A stretch of 64,000 nt of DNA from Lytechinus pictus (taxonomy: Eukaryota). A model generated the notes under the pieces. It was not told the origin of the DNA. It ran no database searches and was given only the letters and a program-made list of their open reading frames with translations. Positions 1 to 64,000 of the stretch are shown in pieces. The position numbers were made by a program, and so were the translations under genes. The stretch is from NCBI RefSeq assembly GCF_037042905.1, contig NC_087260.1, positions 24,242,001 through 24,306,000 of the forward strand, read 5' to 3'. Within the stretch, counting starts at the first letter, position 1; each line of letters starts with the position of its first letter.

Positions 1-205
1 CCATTCTCCCCTCATGCCCCACCCCTCCATCCCCTCCACTCCCCCTTTCCACCCTCATGCCCCACCCCTCCACTCCCCCTTTCTCCCATTCTCCCCTCAT
101 GCCCCACCCCTCCATCCCCTCCACTCCCCCTTTCTCCTCTCTGCCCCCTCCAAAATCTCCCCATGCCCCTTCCCTCCAACCCCTCTCCCTCCCCTATCTC
201 CCTCA
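1..205. repeat. C/T-rich degenerate tandem repeat (~49-bp unit)
   Basis: ccattctcccctcatgccccacccctccatcccctccactccccctttc at 1-49 and again from 86, with a partial copy between; G-runs on the minus strand. Confidence 0.8.
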
Positions 206-3200
206 TGTCTGTTCATTGTTCAGCCCATAATTCATCAAATCTGATTTAGGCACAATTCCTTCAGTAGGCCTACTAGAACCCATTCATGTCACATTTTAAG
301 TGGTTTAATCAGAGAACATGTTCTCTAGTTGTGAGAGGAGTCAGAGAGGTGAGAGAATCTCCATCTTTCAGATGTAATGGGATTGTCTTGAGCAGGTTAG
401 GTCTCTTAACACCCTCTTTCTCCTGCTTCGACTCCGCCCATCATTTCCCTGGTGCTTCATCATCCCCTTTTCTCAGCTCTTTAATGTGATTTTGTGAAGA
501 GAGCATCTGTACAAACAACCTCTAGGGATGTGGGATGAGAGAGTGAAATGCAGTAGAATATTCAGTATGTGGGACTGTAGTGAGGTGGATTTCTACCTGT
601 TTCTATTCGATTAGGCCAGCTTTCTCCTTTCCTCTTGATAACATGTAGCAGCCATTGTGCACCTGTCCTCAATTTCAACCTAGCTAGAGGGTCTGCTTTG
701 AAAAGTGGTTTAACACTTTAACTGTCAATGTTTCATCTTGAAACTGCCAGCAAAAGGCATTTCATCATACTGAGGGATTGAAAGAGTTAACATTCAAACT
801 CGTATTCAAAATGAAGGTGAATCATTGAAATAATATGAGGGTTTTTTCCCCTTGATAGTTTTCACCAGGACTTTCTTTCTTATAGAAGTGTCACATGCAA
901 TAACTTTATTTATTTTCTAGAAGATACCTTTTGCACGTTCACAATTTTGCTCTTTCACATATTCTTAGGGATTATTTGTTTCAAAATCCATTTGATTAGG
1001 CCCAATACTGTATAAATATTGTATTATAATACATAGGTTATTTCTTTATAATAGTACCCTGTAGTTACGAATATTTTCTGTTATAATTATATAAATATTG
1101 AAAACTAGACTCGAGGTACGATTACTTTTATGAAAATGGGAAATTTCATTTGGGCCTCCACCATGTGGGCCAGTGTGGTGATGATATTGAAGGTCGGTTT
1201 ATGTACCACATCTTTATTTACTTGTACTTTGTAGGACTATACTTACAATTTATTTGTGCAGTAGCAGAGTTTTAGTTCTTCACATATCCCAGATTTGATC
1301 CTCTTTAACAATCATTTTACAAGATTAACTAGGCTAGATCCCAGGCTCTAGTTATTATACAGTTTTCTTGCAATTAAGTAGAGCAGGACTTTTCTCATCT
1401 TTGTAAAGCTTCGTATTCATACTGTCCAGACTAAAATGTTATATTTTTCTCTCCTGCGATGGAATTGTTCAATCCTAAGTCTGATTCTCCCCAGCGTGTG
1501 AATCCCTTTATATCAGACTTTGGATTAGAAGAATTCTGGATTAGTCTGGAATGTGATGTTTTTTGCTAACTTGTTTACGCCATTTGAAATTTTAAATCCC
1601 ACATTTTATTTATTTCCCCCTTATTTCTTCTTTGTAAGTAAAAGTTTTCATGTTTGATGGATCAGACTCTTCTTCATTTTTTTTCTGTAAGTGGATTTAA
1701 ACGAAAATATAATTTAAGGATGTTGAATATGCTTGCAAATTCAGGGGACCTGCAAAATTAGAGGGGAGGGGGTCAACGCCCATCCTTTACCCTCAATCTA
1801 GTCTGTGAGCACAGACTAAATTACATATATATATGTCTAGGGTGGACAATAGACTACTATGTGTTTATCAGCAATCCAGGCTCTTGCATAGTAGTTTGTT
1901 AAAAATTATTGTATTCTCTATATATGCTTTTAGGTATTTTAAAAGAAATTGACAATTTCATATTCCCTAGATAGTTTAAGCATGCAAAGCCTTCAAATTC
2001 TATTAGATTTTGAATGAATGGGAATGAATAGCATCCCTAAGAAAGTTTTAACCAATTATTATGACTCATTTACCCCCTTACTTAGATCATGGACCTACAT
2101 GCTTAGATACTGCAATTCTGATAAATGAAATCTAGTTTTCTCCGTCTAGAGCTAAATGGTAAAGAAAATAATGAAGAGAAATGCCCAAGAATTAGTTGCT
2201 TCCTCTCTTTGGTCTTAATGACCGTTTAGGAGAAAGATACACCCTCAAATGGACTATTTGATAAGATTTAACCCCTCATTTAATCATCATAAATTTTGGT
2301 CAGCTACCCCCATTTTTCATTGTTTTCTTCAGTTGATCCTCCTCCTCCACAGATCCTGAACTCTTGGTCTGATTATCAGCTTTAAGGTTGTGCGATCCCC
2401 CAAATTCCTTCTCATTGTCCGGCTTTGTCCGCTGTCATCAAGTGATTGCATCCCAAGCTGAAAATGAGACTTTGTCAAACCAAACTCACCTTCTCAGCTA
2501 CCATTGTTGCCAATTTGTTGTGTCTCTCCTCCCCTGGCATACATAGTGATTTCCTTTGAAGCCCCGTAGCTCTATTGTCATTGAAGGCCCTTCTAAAGTT
2601 CCAAATAAACTTCCAACCACAATTCCAAATTTCTTCTCAAACCATTAAGGATTGATAAAAAGAGTGTCACAATTGGCAAATCCCTGTTTATTTCTTTGAT
2701 GAAACTCTCTCCATATCCCCCTTCACACTGCTAAGATTCATCGTATAATAAAGTAAAGAAACTACTGAAATCATGCTACTTTTGTAGAGCTAATCTAATA
2801 TGAATGCACTGTAGTTTTCTTTTCAGCATGAGTTTTAGGATAGAATACTTGACCTATTTCCTTTGCTTTACAAGGTCTAGTTTGAGGAATTTTAGGCTTT
2901 TTCGTTTCAACTGACCCATCACAGGAATTTTTGAAATTGTAATTTGGTCTGAGTGATCCATTGGATGTCAGCCTAAGCTTTGACCTTTTACATTTATATT
3001 TTTTAGCGATTTAGTACAATTTTTTTAATGGTGTGAATGGTCTATTTCATGATTCTTTCTCTGATGCTACTATGTAGTAAATCCCTACGAAATAGACTGA
3101 TGAATGTATGAGACACAAAAAAAGCATCCAACAAAACTTATCTTCTGTTTTTGTACTGCTATTGTGTCCCCTCCTTTCTTTCAGATGTAGTCTAGTTGCC

Positions 3201-3859
3201 CAGTCTTGGATATTTTTAGGTTTTTATGTGTTTTTGTGGAAAAACTAGGCAGGCTTACATGGTGGCTGTTGATGAGTTATCCTGTATTGTCATATTGATG
3301 AAGGTTTTGTTGGTAGAAGTGACACATAATTTCATTTATTGTAGAAAGGTGAATGATGAAGGTTCATATTGAGAATGGCTTCAGCTGTCCATTATTAGAA
3401 TACTTTTGTCTGAATTTTACTACAAAGTATAGTAAATCCATAATCACATTGAGAAATGAAATAAATGTGAGAATGAATGTTAAGGATTAAGAGAGTGATT
3501 GCACTTGTCAGCATTACAAGTGGCCAGGTTAACAAGAGATAAAGACCTGTTAGATTTTACTTCACACCTGGGACCTACATAGGGTAGTCAGCCTAAGTCA
3601 GATGTCATGTATGTGAACAAAGTAGAAGTTTCCGTGACAGTATGCTGTTGTTCTGACAAGTTACTCAGTCCTCACGATTTACTAAAAGAAACTTTTTCTT
3701 CTTGGCATGGAATAGTTATGCATGGTCTCGGGGTAGACCAGAAGTGGGAGAATTTCTTCTCGAAGAACAAGATTATAAATTCATGCATGGACATGCTACA
3801 CAGGACATTGATACAGGGTACTATGTCTATGTATGGCACGCCCATAGGGAAACAATTAT

Positions 3860-4400
3860 ATATATATTTCACTTGAAAAAAATATGTTTCTCTTCTACTA
3901 AACCATTTCACTCAAAGAAATTTATATTTCACTTTTCAAAAAATATATTTCACTTTTATAAAAAAAATATATTTCACTTTTCAAAAAAATATATTTCACT
4001 TTTCAAAAAAAATATATTTCACTTTTCAAAAAAATATATTTCACTTTTCAAAAAAATATATTTCACTTTTCAAAAAAAAATATATTTCACTTTTCCAAAA
4101 AATATATTTCACTTTTCAAAAAAAAAATATTTCACTTTTCAAAAAAATATATTTCACTTTTCAAAAAAATATATTTCACTTTTCAAAAAAATATATTTCA
4201 CTTTTCAAAAAAATATATTTCACTTTTCAAAAAAATATATATTTCACTTTTCAAAAAAATATATATTTCACTTTTCAAAAAAAATATATTTCACTTTTCA
4301 AAAAAATATATTTCACTTTTCAAAAAAATATATTTCACTTTTCAAAAAATAATATATTTCACTTTTCCAAAAAAAATATGTTTCACTTTTGAAAAGAATC
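3860..4400 (+). repeat. ~21-24-bp subterminal tandem array (aaaaaaatatatttcacttttc), left arm
   Basis: About 20 units differing mainly in A-run length. Confidence 0.95.
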
Positions 4401-4499
4401 ATTTCACTTGTTACATTTTAATTTTGAAAGAAAACAAATCCTTTCACTTTTGTTGGATATCACATGCGGCTGCCGTATTAGACCGTACGTAAAATTCAT

Positions 4500-4851
4500 C
4501 TATCTATCTATCTACCTACATGATATATCTATCTATCTCTCTGCCTAATATATATCTATCTGTTTAAATCTATCTATCTATCCATCTATCTGTCTGTCTA
4601 TTTATCTATCTATCTCTCGAACTATTTATTTTTTTATCTATCTAACAATTATCTGTTTAAATATGTCTGTCTATCTATCTATCTGTCTGTCTCTTTATCT
4701 ATCTATCTATCTATCTAATATCTATTTATTTATTTTAATATGTCTATATCTGTTTATTTATCATTCAATCTATCTATCTATCTAATGATTTATCCGGCTG
4801 TTTAAATGTCTGTATATCTGTCTTAATTTCTATCTATCTGCCTATTTATCT

Positions 4852-4895
<44 letters not shown>

Positions 4896-5588
4896 ATATC
4901 TATCTATCTATCTATCTTATAAGTCTATCTGTTCAAAATATGTATGTCTACCTTTTATCTTTCAATCTAATATCTATTGATCTGTGCAAATAATCATGTC
5001 TGTTTATTTATCTGTTTATCTATTTAATATCTATCTATTAAATCTGTTAAATATGTTATTCTATCTGTCTATCTATCAATAAATATATCAATCTATTTTC
5101 TCTCTATCTATATATCTATCCATCTGTTTATCTATCTGCGTATGTATCTATGTATCTATCTGTCTCTGAATCTATGTGTATATCAAATATAATATCATAA
5201 TCACCGTTATCATCATCATCATATTTGCCATCAATCATCAGCATCATCCTCCTCATCGTATTTTTTATCATCAATCAATATCTATCTAATGTCTATCTGT
5301 CTATCTATCTAATACCTATTTATCTGTTTATATCTATCTATATATTAATCCCTTTTATTAATATATATCTATCTTCTATTGATCAATCCACCTATCATTT
5401 ATCTCTCCATCCATCGATCTATCTATCTATTTATCTATCTTTCTTATACGTATCTGTTTAAATATGTATGTCTATCTGTCTGTCTATTTATCTTTCATAC
5501 TTATATCCACTCATTTGTATAAATAATTATGTCTGTTTATCTACGACCAACCACCTAATTCGTCCGCACGACGAATTAAAATCTAGTT
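4500..5588 (+). mobile_element. (TCTA)n-rich 3' fragment of a Helentron/HINE-like element inside the left arm
   Basis: Ends in accacc-TAATTCGTC-cgcac-GACGAATTA-aaat-CTAG-tt (5550-5588), nearly identical to the 3' end of the Helentron at 57767-57805. Confidence 0.75.
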
Positions 5589-7281
5589 TCTTTTTCACTT
5601 GTTACATTTTAAATCTGAGAGAAAACAAATCCTTTCACTTTTGTTGGATAACACATACGACGGCGGCTGCCGTATTAGACTGTACGTAAAATTCATTCCT
5701 CACGTAAAAATCCATTCCTCTCGCTACGTAAAACATTTCACTCTTGTTGCAAAATTCATTTCACTCAATTGCAAAAAATACGTTCCTCTTTTTTCTCGGC
5801 CTGTAGGCGGCGCGCTTCATTGTTGGCGGGAAATAGAGATGGTTGCAAAATTTTCGCTGTGCTGAGGGGAGAAATCATGAAAGCGGTTGCAACTCACAAA
5901 ATGACAAGGATATGGGGATATCAGCGAACGCAATTACGTCACTTTCCCACGTGCACGAGAATGCACCACGAGGTGGGCCCATGAACACAAAACGTAAAGT
6001 ATGATTTTATCGCTGATTATGCACAATAGCCAGTGCAATCAGCCGTTGCATTCTGCCCTACGATCAATCACTAACCTTAGCACGGTCTGGCTATACGTTT
6101 TGTAGGCATGGGGCATGAATACTTTATACATACACTATCTACAGAGCTGAATGGTCAAGGTAAGTGTTGAAATTTCCCTTTTCTCCATTCCGTCTGTCTT
6201 TTACTTCATTGACATACGATGATCGTAATGATTGATTAAATGAAGCTTACAAAGAGCTACAATTCACTGGTCAACTCGCTTGTACCTGCACTGCAAAACC
6301 AAATTCTCTCCAGTTTGTCCGAGACATGAATGGGGGGTTTTCCAATGCTACTCTCAGAACGGGCAGTACTTCACCGTCTTTTGAACAGACATGAAAAGTG
6401 AGTATACGGGACTGAAGTTAAGTGATGACGTCATCGCTCAACCCTAAAAATTTGGTGTTAGCCGAGAATGTCCACCGAAAGCGATGACGTCTTCACCCAT
6501 TCAGTCATGTATGCTTTACCGCCTATGTCTGGTTTGAAGAAGCACTGCCCGTGACAAAATGGTGAGAATTTGGTTTTGCAACGGAAGTACAAGCGAGTTG
6601 ACCAGTGAAATGTAGCCTTTTGTAAGCTTCATTTCATCAATCATCGCGATTATCGTATGTCAATGAAGTAAAAGACAGACGGAATGGAGAAAAGGGAAAT
6701 TTCAACACCTTGTCCATTTAGCTCCGGAGATAGTGTAGTGCCATGCGTGGAGCTATTCATGCTTCATATCATGCCTACAAAACGTTAGTGATTGATCGTA
6801 GGGCAGAATGCAACGGCTGATTGCACTGGCTATTGTGCATAATCAGCAATAAAATCAAACTTTATGTTTTGTGTTCATGGGCCCACCTCGTGGTGTATAT
6901 TCTCGGGCACGCGTGGGAAAGTGTTGTAATTGGGTTCGCTGGTATTCCCATATCCTTGTCATTTTGTGTGTTGCAACCGGATTCATGATTTCTCCCCTCA
7001 GCAGAGCGAAAATTTTGCAACCATCTCTGTTACCTCGTCCTGACAACAATGATGTGCGCCGCCTACAGGCCGAAAAAAAAGAGGAACGTATTTTTTTGCA
7101 ATTGAGTGAAATGAATTTTGCAACAAGAGTGAAATGTTTTACGTAGCGAGAGGAATGGATTTTTACGTGAGGAATGAATTTTACGTACAGTCTAATACGG
7201 CAGCCGCCGTCGTATGTGTTATCCAACAAAAGTGAAAGGATTTGTTTTCTCTCAGATTTAAAATGTAACAAGTGAAAAAGA

Positions 7282-8400
7282 AACAAGATTTTAATTCGTC
7301 GTGCGGACGAATTAGGTGGTCGGTCGTAGATAAACAGACATAATTATTTATACAAATGAGTGGATATAAGTATGAAAGATAAATAGACAGACAGATAGAC
7401 ATACATATTTAAACAGATACGTATAAGAAAGATAGATAAATAGATAGATAGATCGATGGATGGAGAGATAAATGATAGGTGGATTGATCAATAGAAGATA
7501 GATATATATTAATAAAAGGGATTAATATATAGATAGATATAAACAGATAAATAGGTATTAGATAGATAGACAGATAGACATTAGATAGATATTGATTGAT
7601 GATAAAAAATACGATGAGGAGGATGATGCTGATGATTGATGGCAAATATGATGATGATGATAACGGTGATTATGATATTATATTTGATATACACATAGAT
7701 TCAGAGACAGATAGATACATAGATACATACGCAGATAGATAAACAGATGGATAGATATATAGATAGAGAGAAAATAGATTGATATATTTATTGATAGATA
7801 GACAGATAGAATAACATATTTAACAGATTTAATAGATAGATATTAAATAGATAAACAGATAAATAAACAGACATGATTATTTGCACAGATCAATAGATAT
7901 TAGATTGAAAGATAAAAGGTAGACATACATATTTNNNNNNNNNNNNNNNNNNNNNNNNNNNNNNNNNNNNNNNNNNNNNNNNNNNNNNNNNNNNNNNNNN
8001 NNNNNNNNNNNNNNNNNNNNNNNNNNNNNNNNNNNNNNNNNNNNNNNNNNNNNNNNNNNNNNNNNNNTAGAAATTAAGACAGATATACAGACATTTAAAC
8101 AGCCGGATAAATCATTAGATAGATAGATAGATTGAATGATAAATAAACAGATATAGACATATTAAAATAAATAAATAGATATTAGATAGATAGATAGATA
8201 GATAAAGAGACAGACAGATAGATAGATAGACAGACATATTTAAACAGATAATTGTTAGATAGATAGAAAAATAAATAGTTCGAGAGATAGATAGATAAAT
8301 AGACAGACAGATAGATGGATAGATAGATAGATTTAAACAGATAGATATATATTAGGCAGAGAGATAGATAGATATATCATGTAGGTAGATAGATAGATAG
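7282..8400 (-). mobile_element. Mirror copy of the Helentron-like (TAGA)n insert in the right arm
   Basis: Reverse complement of 4500-5588 with few substitutions; contains assembly gap 7935-8067. Confidence 0.75.
7935..8067. other. Assembly gap
   Basis: N run; its mirror position is 4833-4935, which contains a pure (TATC)n tract. Confidence 1.
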
Positions 8401-8499
8401 ATGAATTTTACGTACGGTCTAATACGGCAGCCGCATGTGATATCCAACAAAAGTGAAAGGATTTGTTTTCTTTCAAAATTAAAATGTAACAAGTGAAAT

Positions 8500-9063
8500 G
8501 ATTCTTTTCAAAAGTGAAACATATTTTTTTTGGAAAAGTGAAATATATTATTTTTTAAAAAGTGAAATATATTTTTTTGAAAAGTGAAATATATTTTTTT
8601 GAAAAGTGAAATATATTTTTTTGAAAAGTGAAATATATTTTTTTTGAAAAGTGAAATATATTTTTTTGAAAAGTGAAATATGTATTTTTTTGAAAAGTGA
8701 AATATATTTTTTTGAAAAGTGAAATATATATTTTTTTGAAAAGTGAAATATATTTTTTTGAAAAGTGAAATATATTTTTTTGAAAAGTGAAATATATTTT
8801 TTTTGAAAAGTGAAATATATTTTTTGGAAAAGTGAAATATATTTTTTTTTGAAAAGTGAAATATATTTTTTTGAAAAGTGAAATATATTTTTTTGAAAAG
8901 TGAAATATATTTTTTTTGAAAAGTGAAATATATTTTTTTGAAAAGTGAAATATATTTTTTTTATAAAAGTGAAATATATTTTTTTGAAAAGTGAAATATA
9001 AATTTCTTTGAGTGAAATGGTTTAGTAGAAGAGAAACATATTTTTTTCAAGTGAAATATATAT
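8500..9063 (-). repeat. Subterminal tandem array, right arm
   Basis: (gaaaagtgaaatatattttttt)n, reverse complement of 3860-4400. Confidence 0.95.
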
Positions 9064-9561
9064 TTAATTGATTCCCTATAAGCGTGCCATATCTATGGGA
9101 TCATTCAATTAGTTCAGGCAGCAGCATGTATTGTACAGCCATGAATACAGCTATATACTAGGGTCGTTAGTTCTCATTCATCCTTCCAATAGGGGCCCTT
9201 TTATTTGCCCCTGTTCTCTATTGACTGCCCCCTGAATGCCACCCTACCCCCTTTGTTGTGCTATCCTTCAAAGGACTTTCTCCCCATTCCAGAGATTAGT
9301 GTCAGTCCCTTTCACAATATCCAAACGGCTTTTCACAATGTAAAATTCATATGATTTTTATTTGAGAGAATAGTTTGCATTTTTTGTATTTTGGTATACA
9401 AAAGCAGCAACAAATTGTTTTTTAAGGACCCTTGATCTTGATTAAGCTCTTGTATTACTGGAAATTAGTAAAAAGTATGTTAAAACACTCCTTATCTTTT
9501 TCTTTTTTCCTTTTTCTTTTTCTCTAATGAAACTTGAGGGCAGAATTTAAAAATAAAACCT

Positions 9562-9730
9562 GGTGGGTGTTATATGAAAGTTGTCAGCACTGACTTAATT
9601 GTCAGTGCTGACAATTTCAGTGAAATCATTTGTTTTGATTGGCTGAAAGGCACTGGCCTCTGACTGTTACTATGGTAACTGTCGGAGAAAGACAACTTGT
9701 CAGTAATGACAACTTTCATGAAACGGTCCC
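9562..9730. mobile_element. Short Harbinger-like MITE
   Basis: Imperfect TIR atgaaagttgtca / tgacaactttcat, internal palindrome ttgtcagcactgac..gtcagtgctgacaa, central GATTGGCTG. Confidence 0.6.
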
Positions 9731-12700
9731 TTTATAAACGTAATAACTTGTTTAAGGGAGAATTAAATAGAATTAAAAAAACATCTGATTAAATAGACTA
9801 GAAAGTTCAGTCTAATTGGAAGAGGCAAATTGGGCACATGGCGGGCCTTGCCCCAATGTTGGATTTTTGTTGATGTGCCACTACTTGTGATCTCAGGGAG
9901 ACGGATGATTCCCCCATTGTAGATTTATTACAAGAGAATATCCTTTGTGCCAGCACGTGCAGTTTTGAAACGGCTTCTCTGCCATGCATGTCTTGCCCTC
10001 TGATATACATACCATGCAGAACAGAACATTCTGACTCCCGCTCAAAAAACGTTCTTGTATACATCTATTTTCAACGATGAAATGTACTCACACTTAAGTG
10101 GTACGAATTCCTTTTCCCTTTCATTTCTTCTGAAAGCGTCCCTCACAGCAGTTGTCCGGGCCCTTCTTGAATGGTCCTGAGACACGTACCGAACGGCTGA
10201 CTCACCTTTCAAATCTTTCTCATGCTGACAAAGACTTACAAATGGGATGTAACTACTGCTTCTTTATTGAAACTGTGTCTTTTCGTCAAGAGTATGTTAA
10301 ATATTGTTTAATCAGCAGTATTGTCACCCTGTTCTGCAGTCATTGATGTCAGTGATACCAGGATATTAGGTTATTGGTGATACTGACAGTGATCGCTGAT
10401 CAGACTGTGAGACATTTGTCCTGGAATAATCTCAAATTTGAATAGGCCTACATAATGTACATGTACCTTATAAGGGGGGGGGGGAACTTGATAGCATTTG
10501 TAATTATAACAAAACATTTCTCATCAAAATTCAAAATGGCAAAAATCTTATCATTTGAAGATAAATAGGCTCTATTACTAGATTCTACAGGTCGCCATTT
10601 TTAAAGTACACCTCTTACAAGATATCTCTTTATATTTGAGGTATATCTACAGTGTATGTGTACTATTAAAGTAGGCCTTAGATTATTTGGTTCATCAACA
10701 GTTATTTTTCTAATCTATATTTTAGTTGTGCAATCAATATGTCCGTAAAGCTGCCCATCACTTGTTGCTCAATATTCAAACATTTCAAAGAACTGTCTGA
10801 AATTGATATCTACCATCAAAGTGATCATAACATAGGCCTATACATACATATTGGATTGAAAATGTTAAATTATATATTTTAACAGTGGACTGTTATTTAA
10901 TAGACCTATCATGCTGAAATGAATCAAGGTTTGTTTGTAGGATTGGAACACGCAACCCTCTGAATGAAAAACAAGAGTCGAACCACAAGCGCTATAGGAT
11001 ACTTCCAGTTATTATCAATCTGTTGGGGATTTTGTTTTTAGGGATAAATTGAAGTCGGACTCTGATGTTGAAAGCTTGCTAACAAATTAACTGTAATATG
11101 CATAGTGGGTCAATACTGTAGCTACGCTTAAGTAGAAATGTAAATCAAAGCAAAGGCTTCTGGTAAGAATTGAATTCAACTTACATGTTATTCTATCTCT
11201 TCCTCAAGGAGGGGGAGGGGGGCAGTGAGGGACTCGAGTGTTTTGTTTAGTGTGTGGTGTACCAGTCTGCTGTTTATTATGCTTGATTTTCAAAGCAAAC
11301 TTTAGTCTTTATTTGCATCTTGGCCTTAAAAATTTGCTGGAATGTATTGCTAATTTAGGGGCTTTGTTGCTTACAAGCACAGTACTTGAATGTACAGGGG
11401 GGGAGGGAAGAGGTTGGCTGCTGTGTGTAGTGAGAAAATGTGTCCCTGGGGACAAAAATCTGTCCCCAGAAGATCATTAGCGAATTGCGATATTTAAAAA
11501 TAAATGAAGAAACAAAACAACCTATAGTGGAATTTTGAATAAGATGGTACTTGATGATTGGATATGCAAAAACTATTCAGTGCAGTAAGGAGTAACCACA
11601 TTTTTTTTGTTGGGCAAAACAATTTCGGTGAGAAGGAGGTAAGTGAGTGTCCATCTTGTTTTTGCACTGTTGTTGGACCTCTGTGTTGTTATCTCCATGG
11701 CCTCACCAAGGGGGACCGTATTTATCCCACGTGTCGCCACTTTTCTTTGCACCAAGGTGATGAAGTTTGTGTATGGTAATAAGATGGAAGTGGAATTCGA
11801 GGTAGAGCGTGAAAGAAAGTGAGAGAGAGAGAGAGAGGAAGAGAAAGTAAGATGGAAGAATAAGAATGGAGAGATAAAGAGGCTTAAATATGTTACAAAA
11901 TGCATCCATTATTCAAACACTTGAGACTTGAATTATATGACTCATCATAGGTTGTAATCAAGTATGGAAGGCCACGGGTGAATCTTCAGTATTCAGTGAT
12001 ACATTTGTATGTAAAAGATATGTATTCAGAAATAGAAAATCATGCTTAGTTAGCCCAAGGAGTTCCTTGGTTAGCCAGAAGTCCACTCCATCAATTATTG
12101 GTGAGCCCCATAATTTTTAGAATTTACTCTGCATCATTTTATTGGTACTGCAGTGAAATTAATTATGAAGACACAAGATTACATTTCTGAAAGACAAAAG
12201 ATTATGCCATGAACTTTCAAACCCTAACCGATTATTCTGTCAATTACTACCAGTCATACTTTTTAAATAGAAAAAAAAAAAAATGGGATTTTTGCGCAAA
12301 AGATAAAAAGAGAAGAATAGAATTTGAATTTTAAGATCATTTTTGATTATGCATATATGTTAAAATGTTAACATTTTATAGACTACATCATTCGGGAAAA
12401 CTGAGAAAGATGTACATGTAGTTAAAAATAGGGACACCACAAATAACATGTATAGATGTTTTAGAGCATCTCTTTTTTTAAATAGAATTATCGATAGGCC
12501 CTTTTTAAATTCACAAATCTGTGTGAAACGCAGTGATTTGAATGGATGAATGATTAGAGGTAGTAGTGCAAAAGGTCTTGAATGTTTTCATAAATCCTAA
12601 TTAACATGTTTGTACAGCTTCAATGCCTAAGTCATTGAGCCAATAACTTACTCAATTGAAATCTCAATGATTCAGAGATATGGTTACCTCAAGTCGAACT

Positions 12701-14150
12701 TCAATTGCATTTTAAATATGGACGTTGCCTTGGTCGTATATTGGTCACCCTACGTTTTATTAATAGTGGATGGCACATCTTTTTTTCAAGCTCTAATTGT
12801 AAAACAGAAAAGGTCATGGACGTGACTTTTCCCAATATATTACTCATCTATTGTGTAGATGTAGACCTTCTGATACACGTAAACAGGAATCCATCAGGTG
12901 CTTGTCCATTTTGATACAATTCAGTAAAGCAACTGAATTTATATGAATTTTGGTGATCACTTTCTTTTCTCCAAGTCCAAGATCATATCATTGTTTGCTT
13001 GCATCTTGATTCTTGAAATACTTGATGTATCAACAATTACAAACTCTACAGTTATTGCCATACATGAGGATGTATTTCCCTTTCAAAATTTTGTTCATGC
13101 ATAGAAGAATTAGGGGCAATCCTTGGGAGACAAGGGGGACTTGCCTCCTCCTCGAAATTTTAAATTTTGAACAGCAGCAGCATATTAGAGAGGGTCGTCT
13201 TGTCCCCCTTTAATAGAGGGTACAAAAATATGAAATCATGACTGAACGGGAATAGGAGTATATGTGGTTATGATTTGATATATGTTCTTTGTAAATTGGA
13301 GGAAGAAAAAGAGAAAATAAAAAAGGGATAATTATATAGAAGATGCTTCAATTCTTCATCTAATTATGAAATCTGCTGCATACAGTATGAAATTCATCAA
13401 ATTTGTTATATAGTGAAAGAGTGCATGATATTACTATTCTAGACCACGACTTGAGGGAAATGGAACTTCAGAGCCAAAGGATGGTTATTGAATATTAATA
13501 ATGCATTTGTCGTCTTAGTATGGCCAAAGCCTCCATATTCTCTGCTAAGTCATTAATATAATAGTCTTCATCCAAAAGATAGTCCATCACAGTCAGCTAA
13601 TAATAGATACCTTTGCTCTTTTAAATGTCAAACATATTGCCTGTACTTTGGGCTTGCGTTTGAATTGTCATGTTTAGAATGAAGAATTTGAGAAGTGATT
13701 CGGAATAAAAGTTCAGACATTTCCTTGCCATATGGTTTCAGACCTGAGTGCAGCATGCTTTTATGTGCTTACTGTGTGCAGTTCATGCATGTACAGGTAT
13801 GCAGAATGTATTATAATAAGTGCAGGCCCATATCATGATGGATATTGAATGTGCACTGAGCACAATGTTGATATGACATCTTAAATTCTATGATGCTTGG
13901 ATGCTCATCTGTCATCTCCATCTGATTCAGTCATATAATATAATACAGTGTTGACTCAATCTTGCTTTACAACACAATGATTGAAGCAATGAGGAGCATT
14001 GACATATTAATATGACTGAGTGATATGTGGGCCATAGGTTTCCGAAGGCCTGTAGACATCATGTAATGTCGCAGGTAAGGTACCTTGTCAAAAGATTGTT
14101 GTACCCTGTTTTCTAGCAAAAACCCCGCTCTAAAGCCACTATAGCCTATA

Positions 14151-14549
14151 GGGCCGTCTGCACCAGCCCTAGTTTTCAAATTAGAGCGCTATTTCTGATC
14201 CGGCAAATTATCCCGATCTGAACAATCTCAAGATTATTTGTAATGGAGACGCAATTATCGTTCTAGTTCGCAGGATTAATCTCGAGATTGCAATCCCAAG
14301 TCAACTTGGGATTATTTGCAAAATAGCTCACTGATTTAATAATTATCCCGCTAATTCGCAGGTACAGATGCACTTGGGATTATTTATTCACGGCGCCAGA
14401 CCATAGTGCATCGATGCCTCGCTCGAGCAGGAATCGCTCTTCTTGCGATGATGGAGACGGGGTTTCTTGAATCTCAAGATTAATTGCGAAGAAGGCCGAT
14501 CGGGCTAAAATCTCGAGATTGAGCAAACTAGGGCTGGTGCAGCACCGCC
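14151..14549. mobile_element. MITE, Harbinger-like
   Basis: Perfect 18-bp inverted repeat ctgcaccagccctagttt at 14158-14175 and 14525-14542; internal aatctcgagatt palindromes. Confidence 0.75.
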
Positions 14550-17500
14550 TTGTGTCATAGTGGCTTTGCTGCATTCCCAGGAATCCCTATTGCTTTGTCT
14601 ATGATGAGGTGTAAGAATTGGTAATGAAAGGCTGCTGGCGGGATTCCTGCAGGAAAGACATAGCTCTGACTGTTGACAAGGTACCCATAAATCCAGTCAT
14701 TTATATATCAAAGGTACTAACTCTAAATTTCAAGGATTTGATATCAATCCAGATTATCTGAAGTAGACAGTACAAGATCTACTGGTTCACTCTAATGTAT
14801 AATTCCCATCATTTGTCAGATGATTATCCAGGTAACTTTGAATTCTAATCTTTTGGGGTGATAGAAATCTGTTCAATGAGGCAAGATTCAACTTGGAAGA
14901 TGTAAGTAACACACATTTGCATACTCTGGTCTGAAAAAGTGCTTCGACTTTGGCATTGTTTAACCAGAGAATTAATTGAAGGTTGATTTGAGCAGAATCT
15001 CTTGTATGGTATATCAGATGTTCTAGATCGCATGCAAAATGCAAGTGGAAAATCATGTCTGAGGTATATATGTGCACTCTACAATGCACAATGAAGTTGT
15101 CTCCCACCCCAATCTATCCCGGTCACATGACTTCACCGCCAAGCCAAAGCCAGAATCCTTTCGCTTGACCTATGTAAAGCACATTCAGCATGGTCTGTCA
15201 TTAGCACATCATTGACCCGCTGCTTTCATCCTGGTGTGAACCGGAGAGGGGGGTATCGGATTCTCCGTAGCCTTGTCGTAATCTCCACCCTGTTGTCAGT
15301 CATCTCATTAGGTGCGTAGAGGGGCCGCGAGATGCGGCCGGCTTACGTCCCATCGTACAACCTTTAGGGGAAAGGTCAGACCTAAATAACTAGAGGGACC
15401 GTGATGGTGAATAGTAATGCACTACCCATCAACAAGTGTGCAGAATCAATGTATTTATGATCAATGCTTGTTAGATCCTCCTCATCTCATCTTGGGGAAT
15501 ATTCAACACATGCATATTTCTTCTCGTATCTACCTTCTCAGTGTAGGCCTACGCATCCATTGCATTTACTTTGTACAGTCACATATTTTATCATATTTTC
15601 CGAGACACCACTTCCTAAAAGCTTTTTAATCATATTGGAATCATTTAGTTTTAATAATATTCTTTATCTCACAGTTTTTTTATCCTCTTGTCCTCAATCT
15701 GTCTACTTGGACTATTTCATGCTCTTTGATTTGTAATAGAAGAAAGCATGTTTTGGTCAAAAAAAGGCTAAATCTGTGATTTTTTTTTTTGGGGGGGAGG
15801 GAATATAGACCTTCATTTCCTTGTCTCTCTTTTCCATGGTATATTTCAACCTAAATATTTGTTAAAGTTTGTGCTGTTTATCTTGAATATAATATTGAAT
15901 ATTCTGTAATATTGAAAACACAGATTAGGTTTATATCCAGGGCACTGTATAATGTATGTTTGTTTTTTTAATCATCTTCCTCATTCTATCCTGTGAAAAT
16001 TTTAAAATATTTAATTTTAGGGCCTTACTTTTTTATATTGTTCATGTTACATTATTTCAGTAATCGAGTTACAACTTACATGTACTCATAACATTTTTCT
16101 AATGATCAAATTCTTCTATCATACCAGTTGTCTTGAGTTTCTATTTTAATTAACCTGTAATTAGAACTCTCACGGTTTCCTTGTCAAACACCTCGGTAAA
16201 TTGGCAACCTCTCTTCTTTGCGTGTGAGAGAGTTTGCTCTTCATAAGTGGCTGTTGCTTCCGTCTCTTTACGCCACTTTGATATGAAACCTATTAAAACT
16301 CAAGTGTCTTTCAAATTTACCCACCATCCATTGCAGACCTTAAGTTGATGCTGTCAACCAATGTTGATTCTCCAGTCCACTCGGTCAATAACACACAATG
16401 TGATTATATTACCCCTGTCAAGCCAGAAAAATCTCATCATTTTCAGACGTAATATTGTTTTCATATTACTTTTATTAAGTTGAATTGAGTCTGTAATTAG
16501 TTGTTTAAAGCCAGTTTAAAGCTTTGTTATAGAGTTGATATTGTGAATGGTATTGAAATATCATCCAACTTTTCAATGATGTTAATCTTTAATTCATTTA
16601 TTACTAGTATTTGACTAAGAATTTTTCGGATATTTAGCACCCTATCTTGGTATGGTAAAGGATGTATGTAACTTGGTATTTGTGTGTTTTTATAGATTTT
16701 GTGTTTAAGATGCTCTTTTATTGCATGATTGATGAGACATTAGCTTGATATGATACAATTATTACCTATGAAGTACATCAATGATGAATGGTTGTCATAA
16801 CAAAAGTGAATTCATGAGTTTTCATTTACTAGTCTAAAGGTGCAGACTCTTTTTTCAAAATGATGCTGCAATGTTACATCGGTAGTTGACTATGGCTACT
16901 AAGATACACAAGGCCTCATAGATGCAGATTGACATCATACAAATTGACTGGAGCCCGTTTCATAAAGCTGTTCGTAAGTTACGAATGACTTTATGCACGA
17001 CTGGTGACCCTTTCTTGTGCTGTATGATATATCCCTGTGTAACTGACTTGTGTGTAAGAACATGAAACACCACCCAGTGCTGTCATGTATTATAATATCA
17101 CACTGGTCTAGTTATATTGCCACTGATAGTGACAGGCAAGGGGTGGTTCATGGGGGGTAATTGCACTGTTCCTTGATGCAAGACTACCTCTCTGGGATGA
17201 TATAAAACAGCTGACCATTCCCCATCAACAAGTCATCACCAACAATCTTTGTCTGACCTTACTGATGAGAGGTCATGCAGAGGTCACTTAAGGTCACCTC
17301 CACCTTCACTGCACTGTACTCTTGAGGACCCAGGCTGATACTGATATGTAGTCTTATTGCACAGACTCTAATGTTGATAACGACCAAAATCTTTGAATCA
17401 AGTCCATCTTTGTGCCGTTTCAGTTTCTGGGGTAACCAGAAGCATAGCTTTATGTTTATATTAGAACTAGATTAGTCTCATATCTCTCTGCAGTCATTGT

Positions 17501-19148
17501 TTCATTTTTGCAATTTCAAGCATACTAGGCCTAGGTTCTACAGCCATCCTTGAAACTGGTCTGGTATGGACAGGACTGGGAGAGATTATAAGTGCCCCTG
17601 AATTTATGATTTGTGGTGGAAATCATTACAGAATTGAATAGCCTCCATGGGATTCTGGTATGTGCAGGAAGGCACCAGTACAGTGAGATAACGTTTTTGG
17701 GTCAAGAATATAGAGACTCTTTGAAATTAGCTTCTTGAGATTGAACTTTATCAAATTGAACGTGCATGTATAGGCTAAAACTCATGAGAGCAAAATGTAG
17801 ATTGGGGTGGGAGGTGGAGGGGAGGGGGATGTGCCCCTTTTGTTATTAAAAGTTGTACTCTTACCTGTGAATGAGATGATCCTTGGTGACGATTAAGTGT
17901 TTTTTGCAGTTCATATTCTTCTCTCCATAACTACATGTAAGTCAAAATCCTGGATCTACAGCTGAGTGATATCAAAGATTTCAATTATGATTTGGATTTG
18001 GAAATCTTTATGTACTTGATCAGGATGAAATCTCATTTTTTTTTCAGAAATTGTTCAAACTAAACAGTTTTTCATATTTTTCTGCTTAATTGTCCTATTA
18101 TGTTCAGTGTCATCTCGCTTTCAACCTCCATGTTTTCCTCCATCTGGATCCCTTCACACCAATGTCCTGTATACACACCCAATAAAATCCCAGTATATTT
18201 TGACTGCATCCACCCGCCTAACCCCAGCAGTGTACCTGTGAAGTCTTACCTTGTTTTCACTCAAAGTCTGTCAACATCTCCATTACCAGTAATCTTTATA
18301 AATCATCTTTGGAAGGGTTCAATTTTCATTCTATTTTCATGGCTAAGTCTTGCATCAGTGTAGGCGTAAGCTGTGCCAATGGAATGGTAATTTGGAAGAA
18401 GCCAGCAGTCTCAAAGGGCAAAGTAATTCATGCTTACCTGTAGGCCTATGTGTAGTCAACAATACCAATCATGTATAGTTTTTCGGTAAATCACATGTCT
18501 ACCCTATATTTTGAAAATTTGTCATCAACAAAAAATATATTAGAAATCACTGATATATCCAATCACAATCGGTTGAAGGTGAGTTCTTAATTGACTTATG
18601 ACATCGTATTATGAGGTTAGGATTAGAGGAATGAAATCAGGCTTCCTTTTTCAGCTTCTTTTATCTTACGTGGTAATGGTATACAATCAAGTGAAATAGA
18701 AAGCAATTGAGGAGTTGACAACTAAATACATGTTCATGTCTGCCTCCCTGACTACTTGTATACACCTGTTCTTATAAGTGCATATTGCGTGCATCGCAGA
18801 AAGCATGCATCATTACATTGAAGTAGGCACACAGTTGTAACTGGAAGCGCAAACATCCACTATGGCAGTAGAAAATCGAACCCTTTCTATTCACCGCACC
18901 ATGGATTCCAACATCACAAATGTCTCATAATTACATCCTCTACCTTCATACCAGCATCCCTGTGTAAACCACAATGAATTACATGTAGTCTTACTTCAAT
19001 ACCTATCTCATGTTTTATTTGTTGCTTTTGTTGTAAGTTCAGACAGTTATGCATAAATTTAGTCACTTGCTCGTCAGATTTGGTCCATCTTCTTCCGTTA
19101 CTTTCCTAGTACATAAGGTTGTTTGAGGGATGATGTTTTCATGTTTAA

Positions 19149-19756
19149 AGGTCAAGTCCACCTCAGACAAAATAATGTTGATTTGAATAAATAGAGAAAA
19201 ATCAAACTAGCATAATGCTGAAAATTTCATCTAAATCGGATGTAAAATAAGGAAGTTACAACATTTTAAAGTTTCGCTTATTTTTCACAAAACAGTTATA
19301 TGCACAACTCAATGACATGCAAATGAGGGAGTCGATGATGTCCCTCACTCACTATTTCTTTTGTTTTTTTATTGTTTGAAATATAGAATATTTTAATTTT
19401 TACAGATTTGACAAGAAGGACCAACTTGACTGAACCATAAAGTGTTAAGGCGATGACAATTCCACGTGTTCGGGGAGGAATGAAACTTTGTTTCAAGGAC
19501 AATGAGGAGAAAATGGGAATAAATCATATTTCATATAATGAAATACAAAAGAAATAGTGAGTGAGTGATGTCATCAGTCCCCTCATTTGCATACTGACCA
19601 GGATGTGCATAGAACTGTTTTGTGAAATTAAGCGAAACTTTAAAATGTCATAACTTTCTTATTTTACATCCGATTTTGATGAAATTTTCAATGTTATGGT
19701 CATTGAATTATTCTCTTTTTATTAAAATCAACTTTTCGTTGGGGTGGACTTGTCCT
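19149..19756. mobile_element. Kolobok-like MITE, family A
   Basis: TTAA on both sides; TIR aggtcaagtccacc / ggtggacttgtcct; long imperfect internal palindrome; homologues at 63115 and 63707. Confidence 0.88.
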
Positions 19757-19919
19757 TTAAGTATGTCTTGATAGGAATAGAAATTTAGTAGATAATTAGT
19801 CAAACATAGATTTAATTTTCTTTTATTGACTTTGGAAATCCTTGTAGTTTTCGACTGTGTTCCACTTCACATTTTCCCCTTGATGCATTTTGATGTGAAT
19901 AATTTCACTATTATATAAT

Positions 19920-19990
19920 AATGAAAATAATAAATAATAATGTGACTTATAAAGCGCCAAATCCACTCTGTAGAGTGCTCAAGGCGCATA
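19920..19990 (-). mobile_element. SINE/LINE 3' tail remnant
   Basis: (aat)n followed by ttataaagcgcc...ctcaaggcgc, the typical reverse-strand L2-type tail. Confidence 0.45.
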
Positions 19991-22900
19991 AAGAGCTAAG
20001 AGTTAAATACAAACGTTTTTAGAAGATTTTTGAAAGTCTCACAGAGGTACATTTTTTATGTCTAATAAACAATGTAGGGGTCCATTCCTCATCTGATGAG
20101 GCCATCCCTTATCTGATGTTTGTTCTTTTATTCATTTTTGAATGGCCTATAAGTTAAATATGAATGTGAAAGATCAGTGAAGATTCACATGTTTCAGGAC
20201 CCATCTATCATTATAATCTAGACCAGTAAAACTGATATTGATTTTTATCCTTTTCTCTCGGCATTAATCTCTGCTTTTGGTTTGTCTTTTATTATTCCTC
20301 TCACTCACTTTGTAAAGTTACAAAGCAAACAGCGCCCTGTAACATAAAGCATATTGATTGATCGTAGCGATGATATTTACAATCGATCCTATACACCAAT
20401 CAATGCAATCAATCATAGAAATCAGCTTTATGATCGATTAATAAGATTAATGATGCAGGGTCCTGATTGATTAATCGTTTGGAGATAATGTGATAGCTTT
20501 CACACTTTGACAGGTTTACCACAATGGGCAGGAGCCCCATGAGTTTTATCAATGAGGTCATGGGAAAAAGATGGCTTAGGTGGACACCAAAAATGAAATA
20601 TATGAGAAGAAAAAAAAACGAGATCACTCGGTGGTTGTAAGTCATGCTGAGCACATAGACAGGGAAAGAGAAACAGAGAGAGAGAGAGAGGGGGGGGGGG
20701 ATGAGAGAGAAAGAAGGGAATGGGGGGGGGGGGGAATTGGTGAGAGAAGAAAAGGAAATCTCAAAGAGATTGATAAAAACAGTGCCCATCGTAGAAAGTG
20801 AAAAATTAGCACAGAGACAATTATTTTGCAACCATATTGATGTCAAGAATTTTGATAGGTGACAAGTGTAGACCTGCATAACAAGATTTTGCAATTTGTA
20901 GAATTTTTCATAATTCTTAAAATGCAACACTTTTTTTTTGGGGGGGGGGGTAGTTCCTATGTCTTGATTATGAAAGAAATAATGTGTTTATATGGATCAT
21001 TCGTCATGGCAGCCAGCACTTTGTAACCCCCATTCCTAATCACCCCCAGACATTCATTGAATTAAGAACATATCATTTATCATCTTCCCTAGTAGGTCCA
21101 TGCCTCAATGGACCGCTTAACGATTGTCATTGAACGTAGATAATGAGGAAATTCCAATGCACCGTCTTGCGACACAGACGTGCGAATTCTGGCACACAAC
21201 ACTTCCTAAGCAAGCACTCAAACTCTCAGTTGAATTTACTTTTCGGAGGTCAAAAAGTGAGGGGTCTGTCAATTTTCATTCTTTTTTGTTTCTCTGTCCT
21301 TCTGTTAGTGGTATAAATTCTCCTCTATTTAGAACAGCCATGGGGGAATTTACTCAAAAAGGTTTGGCGGTGTTACAACATTGTGATTTTGTAAAAGGCT
21401 GTGTGACCCTTACCAGGAGAGCTCACTGGTTGAGAAGAAAAGGCAGACTACAAAATATAATTTCTCTTTAAGTCTATCCATACTCTGGTATTGTGACAGA
21501 ATAAAGTTTGTTGAATATCACCACAACTAAGAATCAGTGTTGTATCAAGTCAAGTGTCAAAATAATTAAAAGTCATTTCCCGAAATCCAGAATTTTAAGT
21601 TAAATAAAACAAGTATCTTCAATCTGTGTCATCTAAACAATATATTGATGCATGGACCTACTACTCTGACGTGATTGAATAAACTTTTTGAGATTATTAA
21701 ATATGGAAGTGCAAACTAATTTGCATAAATTATACTCTTCCTTCCCCCACCCCTTATCCAGTTTGCATTTTTTAATCAATATCATAAAGATGTGAATGAT
21801 GAAATTTATGTTGTCATGGAGACTGAGTTTGAACGGACAGTTTAGAAAGACTGAAACTTGTCATTGGTTCCAGAGAAAATAATATTTCAATAAATGTCAT
21901 CAAAACAATTCATATGGGACTAAGGGGTTGAAGTCTATCCAGCTTATTGAGAGATTTTGTGGCCGTCTTCAGCCTGCTTTCTTTCAAGTCTTCTAGTTTC
22001 AACTTTTAAAATATGCCAAAACTTCCCCCAGGCAGACTGATGGAGTATAATATTACTTGGTAGAACTTGGTGAATAACTGTTTAACGATTATCATATTTG
22101 GTTTAATGCACTTCTACAATATGGGCCTACATTACATGACGTGACAGAGGCCTACTAGCAGTGCTATCAATGCAAGCAGTACTCACTGTAGTACAGATGG
22201 GGTGGGGGCTTTGGGGGCTTCATGACCAAGAAAAAAAAAAGAAAAGGAAAGAGAGAAGGGTGGAATATGATATTATTTTCTGAATACTATGATGGCAAAT
22301 CTATTACAAAATTGGATTTTGCAACAAAAAATGTCAAAATATTTTCTCGCTTGCTTTGTTTTCTTGCAACTTTATAGTAATTATACAAATTTTGCCTGTC
22401 ACACCATATCTGGCCCTTCAAGATTATTGGCTTAATATAGAAATTCAAGTATACTGCATCTACTTCTAGTAATATTGTCTCTAGGCCTATATAAAGCAGC
22501 ATACCTATCATATCCTAATGCAATATGTATTCTGAGAAATTATGTCAGGAGCAATCGTCTCGGGGGGTAAATGTTTGATCAAAGAAAAAGTAAGCCTTTA
22601 CTTCACACTTGACTCGAGCATGAGCATGCTCAAACCATGATCAAACAAGTCGGCTTACCTCAATGCAAATTGGAAAAGAAGGGAACCAAATTTGCTCAAC
22701 ATTCGCAAGTGGAGAAAAAGAAATTGATAAATGGTGCAATGCAAACATTGATGAACACCATTCTACCTTTCCATTTGTCTGATTCTTTCTTGCTCCACTT
22801 GCCTTTGTCTGCTTACTAGGGAATTCTTTTTGTTGAGGGCCAGTTTCCTGCATAGCTGGTGCGGTAGGGTTCCCTTTCAGCACCTATCGCAGGTGTGAGA

Positions 22901-25838
22901 GGGGTTGAACAGGTGTCAAATCTGACCTGTATTTCTCAAGAATAAACCCTAAATTTCTAACCCTTCTCTGTCTGTTATTTATACGCTTGGCTGGACTTTT
23001 TTTTTGTGGGGGGGGGGGGACTTACTCTACAACTAAGTAAGATTTACATTTCCTATAGGCTTTACATGTACATACGTTTCTAAATTCAGTCAGAAATGAA
23101 CTTTCTATACTTTCAAAAGTGTGTAATGTAATTGAAAAAGTGCATGAAATTTTGCAATCTTTTGTCCCTTTTAAGGTGTTACTTTCATAAACGTGGTATA
23201 TAGGCCTGTACGTGTAGTTCTTTCTCAAGTTAGTTTCAGATTCATGTCTCTACTTGTCGTGGTATTATTGAGGCATCTATTCTGAGTAAAATATAGTCTT
23301 CCCTCTTCCGTCAAATTGCATCATCAAAGTAAACACATTACTTAGATCTTTATTCTTCAAGAGATTATTGTTTGCAAAGATTCTTGTATTTGTCTTTTTT
23401 CTGTCTTTGTCTCTTTCTCTTGCTTTATTTTTTTACTATTCCGTATCAGCACGCCCTCTTGAGACGAGTAAGAGAGAGGTGCTCTCCAAGTTCAGCCAAC
23501 AGCATGATGAATAATGAAATGCAGTGTCTCCGATTCCTGGGTTTTTAAGAAATTTAACAGGGAATCGACTCAAATTACATACAGCATCTTCAAAATCATG
23601 AATATTATTGCATCCCATTGGATTATATTTCATCATTTAACGCTTGATTTTCTCTCGAAATAACAGGTTTTACTTTAGTCACCGTCTAAATATTGGCATT
23701 CTGGGTAATTGGAGTTCGGCTGGGTATGTGTCAAATGTTGCACATTCTGCAGATGCAAATCTGGATACCAGCATCCGGAAGATGTTTTTGGTTGCTAGGG
23801 GCGACAGAAATGCAATGTTGGACTCTAAGAAGGGAATCCGTCACCATGTTCTGGTGTCATGTATACTCAATTGATCCGTAAATGGGGAAATGTCAACCAA
23901 GCGAGCCTAGTCTGTGTGTTTAATTTCAAAAAGACAATATGCATTTGACATCCATGCATAGAGACATGAGGGATAAGACATTGTTATGAGGACATGATGA
24001 AATTTAAAACTAGGCAAGGGAGGCAACCATTGTTATGAAAACCTTTATTATTATTACTATTTCACATTCATGCAATCAGCAGTATCAGATCATGCAGTGT
24101 CTTTAATTAGTGGTCCCTCTTCATATTTCGTTTACTGGAATTAATTCCCTTTTATTGCTTGACTGTTTAGTGAAACTCTTCTAAGAAAACTATATTCAGG
24201 TGTCTGTAGGCCTTATTAAGGTCACGAATCGAATTGGTTTGTTTCGCAGACAACGGTATTGATTTCCCTGTGGGTGGGTTTGGTTACTGAGCTGTTACTG
24301 TTTATTAATTCGAAGAATCGCTATGTTGTACCGAGAGTGAAGTTTGGGTTGTTGGAGTGAGATGAAGGAAGATTGGGTAGTGAGAAGATTGGACTACTGA
24401 TTGTTATCTTTATTTCTTGAGTCCACCATTATTTGGTGGGAAAACCCAAGAATCCAGTAAAACATTTGTATAAAAAGCTACAGGTATGTTCAGTATAAAA
24501 AAATGATAACATGTACATTGAATATTAGGACAATTCTTATTCCTCCTGTACATTACTGAGGGATTGCCGAAAATCATCCACAATTTTACACAATGAGGTC
24601 TAACCAGGGAAGTAGTCCTGAGTTCCTTGGTGTAACGTTCTAGTTTCTTATTTGTCTATGTGCACTATTACAGGTAGAAACACTCATTGTGTATATCACT
24701 GTACTTCTCCCTTCCATTTTGAGTGAAACAGCTAATGCACTCATCTCTCTCAAAATCTAATTAACCTTTATTTTAGAATTAATTATTCAGAAGCATCGCT
24801 AATAACTGGCTTGTCGATCCCAATTTGGAAAAAGCTGTCGCAATTGTAGCAGTTATTACATGTAGGCGTGCGTGTAGCTATTTTGTAGCGTCTTTCATTT
24901 CCCTTGAATTACAACATGTCCTGTCATTGTTTTATGTAACTACAGACCTACATGTATAAGGAGGTGATAATTGTTTTCATATGCTGAAACCTGTTGCTTA
25001 TTTGCTAATCTCTTAGAAAAGGAATACATTGTCTGTGTCCAGTTTAGTTTCAAAGTAATGGTCATGCATGTGACCATCTGTTTGGAAAGCCAGAGCATAC
25101 ATGTACATATTCTTTGTTAAATTCTTAAATTATCAAAGTATAAAATGAGGCAAAACTAGAAAATATGTATTTTTTTATATTTAAAATGAATAATGAGAGC
25201 TAAAATGAAGCAAATATGAATCTTTCAGATATTGGTTCTATGATCATTAAAATGATTTGTGAAGTGTACTGAGCCATAAATTGTGGGGTTTCAAATAAAG
25301 ACCACCCTGCTATTTAGTATAAGGTCATTCTTTATTCCAAATAATGAAAATAAGAACAAATTGGAAGTGGAATAATTGATGATATTTCCGAGACATAAAT
25401 TTGTATGATTTATTGTCCATTTCTAGACTATAAAGATGGTAAGTAATTTGAGAGTACTGATAATATGACTCTGTCCTTGGATGTGGAATGAATGGTACTT
25501 CTTAAATAGAACTGACAAGAGTGGTCAAAATTAATTTCTGACCAAATTTTATTGGTCTTAGTGGAATGTCAACTGAAAGTTAAAGAGGCCTTGGCTGGCA
25601 TACAAGGTATGATTCACTCTTTAACAGGTGTCATGACTAAATTCAAGTTTTTTCATGTTCAGAACTATATTTAAAACCATGAGCCAGAAAGCTTTGTACC
25701 GTTTCTAACCAGAGTTGGCAAGCTCTGGTGGAGCTGCGCCACCCTTTTATCCCAAATTCTTAATTAAAAATGTTTTACAACTTCTAAATTTTGGCCAGAG
25801 ATTTTCTGATCAAAAATTAATTTTGCAACATGTAACTA

Positions 25839-26817
25839 TTTTTGTCTCACCTGCATAGCAGAGTGAGACTATAGGCGCCGCTTTTCCGACGGCGACGGCG
25901 GCGGCGGCGGCGGCGGCGGCGACGGCGGCGTCAACACCAAATCTTAACCTGAGGTTAAGTTTTTGAAATGACAGCATAACTTAGAAAGTATATGGACCTA
26001 GTTCATGAAACTTGGCCATAAGGTTAATCAAGTATTACTGAACATCCTGCCTGAGTTTCATGTCACATGACCAAGGTCAAAGGTCATTTAGGGTCAATGA
26101 ACTTAGACCATGTTGGGGGAATCAACATCAAAATCTTAACCTAAGGTTAAGTTTTTGAAATGTCATCATAACTTAGAAAATATATGGACCTAGTTCATGA
26201 AACTTATACATAAGGTTAATCAAGTATCACTGAACATCCTGCATGAGTTTCACATCACATGACCAAGGTCAAAGGTCATTTAGGGTCAATGAACTTTGGC
26301 CGAATTGGGGGTATCTGTTGAATTACCATCATAACTTTGAAAGTTTATGGATCTGATTCATGAAACTTGGACATAATAGTAATCAAGTATTACTGAACAT
26401 CCTGTGCAAGTTTCAGGTTACATGATCAAGGTCAAAGGTCATTTAGGGTCAATGAACTTTGGCCAAATTGGGGTATTTGTTGAATTACAGCCATAAATTT
26501 GAAAGTGTGTTGGTCTAGTTCATAAAACTTGGACATAATAGTAATCAAGTATCACTGAACATCCTGTGCGAGTTTCAGGTCACATGATCAAGGTCAAAGG
26601 TCATGTAAGGTCAAAGAACTTTGGCCACGTTGGGGGTATTTGTTGAATTGCCATCATATCTCTATAAGTGTATTGGTCTAGTTCATAAAACATGGAAATA
26701 AGAGTAACCAAGTATCACTGAACATCTTGTGCGAGTTATAGTAGTTTTCAAAATCAGCACTGCTGCTATATTGAATCGCGTGATGCAGGTGAGACGGCCA
26801 GAGGCATTCCACTTGTT
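25839..26817 (+). mobile_element. Non-autonomous Helentron (HINE) with internal tandem array
   Basis: 5' T-run, 13-bp subterminal IR gtctcacctgcat (25844-25856) / atgcaggtgagac (26783-26795), nearby partial IR gtgagac, (GGC)n microsatellite, five repeat units starting near 26004, 26196, 26359, 26521, 26684 (period 192 then ~163), short 3' stem gcc-aga-ggc and cttgtt end; no TSD. Confidence 0.88.
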
Positions 26818-27998
26818 TTGCTAAGGATACAGTATAAATCAGAGAAATATCTTCGGAAGCTAAAGAACAGAACCTAACAGAACCAAAGCCCAGTATACTT
26901 ATTAGTGCTCGATACTAATAAACCTTTTTCATGTTCAATAGTTAATGTTTTTTTTGCAATAATGAGAAAACCCATGTTATTCAAAGTCATTTGTTTGCAT
27001 TCTGACAATGCCAGAATCGGGGACTAAAGAATTCTAGGCTAATAAAGTCTTGTCAGTAGAAACAACTTTCTGCTCATGACATATAATCTCTTTGAAATTA
27101 TTGTCCATTATGGATCTCGGTTTATATGAAATAGGATAATGATGCATTAGAATGTATTTATTGCATACATCGCTACAAGATCAAAGGCTTTGATTCTATA
27201 CAACTCGACTTTAATTTATCTCTCGATGAAAACGCTATTCAACTAGGCACCATGAGGGGAGGGTAGCCACAATAGAACCCCCACAAAAGAATATTATCTG
27301 TTTGTTTTGTCTGGTCAAACAAAAGGTAATTTATGATGTGCATTAAAAGCTTTGGATTTGAGCTAGATCAAAAACTTTTGTGAGGAGAGATTGTTGTATC
27401 AGAATCGATTCTGAATCCTTTGAATTCCGTACTGACACATCTGACCTTCACTGAGATCTTCACTATGATATAGATGCTCATATATTGTCAAAGTTTAGAC
27501 ATCTGAGCCTAATATTTACTTCACAAACTTTCTTTTCGTAAAAAAAATTGTCTTGGACTAAGGAATCACAGTGTGTTCATACTTCATGCATTTCTTAAAA
27601 CATGTTAAAATGCATTTTGTTTATTTTTTTTCAAATTAAATTCTATTGTTACTACATGTAGTTGCTACCCTCGGAATTGAATGACATTGAATGACATTGA
27701 TGAAGACAAGATGGGTGTGCATTAAGGAAGTATGTGATTTTTAAAATGATATAGGGGTGTTGTCGTACCATGTCGTGTGTTGTGGAGTGATAACTCCATA
27801 TTATGAATAACTTGAAGACGTCATTTTGGTGTTGGTGTTGATTGTATGAATTAGTCTGCCTACCCTTGCGCCAATACATATTCTGTTTATAAAAATAGAA
27901 CAATCAGATTATTAGTAGCTCAACACTATATATGTACATATGCATTTGATTAAACTCATGCTAATCAATCATTATTTCTTTCTCTTTTTTTTCTTCAG

Positions 27999-28157
27999 GT
28001 GATGATTTAAGAGTATGTCCGTCAGGGTACACGTGTTGTACAGTCAATATGGAGAGTGTTCTAACGCAGACAAGTAGCGCAGAATTTGAAAACATCGTTT
28101 ACGACAAGAGCAGTTTACTCAGAGATTATTTCATTAGAAGGACAGAAAGATATGATA
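27999..28157 (+). CDS. GPC4/6: Glypican (GPC1/2/4/6 class) internal exon, equivalent to vertebrate exon 2
   Basis: Polypyrimidine tract and ttcttcag acceptor; gtaagt donor; 159 bp, phase 1-1. Translates (G)DDLRVCPSGYTCCTVNMESVLTQTSSAEFENIVYDKSSLLRDYFIRRTERYD, matching the glypican motif G.HLR.CP..YTCCT..ME. Absent from the ORF track. Confidence 0.95.
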
Positions 28158-30381
28158 GTAAGTACAAAAAGGTTTTTTTCTTACTTTTGATTTTTTTTTA
28201 CATTTTCTGTTAGAGGAGCTCCAAAAAAATAATGCACTTCAGTTATTTTTTATTGAATATGTGACGATATCGCTAAACTGGAATCTAACATACCATTAAA
28301 AAGGAAAAAAAATGTGTTTTTTTCTTTCAGGTTAGCATGAGGACTGCTCTATACTAATCATGCGTTCTTGATGTTCAGTTTATAGGGCTACATGAATAGA
28401 ATTCTCTGATTCCATGATTGTTTTGATATATTCAGGTGTTGGTCCATCATATGCTAGGTTGTACCTACTCAGATTGGTTCCACATAGCGATAGCAATTCT
28501 CTTTCTACCTGGTCACTATTTATTTATTTTTTATATAGCCACATAAAAAAAAACCTCCCCCAAAAAAATAATATTGTAATTTGACAAGTGCATTCAGGGG
28601 TAAATATAGCTTTTCATAGTGTGTGTTCAATGTCTGTTTCCAAATTTAAACGGCAACATGGATCATTATTGAAAACGTGATTACAAAACGTAGATATTAT
28701 GAGAAACAAAGGGTGTCTTCAGTGTCCTCTATTCCCGGTCGTAAAAGTAAACATCTTTCAAATCACGATGCGGAGGAAAATTTAAATGTCGAAAATAAGA
28801 TGCATTTGTAAACACGATCAGCTCAAATTTACAACCTTGAGCATCGCGAATGCGACATGGAACACAATTGCGGTTCGATAAAGGAAACCTTTTCCTAAAA
28901 TACAAAGCAAGAGAAATCTTGGAAATATAGCGGAAACCCTGCATCTCTGGCCTAAGTAACCTTGCAAGGTGGGCAATCAATTGCCTGGTGAACATTCTCT
29001 CTTCCGTACATGACTCCTACATACAGTGGTCGAGGATGTGCATCCTTTTCAAACAAATTATATCATATATTGACCTTTTGCTTTCAATATGACAGTAATC
29101 TTTCAATTTGACTTCCTTCTCTGAGTTTGAGTTTCTCCTTGTTTATAGTACAGTGACCGAAGACAGTCCTGTCGGAGAATCGCTTGATTTGTATTCTCCA
29201 TTTCAAATGGATTAAAGCCATTATTAAAAGGCTTTGCTGGTCCCATGTATAAACAATGATGTTTGTTAAAGTGAATGTTATAGGGTTTCATTGGTCTGTG
29301 TCTCATAATTGTTTGTGTGGATATGTCAAGGCTGTCCCCTGTATGGATATTAGATGTATGATTTAGATGTTGTGATAGGTAATCATTGTTTATAGATTAA
29401 AACGATTTGTGTTGGCAAAACTTGGCAAGTGCCACTGGATTGTTTCAAACAAATTATGGAACGGAGGGTTGGAGATATTATTTAAATTTGGTAGAAACAT
29501 TGTAGGGCGGGGGTAAGGTTTCGGAATTGAAGGGAATGAATTCTAATTCCTATAAGAATTATGAAAAATTATCAGAGTGTGGCAAAAGGAGGGTAGTATA
29601 ATTGTCAATGAAATATAACCAAGAATATTTGAAAAAAAGTAATGATTCCTAAAGATTTCGTTTAAGGGGGGGGGGGGCTTTATTTATTACGGTACATTGT
29701 TTTTCTCTATTGGATGACCTTTTCCTCCAAAGATCTTTGACAGGTGTATCATGATTTCAAAATTTGGACCAAGTGAATAAGTAGCCATATTATTGGTTAC
29801 CCTTTTCTGCCAAAATGACTCCTGGATTGGGTAGGTCCACCAAGTTCAATCTCTCTTCCTCTTTTTGACCACACTCTGTAAATGGACTGCAATCTGGTAA
29901 CTATAGGGATACTGTCCTCTGTCCGTCTCCTGAGTGCCCTTTTTTGATCCAGTTTGGTGTCCAATGCTATCTGACCTAGATGGTCACCTTACCCGGGTCA
30001 GAGTGAAAGAGATCCACATCTTCCTGTGATTTCTTTGAGATGCCTCCATTTTCTCCTCTTCCGCATTTGGATTGGAACTTGAAAGGATAGTGGGACTCTG
30101 AAATGGTGGACCTACTTCATGCAGATCAGGTTACAGGTGTCTTGAGCAGAGGTTTTGTTCCAGGATTCAGAAACATAAATGTCTGATGACACCCCCAACC
30201 GTCCAGAAAAATAATGATTAATCAAAAAATGAAAATTCGATCAGAAAAAAAATAGATTAGAATGAAGTCATTGTTATAATAGATAAATGACTAAATTTTC
30301 TGGAATAATTTAGATTCAAGTCAGAGAGTAATAAAAAGGAAATCTTAGAGGATCATATTCATAGGATAAAGTGAATATGTC

Positions 30382-30524
30382 CTGGGGAGTGTTTTTTGAA
30401 GATTTTTGTGGGTGATTTTCACTGATGGGTGTTATAAGCTACTGAAAATCCTTGCATCTGATTGGCTGAGAGCAAATGAGATAGTGAAAATTACTGACAG
30501 ACCTCTTCATGAAAGGCTCCCCAG
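30382..30524. mobile_element. Short Harbinger-like MITE
   Basis: ctggggag..tgaaga / tcttcatgaaaggctccccag ends; central CTGATTGGCTG; related to 39112-39261. Confidence 0.65.
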
Positions 30525-31208
30525 ATCACTGGCTTCACTGCAACACCCAAGATATCTCTTTTGTGATTTTTAAAAACTCTTTTGAGGAATTGCAGTCCAC
30601 GTGAAGCATGATATTGGTTTTGGTTTGGACTTTGTGGCTGAAGAAAGACAGATAATTTCTCAACACTGACAATAGAAAGGGAAAATAAACTGGAAATGGA
30701 ATCATGGTTTGGAAGAGCATTGCCCTTTGACCTTGGCTGGTTGCAATAATCATCAAATAACCTTACATTGATCAGTTTGACATCTGAACGTTTCCTGGAT
30801 AGGAGCCATGTTCATACTCCAATTTGATGGGTATCAGATGAAATTCTTTTTTTAAAGTGAACTTTCATTCATTTAGCATACAACAGAGATAATGGGTTCA
30901 ATACAGTCTTTGACTTAACAGAAGTAGCAAAGAAATATATTTTAGGGATATATGCAAACAAAATTTTCCTGTTAGTTTATAATTGTATTATTTGAGAATA
31001 TGGCTCTTTTGAACTGAGCTTCACCCCTTACTTTGGCCTTGAGATTGGAGAGAGGGGGGGGGGGGGTAGGGGCACTTGATCCCCAAAAGTTCCATGACCA
31101 AGAAAATAAAAGAAAAAGTAGAAAAGGAAAGAGAAAGAAAATGAAAATTTTCATGTTAATTTATTATGATATTTTTTTTATTTTATGTAAAAATTTATCC
31201 AAGCTTAA

Positions 31209-31788
31209 AGGAGAATGAAACCCTTGAAACCAGCTGAATCCATATCAAAGAGAAAAATCAAAGAAACATATTGTTGAAAGTTTGAAGATTGAATGAATAA
31301 TAAGAAAGTTATAAGCATTTGAATATTGAGATCACTAATGCCATGTAGATCCTCCTATTGGCAATGCGACCAAGATCTGTGATGTCACACACGTACAACT
31401 CCCTCATTACTTTAGTACTTTTTTCACTTATATTCTCACTTTTATAGAGTCTATCACAAGGTGAGGTGTTCTCTTTATGAGAGGACAAGTACAGAGGTTT
31501 CACAACATTATATCATTGATGAATCGTTTGTCATATGATTAGAATGAGCAAAAAGAGATGTTTTGGGGTATATTTTCAGTGTCCAAAAGGGGAGAGTTGT
31601 TCATCAGTGACATCATAGATCTTGGTCGCATTGCCAATGGGAGGATCTCCATAGCATTAGTGATCTCGACATTCAAATGCTCATAACTCTTCTATTGCTA
31701 GTCCTATTTTACTCAAACTTTTGTTGATCTTATTTTTTATTTTTCTGCTTTCACAAAAGCTAACTTGCTCCAAGAGTTTCATTCTCCT
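31209..31788. mobile_element. Kolobok-like MITE, family B
   Basis: TTAA on both sides; TIR aggagaatgaaac / gtttcattctcct; internal inverted arms; homologue at 49239. Confidence 0.88.
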
Positions 31789-32747
31789 TTAAATTTTCAT
31801 TTTTGATAGTCAAAATGGTTACTTGCTCAAACTTTCAAGAAAATGAATTTCTCCCCTATGCCATGTTTTGCACTTTAAACATTCTGGCTCATTATACATC
31901 TGACTCTATACACACATTATGTATCATTACAATTAACTAAATGGGAACAGATATTACAAAAGGAAAGGATTTTATGGGAATATCATTATCATTCCTATAT
32001 ATCAGGTTAGGGATTGATACTATTATAATGATAACGATGACCTGTAGAGATAGCACTATATTAATGGGTATTATGATTATAAAGAATGATTTAGTGTATT
32101 TAAAATCCTCTCAGGCAATTTGTTTATGAGGGCGATGAGTAGGGGTGCGACTGAGTTCTTTTTATTATGTGTTTTGGGGATGATGGATGGTGTGAAGAAA
32201 AAGGTGTGAAGTTCAGTGATATTTTTTTTGAAATGTAGAGTGAAATGGGCTTTACACTGTTAACTGATGTCTTTTGTACACTGTAACAGCTAAAGGGGCA
32301 CAATAAATTCATAAATCTCTTATTATTATGGGATGTAAGTTTGGCAATCTTCTACCATCAGAAATGTGATACATTTGAAAAAAAGTTAGAGAAAGCAATA
32401 AGATAAAGAAGTATCGTTGATATTATATAGTTTTATTTGCTGTCGCTTTGTTACCACTGCTCTCAATGGTATCAGAAATGCAGGGGAAAGGGAAGGGGAA
32501 ACTAACATTTTTACAGTACGCTGTGCAATGAATATGGTTTGGTAAGACTGTTGTATACTGCCACGTATCCAAGGAGAGGCACAAAGGGTACATGTTTCCC
32601 CCTTTCTGATCTAAATTCGTACGCAATAGCTACCCCATCCCTCTTGGGCCCCCTTTATGAGGCGAGGTTGAAAATGGAGGATCCCTTTGGGAAGTGAAGA
32701 CTTTTTTTATTGTGCATTTGTTTTGTTGCTAATCAAAACATTATGTC

Positions 32748-32812
32748 TGTACCTTGGCCCAAACTTCAAAAATGCTGATTTGTACCTTGGCCCAAACTGC
32801 AAAACTGCTGAT
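32748..32812 (+). repeat. 33-bp tandem duplication
   Basis: tgtaccttggcccaaact(t/g)caaaa(a/c)tgctgat twice. Confidence 0.85.
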
Positions 32813-34112
32813 CTGCCACCAGTTGTACATAATTATGTTCATTGTTTTCAAGTCAAAGCTAGAAAGACATTAGTGGTGCATTAAACTGTGATTGAATGCC
32901 TATATGACTATGAATAGATGACCTCATTTGACCCAATGATTTCCTTTGATAGATGAATGAGTTGTTGTCATGTCTTGTATTAGTCCCGCGTGTGCATTAG
33001 ACTGTCATGTAGGTCTAAACATGATCACAACCATTAATCTATGATGCAGAACTCTGTGGACCTTTAACTTGCCTCTGAGAGGCAATTGAAATACCATCAC
33101 ATCCACCTCTATTTATACCCATTTATCGCTTCCCTCCCTAAATGGTTTGGGTCCTGAACAAAAAAGTGGGTTTTTCTGACAATGGGCATTTATTGTCGGG
33201 GCCTTGCGCGGCCTGACTTGGAGGAAACTCTAAAGCTTAGGATCGCACACAAAGGTTCTGAGTCGTCAATCGATCAAGTTGACAGTCGGAGGGCTTTGTC
33301 GCTGATTGTTGAACGTCATTGTTGCCCGTGCGTGAAAGGAATGCATCGCATGCACGAACGATCAAATAATTTTCAGCGATAACAATTTCAATTTAAGAGT
33401 TCAAGTGAAATGGGGAATAAAAGGAGGAGGGGGAGAGAATACCTTTCATCATTTTGTTCCTTTCTGCCTTTTTTCCCTCCTGTGCACAACGGAAAGACCT
33501 CATGCCGAAAATGTCCCGTGGCATGGAACTCTTTCTTTAGATATCAAAATAAAAAATGTTGGTAGATTCTTGTGTTGCAGTGCGATACACCGGTATGGCG
33601 ATGGGAGTTTTAGAGGAGTGCATGTATTATGTGGTTTGTTTTGGAGGGTACCCAAGTCCAAGCCTAGAGGTAATATCTTGTGGCTTTGTCATGGTTTGAA
33701 ATGGTCCCAGAAGGTGCATTCAGACCACCCTCATCAGGAAAAATTTATCTGGATTTCATAACTGAGTTATTCACTCCGATCCCGTAATGCAAGGTAGCAG
33801 GCAAAATAATTCATTCATTTTTCAGGGGCTACTTTTCATAACCTACTGCTGCCACATTCGATAGCCTTTAACATTGCTAGCGATATTCTGGGGTTCTTTT
33901 GAGCATTTCAGGGGCAAAATTGCTTGATTCCCTTTGTTATATTTTCCCTGCCAGGTAGTGGCCTACTCTCGTAGTGTGAAGGCAAAGTACTCACAGAGTC
34001 ACAGTGTCCGGGAAGAAAATTCTCAAAAATTAGTTGTTACTTTAAAAAATTATAAGAACATTTTTTTGAGAGAGAGGGAAAGGGGGGGGGGGGCGCTGGT
34101 GCAGGCTCACAT

Positions 34113-34320
34113 GGATGTGTTGGGATCTAGTGGTTTAGTCTCCAGACAATAGATCACAAGGTTCGGGGTTCAATTTCCACCTCAGCACTAACATTTTTGG
34201 CAAGGCATAATCTGCATTTGCCTCACTTGACCCAGGTAAGGTACCTGGCAGGAATTTATTCCTTGATACTAGTATGCTAAAGGGCTTTTACCTTGAAGCC
34301 ATGTCAGAGCTGGGAAAAAA
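34113..34320 (+). mobile_element. Degenerate tRNA-derived SINE interrupted by a MITE
   Basis: A-box-like gatctagtgg, B-box-like ggttcaatttcc (34167-34178), body ggcaaggca...cacttgacccaggt..ggtacc; a tail-like sequence resumes after 34903. Confidence 0.55.
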
Positions 34321-34903
34321 CCCGGGGGGGGGGGGGGGCAGTCAAATGTATTACTGTACACACGCATGGCCAAATTATTTCCAAACACCCCCTAAATGAG
34401 TTTTTCTTTGTGCAAAATTACCCCCTAAACAAGTTTTTCGCGAGCTTCATTAACACATTTTGGCCCCTTAACAAGTTGTCGCCAGAATATGACCCCTAAA
34501 CAAGTTTTGTCTTCTTGCTAACAATATATTTAATATAGACTAAACTATATTCATGGGTATTGCATACCCCCAGTGCAGTTAGGGTTAAAATACCACAATC
34601 AGGAAGAACCTGAACACTTTTCAGAAACGAGGAGGAAAAAGCCCCGGGGAAAAAGCTTGGGAAAAAACATACCCTAAACACGTTTGGCTTGTCTTAGAAA
34701 AAAAAAATACCCTAAATATGTTTGACTCTACGATTGACCAGTCTTTCAAAACCACCCTTATTTTTTAAAATAGGTGTTTTTGATACCCTTAACGATTGCA
34801 CGCACGGCCCGCATCCAAAACTGAAAAAAACACCCCTTTAAACACGTTTTTTTTGGTCACGTGTGTGTACAGCAATATATTTGACTGCCCCCCCCCCCTG
34901 GGG
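34321..34903. mobile_element. MITE with CCCGGGGG termini (EnSpm/CACTA-like)
   Basis: ~50-bp imperfect TIR ccc(g)n-cagtcaaat.tatt.ctgtacacac; internal repeated accc(c)taaa motifs; inserted in an A-run so TSD length is ambiguous. Confidence 0.8.
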
Positions 34904-37384
34904 AAAAAACTATGTGGTGCTTAGAAAGAAACGCTAAAAAAAAAATACTAATTCTGTATATCCCCATTGATGTAATTATACATGTAGAACCACAAGAACC
35001 TGTGGGTGCATTTGCACAAAATGAGAATTGGGTAATTTGAGGCCAGCTAACAAGGTCTTGTAATTCACTTTGTCTGATTGGGGCGGTATGAATACCTCTA
35101 TTAACTCTGCACTCTCTGCTCCTAATGAACTTGACATCCTTTGTAAACTACAAATTACCTTCCATAGTTCGTCCAACTCGTCAGTTTTTCACCGGCCCTT
35201 TTCTTTACCCTCTATTCATCTTTATAATCGCAGAAAGTCAGGAACAGGTCTTTGGCTTTTTGAAAGGAATCTTTCATAGATATTTTATGCCTTCCTGTTG
35301 ATGAAGGGTTCACATCAATCATCAGCAATGATCTCCCATTCTTATTGATTTTTATGTTGCAAAGAGATTAATGATTTTTGTAATAGAGAAAAACACACCC
35401 TAAGACAAGCAAAGCAGTGAATACACCAAAGTACATGCAGGACTGCATAACTTGTTTAGGTCTATTTGTGTATTAAAGTTTACCTACATTGTTGGAAAGT
35501 TTAGTAATTTGTAGGAGACCAAATTTACCAAGATTGCTAACATAAAACTTTTTGTCCACCGAGCCCCCTCCCCTCCCACATTGCCACTCCTCTGACAACA
35601 TCAAGGACTCACCAACTTAACATGAGCCTGCATTGTACTTCAAGGCGCTTTACCCCATTTTCCAGAATTGGCGAGTGTAACTGCTGGTCACGGATATTCC
35701 CTTGAAATTGACAATTTGTCATCAAAATAATGTTTTCAATATCTTTCTGATTTAACTTCTGTTTACATTGGCTACATCTATCGTAATAAAAAAAAAATCT
35801 CTGATTTCATGGAAAATTCTCCCCAAAGTTGGCAGCGCAGCTTGTTTGCGGCCTAGTTGATCCTGCATCTGACCGTATTCAAAAGCAAATCCTTTTGTAT
35901 GTAGTCCCATATGTTGCTTTCTGCATGGGTTTGCTTTTAGCTACATGTATTGGGATACTACATGTACATGCAGACTTAACTAAAGACATTGATCCCTTTG
36001 TACTTCAGAAGTGTGAAGTTTGACACAGTGATGATGACATTTACAATTGCTTTTTGATACCCTATCTTTATTTGAGTACTTTTATCTCGACTTAATTGAG
36101 CTAATATGTGTTTTATTTATGATATAGTGTTTGCATGATGGTGATTATGTCATTTTATAGGAATAAAATGCAATGCAAAATGAGATTGACCTTTGCTAAG
36201 TAAAATAGAGCATTAATGAAATGTATTTGGGGAAAAGGTCACTGGTATCAGAAAAGAAAAACATCCAGTAATTATCATTTTGTCAGACTGTTTTTGTGTT
36301 CAATTGCCAATTTGATAAAGAACTATGAAGCAAATCAGTAGTGATTTGAGGAGGATATTCCATGGAATTATACCAAACTCCACCTGGGAATCTGCGGACC
36401 CTGTAGGGGGTCACATGACTGACACCTGGATTTGTTATTTCAGCCATTTTTGTACCCATCATGCACGGTAGGATTCTAACGAGAGTCACATGATCTTTAT
36501 CAGACAACATTATTCCCTCCATTGGAGTGTATAATGTCAGTGTGAGAAAAAATGTTCTTGAAGAGAGAATGTTATTGAAGGTAGAATTCAGTAGCCCCCC
36601 TTAAAATGATATTGTGGGGTATGGATACCCATAATCAACCAATTAAACAGATAAAAATAAAGAAATAAAATAAATCATAAAATTAAAAACTGAAAAAGTA
36701 ATAAATAAAATAAAAAGTAATAATAAAATTTTATTTGAAAATGATGCTCAAATGTATAGATATTTCAAATAATAAAGCTGTTTATCTTTTTTTTACTGAT
36801 TAGGTATATATATCTGACTTTAATCTTAACTCAATGATTAATTTGGACAGTAAATGAAAAGATTGATCCTAAAAAAAGTCAAATGGAGCACTTGAAGAAC
36901 AGAAGTGATAAACTAAGAAAGATTTTTCTCTTATAATTATTTGTCCCTGAAATAAATTTCTGCATATTGTTTGAATTGATTTCAGATTTTTTTCCTTTAA
37001 ATTGATTTATATATTTCTGTTTCTTCCTACAAATAATAAGTGATATTCTCAATACTCGATAGATGTAGGTTACTCTAGTGCTTAATTTGCCAGACACAAT
37101 ATCACCCCTAAAATCACCCCCATCTCCATCCATATTCTCAGCATTTCCAAAACTGGAGCAAAGTTTCGATACATTCCCCAAATATGCGCTGCAGTTGTGC
37201 ACACACGGTCTGGATGCCTGCCGCTTATTGCATTTAAAAAACATGAGCAGTATAGAGTTACAGTGCATTGGACCTTTGGATGGCAGGAAAACAGTCCCCT
37301 ACGGTGGCCTTGAATTTCACATAGAAGGAAAATAATTCTCAGGCCAAACAAACTTCTATCTCATCCTCGTATACTTTTCCCTTT

Positions 37385-37771
37385 GGGCGATTCCATGCGT
37401 GTCGTACGGGACATTTTTACAACAATTTCAAGTTTCCTAGCCATATGCTTGAGCAATAAAATATTCTTTTTTGTCAATGATAAAGCTATAGTAGGTAGTC
37501 ATGTGAAAAACTAATAACCAACACAAAAAAATAGATTATGGGTGAAGATGTTGTGTGTCGTACAGGACGCAGAAATGTCCCGTACGACACGCAACAATTT
37601 AAGCTCTAATTCACCTATGGACAACATATTTTTGTTGGTTGTCAGTTTTTTGCATGTCTACCCAGTAGTACTTTAATATTACCACAAAGCAAATTGAAGT
37701 TCTTCGTTCGTTTGGACAGCAGGTTGAAAAATGTTGTGAAAATGGCTGATTTTTCTAGCATGGAATCGCCC
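37385..37771. mobile_element. MITE with 14-bp TIR and 3-bp TSD (Harbinger/Zator-like)
   Basis: gggcgattccatgc / gcatggaatcgccc with ttt on both sides; internal IR tgcgtgtcgtacgggacattt / aaatgtcccgtacgacacgca. Confidence 0.85.
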
Positions 37772-39111
37772 TTTACATGTTGCAAATGGTCTGATCAAGG
37801 AGACTACTGCCCATAGGCCTTGTACTGTAGCTGATCAAGAAATATCCAGAACCTGTGAGAGTTAGGTTTATCTCAATACTTTATGAATTGTAACATTTCT
37901 TTGATTTGATATGATTTTATTCGTTGAAATGCTTGTGTGTTAGAATGACAGCTGGGCTAAATAGAGACAGGGTAATCATGACTGTTCAAATTCAATTTTA
38001 CTTTATTCACATCAATGAAAACTAAGAATATACAGGTCTGCGTAATCTTAAAACTTTTACACCAAGTTATATAAGATGTTTTGAACAAAAATATTATATA
38101 TGAAGGAAATGATTTCAGTGTCATGCAAAGTACTCTGTAGAGTGGAAATGTGCACTTGATAATTTATTTGATCATTTATTTCTTAGGGCCTATTTCAAAG
38201 AAAAGTGGGTAAAAGTTTGACAAGACTTGTTGTTCCCTGTTGGCATTTTCATTAATCATCTTACTACAAGGCAAACTATGACTCACACAAGCTACTTTGT
38301 ATTTCAGCCCCAATTTTATACAATTTCCTGTTCCAATTTATAATTTTTCCATATTCATGGAGCGGTTTTATTAATCCTTTCTGCATATGATTTAACTGAT
38401 GGTTTTGGTTTGTGTATTGATTTCCAGTGGTGTACCATATAAAATATGAGAAACTGCTACCTTTATTTTACCTTTTGAAGTTCAGCTAATAATGCCTTCT
38501 TTTGAAAGTTAATTCATTGCACAACTCAGCAAATGTCTGAATTTAGATTTTGATACTGGCATGCATCGATATATGTGGATCATTTGATGACATATACAGG
38601 TGTTCAATAATTATATTTTTCCACTAATTCTATCTGGATGCTGGGATAAGATTTGCTGTTAAAAAATAGAATAGGGTCATATAAATCTTTATTTCCACTG
38701 TAGCCCAAGCTGCTGTGTACAAAGGTGTTATCAGTAAATGGAAGGATTAGATATTTATTGCTTTAATCCAGATTAGATTGAGGGTATATTTCTGTCCTAC
38801 ATGAGATTGTATAGGTACCTAATCAGTGATATCAATTAGCCTTGTTCACGTGAGACTCCATAGGCTTAACTTTAACTCTGTATGACCTCAATAAGCAACG
38901 TGATGGGAGTCTCGGACAGTGACAGTTTGTGAATGCATATTAAGTGAAAACGTTGAATACAACATCAAAGCTCTTCAGAATATTTTCCACCGTTAGCATG
39001 TATCCTTTGCAGTAGGAGATTATTTCAAAAAGCTTGTGTTATAATCCATTTCTTACTTCAAGACTGGTAATATCTGAACATGACAGTTGAGGATCCCGTT
39101 CCATCACTAAA

Positions 39112-39261
39112 AGGCCCCGTAGTAACAAAGTTATCAATGGCAAATTTCACTCTTAGGCCTATGTTACATGCTACAGATATCCTGTGATTTGATTGGTCAA
39201 GAGTAAATTTGTACTTGATTTGTATCACTTGGTATTGATAGCAAGCTTCATGAAACAGGGC
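39112..39261. mobile_element. Degenerate Harbinger-like MITE
   Basis: Aligns with 30382-30524 (tttcact..tgtta..gctac..atcc..tgattgg...aga.aaat) and ends cttcatgaaacagggc. Confidence 0.55.
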
Positions 39262-39467
39262 ATATCTGTATGGCTATACCTGATAACTACTATCAACAAA
39301 GCCTTCCTGTTCTGAGGTATGTTATGCAAATGTTGGCTGAGCTATCCTAACAACTAGATAAGTATTAACAAAACATAGCACTATGTTCAAAGGAAGCTTC
39401 GCTATATACTGTGAAATACTGTACAACATTCAGATATAAAGGCATATTTACCAACCTTCTACAGATA

Positions 39468-39578
39468 GTCTTTCGGAGGAGACTCTAAGCCGTCGGTCCC
39501 GTGTAAGGGAGAGTCACACCATTTGCACGTTAAAAAACCTACTCCTCTTTTCGTAAAGAGTAGGGAAGTTATCCCGGG
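39468..39578 (+). mobile_element. Deu/Nin-domain SINE core fragment
   Basis: gtctttcggaggagactctaagccg..ggtcccgt...cacgttaaaaaacc...cttttcgtaaagagtagggaagttatcccgg resembles the recalled AmnSINE1/SINE3 Deu-domain consensus. Confidence 0.65.
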
Positions 39579-40298
39579 GAAGTAGTTAACATATTAATTT
39601 ATTACTGATAATCACTTATTTATAATCCTGTTCCTTTGTAAAGTTGCATTAGGGTAATTTGTACTGTATTATAGTAACCTTTCCAGATTAACTGTCCGAC
39701 ACTTATATGACACGCATGTGTTGATAGTGTCGTTAATTTTTTATCAATCAATCTACAGATAATAGAAAACACCCTGTTCCTAAATTTGGGCAACTTGCAC
39801 AATCCACATGAAGATGGTAGACATAACTTCTGAAGGTTTCCATGGCGAAGAAGAATAGTGTAGTAGGTTTCGTGGTACATCATGTATCTTTCTTGGGCAA
39901 GTGTTGGTCCTGAAAAGGACCACCCAAACTCAACATTTTTGTAAAAGCAGGTCGTAGACCCTTAAAAACCAAAATATTTGCAAGCAATTCCCAGGTTTTG
40001 ATAGAGTTTTTCAAATACTTATGGGGTTATAGATGTTGTATACTTGTATTATATGAACGCACCACATACTCTGTGAGTGCCAAAGGTAAAAGTGAATGTT
40101 TAATTAAAATAATAAAAAATGATAGTATACATTTCTTGGTAACATATGAAGAAATGTTTCCTGTGAAAAAATCCAAAACAAGAGAATTTACATGTCTGAA
40201 TTTTGGGATATTGCTTATAAGGAAACATTCATAATCGCAAATTGTGTCTTCTATTTGTCAGATTTCTTTAATGCTGAAGATGTTTTGTAATAATAATA

Positions 40299-40370
40299 AC
40301 AACGCGCCTCGGAATAGAATATTTCTAGATAGATGGCGCTATATAAATGCCTATTATTATTATTATTATT
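40299..40370 (+). mobile_element. SINE/LINE 3' tail remnant
   Basis: gcgcctcgga...atggcgctatataaatgcc followed by (tat)n. Confidence 0.55.
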
Positions 40371-41489
40371 TAATCAAATATCAAAATCGATGAAAATGTT
40401 TGGTATGACCGGTACCTGGTTTATTAAGTCTCATATTGATCACTAAAGTAGTTTATTGCATTTTATAGACTTCCATTGATGTATATTTGTTTTTTATATT
40501 TGATTAAGCCTCACAAGTAATTTATTTTTATGTTTTATAACAGATAATGATCACTGAGTATTACAATTTAACTGTCAAATTGGCCACTAATTGTTTCATG
40601 ACTCGCTCAAGGTCATTTTCATAAAGGACATTCATGTGAAAATGATTTAGGATATATCTAGAAGCCGATATCATTGAACTTGTTACGACTCTCATCTGTA
40701 AACTAAGGGCAGAAGTATTTAAGGCCTGTTTGGGATAATGTTTTACAGCAGAGCTGACATAAATACTGTGATTACCTTTTAGACCACTGAGTTCTGACTC
40801 CCACTGTATGATCAGTATATTGTAGTTTATTCCAAAGCAGTTTCCATAAATGTGTATTTCTATTGGATTTTTAAGTTTTATTTATTTTCTTTGAAAGAGA
40901 CAGTGAATACAAATTGGGCATCTACACACAATAATTTACATCTGAATAGTTTGCGAATTTAATGGTTAGGCCTTTTGAATTCTAGATTTAAACCTTATTT
41001 TGCCTGAAATAAATATAATGGCAACAATTCAGACACTCTTCACCTGTTCATTCCACCCTCACAATTATAAATCCACCAAAGTCTTACATTGTATACATGT
41101 AGGCATAGGGACTATATACTGCATACAAAGGGAGCTCAAGAGGCGTGTAACACCAATGTAAACGAATGGTGGTCCAATTGGCAGTGACCATGAACATAAA
41201 CACCTAAATACCTTCCATGGTCAATGTAATGGGGGTGCATTCCAAGTATTTCCTCCCCACATAAATTGGCCTGCATTACGGCAGTCTTCGTTCCTCTACG
41301 TTATGTATGCAGTGAATTAGGGAAGTCTGACTAGCAGTGTACATGCATGTACATAGGTACATTTGAAGTCAATTTGATGAATGTTTTGAACAGTGGAATG
41401 CTAGATAGTATATTAACTTGAGACAAACGCAACAATACAGGACTTACCTGTATACTGTAGTTGGTTTTGTAAAGAGTTTGGCCCACAGA

Positions 41490-42043
41490 TACCCTTTTTA
41501 CACACGCTAAAATTTCCTTAACCCCGTACTATAGGTGGGGCTAAATTGCCATTTAGCCCCACCTATAGTACGGGGTTAAGCTTAGCCCACTTTCTTTTTA
41601 CACAGCATTTTTGCAAAGTGGGCTAACCCCACCTTTAGTACGGGATTATTTGGCCCTGCAAAAAAGCAGGGTTATCCCAGCAATTGCGGTGCTAAGAGCG
41701 ATAGTACGGGGTTAAGATCGCTAGTGTAAAACGAAAGTGGGCTAAGCTTAACCCCGTACTATAGGTGGGGGCTAAATGGCAATTTAGCCCCACCTATAGT
41801 ACGGGGTTAAGGAAATTTTAGCGTGTGTAAAAAGGTACGAGTGAAGTACTTGTACTACGAATGATCGACAAAAACCACTAGTCCGGGGTTAGCGAGTTTC
41901 GTGTGTGAAAAGCAAGCATTCCTTATCCGGGGATAGCGATAACAATTTGGCATGTGTGAAAAGGAAAAAAAATAGTACGGGGTTAAGGATAGTACGGGGT
42001 TAGCGATAGTCCGGGGTTAAGAAAATCCTGTGTAAAAAGGGTA
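41490..42043 (+). mobile_element. Nested-palindrome MITE, copy 1 (Academ-like ends)
   Basis: TIR taccctttttacaca / tgtgtaaaaagggta; AGA on both sides (3-bp TSD); two ~30-bp-stem hairpins; repeated tagtacggggttaag. Confidence 0.9.
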
Positions 42044-42095
42044 AGAGTTTATTTTCTTTTAAAAAGTCGATCATGATTGTATTGGTGCGTTATTG

Positions 42096-42242
42096 NNNNN
42101 NNNNNNNNNNNNNNNNNNNNNNNNNNNNNNNNNNNNNNNNNNNNNNNNNNNNNNNNNNNNNNNNNNNNNNNNNNNNNNNNNNNNNNNNNNNNNNNNNNNN
42201 NNNNNNNNNNNNNNNNNNNNNNNNNNNNNNNNNNNNNNNNNN
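42096..42242. other. Assembly gap
   Basis: N run followed by (ATG)n-like low-complexity sequence. Confidence 1.
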
Positions 42243-42307
42243 ATGATGATGGTGATGAAATGAGAATTATGATGATGAAGATCAAATGATATTGTGATAA
42301 TGATGAT

Positions 42308-42423
42308 TATGCTTTTCACACTACACATATTTTCCTTAACCCTGGGAAAAAAGAAAGTATGGGTTAAGGAGAGTCCGGGTTAAGGTTAGCATGGGGTTAA
42401 GGAAATGCAGTGTGAAAAGCATA
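42308..42423. mobile_element. Small relative of the 41490/44213 MITE family
   Basis: TIR tatgcttttcacact / agtgtgaaaagcata with gggttaagg repeats; no clear TSD. Confidence 0.65.
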
Positions 42424-43600
42424 TCTGTGGTGTAAGGTGAACATTACTACATAAGTATAATTACAATTCAGTGAGCTATTAATTATTGTTCATGCTCATG
42501 CCTATTAAATGGTGCAGAGCGCCAACCATAAGCTATTTATAATGAACACCAAGGCTGGCCTATCATTGTTAAGGTTAATGGACTCTCTAATTACAGGTTA
42601 GTGGTCTTTTTTTGTCATAAGTTGGGGTACATAAGACTTTATCTTGACATTGCATTTGGAATTTATACTTTTTATTTCTAAGCGAATAAAATAGGTCTAT
42701 ATGTTGGGAGTAATTTCAACACTGTTTTGTAGATCATGTATATAAGGAGGTAATCTGACTATTTGATAGAAATCAGCTGGACATACATTCACCTGGATAG
42801 TCTTTAAATGCAGACTTTGTTTTGTCAATGTTTGTTCAGGGAATGATTAGTGATTCCCTGGTTTGTTAGATGCAGTGATTGGTTCGATGCTGGGATCTAT
42901 TAAATACCAATCCAGCTTATTGGGTTAAAAAGTAATGACAATTTGAAAAAGAATTAACAGTTTTGCATATTTGTCCAAGCAGAAAATTAACTAGCTATGT
43001 TATCTTTCTGTTTGGTATTGGTATCTATTTTCTATTATGAAATGATATTGCATATTCTGCAGGCCTAATTATATAAAAGATCATTGTTTGGTGACGGTTT
43101 TTGCTAGGACATTGAGACAGTCAATTTTTTTTCAACTCGCTGGTTTGCATTGTAAATAATTCTTTTTGATAAAAAGTGTGTATTCAAAGACTAGTGCTCA
43201 GGTATTTTGTAGGATATTCCATTTGTTACTAGGGGTGGAAGGGATAGTTGAGAGTTGAAAATTGGTTATAAGATATCTTCGATTTACCTTACTTTGGCCA
43301 ACACAATTTTTTTTTAAGGGTTCATGCATATTTTGTTGATGTGAGGATATATTTAGCCATGTACCGAAGATTTTACATGTACAGTATCTAATCATTAATA
43401 TTTACCTCGGTTTTGTGGTTTGAAATTCCATTAAAAGGAAATCCTCTTTTTCTTTTTTATCACAAAAGCTTACTCACCTCTTTGTTGATTATTTTTCATG
43501 GTGATAATAATTGCTGCCAATCATACACCTTTCCAGAGATGATTATTATTTCATGGAAACGAGTTTAACTTGAAGGATATAGTCAATCACAGCTTAACTC

Positions 43601-43812
43601 TCTTGGGAGGAAATAGTTGAAAATAGAACCTGTTAGTTAGAACATGTTCATCTCATCAGTGTGAACAAATTACTATGTCCTATTGTACTAGACCCACATC
43701 TTCCTTAGTGCTTTAAGTTCTTGGGAGGAAATAGTTGAAAGTAGAACCTGGAATATTTATATAACTTGTTCAGCCAATTTTTTTGAACAAATTACCATAT
43801 TCCTTTTGTAAT
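43601..43812 (+). repeat. Diverged ~118-bp tandem duplication
   Basis: tcttgggaggaaatagttgaaa.tagaacctg at 43601 and 43719; tgaacaaattac in both. Confidence 0.75.
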
Positions 43813-44212
43813 CGGCCAAGCTCTATCCTATAGACCTTCTTTCTTAGATTTTAAAGGGAGAATCTAACCTTGGTATTAAATGGGGGGGGGGGGGGGTTTA
43901 AAGAAGAAAATCATGAAAACAATGATGAGTGTTTAAACAAATAAGACCTTCAATTAGAAAATATATTTCTTTGAATAATGAGATCAGATTGTAGTTGGTA
44001 AACTAGTTTGCAATTAGGTGAAGAGATTATGACAGTTGTTTTATTGTAAATTGTGAAACTAACTATGCAAATAATGATTTCATGCAGCCGGGTACATATC
44101 TATTCTATGAACACTTTCCCATGGTTTATGAATTATAATCACTGATTCTGTCTAAAAAAAAATCTCTTTTTTAAGCAGCACTGGTAATTCTGGTTAGAAT
44201 TTGCAACTCATT

Positions 44213-44765
44213 TACCCTTTTTACACAGGATTTTCTTAACCCCGGACTATCGCTAACCCCGTACTATCCTTAACCCCGTACTATTTTTTTTTCTTTTTAC
44301 ACATGCCAAATTGTTATTGCTAACCCCGGATAAGGAAAGCTTGCTTTTCACACACGAAACTCGCTAACCCCGGACTAGTGGTTTTTGTCGATCATTCGTA
44401 GTACAAGTACTTCACTCGTACCATTTAATACACGCTACTATTTCCTTAACCCCGTACTATAGGTGGGGCCAAATTGCCATTTAGCCCCACCTATAGTACG
44501 GGGTTAAGCTTAGCCCACTTTCGTTTTACACTAGCGATCTTAACCCCGTACTATCGCTCTTAGCACCGCAATTGCTGGGATAACCCTGCTTTTTTGCAGG
44601 GCCAAATAATCCCGTACTAAAGGTGGGGTTAGCCCACTTTGCAAAAATGCTGTGTAAAAAGAAAGTGGGCTAAGCTTAACCCCGTACTATAGGTGGGGCT
44701 AAATGGCAATTTAGCCCCACCTATAGTACGGGGTTAAGGAAATTTTAGCGTGTGTAAAAAGGGTA
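44213..44765 (-). mobile_element. Nested-palindrome MITE, copy 2 (inverted relative to copy 1)
   Basis: Reverse complement of 41490-42043; ATT on both sides (independent 3-bp TSD). Confidence 0.9.
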
Positions 44766-46840
44766 ATTGTGTATGATAATCTCATATGAACACATCTAGT
44801 ATTAAGACATCTTGTGTGAACACAGCTATGAAGACATCCAAGTAAGACACCACGGGTTGTCTGATATCTCCTTGGTCTGACACCTCGAACATCCATCACC
44901 ATATGATACATTACTACAGATACAGTGTGACATATCCCTGACTCTAAATCCTTCTCAAAGCAATCCAGTCCAATGACCTTTTGTTATCGAAACCTTCCAT
45001 CTAATTACCCTTCAGGTGTATGCATACATTTGTACCCTGGCATGGGTCTCATACTAACCCAAAGTTTTCTCCATATTTACACTTTCATCCTCCATCTAAA
45101 TAAATCTAATGCCCCCTTACCATTGAAATTCATTTTAATGTAATTATTATTAATAATGATAAATATAATAATGAGCTGGTGTTTATACAGCATATAATCA
45201 ATTAAACCTGCTGTGTGCACTTTACATATACAGCTGTCAAATTTTACACTACAACAAAGATAAGTTTTTCAATTTTTTTTTAAACGATTCTACTGAATTA
45301 TTAGAACGTAGATGAGTTGGCAGACTGTTCCACAATTTGGGATCTCAAAAATCAAAGATAGCCCCCCCTCCTTAAAAAAAACCTCTTGGAATGTGTAAGA
45401 GTGAAGTATACAATATAGACAAAATAAGATATTTTCTGCATTACGGATTCATTTGCTGTGATTATTTCCATTCCTGCATCCTGTTTTTAAGGATTCTTCC
45501 CTTCCCAACACGCTCCTGATGAAGTTGTGACTTTTTTACTTAGGTTTGAATGCCTTGCATGAAAACAGAAATCAATATTCCTCCATCCGTATGATGCGTA
45601 ACCATGGCGTCCCATCCAATTATCTTCATCTCCCCCAACCCATCTTCTATTCTTAGTTTTCAGTTGTTGGATTTTCTAAAATGTATTTTAGTAACCTGTG
45701 CTTATGAAGGAAATTCAGGTTATTGTATGTTGATATCCATCTTCATTTATTGCATAGCAATATGATGCCCTTCTTCTCTAGAATCAATTTATTACCATCT
45801 TCTATTCTGGCTTTACCCCCCTCGCCCCCTCGGACCGCATCACCCCAGTTCCCCTTGTATCGTTCTCCATCCTGCATCACTCATCCCAGCGATACATTAA
45901 CTCTTGGTATCCAGATGGTATGTTTGCCGGTAATCCCGCATCAACAAACGAGAGACGGCTCTAGTCCAAAAACCTTTCCCTGACCTCTCTATGCATCTCA
46001 ACCCGGCGCCCCGCATCCATTCCTCGTCTCCTCTCCTCCTTCCATCACCCCGTCCCATATCAACCCCATCTCCTGCATCATTTCATCTCATGCTCTCAAT
46101 TCAACCTTCCTCTACCTTTTTCAATATCTCCTCAAACAATTGGCACTTCCTCCTTTTCTCCATCACTTCTCGACCCCCCCTCACCTTTGCTATGCTCCTT
46201 CCTGCTTTCATATTCTCTCACCCAGTACATGATGTTGCGTATTGACTTATCACATAGCAACGAGAGAGTGGACATATGACCCAGAGCTAACTACATGTAC
46301 ATGTATGTCGGAGGGAGTATGCATATATGCACCTCCGTGATATGTAGCACCGGTTGCTGTTGTAATGGGTAATGGGGGAAACCTGTGTTTTGTTTGTATG
46401 TGTAGGCCTATGAGAAGGAGAAAAGGAGGAATTCTCGAATGGATGAATATGGCATGTATGGCTGGGAGATTAAAACCATTGCTAAAAAATCATCTCCCAT
46501 CACTATGCAGTCATTGCTCCTACTCTCTCTCTCTCTTTAAAAATAATTGAATTTTCGCTCAAATTGGAGTGAATTTAGAGTGAACATTAATAAAAGAACA
46601 AAAAATTAATACAAACTTCACTTGTTAAAATGTGAAATTCACTCAACAAGTTTTAAAGAGGGTAATTGTGATGAAGCACATGTGGAACAATTGTTATAAT
46701 GGTACTGCACTGAAATACCTGTTACAACTGTATTTCAAAACAAATTTCTTTGTCAATTTTTTTTGTCCATTTACGACCTTTCCATTGATAGTTTTTTCCA
46801 TGTTTGATTATCTTTTCTGGAAAGTAGTATTGCAATACAT

Positions 46841-47060
46841 AGGGTGTGTCGCAAGGAGATATTTTCGATCAATCGCAAATATTCTGTTGCAATTTTACAA
46901 TTGACAGATCACTTTTAACTGTAGCCAATCAGAATACACTCCTTGTTTCAAGAAGCAAAAAGCAATCAATCGCAAATTCGCAATTAATTGCAAGACTTAT
47001 AATTGATTTCAGGCCCTAAAATTGGCCTGCAATTTATTGCAAGTTTCTTGCAACACACCA
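46841..47060. mobile_element. Degenerate Harbinger-like MITE
   Basis: ggtgtgtcgcaagga / tcttgcaacacacc ends; central AGCCAATCAG; caatcgcaa repeats. Confidence 0.55.
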
Positions 47061-49238
47061 TTAATCTTAAAAAGAGGTTTTTTGTGATAATTGAGTAGTG
47101 ATGATAATTGAAATACATCCATTCTCTGTCTGAACATAACTGGCCTTGTGTTTAGATTTAGATTTAGAATTTCATATGTTCAGTCTGTGTTTACATTATA
47201 GATATAAGCAATGCGAGGTCACTGTGCTAGATAATGGAATGTCATCATCTCATCATGCAACAAGGCTCAAAGCAACGCTAGGCACATTTAGGGGTAACCT
47301 ATTCTATACCTACTTCCCAGTGTCACGGTTCGCACCACGATTGAAAAAAAAGGGTACTTAATTATGGAGTGATCGTAGTGATCTTATCAGATCAATTGAT
47401 TGCGTTGCAATCGTACGGTTTGTAGACATTTTTTGGATGGTTCACAAATTTTTGGGATCGGTTACAAAAGGCCAATTGTGGCTTTTGTAAAGGATTGCAT
47501 GACAGTGGAAGCGAGGTATTTCGAACTGTAGAATTACATGGGGGGGGGGGGGGAGTAACTGAGTAAGAGGTAGTTTCTTTAAATATATCCATTTGAAATA
47601 TGAAATATTGATAGTAACTCAATTCACTGTTGTAAAGGAGCTTCACTTGTTCAAAATATATTAAAGCTTGATTATATCCAGCCATCTTAATTCCAGACCT
47701 TTACAGTTTCTATGCTTTTACAGTTTAGGCTTACACAATTATTATTTTACATAGTGAAAATATTCAGTGCCATGTCAATGCCAGTTGGGGTGAAGTTGCT
47801 TTGAGCTTGAGTAAATTCTGAACCACTCAGGAAACATAATTTCTGCCGTGTCAAATTTGACTCCAAATGGTTCCAGTTGGGAGTTGAGTCCATTACAAGT
47901 TAAAGTGACTTATTCTGATTTAATTTGACTCTGAATGGTGTGAGAAATTCCGAAAATTCACTAAAGTTCTGAGTCAAAGTCACTTGTAAACAACTAGTCA
48001 CTTTGACTCTAAACAGCTGGAGTCACCAAAGATAAAATTGACTCTCATACTTTGCCTGACATAGCAAAAGGGGTTTCATTGACATTTCCATTGCTAGACA
48101 GGACCTTGAACATTCTCTTTGAAAACATCCGATGCAGATGCACATTCATGGCACATAGGGAAATTAAGTAGACTTCCTCACTCAAGAAAAGGAAATAACA
48201 TTGGCATTGAGGCAAGAAAGTCACATTCCTAATGGTGTCCTAAAAAAAGAGAGGAAGATAAAAGATAAGGTGTGCTTCGAAGATAGAGGTCACCTGTACT
48301 TCTGAAGATCCCGGTCTGTGGGTTGTTAGCATTTTAGGAAGCTCAAGTATCTTGCTAATGCATTCAGTATGGCTTAGTATCATCATGTTTGTTTGTATAA
48401 GATGCATGATGTGTCAATGTGAATCACGTCAGAAAATTAAGCGGACAGGGACGGCCGGGCCGTTCGGTGCGCCCGGTGCATTTTCTTAGAATTCCGGCAG
48501 ACATGTCTCGTTTGTCTCCTCTGTAGCTCCGTGCCTTGTTAGGGGTGTTTTTCCCTGATAGGAAGCGTGTTGATTTAGAATCATTGGTTAGCCACTTGGA
48601 GGGAACATTGAAATTGGCAATGTAAGATAAGATTAAGAATAAGCATGTACAAAAAATAGAACCCCTCAAAAATAAAGATATTTGATCATCCCTGCTGTAA
48701 CTTTACATTATGGCAAATCTCTTTTTTTTGCTTTGCCAAGGGGGGGGGGGGGGGCGTGTAGGGTAATTATCACTAATTTCATTTCTTTTCCCTTATGAAC
48801 ATAAATTAAATATTTCCCATGTGAAATCATAGGCTAAGTCTATCCCCAAAATATGTTCATTTGAAAATAAAGAAATAGATAGGAATAATCTCTTTAAAAA
48901 CAATTAGAGATCATCATTTGGACTGACTTCTTAATCCAGTTCTTAACCCCCCCTTTATCTCTAATTCACTCCCTACATCTTCTATATTTCATCCCATATT
49001 CTTTAAGAGGAATTGGTCATGTTTTGATGTGCTGTATGAGCTGTCCATTCTAATGATGTCCTTATCTTTCCCACTGATAATTGCTTCTGATTGAAAACAG
49101 TCTACGTCCTGTGTGAGAGGTTCTGGAAGAGATAGAGGATGCATCGCTTTTTATACTGTACTGAATATTTCATTCCCATTTCCACCATCTTGAAAATAAT
49201 ATATTGATGAGTCTATGGTATACTTCTTTCACTGTTAA

Positions 49239-49813
49239 AGGAGAATGAAACCTTTGGAACAAGATAGGTTGTGTGAAAACAGAAAAATCAAAGAAACAGA
49301 TCAACGAAAGTGTGAGAAAAATCAGACAAATAATGAGAAAGTTATGAGCATTTGAATATTGCGATCACTAATGCTATGGAGATCCTCCCATTGGCAATGT
49401 GACAAAGATGTGTGATGTCACTTGTGAACAACTCTCCCCATTACTTTAGTATATATTTCACTTAAACTGCCTCTTTTATCACATCTATCAGTAGATCATG
49501 TGTTCTTTCTACAGGAAAGCATGTAATACAGATTTCTAAAGAATATATCATGGATGAAGAGTTTGTATCAACATAAGAAAAAGAAAAAAGATACACTTTT
49601 GGGGTATTTTATAGTCCATCAAAGGGAAAGTTGTACACATGTGACATCACACATCCTTGTTGCATTACCAATGGGAGGATCTCCATAGCATTTAGTGATT
49701 GCAGTATTCAAATGCTCATAACTTTCTCATTATTTGTCCGATTTTTTTCAAACTTTCTTTGTTCTTATTCTTTGATTTTTCTGTTTCGACACAAGCCAAC
49801 TTGTTCCAAAGGT
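49239..49813. mobile_element. Kolobok-like MITE, family B, right TIR truncated
   Basis: TTAA + aggagaatgaaacc start; palindromic body like 31209-31788; ends ttgttccaaaggt without the final ttcattctcct. Confidence 0.82.
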
Positions 49814-52199
49814 ATAGTAAATGCAGTGGACAATAATTTCAAGAGAAAAGCTTTAAATCGCAATAATTTACCCTCAATCATGGATATAGCTCTACTCTTG
49901 TTAAGTTCTGACAGTAAATTTTGCATCAATATTTCCTTATATCTCAGCCATATGTAATTTTGTATGCCTACTTTTAATTCATAGCCAGGTTTTTATTTAG
50001 GCTCACTTTTGATACCAAATTTTAAAGTCTTCTGTCAAGCATTTTGCATTGCTAGAATTATTATATTCATGATCTATTTGTAACATTTAAGATGATGTTC
50101 GATGGCAACATCCTCCTATAGATCAGTGATGCCCTCCCACTGATGATGCTGTCATGTCGCCTTGGTGATAACACTGTCTGGGTTCCAGTGAGATGGGTTG
50201 GTTGGTAGGAGGATGGCATCCCTCTGTGATGTCCTCTATACACCAATTAATATATCTGCTAATTGAACTGGATACCTTGCATTGTTTGACTACACCTTGC
50301 TCTGATTTGATAATGTCATCTATCTCACTGTTGCTCTAGAGCAGACGTGAGACAAATGTCAAAGGTCGCGGAAGATGAACGCATATGGGTTTGGATGACC
50401 AGTGCGAAAAGAGCGATAGAGATGAGAATGGTTGGAAGATCAATACGACTGCTTCTTTCCTGATCGATTTTCTTTTGGTCAGCAAAGATCTTGACATGAA
50501 AGTATTTTGGGGTTAATTGCCCGATAATCAGCCAGGCAGAGAGGTGTTTCAAGTCCGTCCAGGGATGGCCAAACTTTGATGGGAAATGGGACGCAGAGTT
50601 TAATTAAGGTCGCTTGTGTGGATGCGACTGGTGTTTTGGCTGGTCAAAATTCTGTTAGAGGTGAGGAGACTTGGCCAGCTCAAATCTTGGTAGTGGGAAC
50701 AACTGAAATCTGGTAGATTTCGACTGACCGGGGGCTCACGTAAATCTTGATCTTGATAATAGTGATCATACAGTGTGCAGAATAGATATGATGCAAGTTG
50801 AAGGAGAGGTAAACAGTTATTTCATCCTGATAAATGTAAGGGAGAGAAAATATGTAAATGATAAGTTAACAAGGATAGGATTATGCTATGTATTCAAGAA
50901 TTGACTAAGGAAGATAAGATGGAGAAAACGATGGGTAATAAATAAGGAGTTGTAGAAGATGATTAAAATGATACTTATATATTAATAATTATGAAAGTTA
51001 TGTCAGAATGAAGAATGATGCTGGTTGGGGCTTCTTGTGTAACTCAAGATGTTGATGCCGATGGATACTAATAACTCTGGTAATGTTGAAGTCAATGGAC
51101 GTGTTGCTTTAACAAAAAATCATAATACTGCTTTCAATTATAGCCACTATATGCGCTTGTAATCTTGAATATCATAGAACTTCCCTCAACATTTTGTCAT
51201 ATCTCGAAATGTTATCCACATCGAAACCATCATCCCTTTCTAAGCCTCCGTTGAATCAATACGTGCAAGTCCTCCAAGATTTGAGCAAATCCTGTCTCTA
51301 CCTTCTTCTCTCAAAATTGGAACGTATCAGGTTGTATCAGAGGTATGTCATTTTGGAACGAGATTCCTCATTTTGTTTACGTGATCCTGAAGAAGAACAA
51401 GTTTATTTTCATTCGTATCAACTCCCAAGTTCCTGTCAGTTCGGCTTAGCAACATTGTTCTGCAAGTACTTCCAGGGGCTTTTAACACTGGGATTTTTGT
51501 CTTAATCCCATGCTATCTCAAGGTGCATGCGTCTTCTAGAGTGCTGTTCAGTGCATTTCAAGTTGAATCAGCTTCAGCTTAAATTTCAGATAATTATTAT
51601 AAAGTTGCAGAGTTTTCAGAAGATCCATGTATGATGTTCACCTCTACAATACAAAATATACCACTGAGTTCCCGTATAGTCCCAGATTCATTATATGTTT
51701 TATTTTTAGATGGTCAAAACTGTATAGTACCATTAATTAAGTTTCATCATCGAAGTTTCAATGCTAAATCTAGAGCTCCAACGCAAGATGCCAGCGCGAT
51801 TTTCCTGTGTGAACGTCTTTCTTTTCTCCAAGTTCCAGACGGTAGATTCTCTTTGGTAATATGATCGATGGAAGACATGCCAATTAGACTTTGTAATAAG
51901 ATGGCATGGCCTTTGTTCAGGTCATGGTCTTCATCTTTAGCTCTTGTCTTTTTTTCTTTTCATTTCTCTTTATTTTCCTCATCTCTTCCTCCAATGTTTT
52001 GATCCTATACCCTATCCTATCGGAGTATCCCTCTGTTGGTCTTAGCTTGTTATTTTCTTATCTTTATGCTGTTTTATTGATACCCCAAATTTCTTTTTCA
52101 TAAATTCCCCTCGTTCTCCCTTTGCCTCCATATATTTATTATCTGTCTATTTTCTTTCCCCTCTATTTTTTTCATTAAATTCATTTTGAAAAAATAAAA

Positions 52200-52575
52200 T
52201 TCTATCCACTTGCCAATTTCTGTCTTTGCTTCTTTTTTTTCTATCCACATTTCTCCTTCATCCTCATGTCATCTTAACTTCTTCCCCTACTTTCTTTCTC
52301 CCTCTCTCTCTCCAACTCATGTGTTCTCTATTCCGTTATTCTTGGTAGTCAGCAATATATTTTTTATTCAGGTGCTCTTCTTTCATCTGACCGTTTCTCT
52401 CCCCCCTCTCTCTCTCTTTCTCTTTTCTCTTTATGTATGTCTTGTGTGTTTCTCACGCACTCTCTCTTTTCACCCCTTTCTATCTCTGTTTCTCTTTCCA
52501 TCTATCTCTTTTCTCTTCCACTCACTCCCTATTTCTCTCTGCATCTCTCTACCCCCCCTTCTGTTGCTCTTCGAC
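52200..52575. repeat. CT-rich low-complexity tract
   Basis: Polypyrimidine and (CT)n composition. Confidence 0.7.
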
Positions 52576-53972
52576 TAGTACAGTAAGCCCTCTCAATCCC
52601 AGTCATGGCTATGCATGCGTTTGCCCTATGTCCGAGGGCAGGCTCCTGTTCAACCTGCTCTAAGTTTACCTGGAGGGAAAATACGATCGGAACGCTTTAA
52701 TTAAACCCTAACACTGTTACCGATACCCCATATAACTAGTGGCCTGTGATCTGTGAAACTCGGAGAACACGTTCTCTCGCTTTCATCAAGGAGCATCAAC
52801 ACCTTACACTCATTCATGCCCCCCCCCCCCCATGGAATTACAAACATTGCATCATCAGGCACTGCAGGTGTATAATAAGTGCTATGTAATGCTCTTGAGA
52901 GAGACAGTCAAAAATATTTCTCCAGGTAAAAGATTTTACGTTCCCGGTTGAAACAAAACATAATCTGAATAAAGTTCTTTAAAATTGCCTGAATAAAGTT
53001 GTTTTCTTCCCATCACCGAAAATGCATCCTCTCATATATTTTGGACTATTATTGTGTATAATAGAAGTAGTTTCAGTGTACTTACAAAATTGGTTTGAAA
53101 TCGCAATTTACGGTGTACTTGCCCATCAAATATTGTAACATATTGTTACATTGTCATTGGAAATCCATGCATACAAGTTGGCATCAGTTCTCCTATGTGA
53201 TTTTTTTTTTGTACATGTTGTACACCATTTCGGTCTTGTGTTGGGCATTTAAAATGCATCTTAAATGAAGCCGCTCTCAGTAGACCAATGCTTTACATGT
53301 CCTGCCCATCAATACTGACTATCTCATCAAATATCCAGTTGAAAACAAGGTTCAGAGGAAATCCAAGTCATGCAAGTGCCAATGTCACTTGTGAAGTAAG
53401 AGATGACATTCATGCCTCATTACACACTCAATCATGGCCATCATTCAGTCTGATAGCCCCTTTCACACTTGACATAAATGTATGTTTGCTATAGTCTGAA
53501 TGCTTTATGGTCATGCACCTCAATGTATGTGTAGCCCTTGTGTAAAAGCTGTCGTCATCTCTTCCCAGAGCATTTGCATGTACACTAGTTGCAACTAGAA
53601 GCATTGTGTTACTCTTGTCTTGACACCTCTTCAAGACTTAATTTTCTAAACAGTCCCATCCAACACTCTAACTATCTACAACTGAACTTGAAGGTCTTAG
53701 CATTAAAAAAGACATGACTGTGTTTGAGCAGATCCTCGTCATCTCGGTTGTAGCAAAGGATTCCTTGTGATTTCTTGATTCTACCCACACTCTTGATATC
53801 GTCCCCATGTACACTCCCTTCACACTCCATGTACTAGAATTTTATTCTCGCTGGCCTATCGTGGGTAGATGAATACATTGCTCTAGATAGTTAACATCCC
53901 ACCAGCTTAGCTATTCTAAAATGACTGTCGTAGTATAGTCCTATGTTCATGAATTGGATGAGTTCTATTAGA

Positions 53973-54118
53973 TGGGGCCCGTTGCAGAAAGAGTTGCGTT
54001 CAAATGCAACTAAAAAAATCAAGCTTAAGTCCCTCACGCACACAATTCATGGGTTGAAAGATGAGTTCTGTTTGATCTTTGGAGTTGCCTGTGATGCAAC
54101 TCTTTCTTTCACAGGATC
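53973..54118. mobile_element. Degenerate Harbinger-like MITE
   Basis: ggggcccgttgcagaaagagttgc / gcaactctttctttcacagg inverted ends. Confidence 0.55.
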
Positions 54119-54501
54119 TGTTTTTGATGACCACTGTTCACATGTCTCGTTCTGTCATACTTGTAATTGTAAACATGAAAATCAACCCACTAATTTCCCA
54201 ATTTTCTGAATTGTTGGAATCAGATGACATTTCTCATTACATTACAACCGACATTGTACGTGAATTTGGTCAGGTTAAAAGGTTTAATTTCAGATGTAGA
54301 TGGGGCATGATTTGATGATGTTTTGGGAGAGATGCCATCCCTTCTGTTCACTGGAATAGAAAAGACCCATCAGTCATAACCCAACATCAATCAAAATGTA
54401 CAATTATGATTTATGCCCTTAACTTATCCCATTCTTTCTCTATGTTCTTTTATTTCTTCCTCTTGTTTCCATTGCTGCACTTTTCAGCAGCAAATATGTT
54501 A

Positions 54502-57500
54502 TTAGGTGGTCTGTCATGAAGATGACAGATCACCTATTATATTCGTCAGAATTTACTTTATTTATTTTTATTGCCAAATCTTTGTCCACCTCTATCTCAA
54601 AATCGGGCATGTCAATTTCCTTGATTTTCATGTCATGTATGGGCATCATTATGGACATGGGAATGGAAACTTTTCAAGGTTATCAAATCATGATGACGTC
54701 ATCTAGGCGCCATTTTGTAAAATTAAATGATTGATCATATCATCGCAACTAATCATCAAAAATCATCCATATTTGCATCATATCAAGTTCAGGTGACAGG
54801 TCATCAGGACATATCATCAGAGGTCATGCAAAGGTCACGACGCGCACGTACGCGCGCGTCAAAATTTTAAATTTCCCCAAATCGACCGTGGTCAAGTTTG
54901 GGTACGTTTCTGGTCATTTTGAGCATGTCAAGAATTTGCGCGCGCACAGGTATGCGTGCGCGTTCTTGCACCTACCATCGTTATGCATCTTCGAGTCATC
55001 ATTTCTTTCATGTCTTTCCATTGTTCATTATCTTCTGATTAATTTGATACCTCATTCAGCCTCTTACGACCAATAATACGGGAATGCGCGTCCATTCAAA
55101 TTTGCATTACGCGCGCGTAAATGGGCTAAAATATGCCTATATAAAATTCACTGTAGCTCTTCAGGGAGTCCGTTGACCCCAATTTTTCTTTTCATATTCG
55201 AATAGAGTATGAATAGGAGATATGATTTCATGCCACATTTGACTCTTAATTACATCGTGACGTCATCAAAATGGCGTCGGAACTAAGAACAAGTGTTTTC
55301 TGTTTCATGATGTCACCACAGTCATTTAAATTGATTTTAATTCCGTAAATCTTGGTCTGTTCTCGCCAAATTTTCAATATGTTTTAGCTTAGAATGTATC
55401 CTTTAGACAATATCTCCACTGTTTCATTTTAAAGCTTGTACTATTCTCAAAACTAGAATTTGTAGAGTTTTGTCATCATGCCAATTTGGAATTGCAAGAA
55501 TGTACATTCAATGTCAAGTTGACAATATGTTTCCTATTTTGCTCTCTGTGCTTGTCGAACACACTGTGGCCGACTGGATAACACACCTGACTGGTATACC
55601 AGGGTTCGGTGGTTCAAACCTCGCTGGACCCCCTTTTTTTTTTTTTTTTTTTTTTGGTCCTTTTTAGGTGGTCTGTCATGAAGATGACAGATCACCTATT
55701 ATATTCGTCAGAATTTACTTTATTTATTTTTATTGCCAAATCTTTGTCCACCTCTATCTCAAAATCGGGCATGTCAATTTCCTTGATTTTCATGTCATGT
55801 ATGGGCATCATTATGGACATGGGAATGGAAACTTTTCAAGGTTATCAAATCATGATGACGTCATCTAGGCGCCATTTTGTAAAATTAAATGATTGATCAT
55901 ATCATCGCAACTAATCATCAAAAATCATCCATATTTGCATCATATCAAGTTCAGGTGACAGGTCATCAGGACATATCATCAGAGGTCATGCAAAGGTCAC
56001 GACGCGCACGTACGCGCGCGTCAAAATTTTAAATTTCCCCAAATCGACCGTGGTCAAGTTTGGGTACGTTTCTGGTCATTTTGAGCATGTCAAGAATTTG
56101 CGCGCGCACAGGTATGCGTGCGCGTTCTTGCACCTACCATCGTTATGCATCTTCGAGTCATCATTTCTTTCATGTCTTTCCATTGTTCATTATCTTCTGA
56201 TTAATTTGATACCTCATTCAGCCTCTTACGACCAATAATACGGGAATGCGCGTCCATTCAAATTTGCATTACGCGCGCGTAAATGGGCTAAAATATGCCT
56301 ATATAAAATTCACTGTAGCTCTTCAGGGAGTCCGTTGACCCCAAATTTTTTCTCACTCTTTTATATATTCAATATTTCATTTGGAGATTTTGTAATTACG
56401 TCAATTTTAAGTTATTAGTGAAAATTACATATTTCCGCAACAAACGTCAATGACTTGACCGTATCTTCGTTTTTACTGGTCAGTTTTCTTCCAAATTTTG
56501 ATATCGTATAGTGAAGACAATTCTCTACAAATAACGTGTGAATAATTTTGACTTTTGACCACAGCATCAATGTGTTATGATGTGTTTAAATTTTTGCAAA
56601 TTTTTTCTGGACGTAATTTTTGAGAAATTCTTTAGAGAAATGTTTTATTAACCAATTGTACAGTCTTCCTGAAAATTTCAAGCCCACTTGCCTTGCATTT
56701 TTTTATGTAGGACAATTTTTGTAATTTTGCCGGAACTTTTTAAGGGGCAATTTTAACATTGTAAAACATCATTTATGTATTTTTTAGTAAACGCTGCAAT
56801 ATTTAAACGCTATTGGGTTGAAAATTTTCATTCCGGACATTTTGCGGAAATTCCTGGATTTTTTTCTGTTTGTTCATTTTTACTTAATATAACATATAAC
56901 AAATTTTCAGGTACCTTCTGTGAAATGAAAAAATTGTGCAATTTAGTTAATTACACATGTTCCCGAAATTTTGCGGGAAAATTGCCAGTATTTGAATCTT
57001 TTACCTGACTTTTTTTCAGTAAAAATCATCAAGAAAGAATTTTCAAGTAAATGTCAAAGTCATACACAATTAATAAATGGATATTGAAAATTTTTGACGG
57101 AAAATATTATTTGAAATGTTTAAAAATTTTCAGAAATTTGGCAAACATTTACAAAAAAATCTGGTTCTTTTATCAAATACATCACTCATGAGTTTTGAGG
57201 TGAATGCTGTGAAATTATAGCATTATGAAACTTCTCATTAAAATCTATTGAAATGTAGCAGAAAATTTGAACAAAAATATTTAAGATATTTTAGCTTTTA
57301 AAAAGTATCACCTATGAATTTTCAAGTATTCTGTGAAATTAATACCCACTGACATTGTGAAATGTCAGTGGGTGAAATAAAAAAAAAATGCTCAAAGTAC
57401 AAAGAATTTTTAACAAGAATTTGCATAAAAAACATCAAACTGTCGATTAAAAATTAGCTGCTGTGAAAATTAAGGCGCCTTTCATTGCACAATTTTGGAA

Positions 57501-57805
57501 AGCCAATTTCGGTAAAATCGTCTGAGATTTTTTAAGCCGGCATTTTACGTGCTCCTAACTTTATTTCGTATTTAACATATTGCATTATCACCACCATCAT
57601 TATAATCATCACGATTGTCATCACTACATTTATAATCACATTTAGCAATGGTCAAAATTTATTCCTTTGATGTCTATGATCAAGATTATCAATCATATCT
57701 GAATGATTCATTCCCGGGATTCATTTTATACAACATTAGCCGACAATGAATGAAAAATCATGACAGACCACCTAATTCGTCCGCATGACGAATTAAAATC
57801 TAGTT
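54502..57805 (+). mobile_element. Non-autonomous Helentron with two 5' ends and one 3' end
   Basis: 5' subTIR ttaggtggtctgtcatga plus nearby IR tgacagatcacct at 54502 and 55664; 3' subTIR tcatgacagaccacctaa (57758-57775), stem-loop TAATTCGTC-cgcat-GACGAATTA, then CTAG-tt. 54502-55182 appears identical to 55664-56344. Confidence 0.85.
55567..55655 (+). other. tRNA-like Pol III cassette (SINE head or pseudo-tRNA)
   Basis: A-box-like TGGCCGACTGG (55567), B-box GGTTCAAACC (55611), then T22 (55634-55655); no intact cloverleaf. Confidence 0.5.
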
Positions 57806-58120
57806 GATTTTGTTTCCATCTTCGTTGGTGTTATTGTGAAGTTGCGTGGCATTACACCAAGTTGTCCAATGGTTTTTGGTGGCAGCGGTGGGATATAAAC
57901 AGGGACGTGAGAGGGAGATATAAGTTTTGTTGGAGCTCCACTTGTAGCTTGTGTTCTGATTATCGTTGAATTCAGGAATTTGAATCATATAAGCTTTAAG
58001 TCATTGCCATTCTTCCCAACTTTATAAGATAAAAGTTTAAGAAAAGAGAGTAACAACATACTTTTGATATACAGTACCAAATTAACACAATATCTTTTTC
58101 TTTTTTGTTATTCTTTTCAG

Positions 58121-58278
58121 ATTTCATCAAAGAGCTTATTGTGAATTCACAAGCCGATCTTGATGACATGTTTACAAGGACGTATGATTCGCTTTATGAG
58201 CAAAATAAAGATTTGTTTGAAGATCTTTATACAAACTTCAGGAATTATTATTATGGAAGAGACATCGATCTTTCAGAG
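58121..58278 (+). CDS. GPC4/6: Glypican internal exon
   Basis: ttcttttcag acceptor, gtaaac donor; 158 bp, phase 1-0, in frame with the previous exon. (N)FIKELIVNSQADLDDMFTRTYDSLYEQNKDLFEDLYTNFRNYYYGRDIDLSE matches glypican L..MF..TY..LY.QN...F.DL. Confidence 0.95.
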
Positions 58279-58613
58279 GTAAACCCTCACTTCACTTATC
58301 TTGCTTTAATAATGTGTATGTAATAATAATAATTGTAGTGCTTAATCATATTATTTATTTATTTAAGATACAGTATTTTGATTGATACTGTAGGATGGCT
58401 TCAATACCTAGCCCAAGACTGAATTATCATCTGAAATGTATCTTAAAGCATCAAATTAGTACCCTGGTATTAGTCTTCCCTACTCTACAGGATTTCAATT
58501 TTAGAATTAAGTGAGTAATAACATACATGTACAATCCGTAACACATCAGACTGTTTCCTGAATACCCTAGACATTTGCTGGAAGAAATGTTTTTGTTTCT
58601 TCTATTTAACCAG

Positions 58614-58853
58614 GTAATGGGTGACTTCTTCAATCAGTTATTTGAGAGGATCTTCCAGCTTCTCAACCCTCAGTACAAGTACACCGATGACTTCTGGAGC
58701 TGTACCAGGCAAGATGTGATCATGGAGAGTCTAAAACCGTTTGGCGATGTGGCCAATACCCTCATCGATAGGGCCAAGAAGTCATTCGTTGCTGCGAGGA
58801 CGTTCGGCCAGGGACTTGGTTTTGGACGTGATGCCATCACGAGAGGATCAAAG
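58614..58853 (+). CDS. GPC4/6: Glypican internal exon
   Basis: ttaaccag acceptor, gtatag donor; 240 bp, phase 0-0. VMGDFFNQLFERIFQLLNPQY...LKPFGDV...SFVAARTFGQGL...SK; LKPFGD and AARTF.QGL are typical of GPC1/2/4/6. Confidence 0.96.
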
Positions 58854-59426
58854 GTATAGTAACTGATGATACATGTATGGACATTTATTCAAGGTCATGG
58901 GTAAGAGATCAAAGGTCAATCATGAAAATGGCAAGTCTCTGAACCTGAGAGATCCATGGAATGACCAACTGTTGATGTAATATAAGTATTTGACCATTCT
59001 AGGGGTTAAATAGGTAGGTCCCCTTTTTGAGTGGTCTGAGGTACCTGGCGAGGGTATTTGAATGTCTGAGGTTCAATTCCAGGCCATGTCACCTTGATAT
59101 AAAGTTTTGTAAGATTGAGCCCTGAAAGGTTTTGCTTTATTGAAATTAATGCTCATGATATCATAGTCTGATATGATACTAATATTTCAAAAATCACAAC
59201 CAAGTAGGTCTGTATGTAGTGGAGAGCTCTAAACATGCAGAAAATTATTTTAGTCATCTTTAATGCATTGCTAACAAATTATAACATCTAAAGGACCAAA
59301 CTAAATACATTTTTAGGAATTCAATTATATGTAATTTCTGTTTTTTTCAAACTTATTACGTAGACCGGTTGTATGACAGTTTTTTTTCTTCACCGCCCCC
59401 ACCCACCATCTTCCCCTTTTTTCTAG

Positions 59427-59592
59427 GTTGAGCCTACACCAGAATGTCGGAAAGCGTTAATGAGAATGTCATACTGCCCTCATTGTAAAGGTATCCCATT
59501 CGTAAAGCCATGCCACTCCCTCTGTCTTAATATCATGAAAGGATGTCTAGCCAGCCAATCAGAGATGGACGCTGAATGGAATTATTATATTG
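59427..59592 (+). CDS. GPC4/6: Glypican internal exon (Cys-rich)
   Basis: ttttctag acceptor, gtaagt donor; 166 bp, phase 0-1. [55 protein letters not shown] carries the glypican C..C.G....KPC...C.N.MKGC signature. Confidence 0.97.
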
Positions 59593-62500
59593 GTAAGTAG
59601 ATTTTTGTTTCTTATTTTAAAAGAATCTTGCTTGTCTTTAACTTCCCATCATCAGACTGTGTAACTCTTATAGTCAGTAAAGCATGGTATGCTTTGATCA
59701 CAATGTCTTTTTGTTTACAAGTCTTACTAACTCCGTTGAGAACTAATACAAACAGGTAATGAAAGAGCCTCCTGAATAAGGTTTGAGCCAGCACATCTCT
59801 ACATGAGTCACAAAATGATACATTTATGATTGACTCTAGGGAATGTTTCCTGCGCCCAGCTTCTCACCAAAGTACACTGAATCTCCAGGTGCAATGACCT
59901 CTGCAGGCGGAGGTCAATTGGTGCTATCCCAGCAGTCTTTGCAGGGGTGTTCCTGGTAAAACAGATGACCTGAAACGAAAGAAAAACAACCAGAGTTGTG
60001 TTTGTAGACTTATCACACTGTGCTAGAACTAGATAGAGGTTTATCAGCAGTTCTGATATAGATGGGCCAAAAACTTCCTATTCTATGATTCATCAGACAA
60101 TCATAGGGCATTGTGTTACCCGGTGAAATTGTTCAGTTCTTTCGTTCATTTTGTGAATATTTTAGCACAGAGTTTTAGGAGATTTTTAGACTTAAGCGTA
60201 TTTGCTGAAAAACCTGTGGGTAGAGTTGAATTTGTTAATGAACTGAGAAAACTTCAACCAGTTTTGCATTTAATGAAATCTGTTGTCTAATGGTTATATT
60301 GGACCTTCCAAATTCATATCACTTCATGGTTCTGTTTGCGATATTGTTGCAAAATTGTTGTTTCAGCTTTTTGTTTACCAGCTGAGAATCTGTGTGGTAC
60401 AATGATTGAGCCATTTGAAATAATTTGGGCTTGGTGCGGTTTACGGAAAGCATTTCCTTTATTGATATCAGATTGTTTGTTAATGGGTTTAGATCATTTT
60501 GCAGAGTTTGATTATGTGCTGATGACCTTTGACCTTTGTCAGGCCTGCCACATGAATGTGGTTGAGATGTGGTTTAAAGTCAGACTTTGTCTGGGTTCTT
60601 TTTTGGCTGGGTCCTTTGTTGCCATCCCACTTCACACCAGTGAAATTAATTGTTTTCTTGCCTTAACAACCTATAAAGAATGTTCTTTTGTATGTTGAAG
60701 GGTCAGGGTTAATTTGTCATTCAATTAGTTTATTGTTGCAATGGCAGATAATGCAAAATCATCTGCAATTTAAATTTGACAACTTAATGTCGGTGATGAT
60801 GATGAACAAAAAAAATGTTCTTAAAAACATTCAAAGGCGCAGGCTCCCCAATATGTCACGTATTATTCACACAGTTGCTGCAAAAGATAGGTTGTTCAGA
60901 TTGGAAGGTCTCAAGTCTGTTACAATCATGAAGTTACAGGACTTTCACTCTGTAATATTTTTTGTGTGTGTGTGAATGTCGCTTCTGCTGCCATCTGGTT
61001 CTTCAAACATTTATGCCATATCCAAATCATGCATACATGTACATGTGATTCTTGCTTGTGTGAATGACCAGATGGAGATAAAGCATGATGTGCCGTGCAT
61101 CATCCGATGAACAGAGGATGATGATGAAGGGTCTTTGTGGAGGGTATTTGTTTGTCCGACCGACCGCACATGAGCATTTCAGATGAGATTATACATGTAC
61201 CTCATCAATTTAGATAATAATTCCCGACAAGACACGACAAGCACATACAATGTACATAGCTGGCCTATTCGTTGTATGTGTAGCATTATTGACGTAATGC
61301 TCCAGCCACGATTGCATTGGAAATCAGAAGTTCACCGAGGGTTCAGACTCAATTATAATAATGTAGTTAAAATCGTTTCCTGGGTTTTATACTGTTTACA
61401 AATGCATAGCCCACAAGATAGTAATGGTTGTTAAATCTGTAGAAGACCAAAATGGGAACTCCCAGCTTAAGGTTTTGTTTTTGTAGAATACAAGAGACAT
61501 GTTAATCATCCGGCTAGATCAAATGATTTTTAATGCAGGACAATATTTTTATTTCTACAGATGGGATAAATTACATTGGAAATGGGAGTGTAAATACACT
61601 GTATTTTAGCAGTCACTCAAATAAGCATTGCTTGATAGTCTGTTGGAAAACTAACAGTTCACACAAATCTAATTTCTGTCAAGGAATCAATAATCGTGCA
61701 AATTTCGTGGGATTTCAGTTCCAGTATTCCTTTAGGCTGTGGGATGTGTTACTCAAGAGATAGGAGGGCAGTTCAGCAGTCTCTCAAAATATTACATTAC
61801 ATTAAAATATCCTGTTGGGAAGTGATATGAATTTTACACTACCTTTATTTTTACCAAGGAAGTGATATTCCTGATAAATTTGAGGGATTCCCACTGCCCA
61901 TGTTCACTATATAGGCCCTATTTGGTGATCCTTGCTGCAAATAGTCTGTTTCGGGTCAAACTATTTTGTAGCGTGCCAGGCCAGACTGCATATTTCTATT
62001 TTGTTTGACGAAAGGAAAGGCATTGACAAATTGTGCTTTGGTAGGATGTAATTTAGGAAATAACCTCATGGAGAGAGGAAACAGACAGCCATGTCGTTTA
62101 GTTTCTTTGTTTATTTTCCAAGAGCACAAAGAATAGGGACATTATAGGTGATTTAGGTGTGTAATAGAAATGAGTAAAGCCAAAAAAATAAACTGTATCC
62201 AGTAACTTCTTAATGTACTTGACGATTTTTAAAGAATTAATGAGTGATTATGATACTTTGGTCATGTGAGAATTAAAAAGAGGGTACAGGTATATGCTGG
62301 TATTGGAAATGATTTATGTAGGCCTATTGAAATTAATATATGGGAAGATTAAGAGGGAGAGAGCTATGATTGGTTTTACCATAGAGCATCTAGTAGCTCC
62401 AGGGTATGCATGCTTTGAAAATAAGAGAGCAGTTGGTAGAAGATTTGATGAAAAAGTGAGATGAACTTTTCAGATAATAACTTTATAATTTACTAATTTG

Positions 62501-63114
62501 TCTTTTTGATCAATCAAAACTTGTAATGTTCAAAATTCAAGAGAACTTTCTTCCATTTGTAGCTTTTATTTCATGATGATTGGATTGTCATTGAGAGTTG
62601 GACCTGTCCTGTATAAAAGAGAATAGTAGGTGCACCTCCTATTGTATTACCCTTGAATCTCAGTCATACCAAACAATGAACCACCAACTAAATCCTCAAC
62701 GCAAATGGTAGCAGCTTAATTCTCTTATTGCGGTGATTCACTTATCAAACACAGTACTTGATGAAAATAGCAAAGTCCATTTTCCCCGCAAACAAACTGA
62801 AAAAAGTTTGTAGTGTTTAGGCCAACAATTTATTTCCCTTCTTATTAGAAGTGTTGCCTAAAATAAACAATTACTTTTTTTTTTTTTTTTTTTTTTTTTT
62901 GGGGGGGGGGCTCTTTAAATTAAATAATGATAATGATAATACACAAAATTTATACCTTTGTGTATGTTTCAAAGCGCAATTATGTAGAACGTTAACATCC
63001 CCAATACCTTATCCTTGGTTGTGAGATCCACAGTTATTTTTTTTTTTGGGGGGGGGCAGCCCTGAAAATATATTTTTTTTAAGTAGTGCTCCATCTGTGA
63101 TATGCTCAGCTTAA

Positions 63115-63702
63115 AGGTCAAGTCCACCCCAGCAAAATGTTGATTTGAATAAATAGAGAAAAATCAAACTAGCATAACACTGAAAATTTCATCAAAATCG
63201 GATGTAAAATAAGAAAGTTATGGTAATTTAAAGTTTCGCTTATTTTTCACAAAACAGTGATGTGCACAACTCGGTGACATGCAAATGAGTCAGTCGATGA
63301 TGTCCATCACTCACTATTTCGTTTGTTTTTTATTGTTTGAATTATACAATATTTCATTTTTTTTACAGATTTGATCGTAGGGACCGACTTGACTGAACCA
63401 TGTAGTATTAAACAATGCTAATTCCACATGTATAGGGAGGAATTAATCACTGTTTCACTTGACAATGAGGAGAAATTTAGAATATTTCATATTTCATATG
63501 ATAAAATACAAAAGAAATAGTCAGTCTCCTCATTTGCATACCGACCAGGATGTGCGTACAACTGTTTTGTGAAATTAAGCGAAACTTTGAAATGCCATAA
63601 CTTTCTTATTTTACATCCGATTTGATGAAATTTTCAATGTTATGCTTGTTGGATTTTTCTCTTTTTATTCAAATAATTTTTTTGTTGGGGTGGACTTGTC
63701 CT
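63115..63702. mobile_element. Kolobok-like MITE, family A
   Basis: TTAA at 63111-63114 and 63703-63706; same TIR and body as 19149-19756. Confidence 0.9.
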
Positions 63703-63706
63703 TTAA

Positions 63707-64000
63707 AGGTCAAGTCCACCTCAGAAAAAAGTTGTTTTGAATCAACAGAGAAAAATCAGACAAGCATAATGCTGAACATTTCATCAAAATTGGATGTGAA
63801 ATAAGAAAGTTATGACATTTTGAAAATTCGCTTATTTTTCACAAAATAGTTATGTGCACAATTTGGTCACATGCATATGAATATTATGAGAGAATCGATG
63901 ATGTCCCTCACTCACTATTTCTTTTGTTTTTTATTGTTTGAATTATACAAATTTTCAATTTTTACAGATTTGACAATAAGGACCACCTTGACTGAACCAT
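63707..64000. mobile_element. Kolobok-like MITE, family A, running off the window
   Basis: Begins aggtcaagtccacc directly after the shared TTAA; diverged from its neighbour. Confidence 0.88.

What the first reader, a model, noticed from the sequence alone, without database searches (positions are those of the whole stretch)
3832..9091. 5.26-kb foldback element: 2.6-kb arms, 41-bp loop, 6-bp TSD and IS3EU-type ends
Seen: the element is an inverted repeat almost end to end (arms 3832-6438 and 6480-9091, loop 6439-6479). It has subterminal ~22-bp tandem arrays, TATGGCACGC termini and a TCTATG target duplication, so it moved as one unit. Known: Drosophila FB and sea-urchin TU foldbacks have tandem-repeat outer domains but, as I recall, 8-9-bp TSDs; TAY..RTA ends with a 6-bp TSD are the signature I recall for the little-studied IS3EU superfamily. 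Inference: a foldback class mobilised in trans by an IS3EU-type transposase, which I do not know to be described. A palindrome of this size with so short a spacer is normally unstable.
Basis: partly seen in the sequence, partly recalled or inferred. Interest (0 to 1): 0.72.

Follow-up and report, generated by a model that had tools for sequence, protein, structure and literature searches.

The report
Foldback transposon with IS3EU-type ends
This is a real, recently mobile 5.3-kb jumping gene that is almost a mirror image of itself and encodes no protein; its ends and 6-base insertion footprint fit the little-studied IS3EU/GingerRoot transposons, so it is a well-documented new example of known kinds of element, not a new kind.

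Summary
Window 3832-9091 is an inverted repeat almost end to end. It has TATGGCACGC/GCGTGCCATA tips, 22-bp subterminal arrays (21.5 and 22.5 units) and a TCTATG duplication.

It is one copy of a family with 148 termini (about 74 copies) in this genome. All 15 complete copies examined carry a perfect 6-bp TSD, each of different sequence. A contig from a related species runs from the left flank, through one TCTATG, straight into the right flank: an empty site.

No copy examined encodes a transposase; the large ORFs are nested LINE reverse transcriptases. TA..TA ends plus 6-bp TSDs are the published signature of IS3EU/GingerRoot. The link to such a transposase is inferred only.

- The N gap lies in an ATCT microsatellite block, its flanks are collinear, and a gap-free sister copy has the same structure.
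- The near-perfect arms (99-100% over about 1.9 kb) are separated by about 1.3 kb of 71-92% symmetry, not 41 bp.
- This arm pattern is shared by three transposed copies.
- The centre is inverted relative to the ends in other subfamilies.

This scan has already reported IS3EU-like foldbacks elsewhere in this genome (s1-324912, s1-306904).

The parts
3826..3831 (.). left copy of the 6-bp target site duplication TCTATG
   Evidence: The empty site in run X9 has a single TCTATG.
3832..3922 (+). left terminus: tip TATGGCACGCCC ('CC' type) and about 90 nt holding four degenerate TTTCAC motifs
   Evidence: Contigs of organism B break exactly at 3831/3832.
3923..4409 (+). left subterminal array, 21.5 units of 22 bp (TATATTTCACTTTTCAAAAAAA)
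   Evidence: (D2)
4402..4499 (+). unit A, a ~100-nt direct repeat partner of A'
   Evidence: D10, D12
4498..5592 (+). degenerate ATCT-microsatellite block of the left arm
   Evidence: All scored genome matches of 4936-5592 lie inside copies of this family.
5593..5696 (+). unit A' (90-97% identical to A)
   Evidence: D10, D12
5697..6438 (+). left inner domain ('alpha' type). The arm-identity step lies at 5778/5779.
6439..6479 (.). asymmetric centre (loop), flanked by GATGACGTC motifs
6480..7173 (-). right inner domain ('beta' type), about 85-88% identical to alpha, with indels of 39, 16 and 6 nt
7174..7277 (-). unit A' of the right arm
   Evidence: D11, D13
7278..8400 (-). ATCT-block of the right arm (read as AGAT), interrupted by the assembly gap 7935-8067
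   Evidence: (I1, I2)
8401..8498 (-). unit A of the right arm
   Evidence: D11, D13
8491..9000 (-). right subterminal array, 22.5 units of 22 bp
   Evidence: (D1)
9001..9091 (-). right terminus ('TT' type tip). It is right-end type only in the outermost 64 nt or less, then left-arm type.
9092..9097 (.). right copy of the TSD TCTATG

Best explanation
A non-autonomous foldback DNA transposon of a young family, with about 74 copies (148 termini) in this genome. Earlier notes of this scan say the genome is the sea urchin Lytechinus pictus; I did not check that.

Shown:
- It inserted here as one unit and duplicated TCTATG.
- All complete copies examined have 6-bp TSDs.
- It encodes no recognisable protein or RNA.
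- The palindromic form itself has transposed.

Inferred:
- It is cut and inserted in trans by an integrase-like DDE transposase of the IS3EU/GingerRoot superfamily. That enzyme would recognise the TA-ended tips and make cuts staggered by 6 bp in the target.
- The 20-26 subterminal TTTCAC-containing 22-bp units per arm serve as reiterated transposase-binding sites, by analogy with other foldback and subterminal-repeat elements.
- The arms are kept alike by recombination and gene conversion within the element. In the window's subfamily, a left-arm copy replaced the right arm from the inner-domain boundary out to within 64 nt of the tip. Crossing-over between the arms has inverted the centre relative to the ends in different subfamilies.
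For: Family and mobility:
- 148 termini against 0 for the control.
- 15 of 15 perfect 6-bp TSDs of unrelated sequence.
- In run X9, from another species whose flank is ~7% diverged, a contig matches the left flank up to 3831. It then continues with 30 of 30 letters equal to window 9098-9127. This is an empty site with one TCTATG.
- Many contigs of that species break exactly at 3831/3832, and the terminus has summed depth hundreds-fold above the flank.

Non-autonomy:
- No long ORF apart from nested LINE reverse transcriptases.
- No Pfam match and no Rfam match.

Superfamily signature:
- TA..TA ends and TSDs usually of 6 bp for IS3EU and GingerRoot (PMC10045372; PMC6839031).
- IS3-like DDE frames are present in the genome.

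Arm dynamics:
- The inner domain always occurs as one 97-100% copy plus one ~86% copy, so the foldback predates the amplification.
- Arms are 97-100% identical over the outer 1.9 kb and 83-92% inside, in both WIN and the gap-free L020. A third such copy sits at C6:21438639-21443909.
- The alpha domain is next to the CC end in WIN, L020 and L005, and on the other side in ten other copies. The loop aligns only in reverse orientation between WIN and L015.
- The right tip keeps its diagnostic bases only in the outermost 64 nt or less.
Against: - No autonomous copy with these ends was found.
- None of the 47 scored IS3-like DDE matches lies within 10 kb of a listed terminus. Only 47 of 915 candidates were scored and only 100 of 148 termini were listed.
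- Superfamily assignment from TSD and end dinucleotides alone is a convention, not proof.
- Binding of a transposase to the 22-bp units is untested.
- The copies examined were chosen for a 100% match to the window's left end, so left-end uniformity is partly a selection effect.
- The inversion reading depends on the CC versus T(C/T) tip polarity. With homogenised arms, an exchange of tips would look the same.
Confidence: 0.65

Rival explanations
1. Same non-autonomous foldback transposon, but mobilised by a transposase outside IS3EU/GingerRoot that also makes 6-bp staggered cuts. Candidates are a Polinton- or Ginger-like integrase, a Dada-type enzyme, or an undescribed superfamily.
For: No transposase was linked to the family. 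Other integrase-like elements also give 4-6-bp TSDs (PMC10045372).
Against: TA..TA ends together with a strict 6-bp TSD are the combination reported for IS3EU/GingerRoot. From my own knowledge, Polintons end AG..CT and Dada elements insert into specific small-RNA genes. The 15 targets here are unrelated sequences.
Confidence: 0.25
2. The palindrome at this locus is an assembly or long-read foldback artefact: one arm was copied in inverted form next to an assembly gap.
For: There is an N gap inside the right arm, flanked by 843 nt and 560 nt that are 100% and 99% identical to the left arm. Foldback artefacts in long reads are documented (PMC12870357, listed).
Against: The same architecture and the same identity step occur in the gap-free copy L020 and in the C6 copy. 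The inner domains differ by about 12-15% with indels, which an artefact would not produce. The right tip has its own diagnostic bases, shared with the right ends of other copies. Both tips are flanked by the TSD, and the empty site joins exactly the two outer flanks.
Confidence: 0.03
3. A member of the classical 8-10-bp-TSD foldback groups: Drosophila FB/Tetris-like Mutator relatives, P-type Galileo, or the sea-urchin TU elements.
For: The modular layout is the same: tandem-repeat outer domain, inner domain, variable middle segment, and nested insertions that are dispersed repeats in their own right. This matches descriptions of FB and Tetris (PMC4079207) and, from my memory, of TU elements.
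Against: The TSD is 6 bp in 15 of 15 copies, not 8-10 bp (Tetris/Mutator) or 7-8 bp (P). No TU sequence was available for comparison.
Confidence: 0.05

Closest known systems
[quoted passage not shown]
   Same: 5'-TA..TA-3' termini, terminal inverted repeats and a 6-bp TSD (PMC10045372, PMC6839031). A derivative with internal tandem repeats has been reported in Hydractinia (PMC11934779).
   Different: Described GingerRoot TIRs are 100-150 bp. Here the inverted repeat takes up nearly the whole 5.3 kb, with 22-bp arrays. No transposase has been linked to this family.
Drosophila foldback elements FB and Tetris
   Same: Long modular TIRs with a tandem-repeat outer domain and an inner domain, a variable non-coding middle, and no autonomous copy found (PMC4079207).
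   Different: Those have 8-10-bp TSDs and are assigned to Mutator. Here the TSD is strictly 6 bp and the ends are TA..TA.
Galileo (P superfamily foldback-like element)
   Same: It shows that foldback architecture arises independently inside ordinary cut-and-paste superfamilies. Its long TIRs carry multiple transposase-binding sites (cited in PMC4079207).
   Different: Different superfamily, TSD and ends. Galileo has autonomous copies.
Sea-urchin TU foldback elements (Liebermann et al. 1983, cited in PMC4079207)
   Same: Same animal group. As I recall the papers: outer-domain tandem repeats, an inner domain, a middle segment, and insertions that are themselves dispersed repeats.
   Different: As I recall, TU elements have 15-bp outer repeats and an 8-bp TSD. 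I had no TU sequence or paper text in hand, so this is untested.

Membership tests
IS3EU/GingerRoot superfamily | 5'-TA ... TA-3' element termini | tested here: met
   TATGGCACGC...GCGTGCCATA in the window and in 15 other copies. Criterion from PMC10045372 and PMC6839031.
IS3EU/GingerRoot superfamily | target site duplication of 6 bp | tested here: met
   15 of 15 perfect 6-bp TSDs. Empty site with a single TCTATG in a related species.
IS3EU/GingerRoot superfamily | encodes, or shares ends with an element that encodes, an IS3/IS481-like DDE transposase | tested here: inconclusive
   No transposase in the 21 copies examined. IS3-HMM matches exist in the genome, the best at C6:7466045 in a 492-aa open frame. 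None of the 47 scored lies within 10 kb of a listed terminus. Their DNA could not be fetched.
Foldback elements (structural class) | very long TIRs that make up most of the element, with a tandem-repeat outer domain and no coding capacity | tested here: met
Mutator-type foldbacks (FB, Tetris) | TSD of 8-10 bp | tested here: not met
   6 bp in 15 of 15 copies. Criterion from PMC4079207.
Sea-urchin TU elements | sequence homology to TU inverted repeats; 8-bp TSD (recalled from memory) | not testable with these tools
   No TU sequence or paper text could be obtained. The recalled 8-bp TSD would not fit.
Polinton/Maverick derivatives | 6-bp TSD with AG..CT termini (termini from my own knowledge) | tested here: not met
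   The TSD length fits (PMC10045372) but the termini are TA..TA.

The most novel reading that the evidence does not exclude
This family would be the first documented foldback lineage of the IS3EU/GingerRoot superfamily. An integrase-like transposase would be moving elements that are near-total palindromes. Between rounds of transposition the arms would be re-homogenised by conversion within the element, and the centre would flip by arm-to-arm crossing-over. That would make it a natural system for studying how such an enzyme and the host tolerate hairpin-prone substrates.
Probability: 0.45. Interest if true: 0.5.

Novelty: new member of a known kind. Interest (0 to 1): 0.4.

Why it matters
IS3EU/GingerRoot is one of the least studied eukaryotic transposon superfamilies, and no transposition mechanism has been tested for it. 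Foldback architecture is so far tied mainly to Mutator- and P-type elements.

This family offers several things:
- It is young and has many copies.
- Its 6-bp TSD rule is strict.
- There is an empty orthologous site in a related species.
- There are clear subfamily isomers: arm homogenisation and an inverted centre.

It is therefore a usable case for asking how foldbacks arise inside another superfamily, and how long inverted repeats are maintained and tolerated. For genome annotation it explains an assembly-hostile 5-kb palindrome with a gap.

Tried and rejected
- Transposase in longer copies. The 883-aa ORF in copy L013 and the 465-aa ORF next to L004 are LINE endonuclease/reverse transcriptases. 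ORFs of the 6.8-kb subtype and of the window copy have no Pfam match.
- The 1.86-kb extra segment of the 6.8-kb subtype as a transposase remnant. It is a separate abundant dispersed repeat, with an independent 87-90% identical family.
- Autonomous partner via shared internal sequence. The inner domain occurs only in this family.
- Autonomous partner via ends. The 20-mer pattern and a divergent right-end query found only this family.
- Autonomous partner via the IS3 HMM. There are 47 scored matches, most in 1100-1500-aa frames that look like LTR polyproteins by size. Some lie in 290-740-aa frames. None is near a family terminus.
- Text of the sea-urchin TU papers could not be found.
I saw nothing for or against Helentron origin. 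All scored matches of that block lie inside this family.
Full report
**1. Observation**

A repeat scan of window 3000-10000 finds inverted-repeat blocks that tile 3832-9091. A BLAST of the left half against the reverse complement of the right half gives two collinear blocks. They are 3832-4832 with 9091-8068, and 4936-6319 with 7934-6553, at 94-95% identity once array indels are counted.

The centre aligns more weakly up to about 6438/6480, around a 41-nt asymmetric stretch, with indels of 39, 16 and 6 nt. The tips are TATGGCACGC and GCGTGCCATA. TCTATG flanks both of them. Tandem Repeats Finder gives 22-bp arrays of 21.5 units (3923-4409) and 22.5 units (8491-9000).

**2. The gap**

The N run at 7935-8067 lies in the right arm. 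It faces 103 nt of ATCT-type microsatellite in the left arm (4833-4935). The sequences on its two sides align to adjacent parts of the left arm (I1 and I2). They also align collinearly to the gap-free sister copy L020, where about 116 nt separate them.

**3. It is a mobile family**

- The terminal 112 nt occurs at 97-100% identity in at least 40 places.
- The pattern TATGGCACGCNNATAGGGAA, with up to one mismatch, occurs 148 times. Its reversed control occurs 0 times.
- I assembled 21 copies from fetched loci. Fifteen have both ends within reach, with sizes of 4.5-7.6 kb.
- All fifteen have a perfect 6-bp duplication, each of a different sequence.
- Paired termini in the pattern list imply sizes from 0.67 kb to about 9 kb, plus a few pairs 23-29 kb apart.

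**4. Empty site**

The left junction, 3200-3925, could be laid.

In run X9 (organism B) the flank differs from the window by about 7%. One contig there matches the left flank up to 3831. It then continues with GGATCATTCAATTAGTTCAGGCAGCAGCAT, which is identical to window 9098-9127, the sequence just after the right TCTATG. This is the unoccupied site with one TCTATG.

In three runs of organism B many contigs start matching exactly at 3831/3832 with different flanks. The terminus also has summed word depth hundreds-fold above the flank. The family is therefore multi-copy in that species too. The tool warns that depth is not a copy number.

**5. No coding capacity**

- The only long ORFs in or next to copies are nested LINE reverse transcriptases.
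- ORFs of the 6.8-kb subtype and of the window copy have no Pfam match.
- Rfam finds nothing in 3000-10000.

**6. Family anatomy**

Each arm has five parts: a ~90-nt tip, the 22-bp array, a ~100-nt unit A, a ~1.1-kb degenerate ATCT block, and a second unit A'. An inner domain follows.

The inner domain occurs only in this family. It always appears as a pair of one 97-100% copy and one ~86% copy. The two inner halves, which I call alpha and beta, are therefore old paralogues, and the foldback predates the amplification.

A 6.8-kb subtype (L015, L007, L019, L011, L014, L017, L018) carries an extra 1.86-kb segment in the right arm. That segment is itself a different dispersed repeat.

The two tips are distinguishable. 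One end reads ...CACGCCC and the other ...CACGCT(C/T), with further diagnostic bases at positions 21, 28 and about 65. The left ends I examined were selected for identity to the window's, so their uniformity is partly a selection effect.

**7. Arm dynamics**

In the window copy the arms are 97-100% identical over the outer ~1.9 kb. Identity drops to 88-95% at 5778/5779 and to ~71% near the centre. The gap-free copy L020 shows the same profile. A third copy, at C6:21438639-21443909, has both arms and the inner domain about 100% identical to the window's. The identity step is therefore inherited, not an artefact of this locus, and the palindromic form itself has transposed recently.

The right arm of the window copy keeps right-end diagnostic bases only in the outermost 64 nt or less, and is left-arm type further in. 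In the 6.8-kb subtype the arms are only 84-89% alike. I read this as a gene-conversion tract that copied the left arm onto the right arm and removed the 1.86-kb insert.

Relative to the tips, alpha lies next to the CC end in WIN, L020 and L005. It lies on the opposite side in ten other copies. The loop region of WIN aligns to L015 only in reverse orientation. This fits crossing-over between the arms that flips the centre. An exchange of tips would look the same.

**8. Stability**

The near-perfect repeat is separated by 1313 nt (I1), and that stretch is only 71-92% symmetric with indels. The abstract of PMC10164571 (listed) states that distance and divergence between inverted repeats reduce their ability to cause rearrangements. 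The element is therefore less hazardous than a 2.6-kb perfect palindrome with a 41-bp spacer would be.

**9. Superfamily**

- Kojima 2023 states that complete IS3EU families always have TA..TA termini and usually 6-bp TSDs, and that GingerRoot shares both features (PMC10045372).
- The GingerRoot paper gives TA..TA ends, mostly 6-bp TSDs and TIRs of 100-150 bp (PMC6839031).
- Mutator-type foldbacks give 8-10 bp (PMC4079207).
- The family here meets the IS3EU end and TSD criteria. It fails the TSD criterion of the classical foldback groups.

The decisive feature, a shared-end autonomous element with an IS3-like DDE transposase, was not found. An IS3 HMM search gives 47 scored matches of 915 candidates, some in open frames of transposase-like size. 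None is within 10 kb of a listed family terminus. A first-reader note (s1-311670) mentions a complete IS3EU-type transposon elsewhere in this genome. I could not locate it or test it.

**10. Mechanism, shown and inferred**

Shown:
- Insertion as a unit with a 6-bp staggered target cut.
- Non-autonomy.
- Recent activity.
- Arm homogenisation and centre inversion between subfamilies.

Inferred:
- Trans-mobilisation by an IS3EU/GingerRoot transposase.
- The 22-bp TTTCAC units acting as reiterated binding sites.

**11. Verdict**

This is a real, well-supported element. It is a new member of known kinds: a foldback non-autonomous transposon with IS3EU/GingerRoot-type ends. The same scan has already reported IS3EU-like foldbacks on other DNA of this genome (s1-324912, s1-306904). 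No held paper links IS3EU with foldback structure. Repbase and Dfam could not be consulted.

The species name Lytechinus pictus comes from earlier notes only, and I did not verify it.

Noticed in passing
L042:2902-5550 (minus strand), inside copy L013 at G000:C10:6942320-6948507: A 5'-truncated LINE with an open 883-aa endonuclease plus reverse-transcriptase frame is nested in one copy of the family.
   Followed up: partly
L044:4327-6188 (the extra 1.86-kb segment of the 6.8-kb subtype): This segment is a separate abundant dispersed repeat, with 8003 first-look candidates. An independent family 87-90% identical to it carries a ~520-nt insertion at query position 1210. Its class is unknown and its ORFs have no Pfam match.
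   Followed up: partly
G000:C8:2120689-2121358: Two family termini face each other only 670 bp apart. This looks like a miniature copy made only of outer domains. The sequence was not fetched.
   Followed up: no
G000:C15:15532191-15545608, G000:C11:9097372-9122425, G000:C11:15351369-15380648 and G000:C21:14854427-14877783: These are clusters or very distant pairs of family termini, 11-29 kb apart. Partial data for C15 and C21 show nested or truncated copies. They could also be composite elements that carry host DNA.
   Followed up: partly
G000:C6:7466045-7466473 and other rows: IS3-HMM matches in open frames of 290-740 aa. These are candidate integrase-like DNA-transposon genes (IS3EU, Ginger or Polinton). 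The sequences were not fetched.
   Followed up: no
window 6421-6438 and 6480-6496: Each side of the 41-nt centre carries a GATGACGTC motif. The left one lies within a near-perfect 18-nt palindrome containing the CRE-like TGACGTCA. Its significance is unknown.
   Followed up: no
window 42096-42242: A second assembly gap in the window, outside the finding.
   Followed up: no
window 3260-3485 and 3654-3717 (left flank): Contigs of the related species skip 224 nt, with 34 other letters in between, and 62 nt of the window's left flank. These are indel differences between the species near the insertion site.
   Followed up: no
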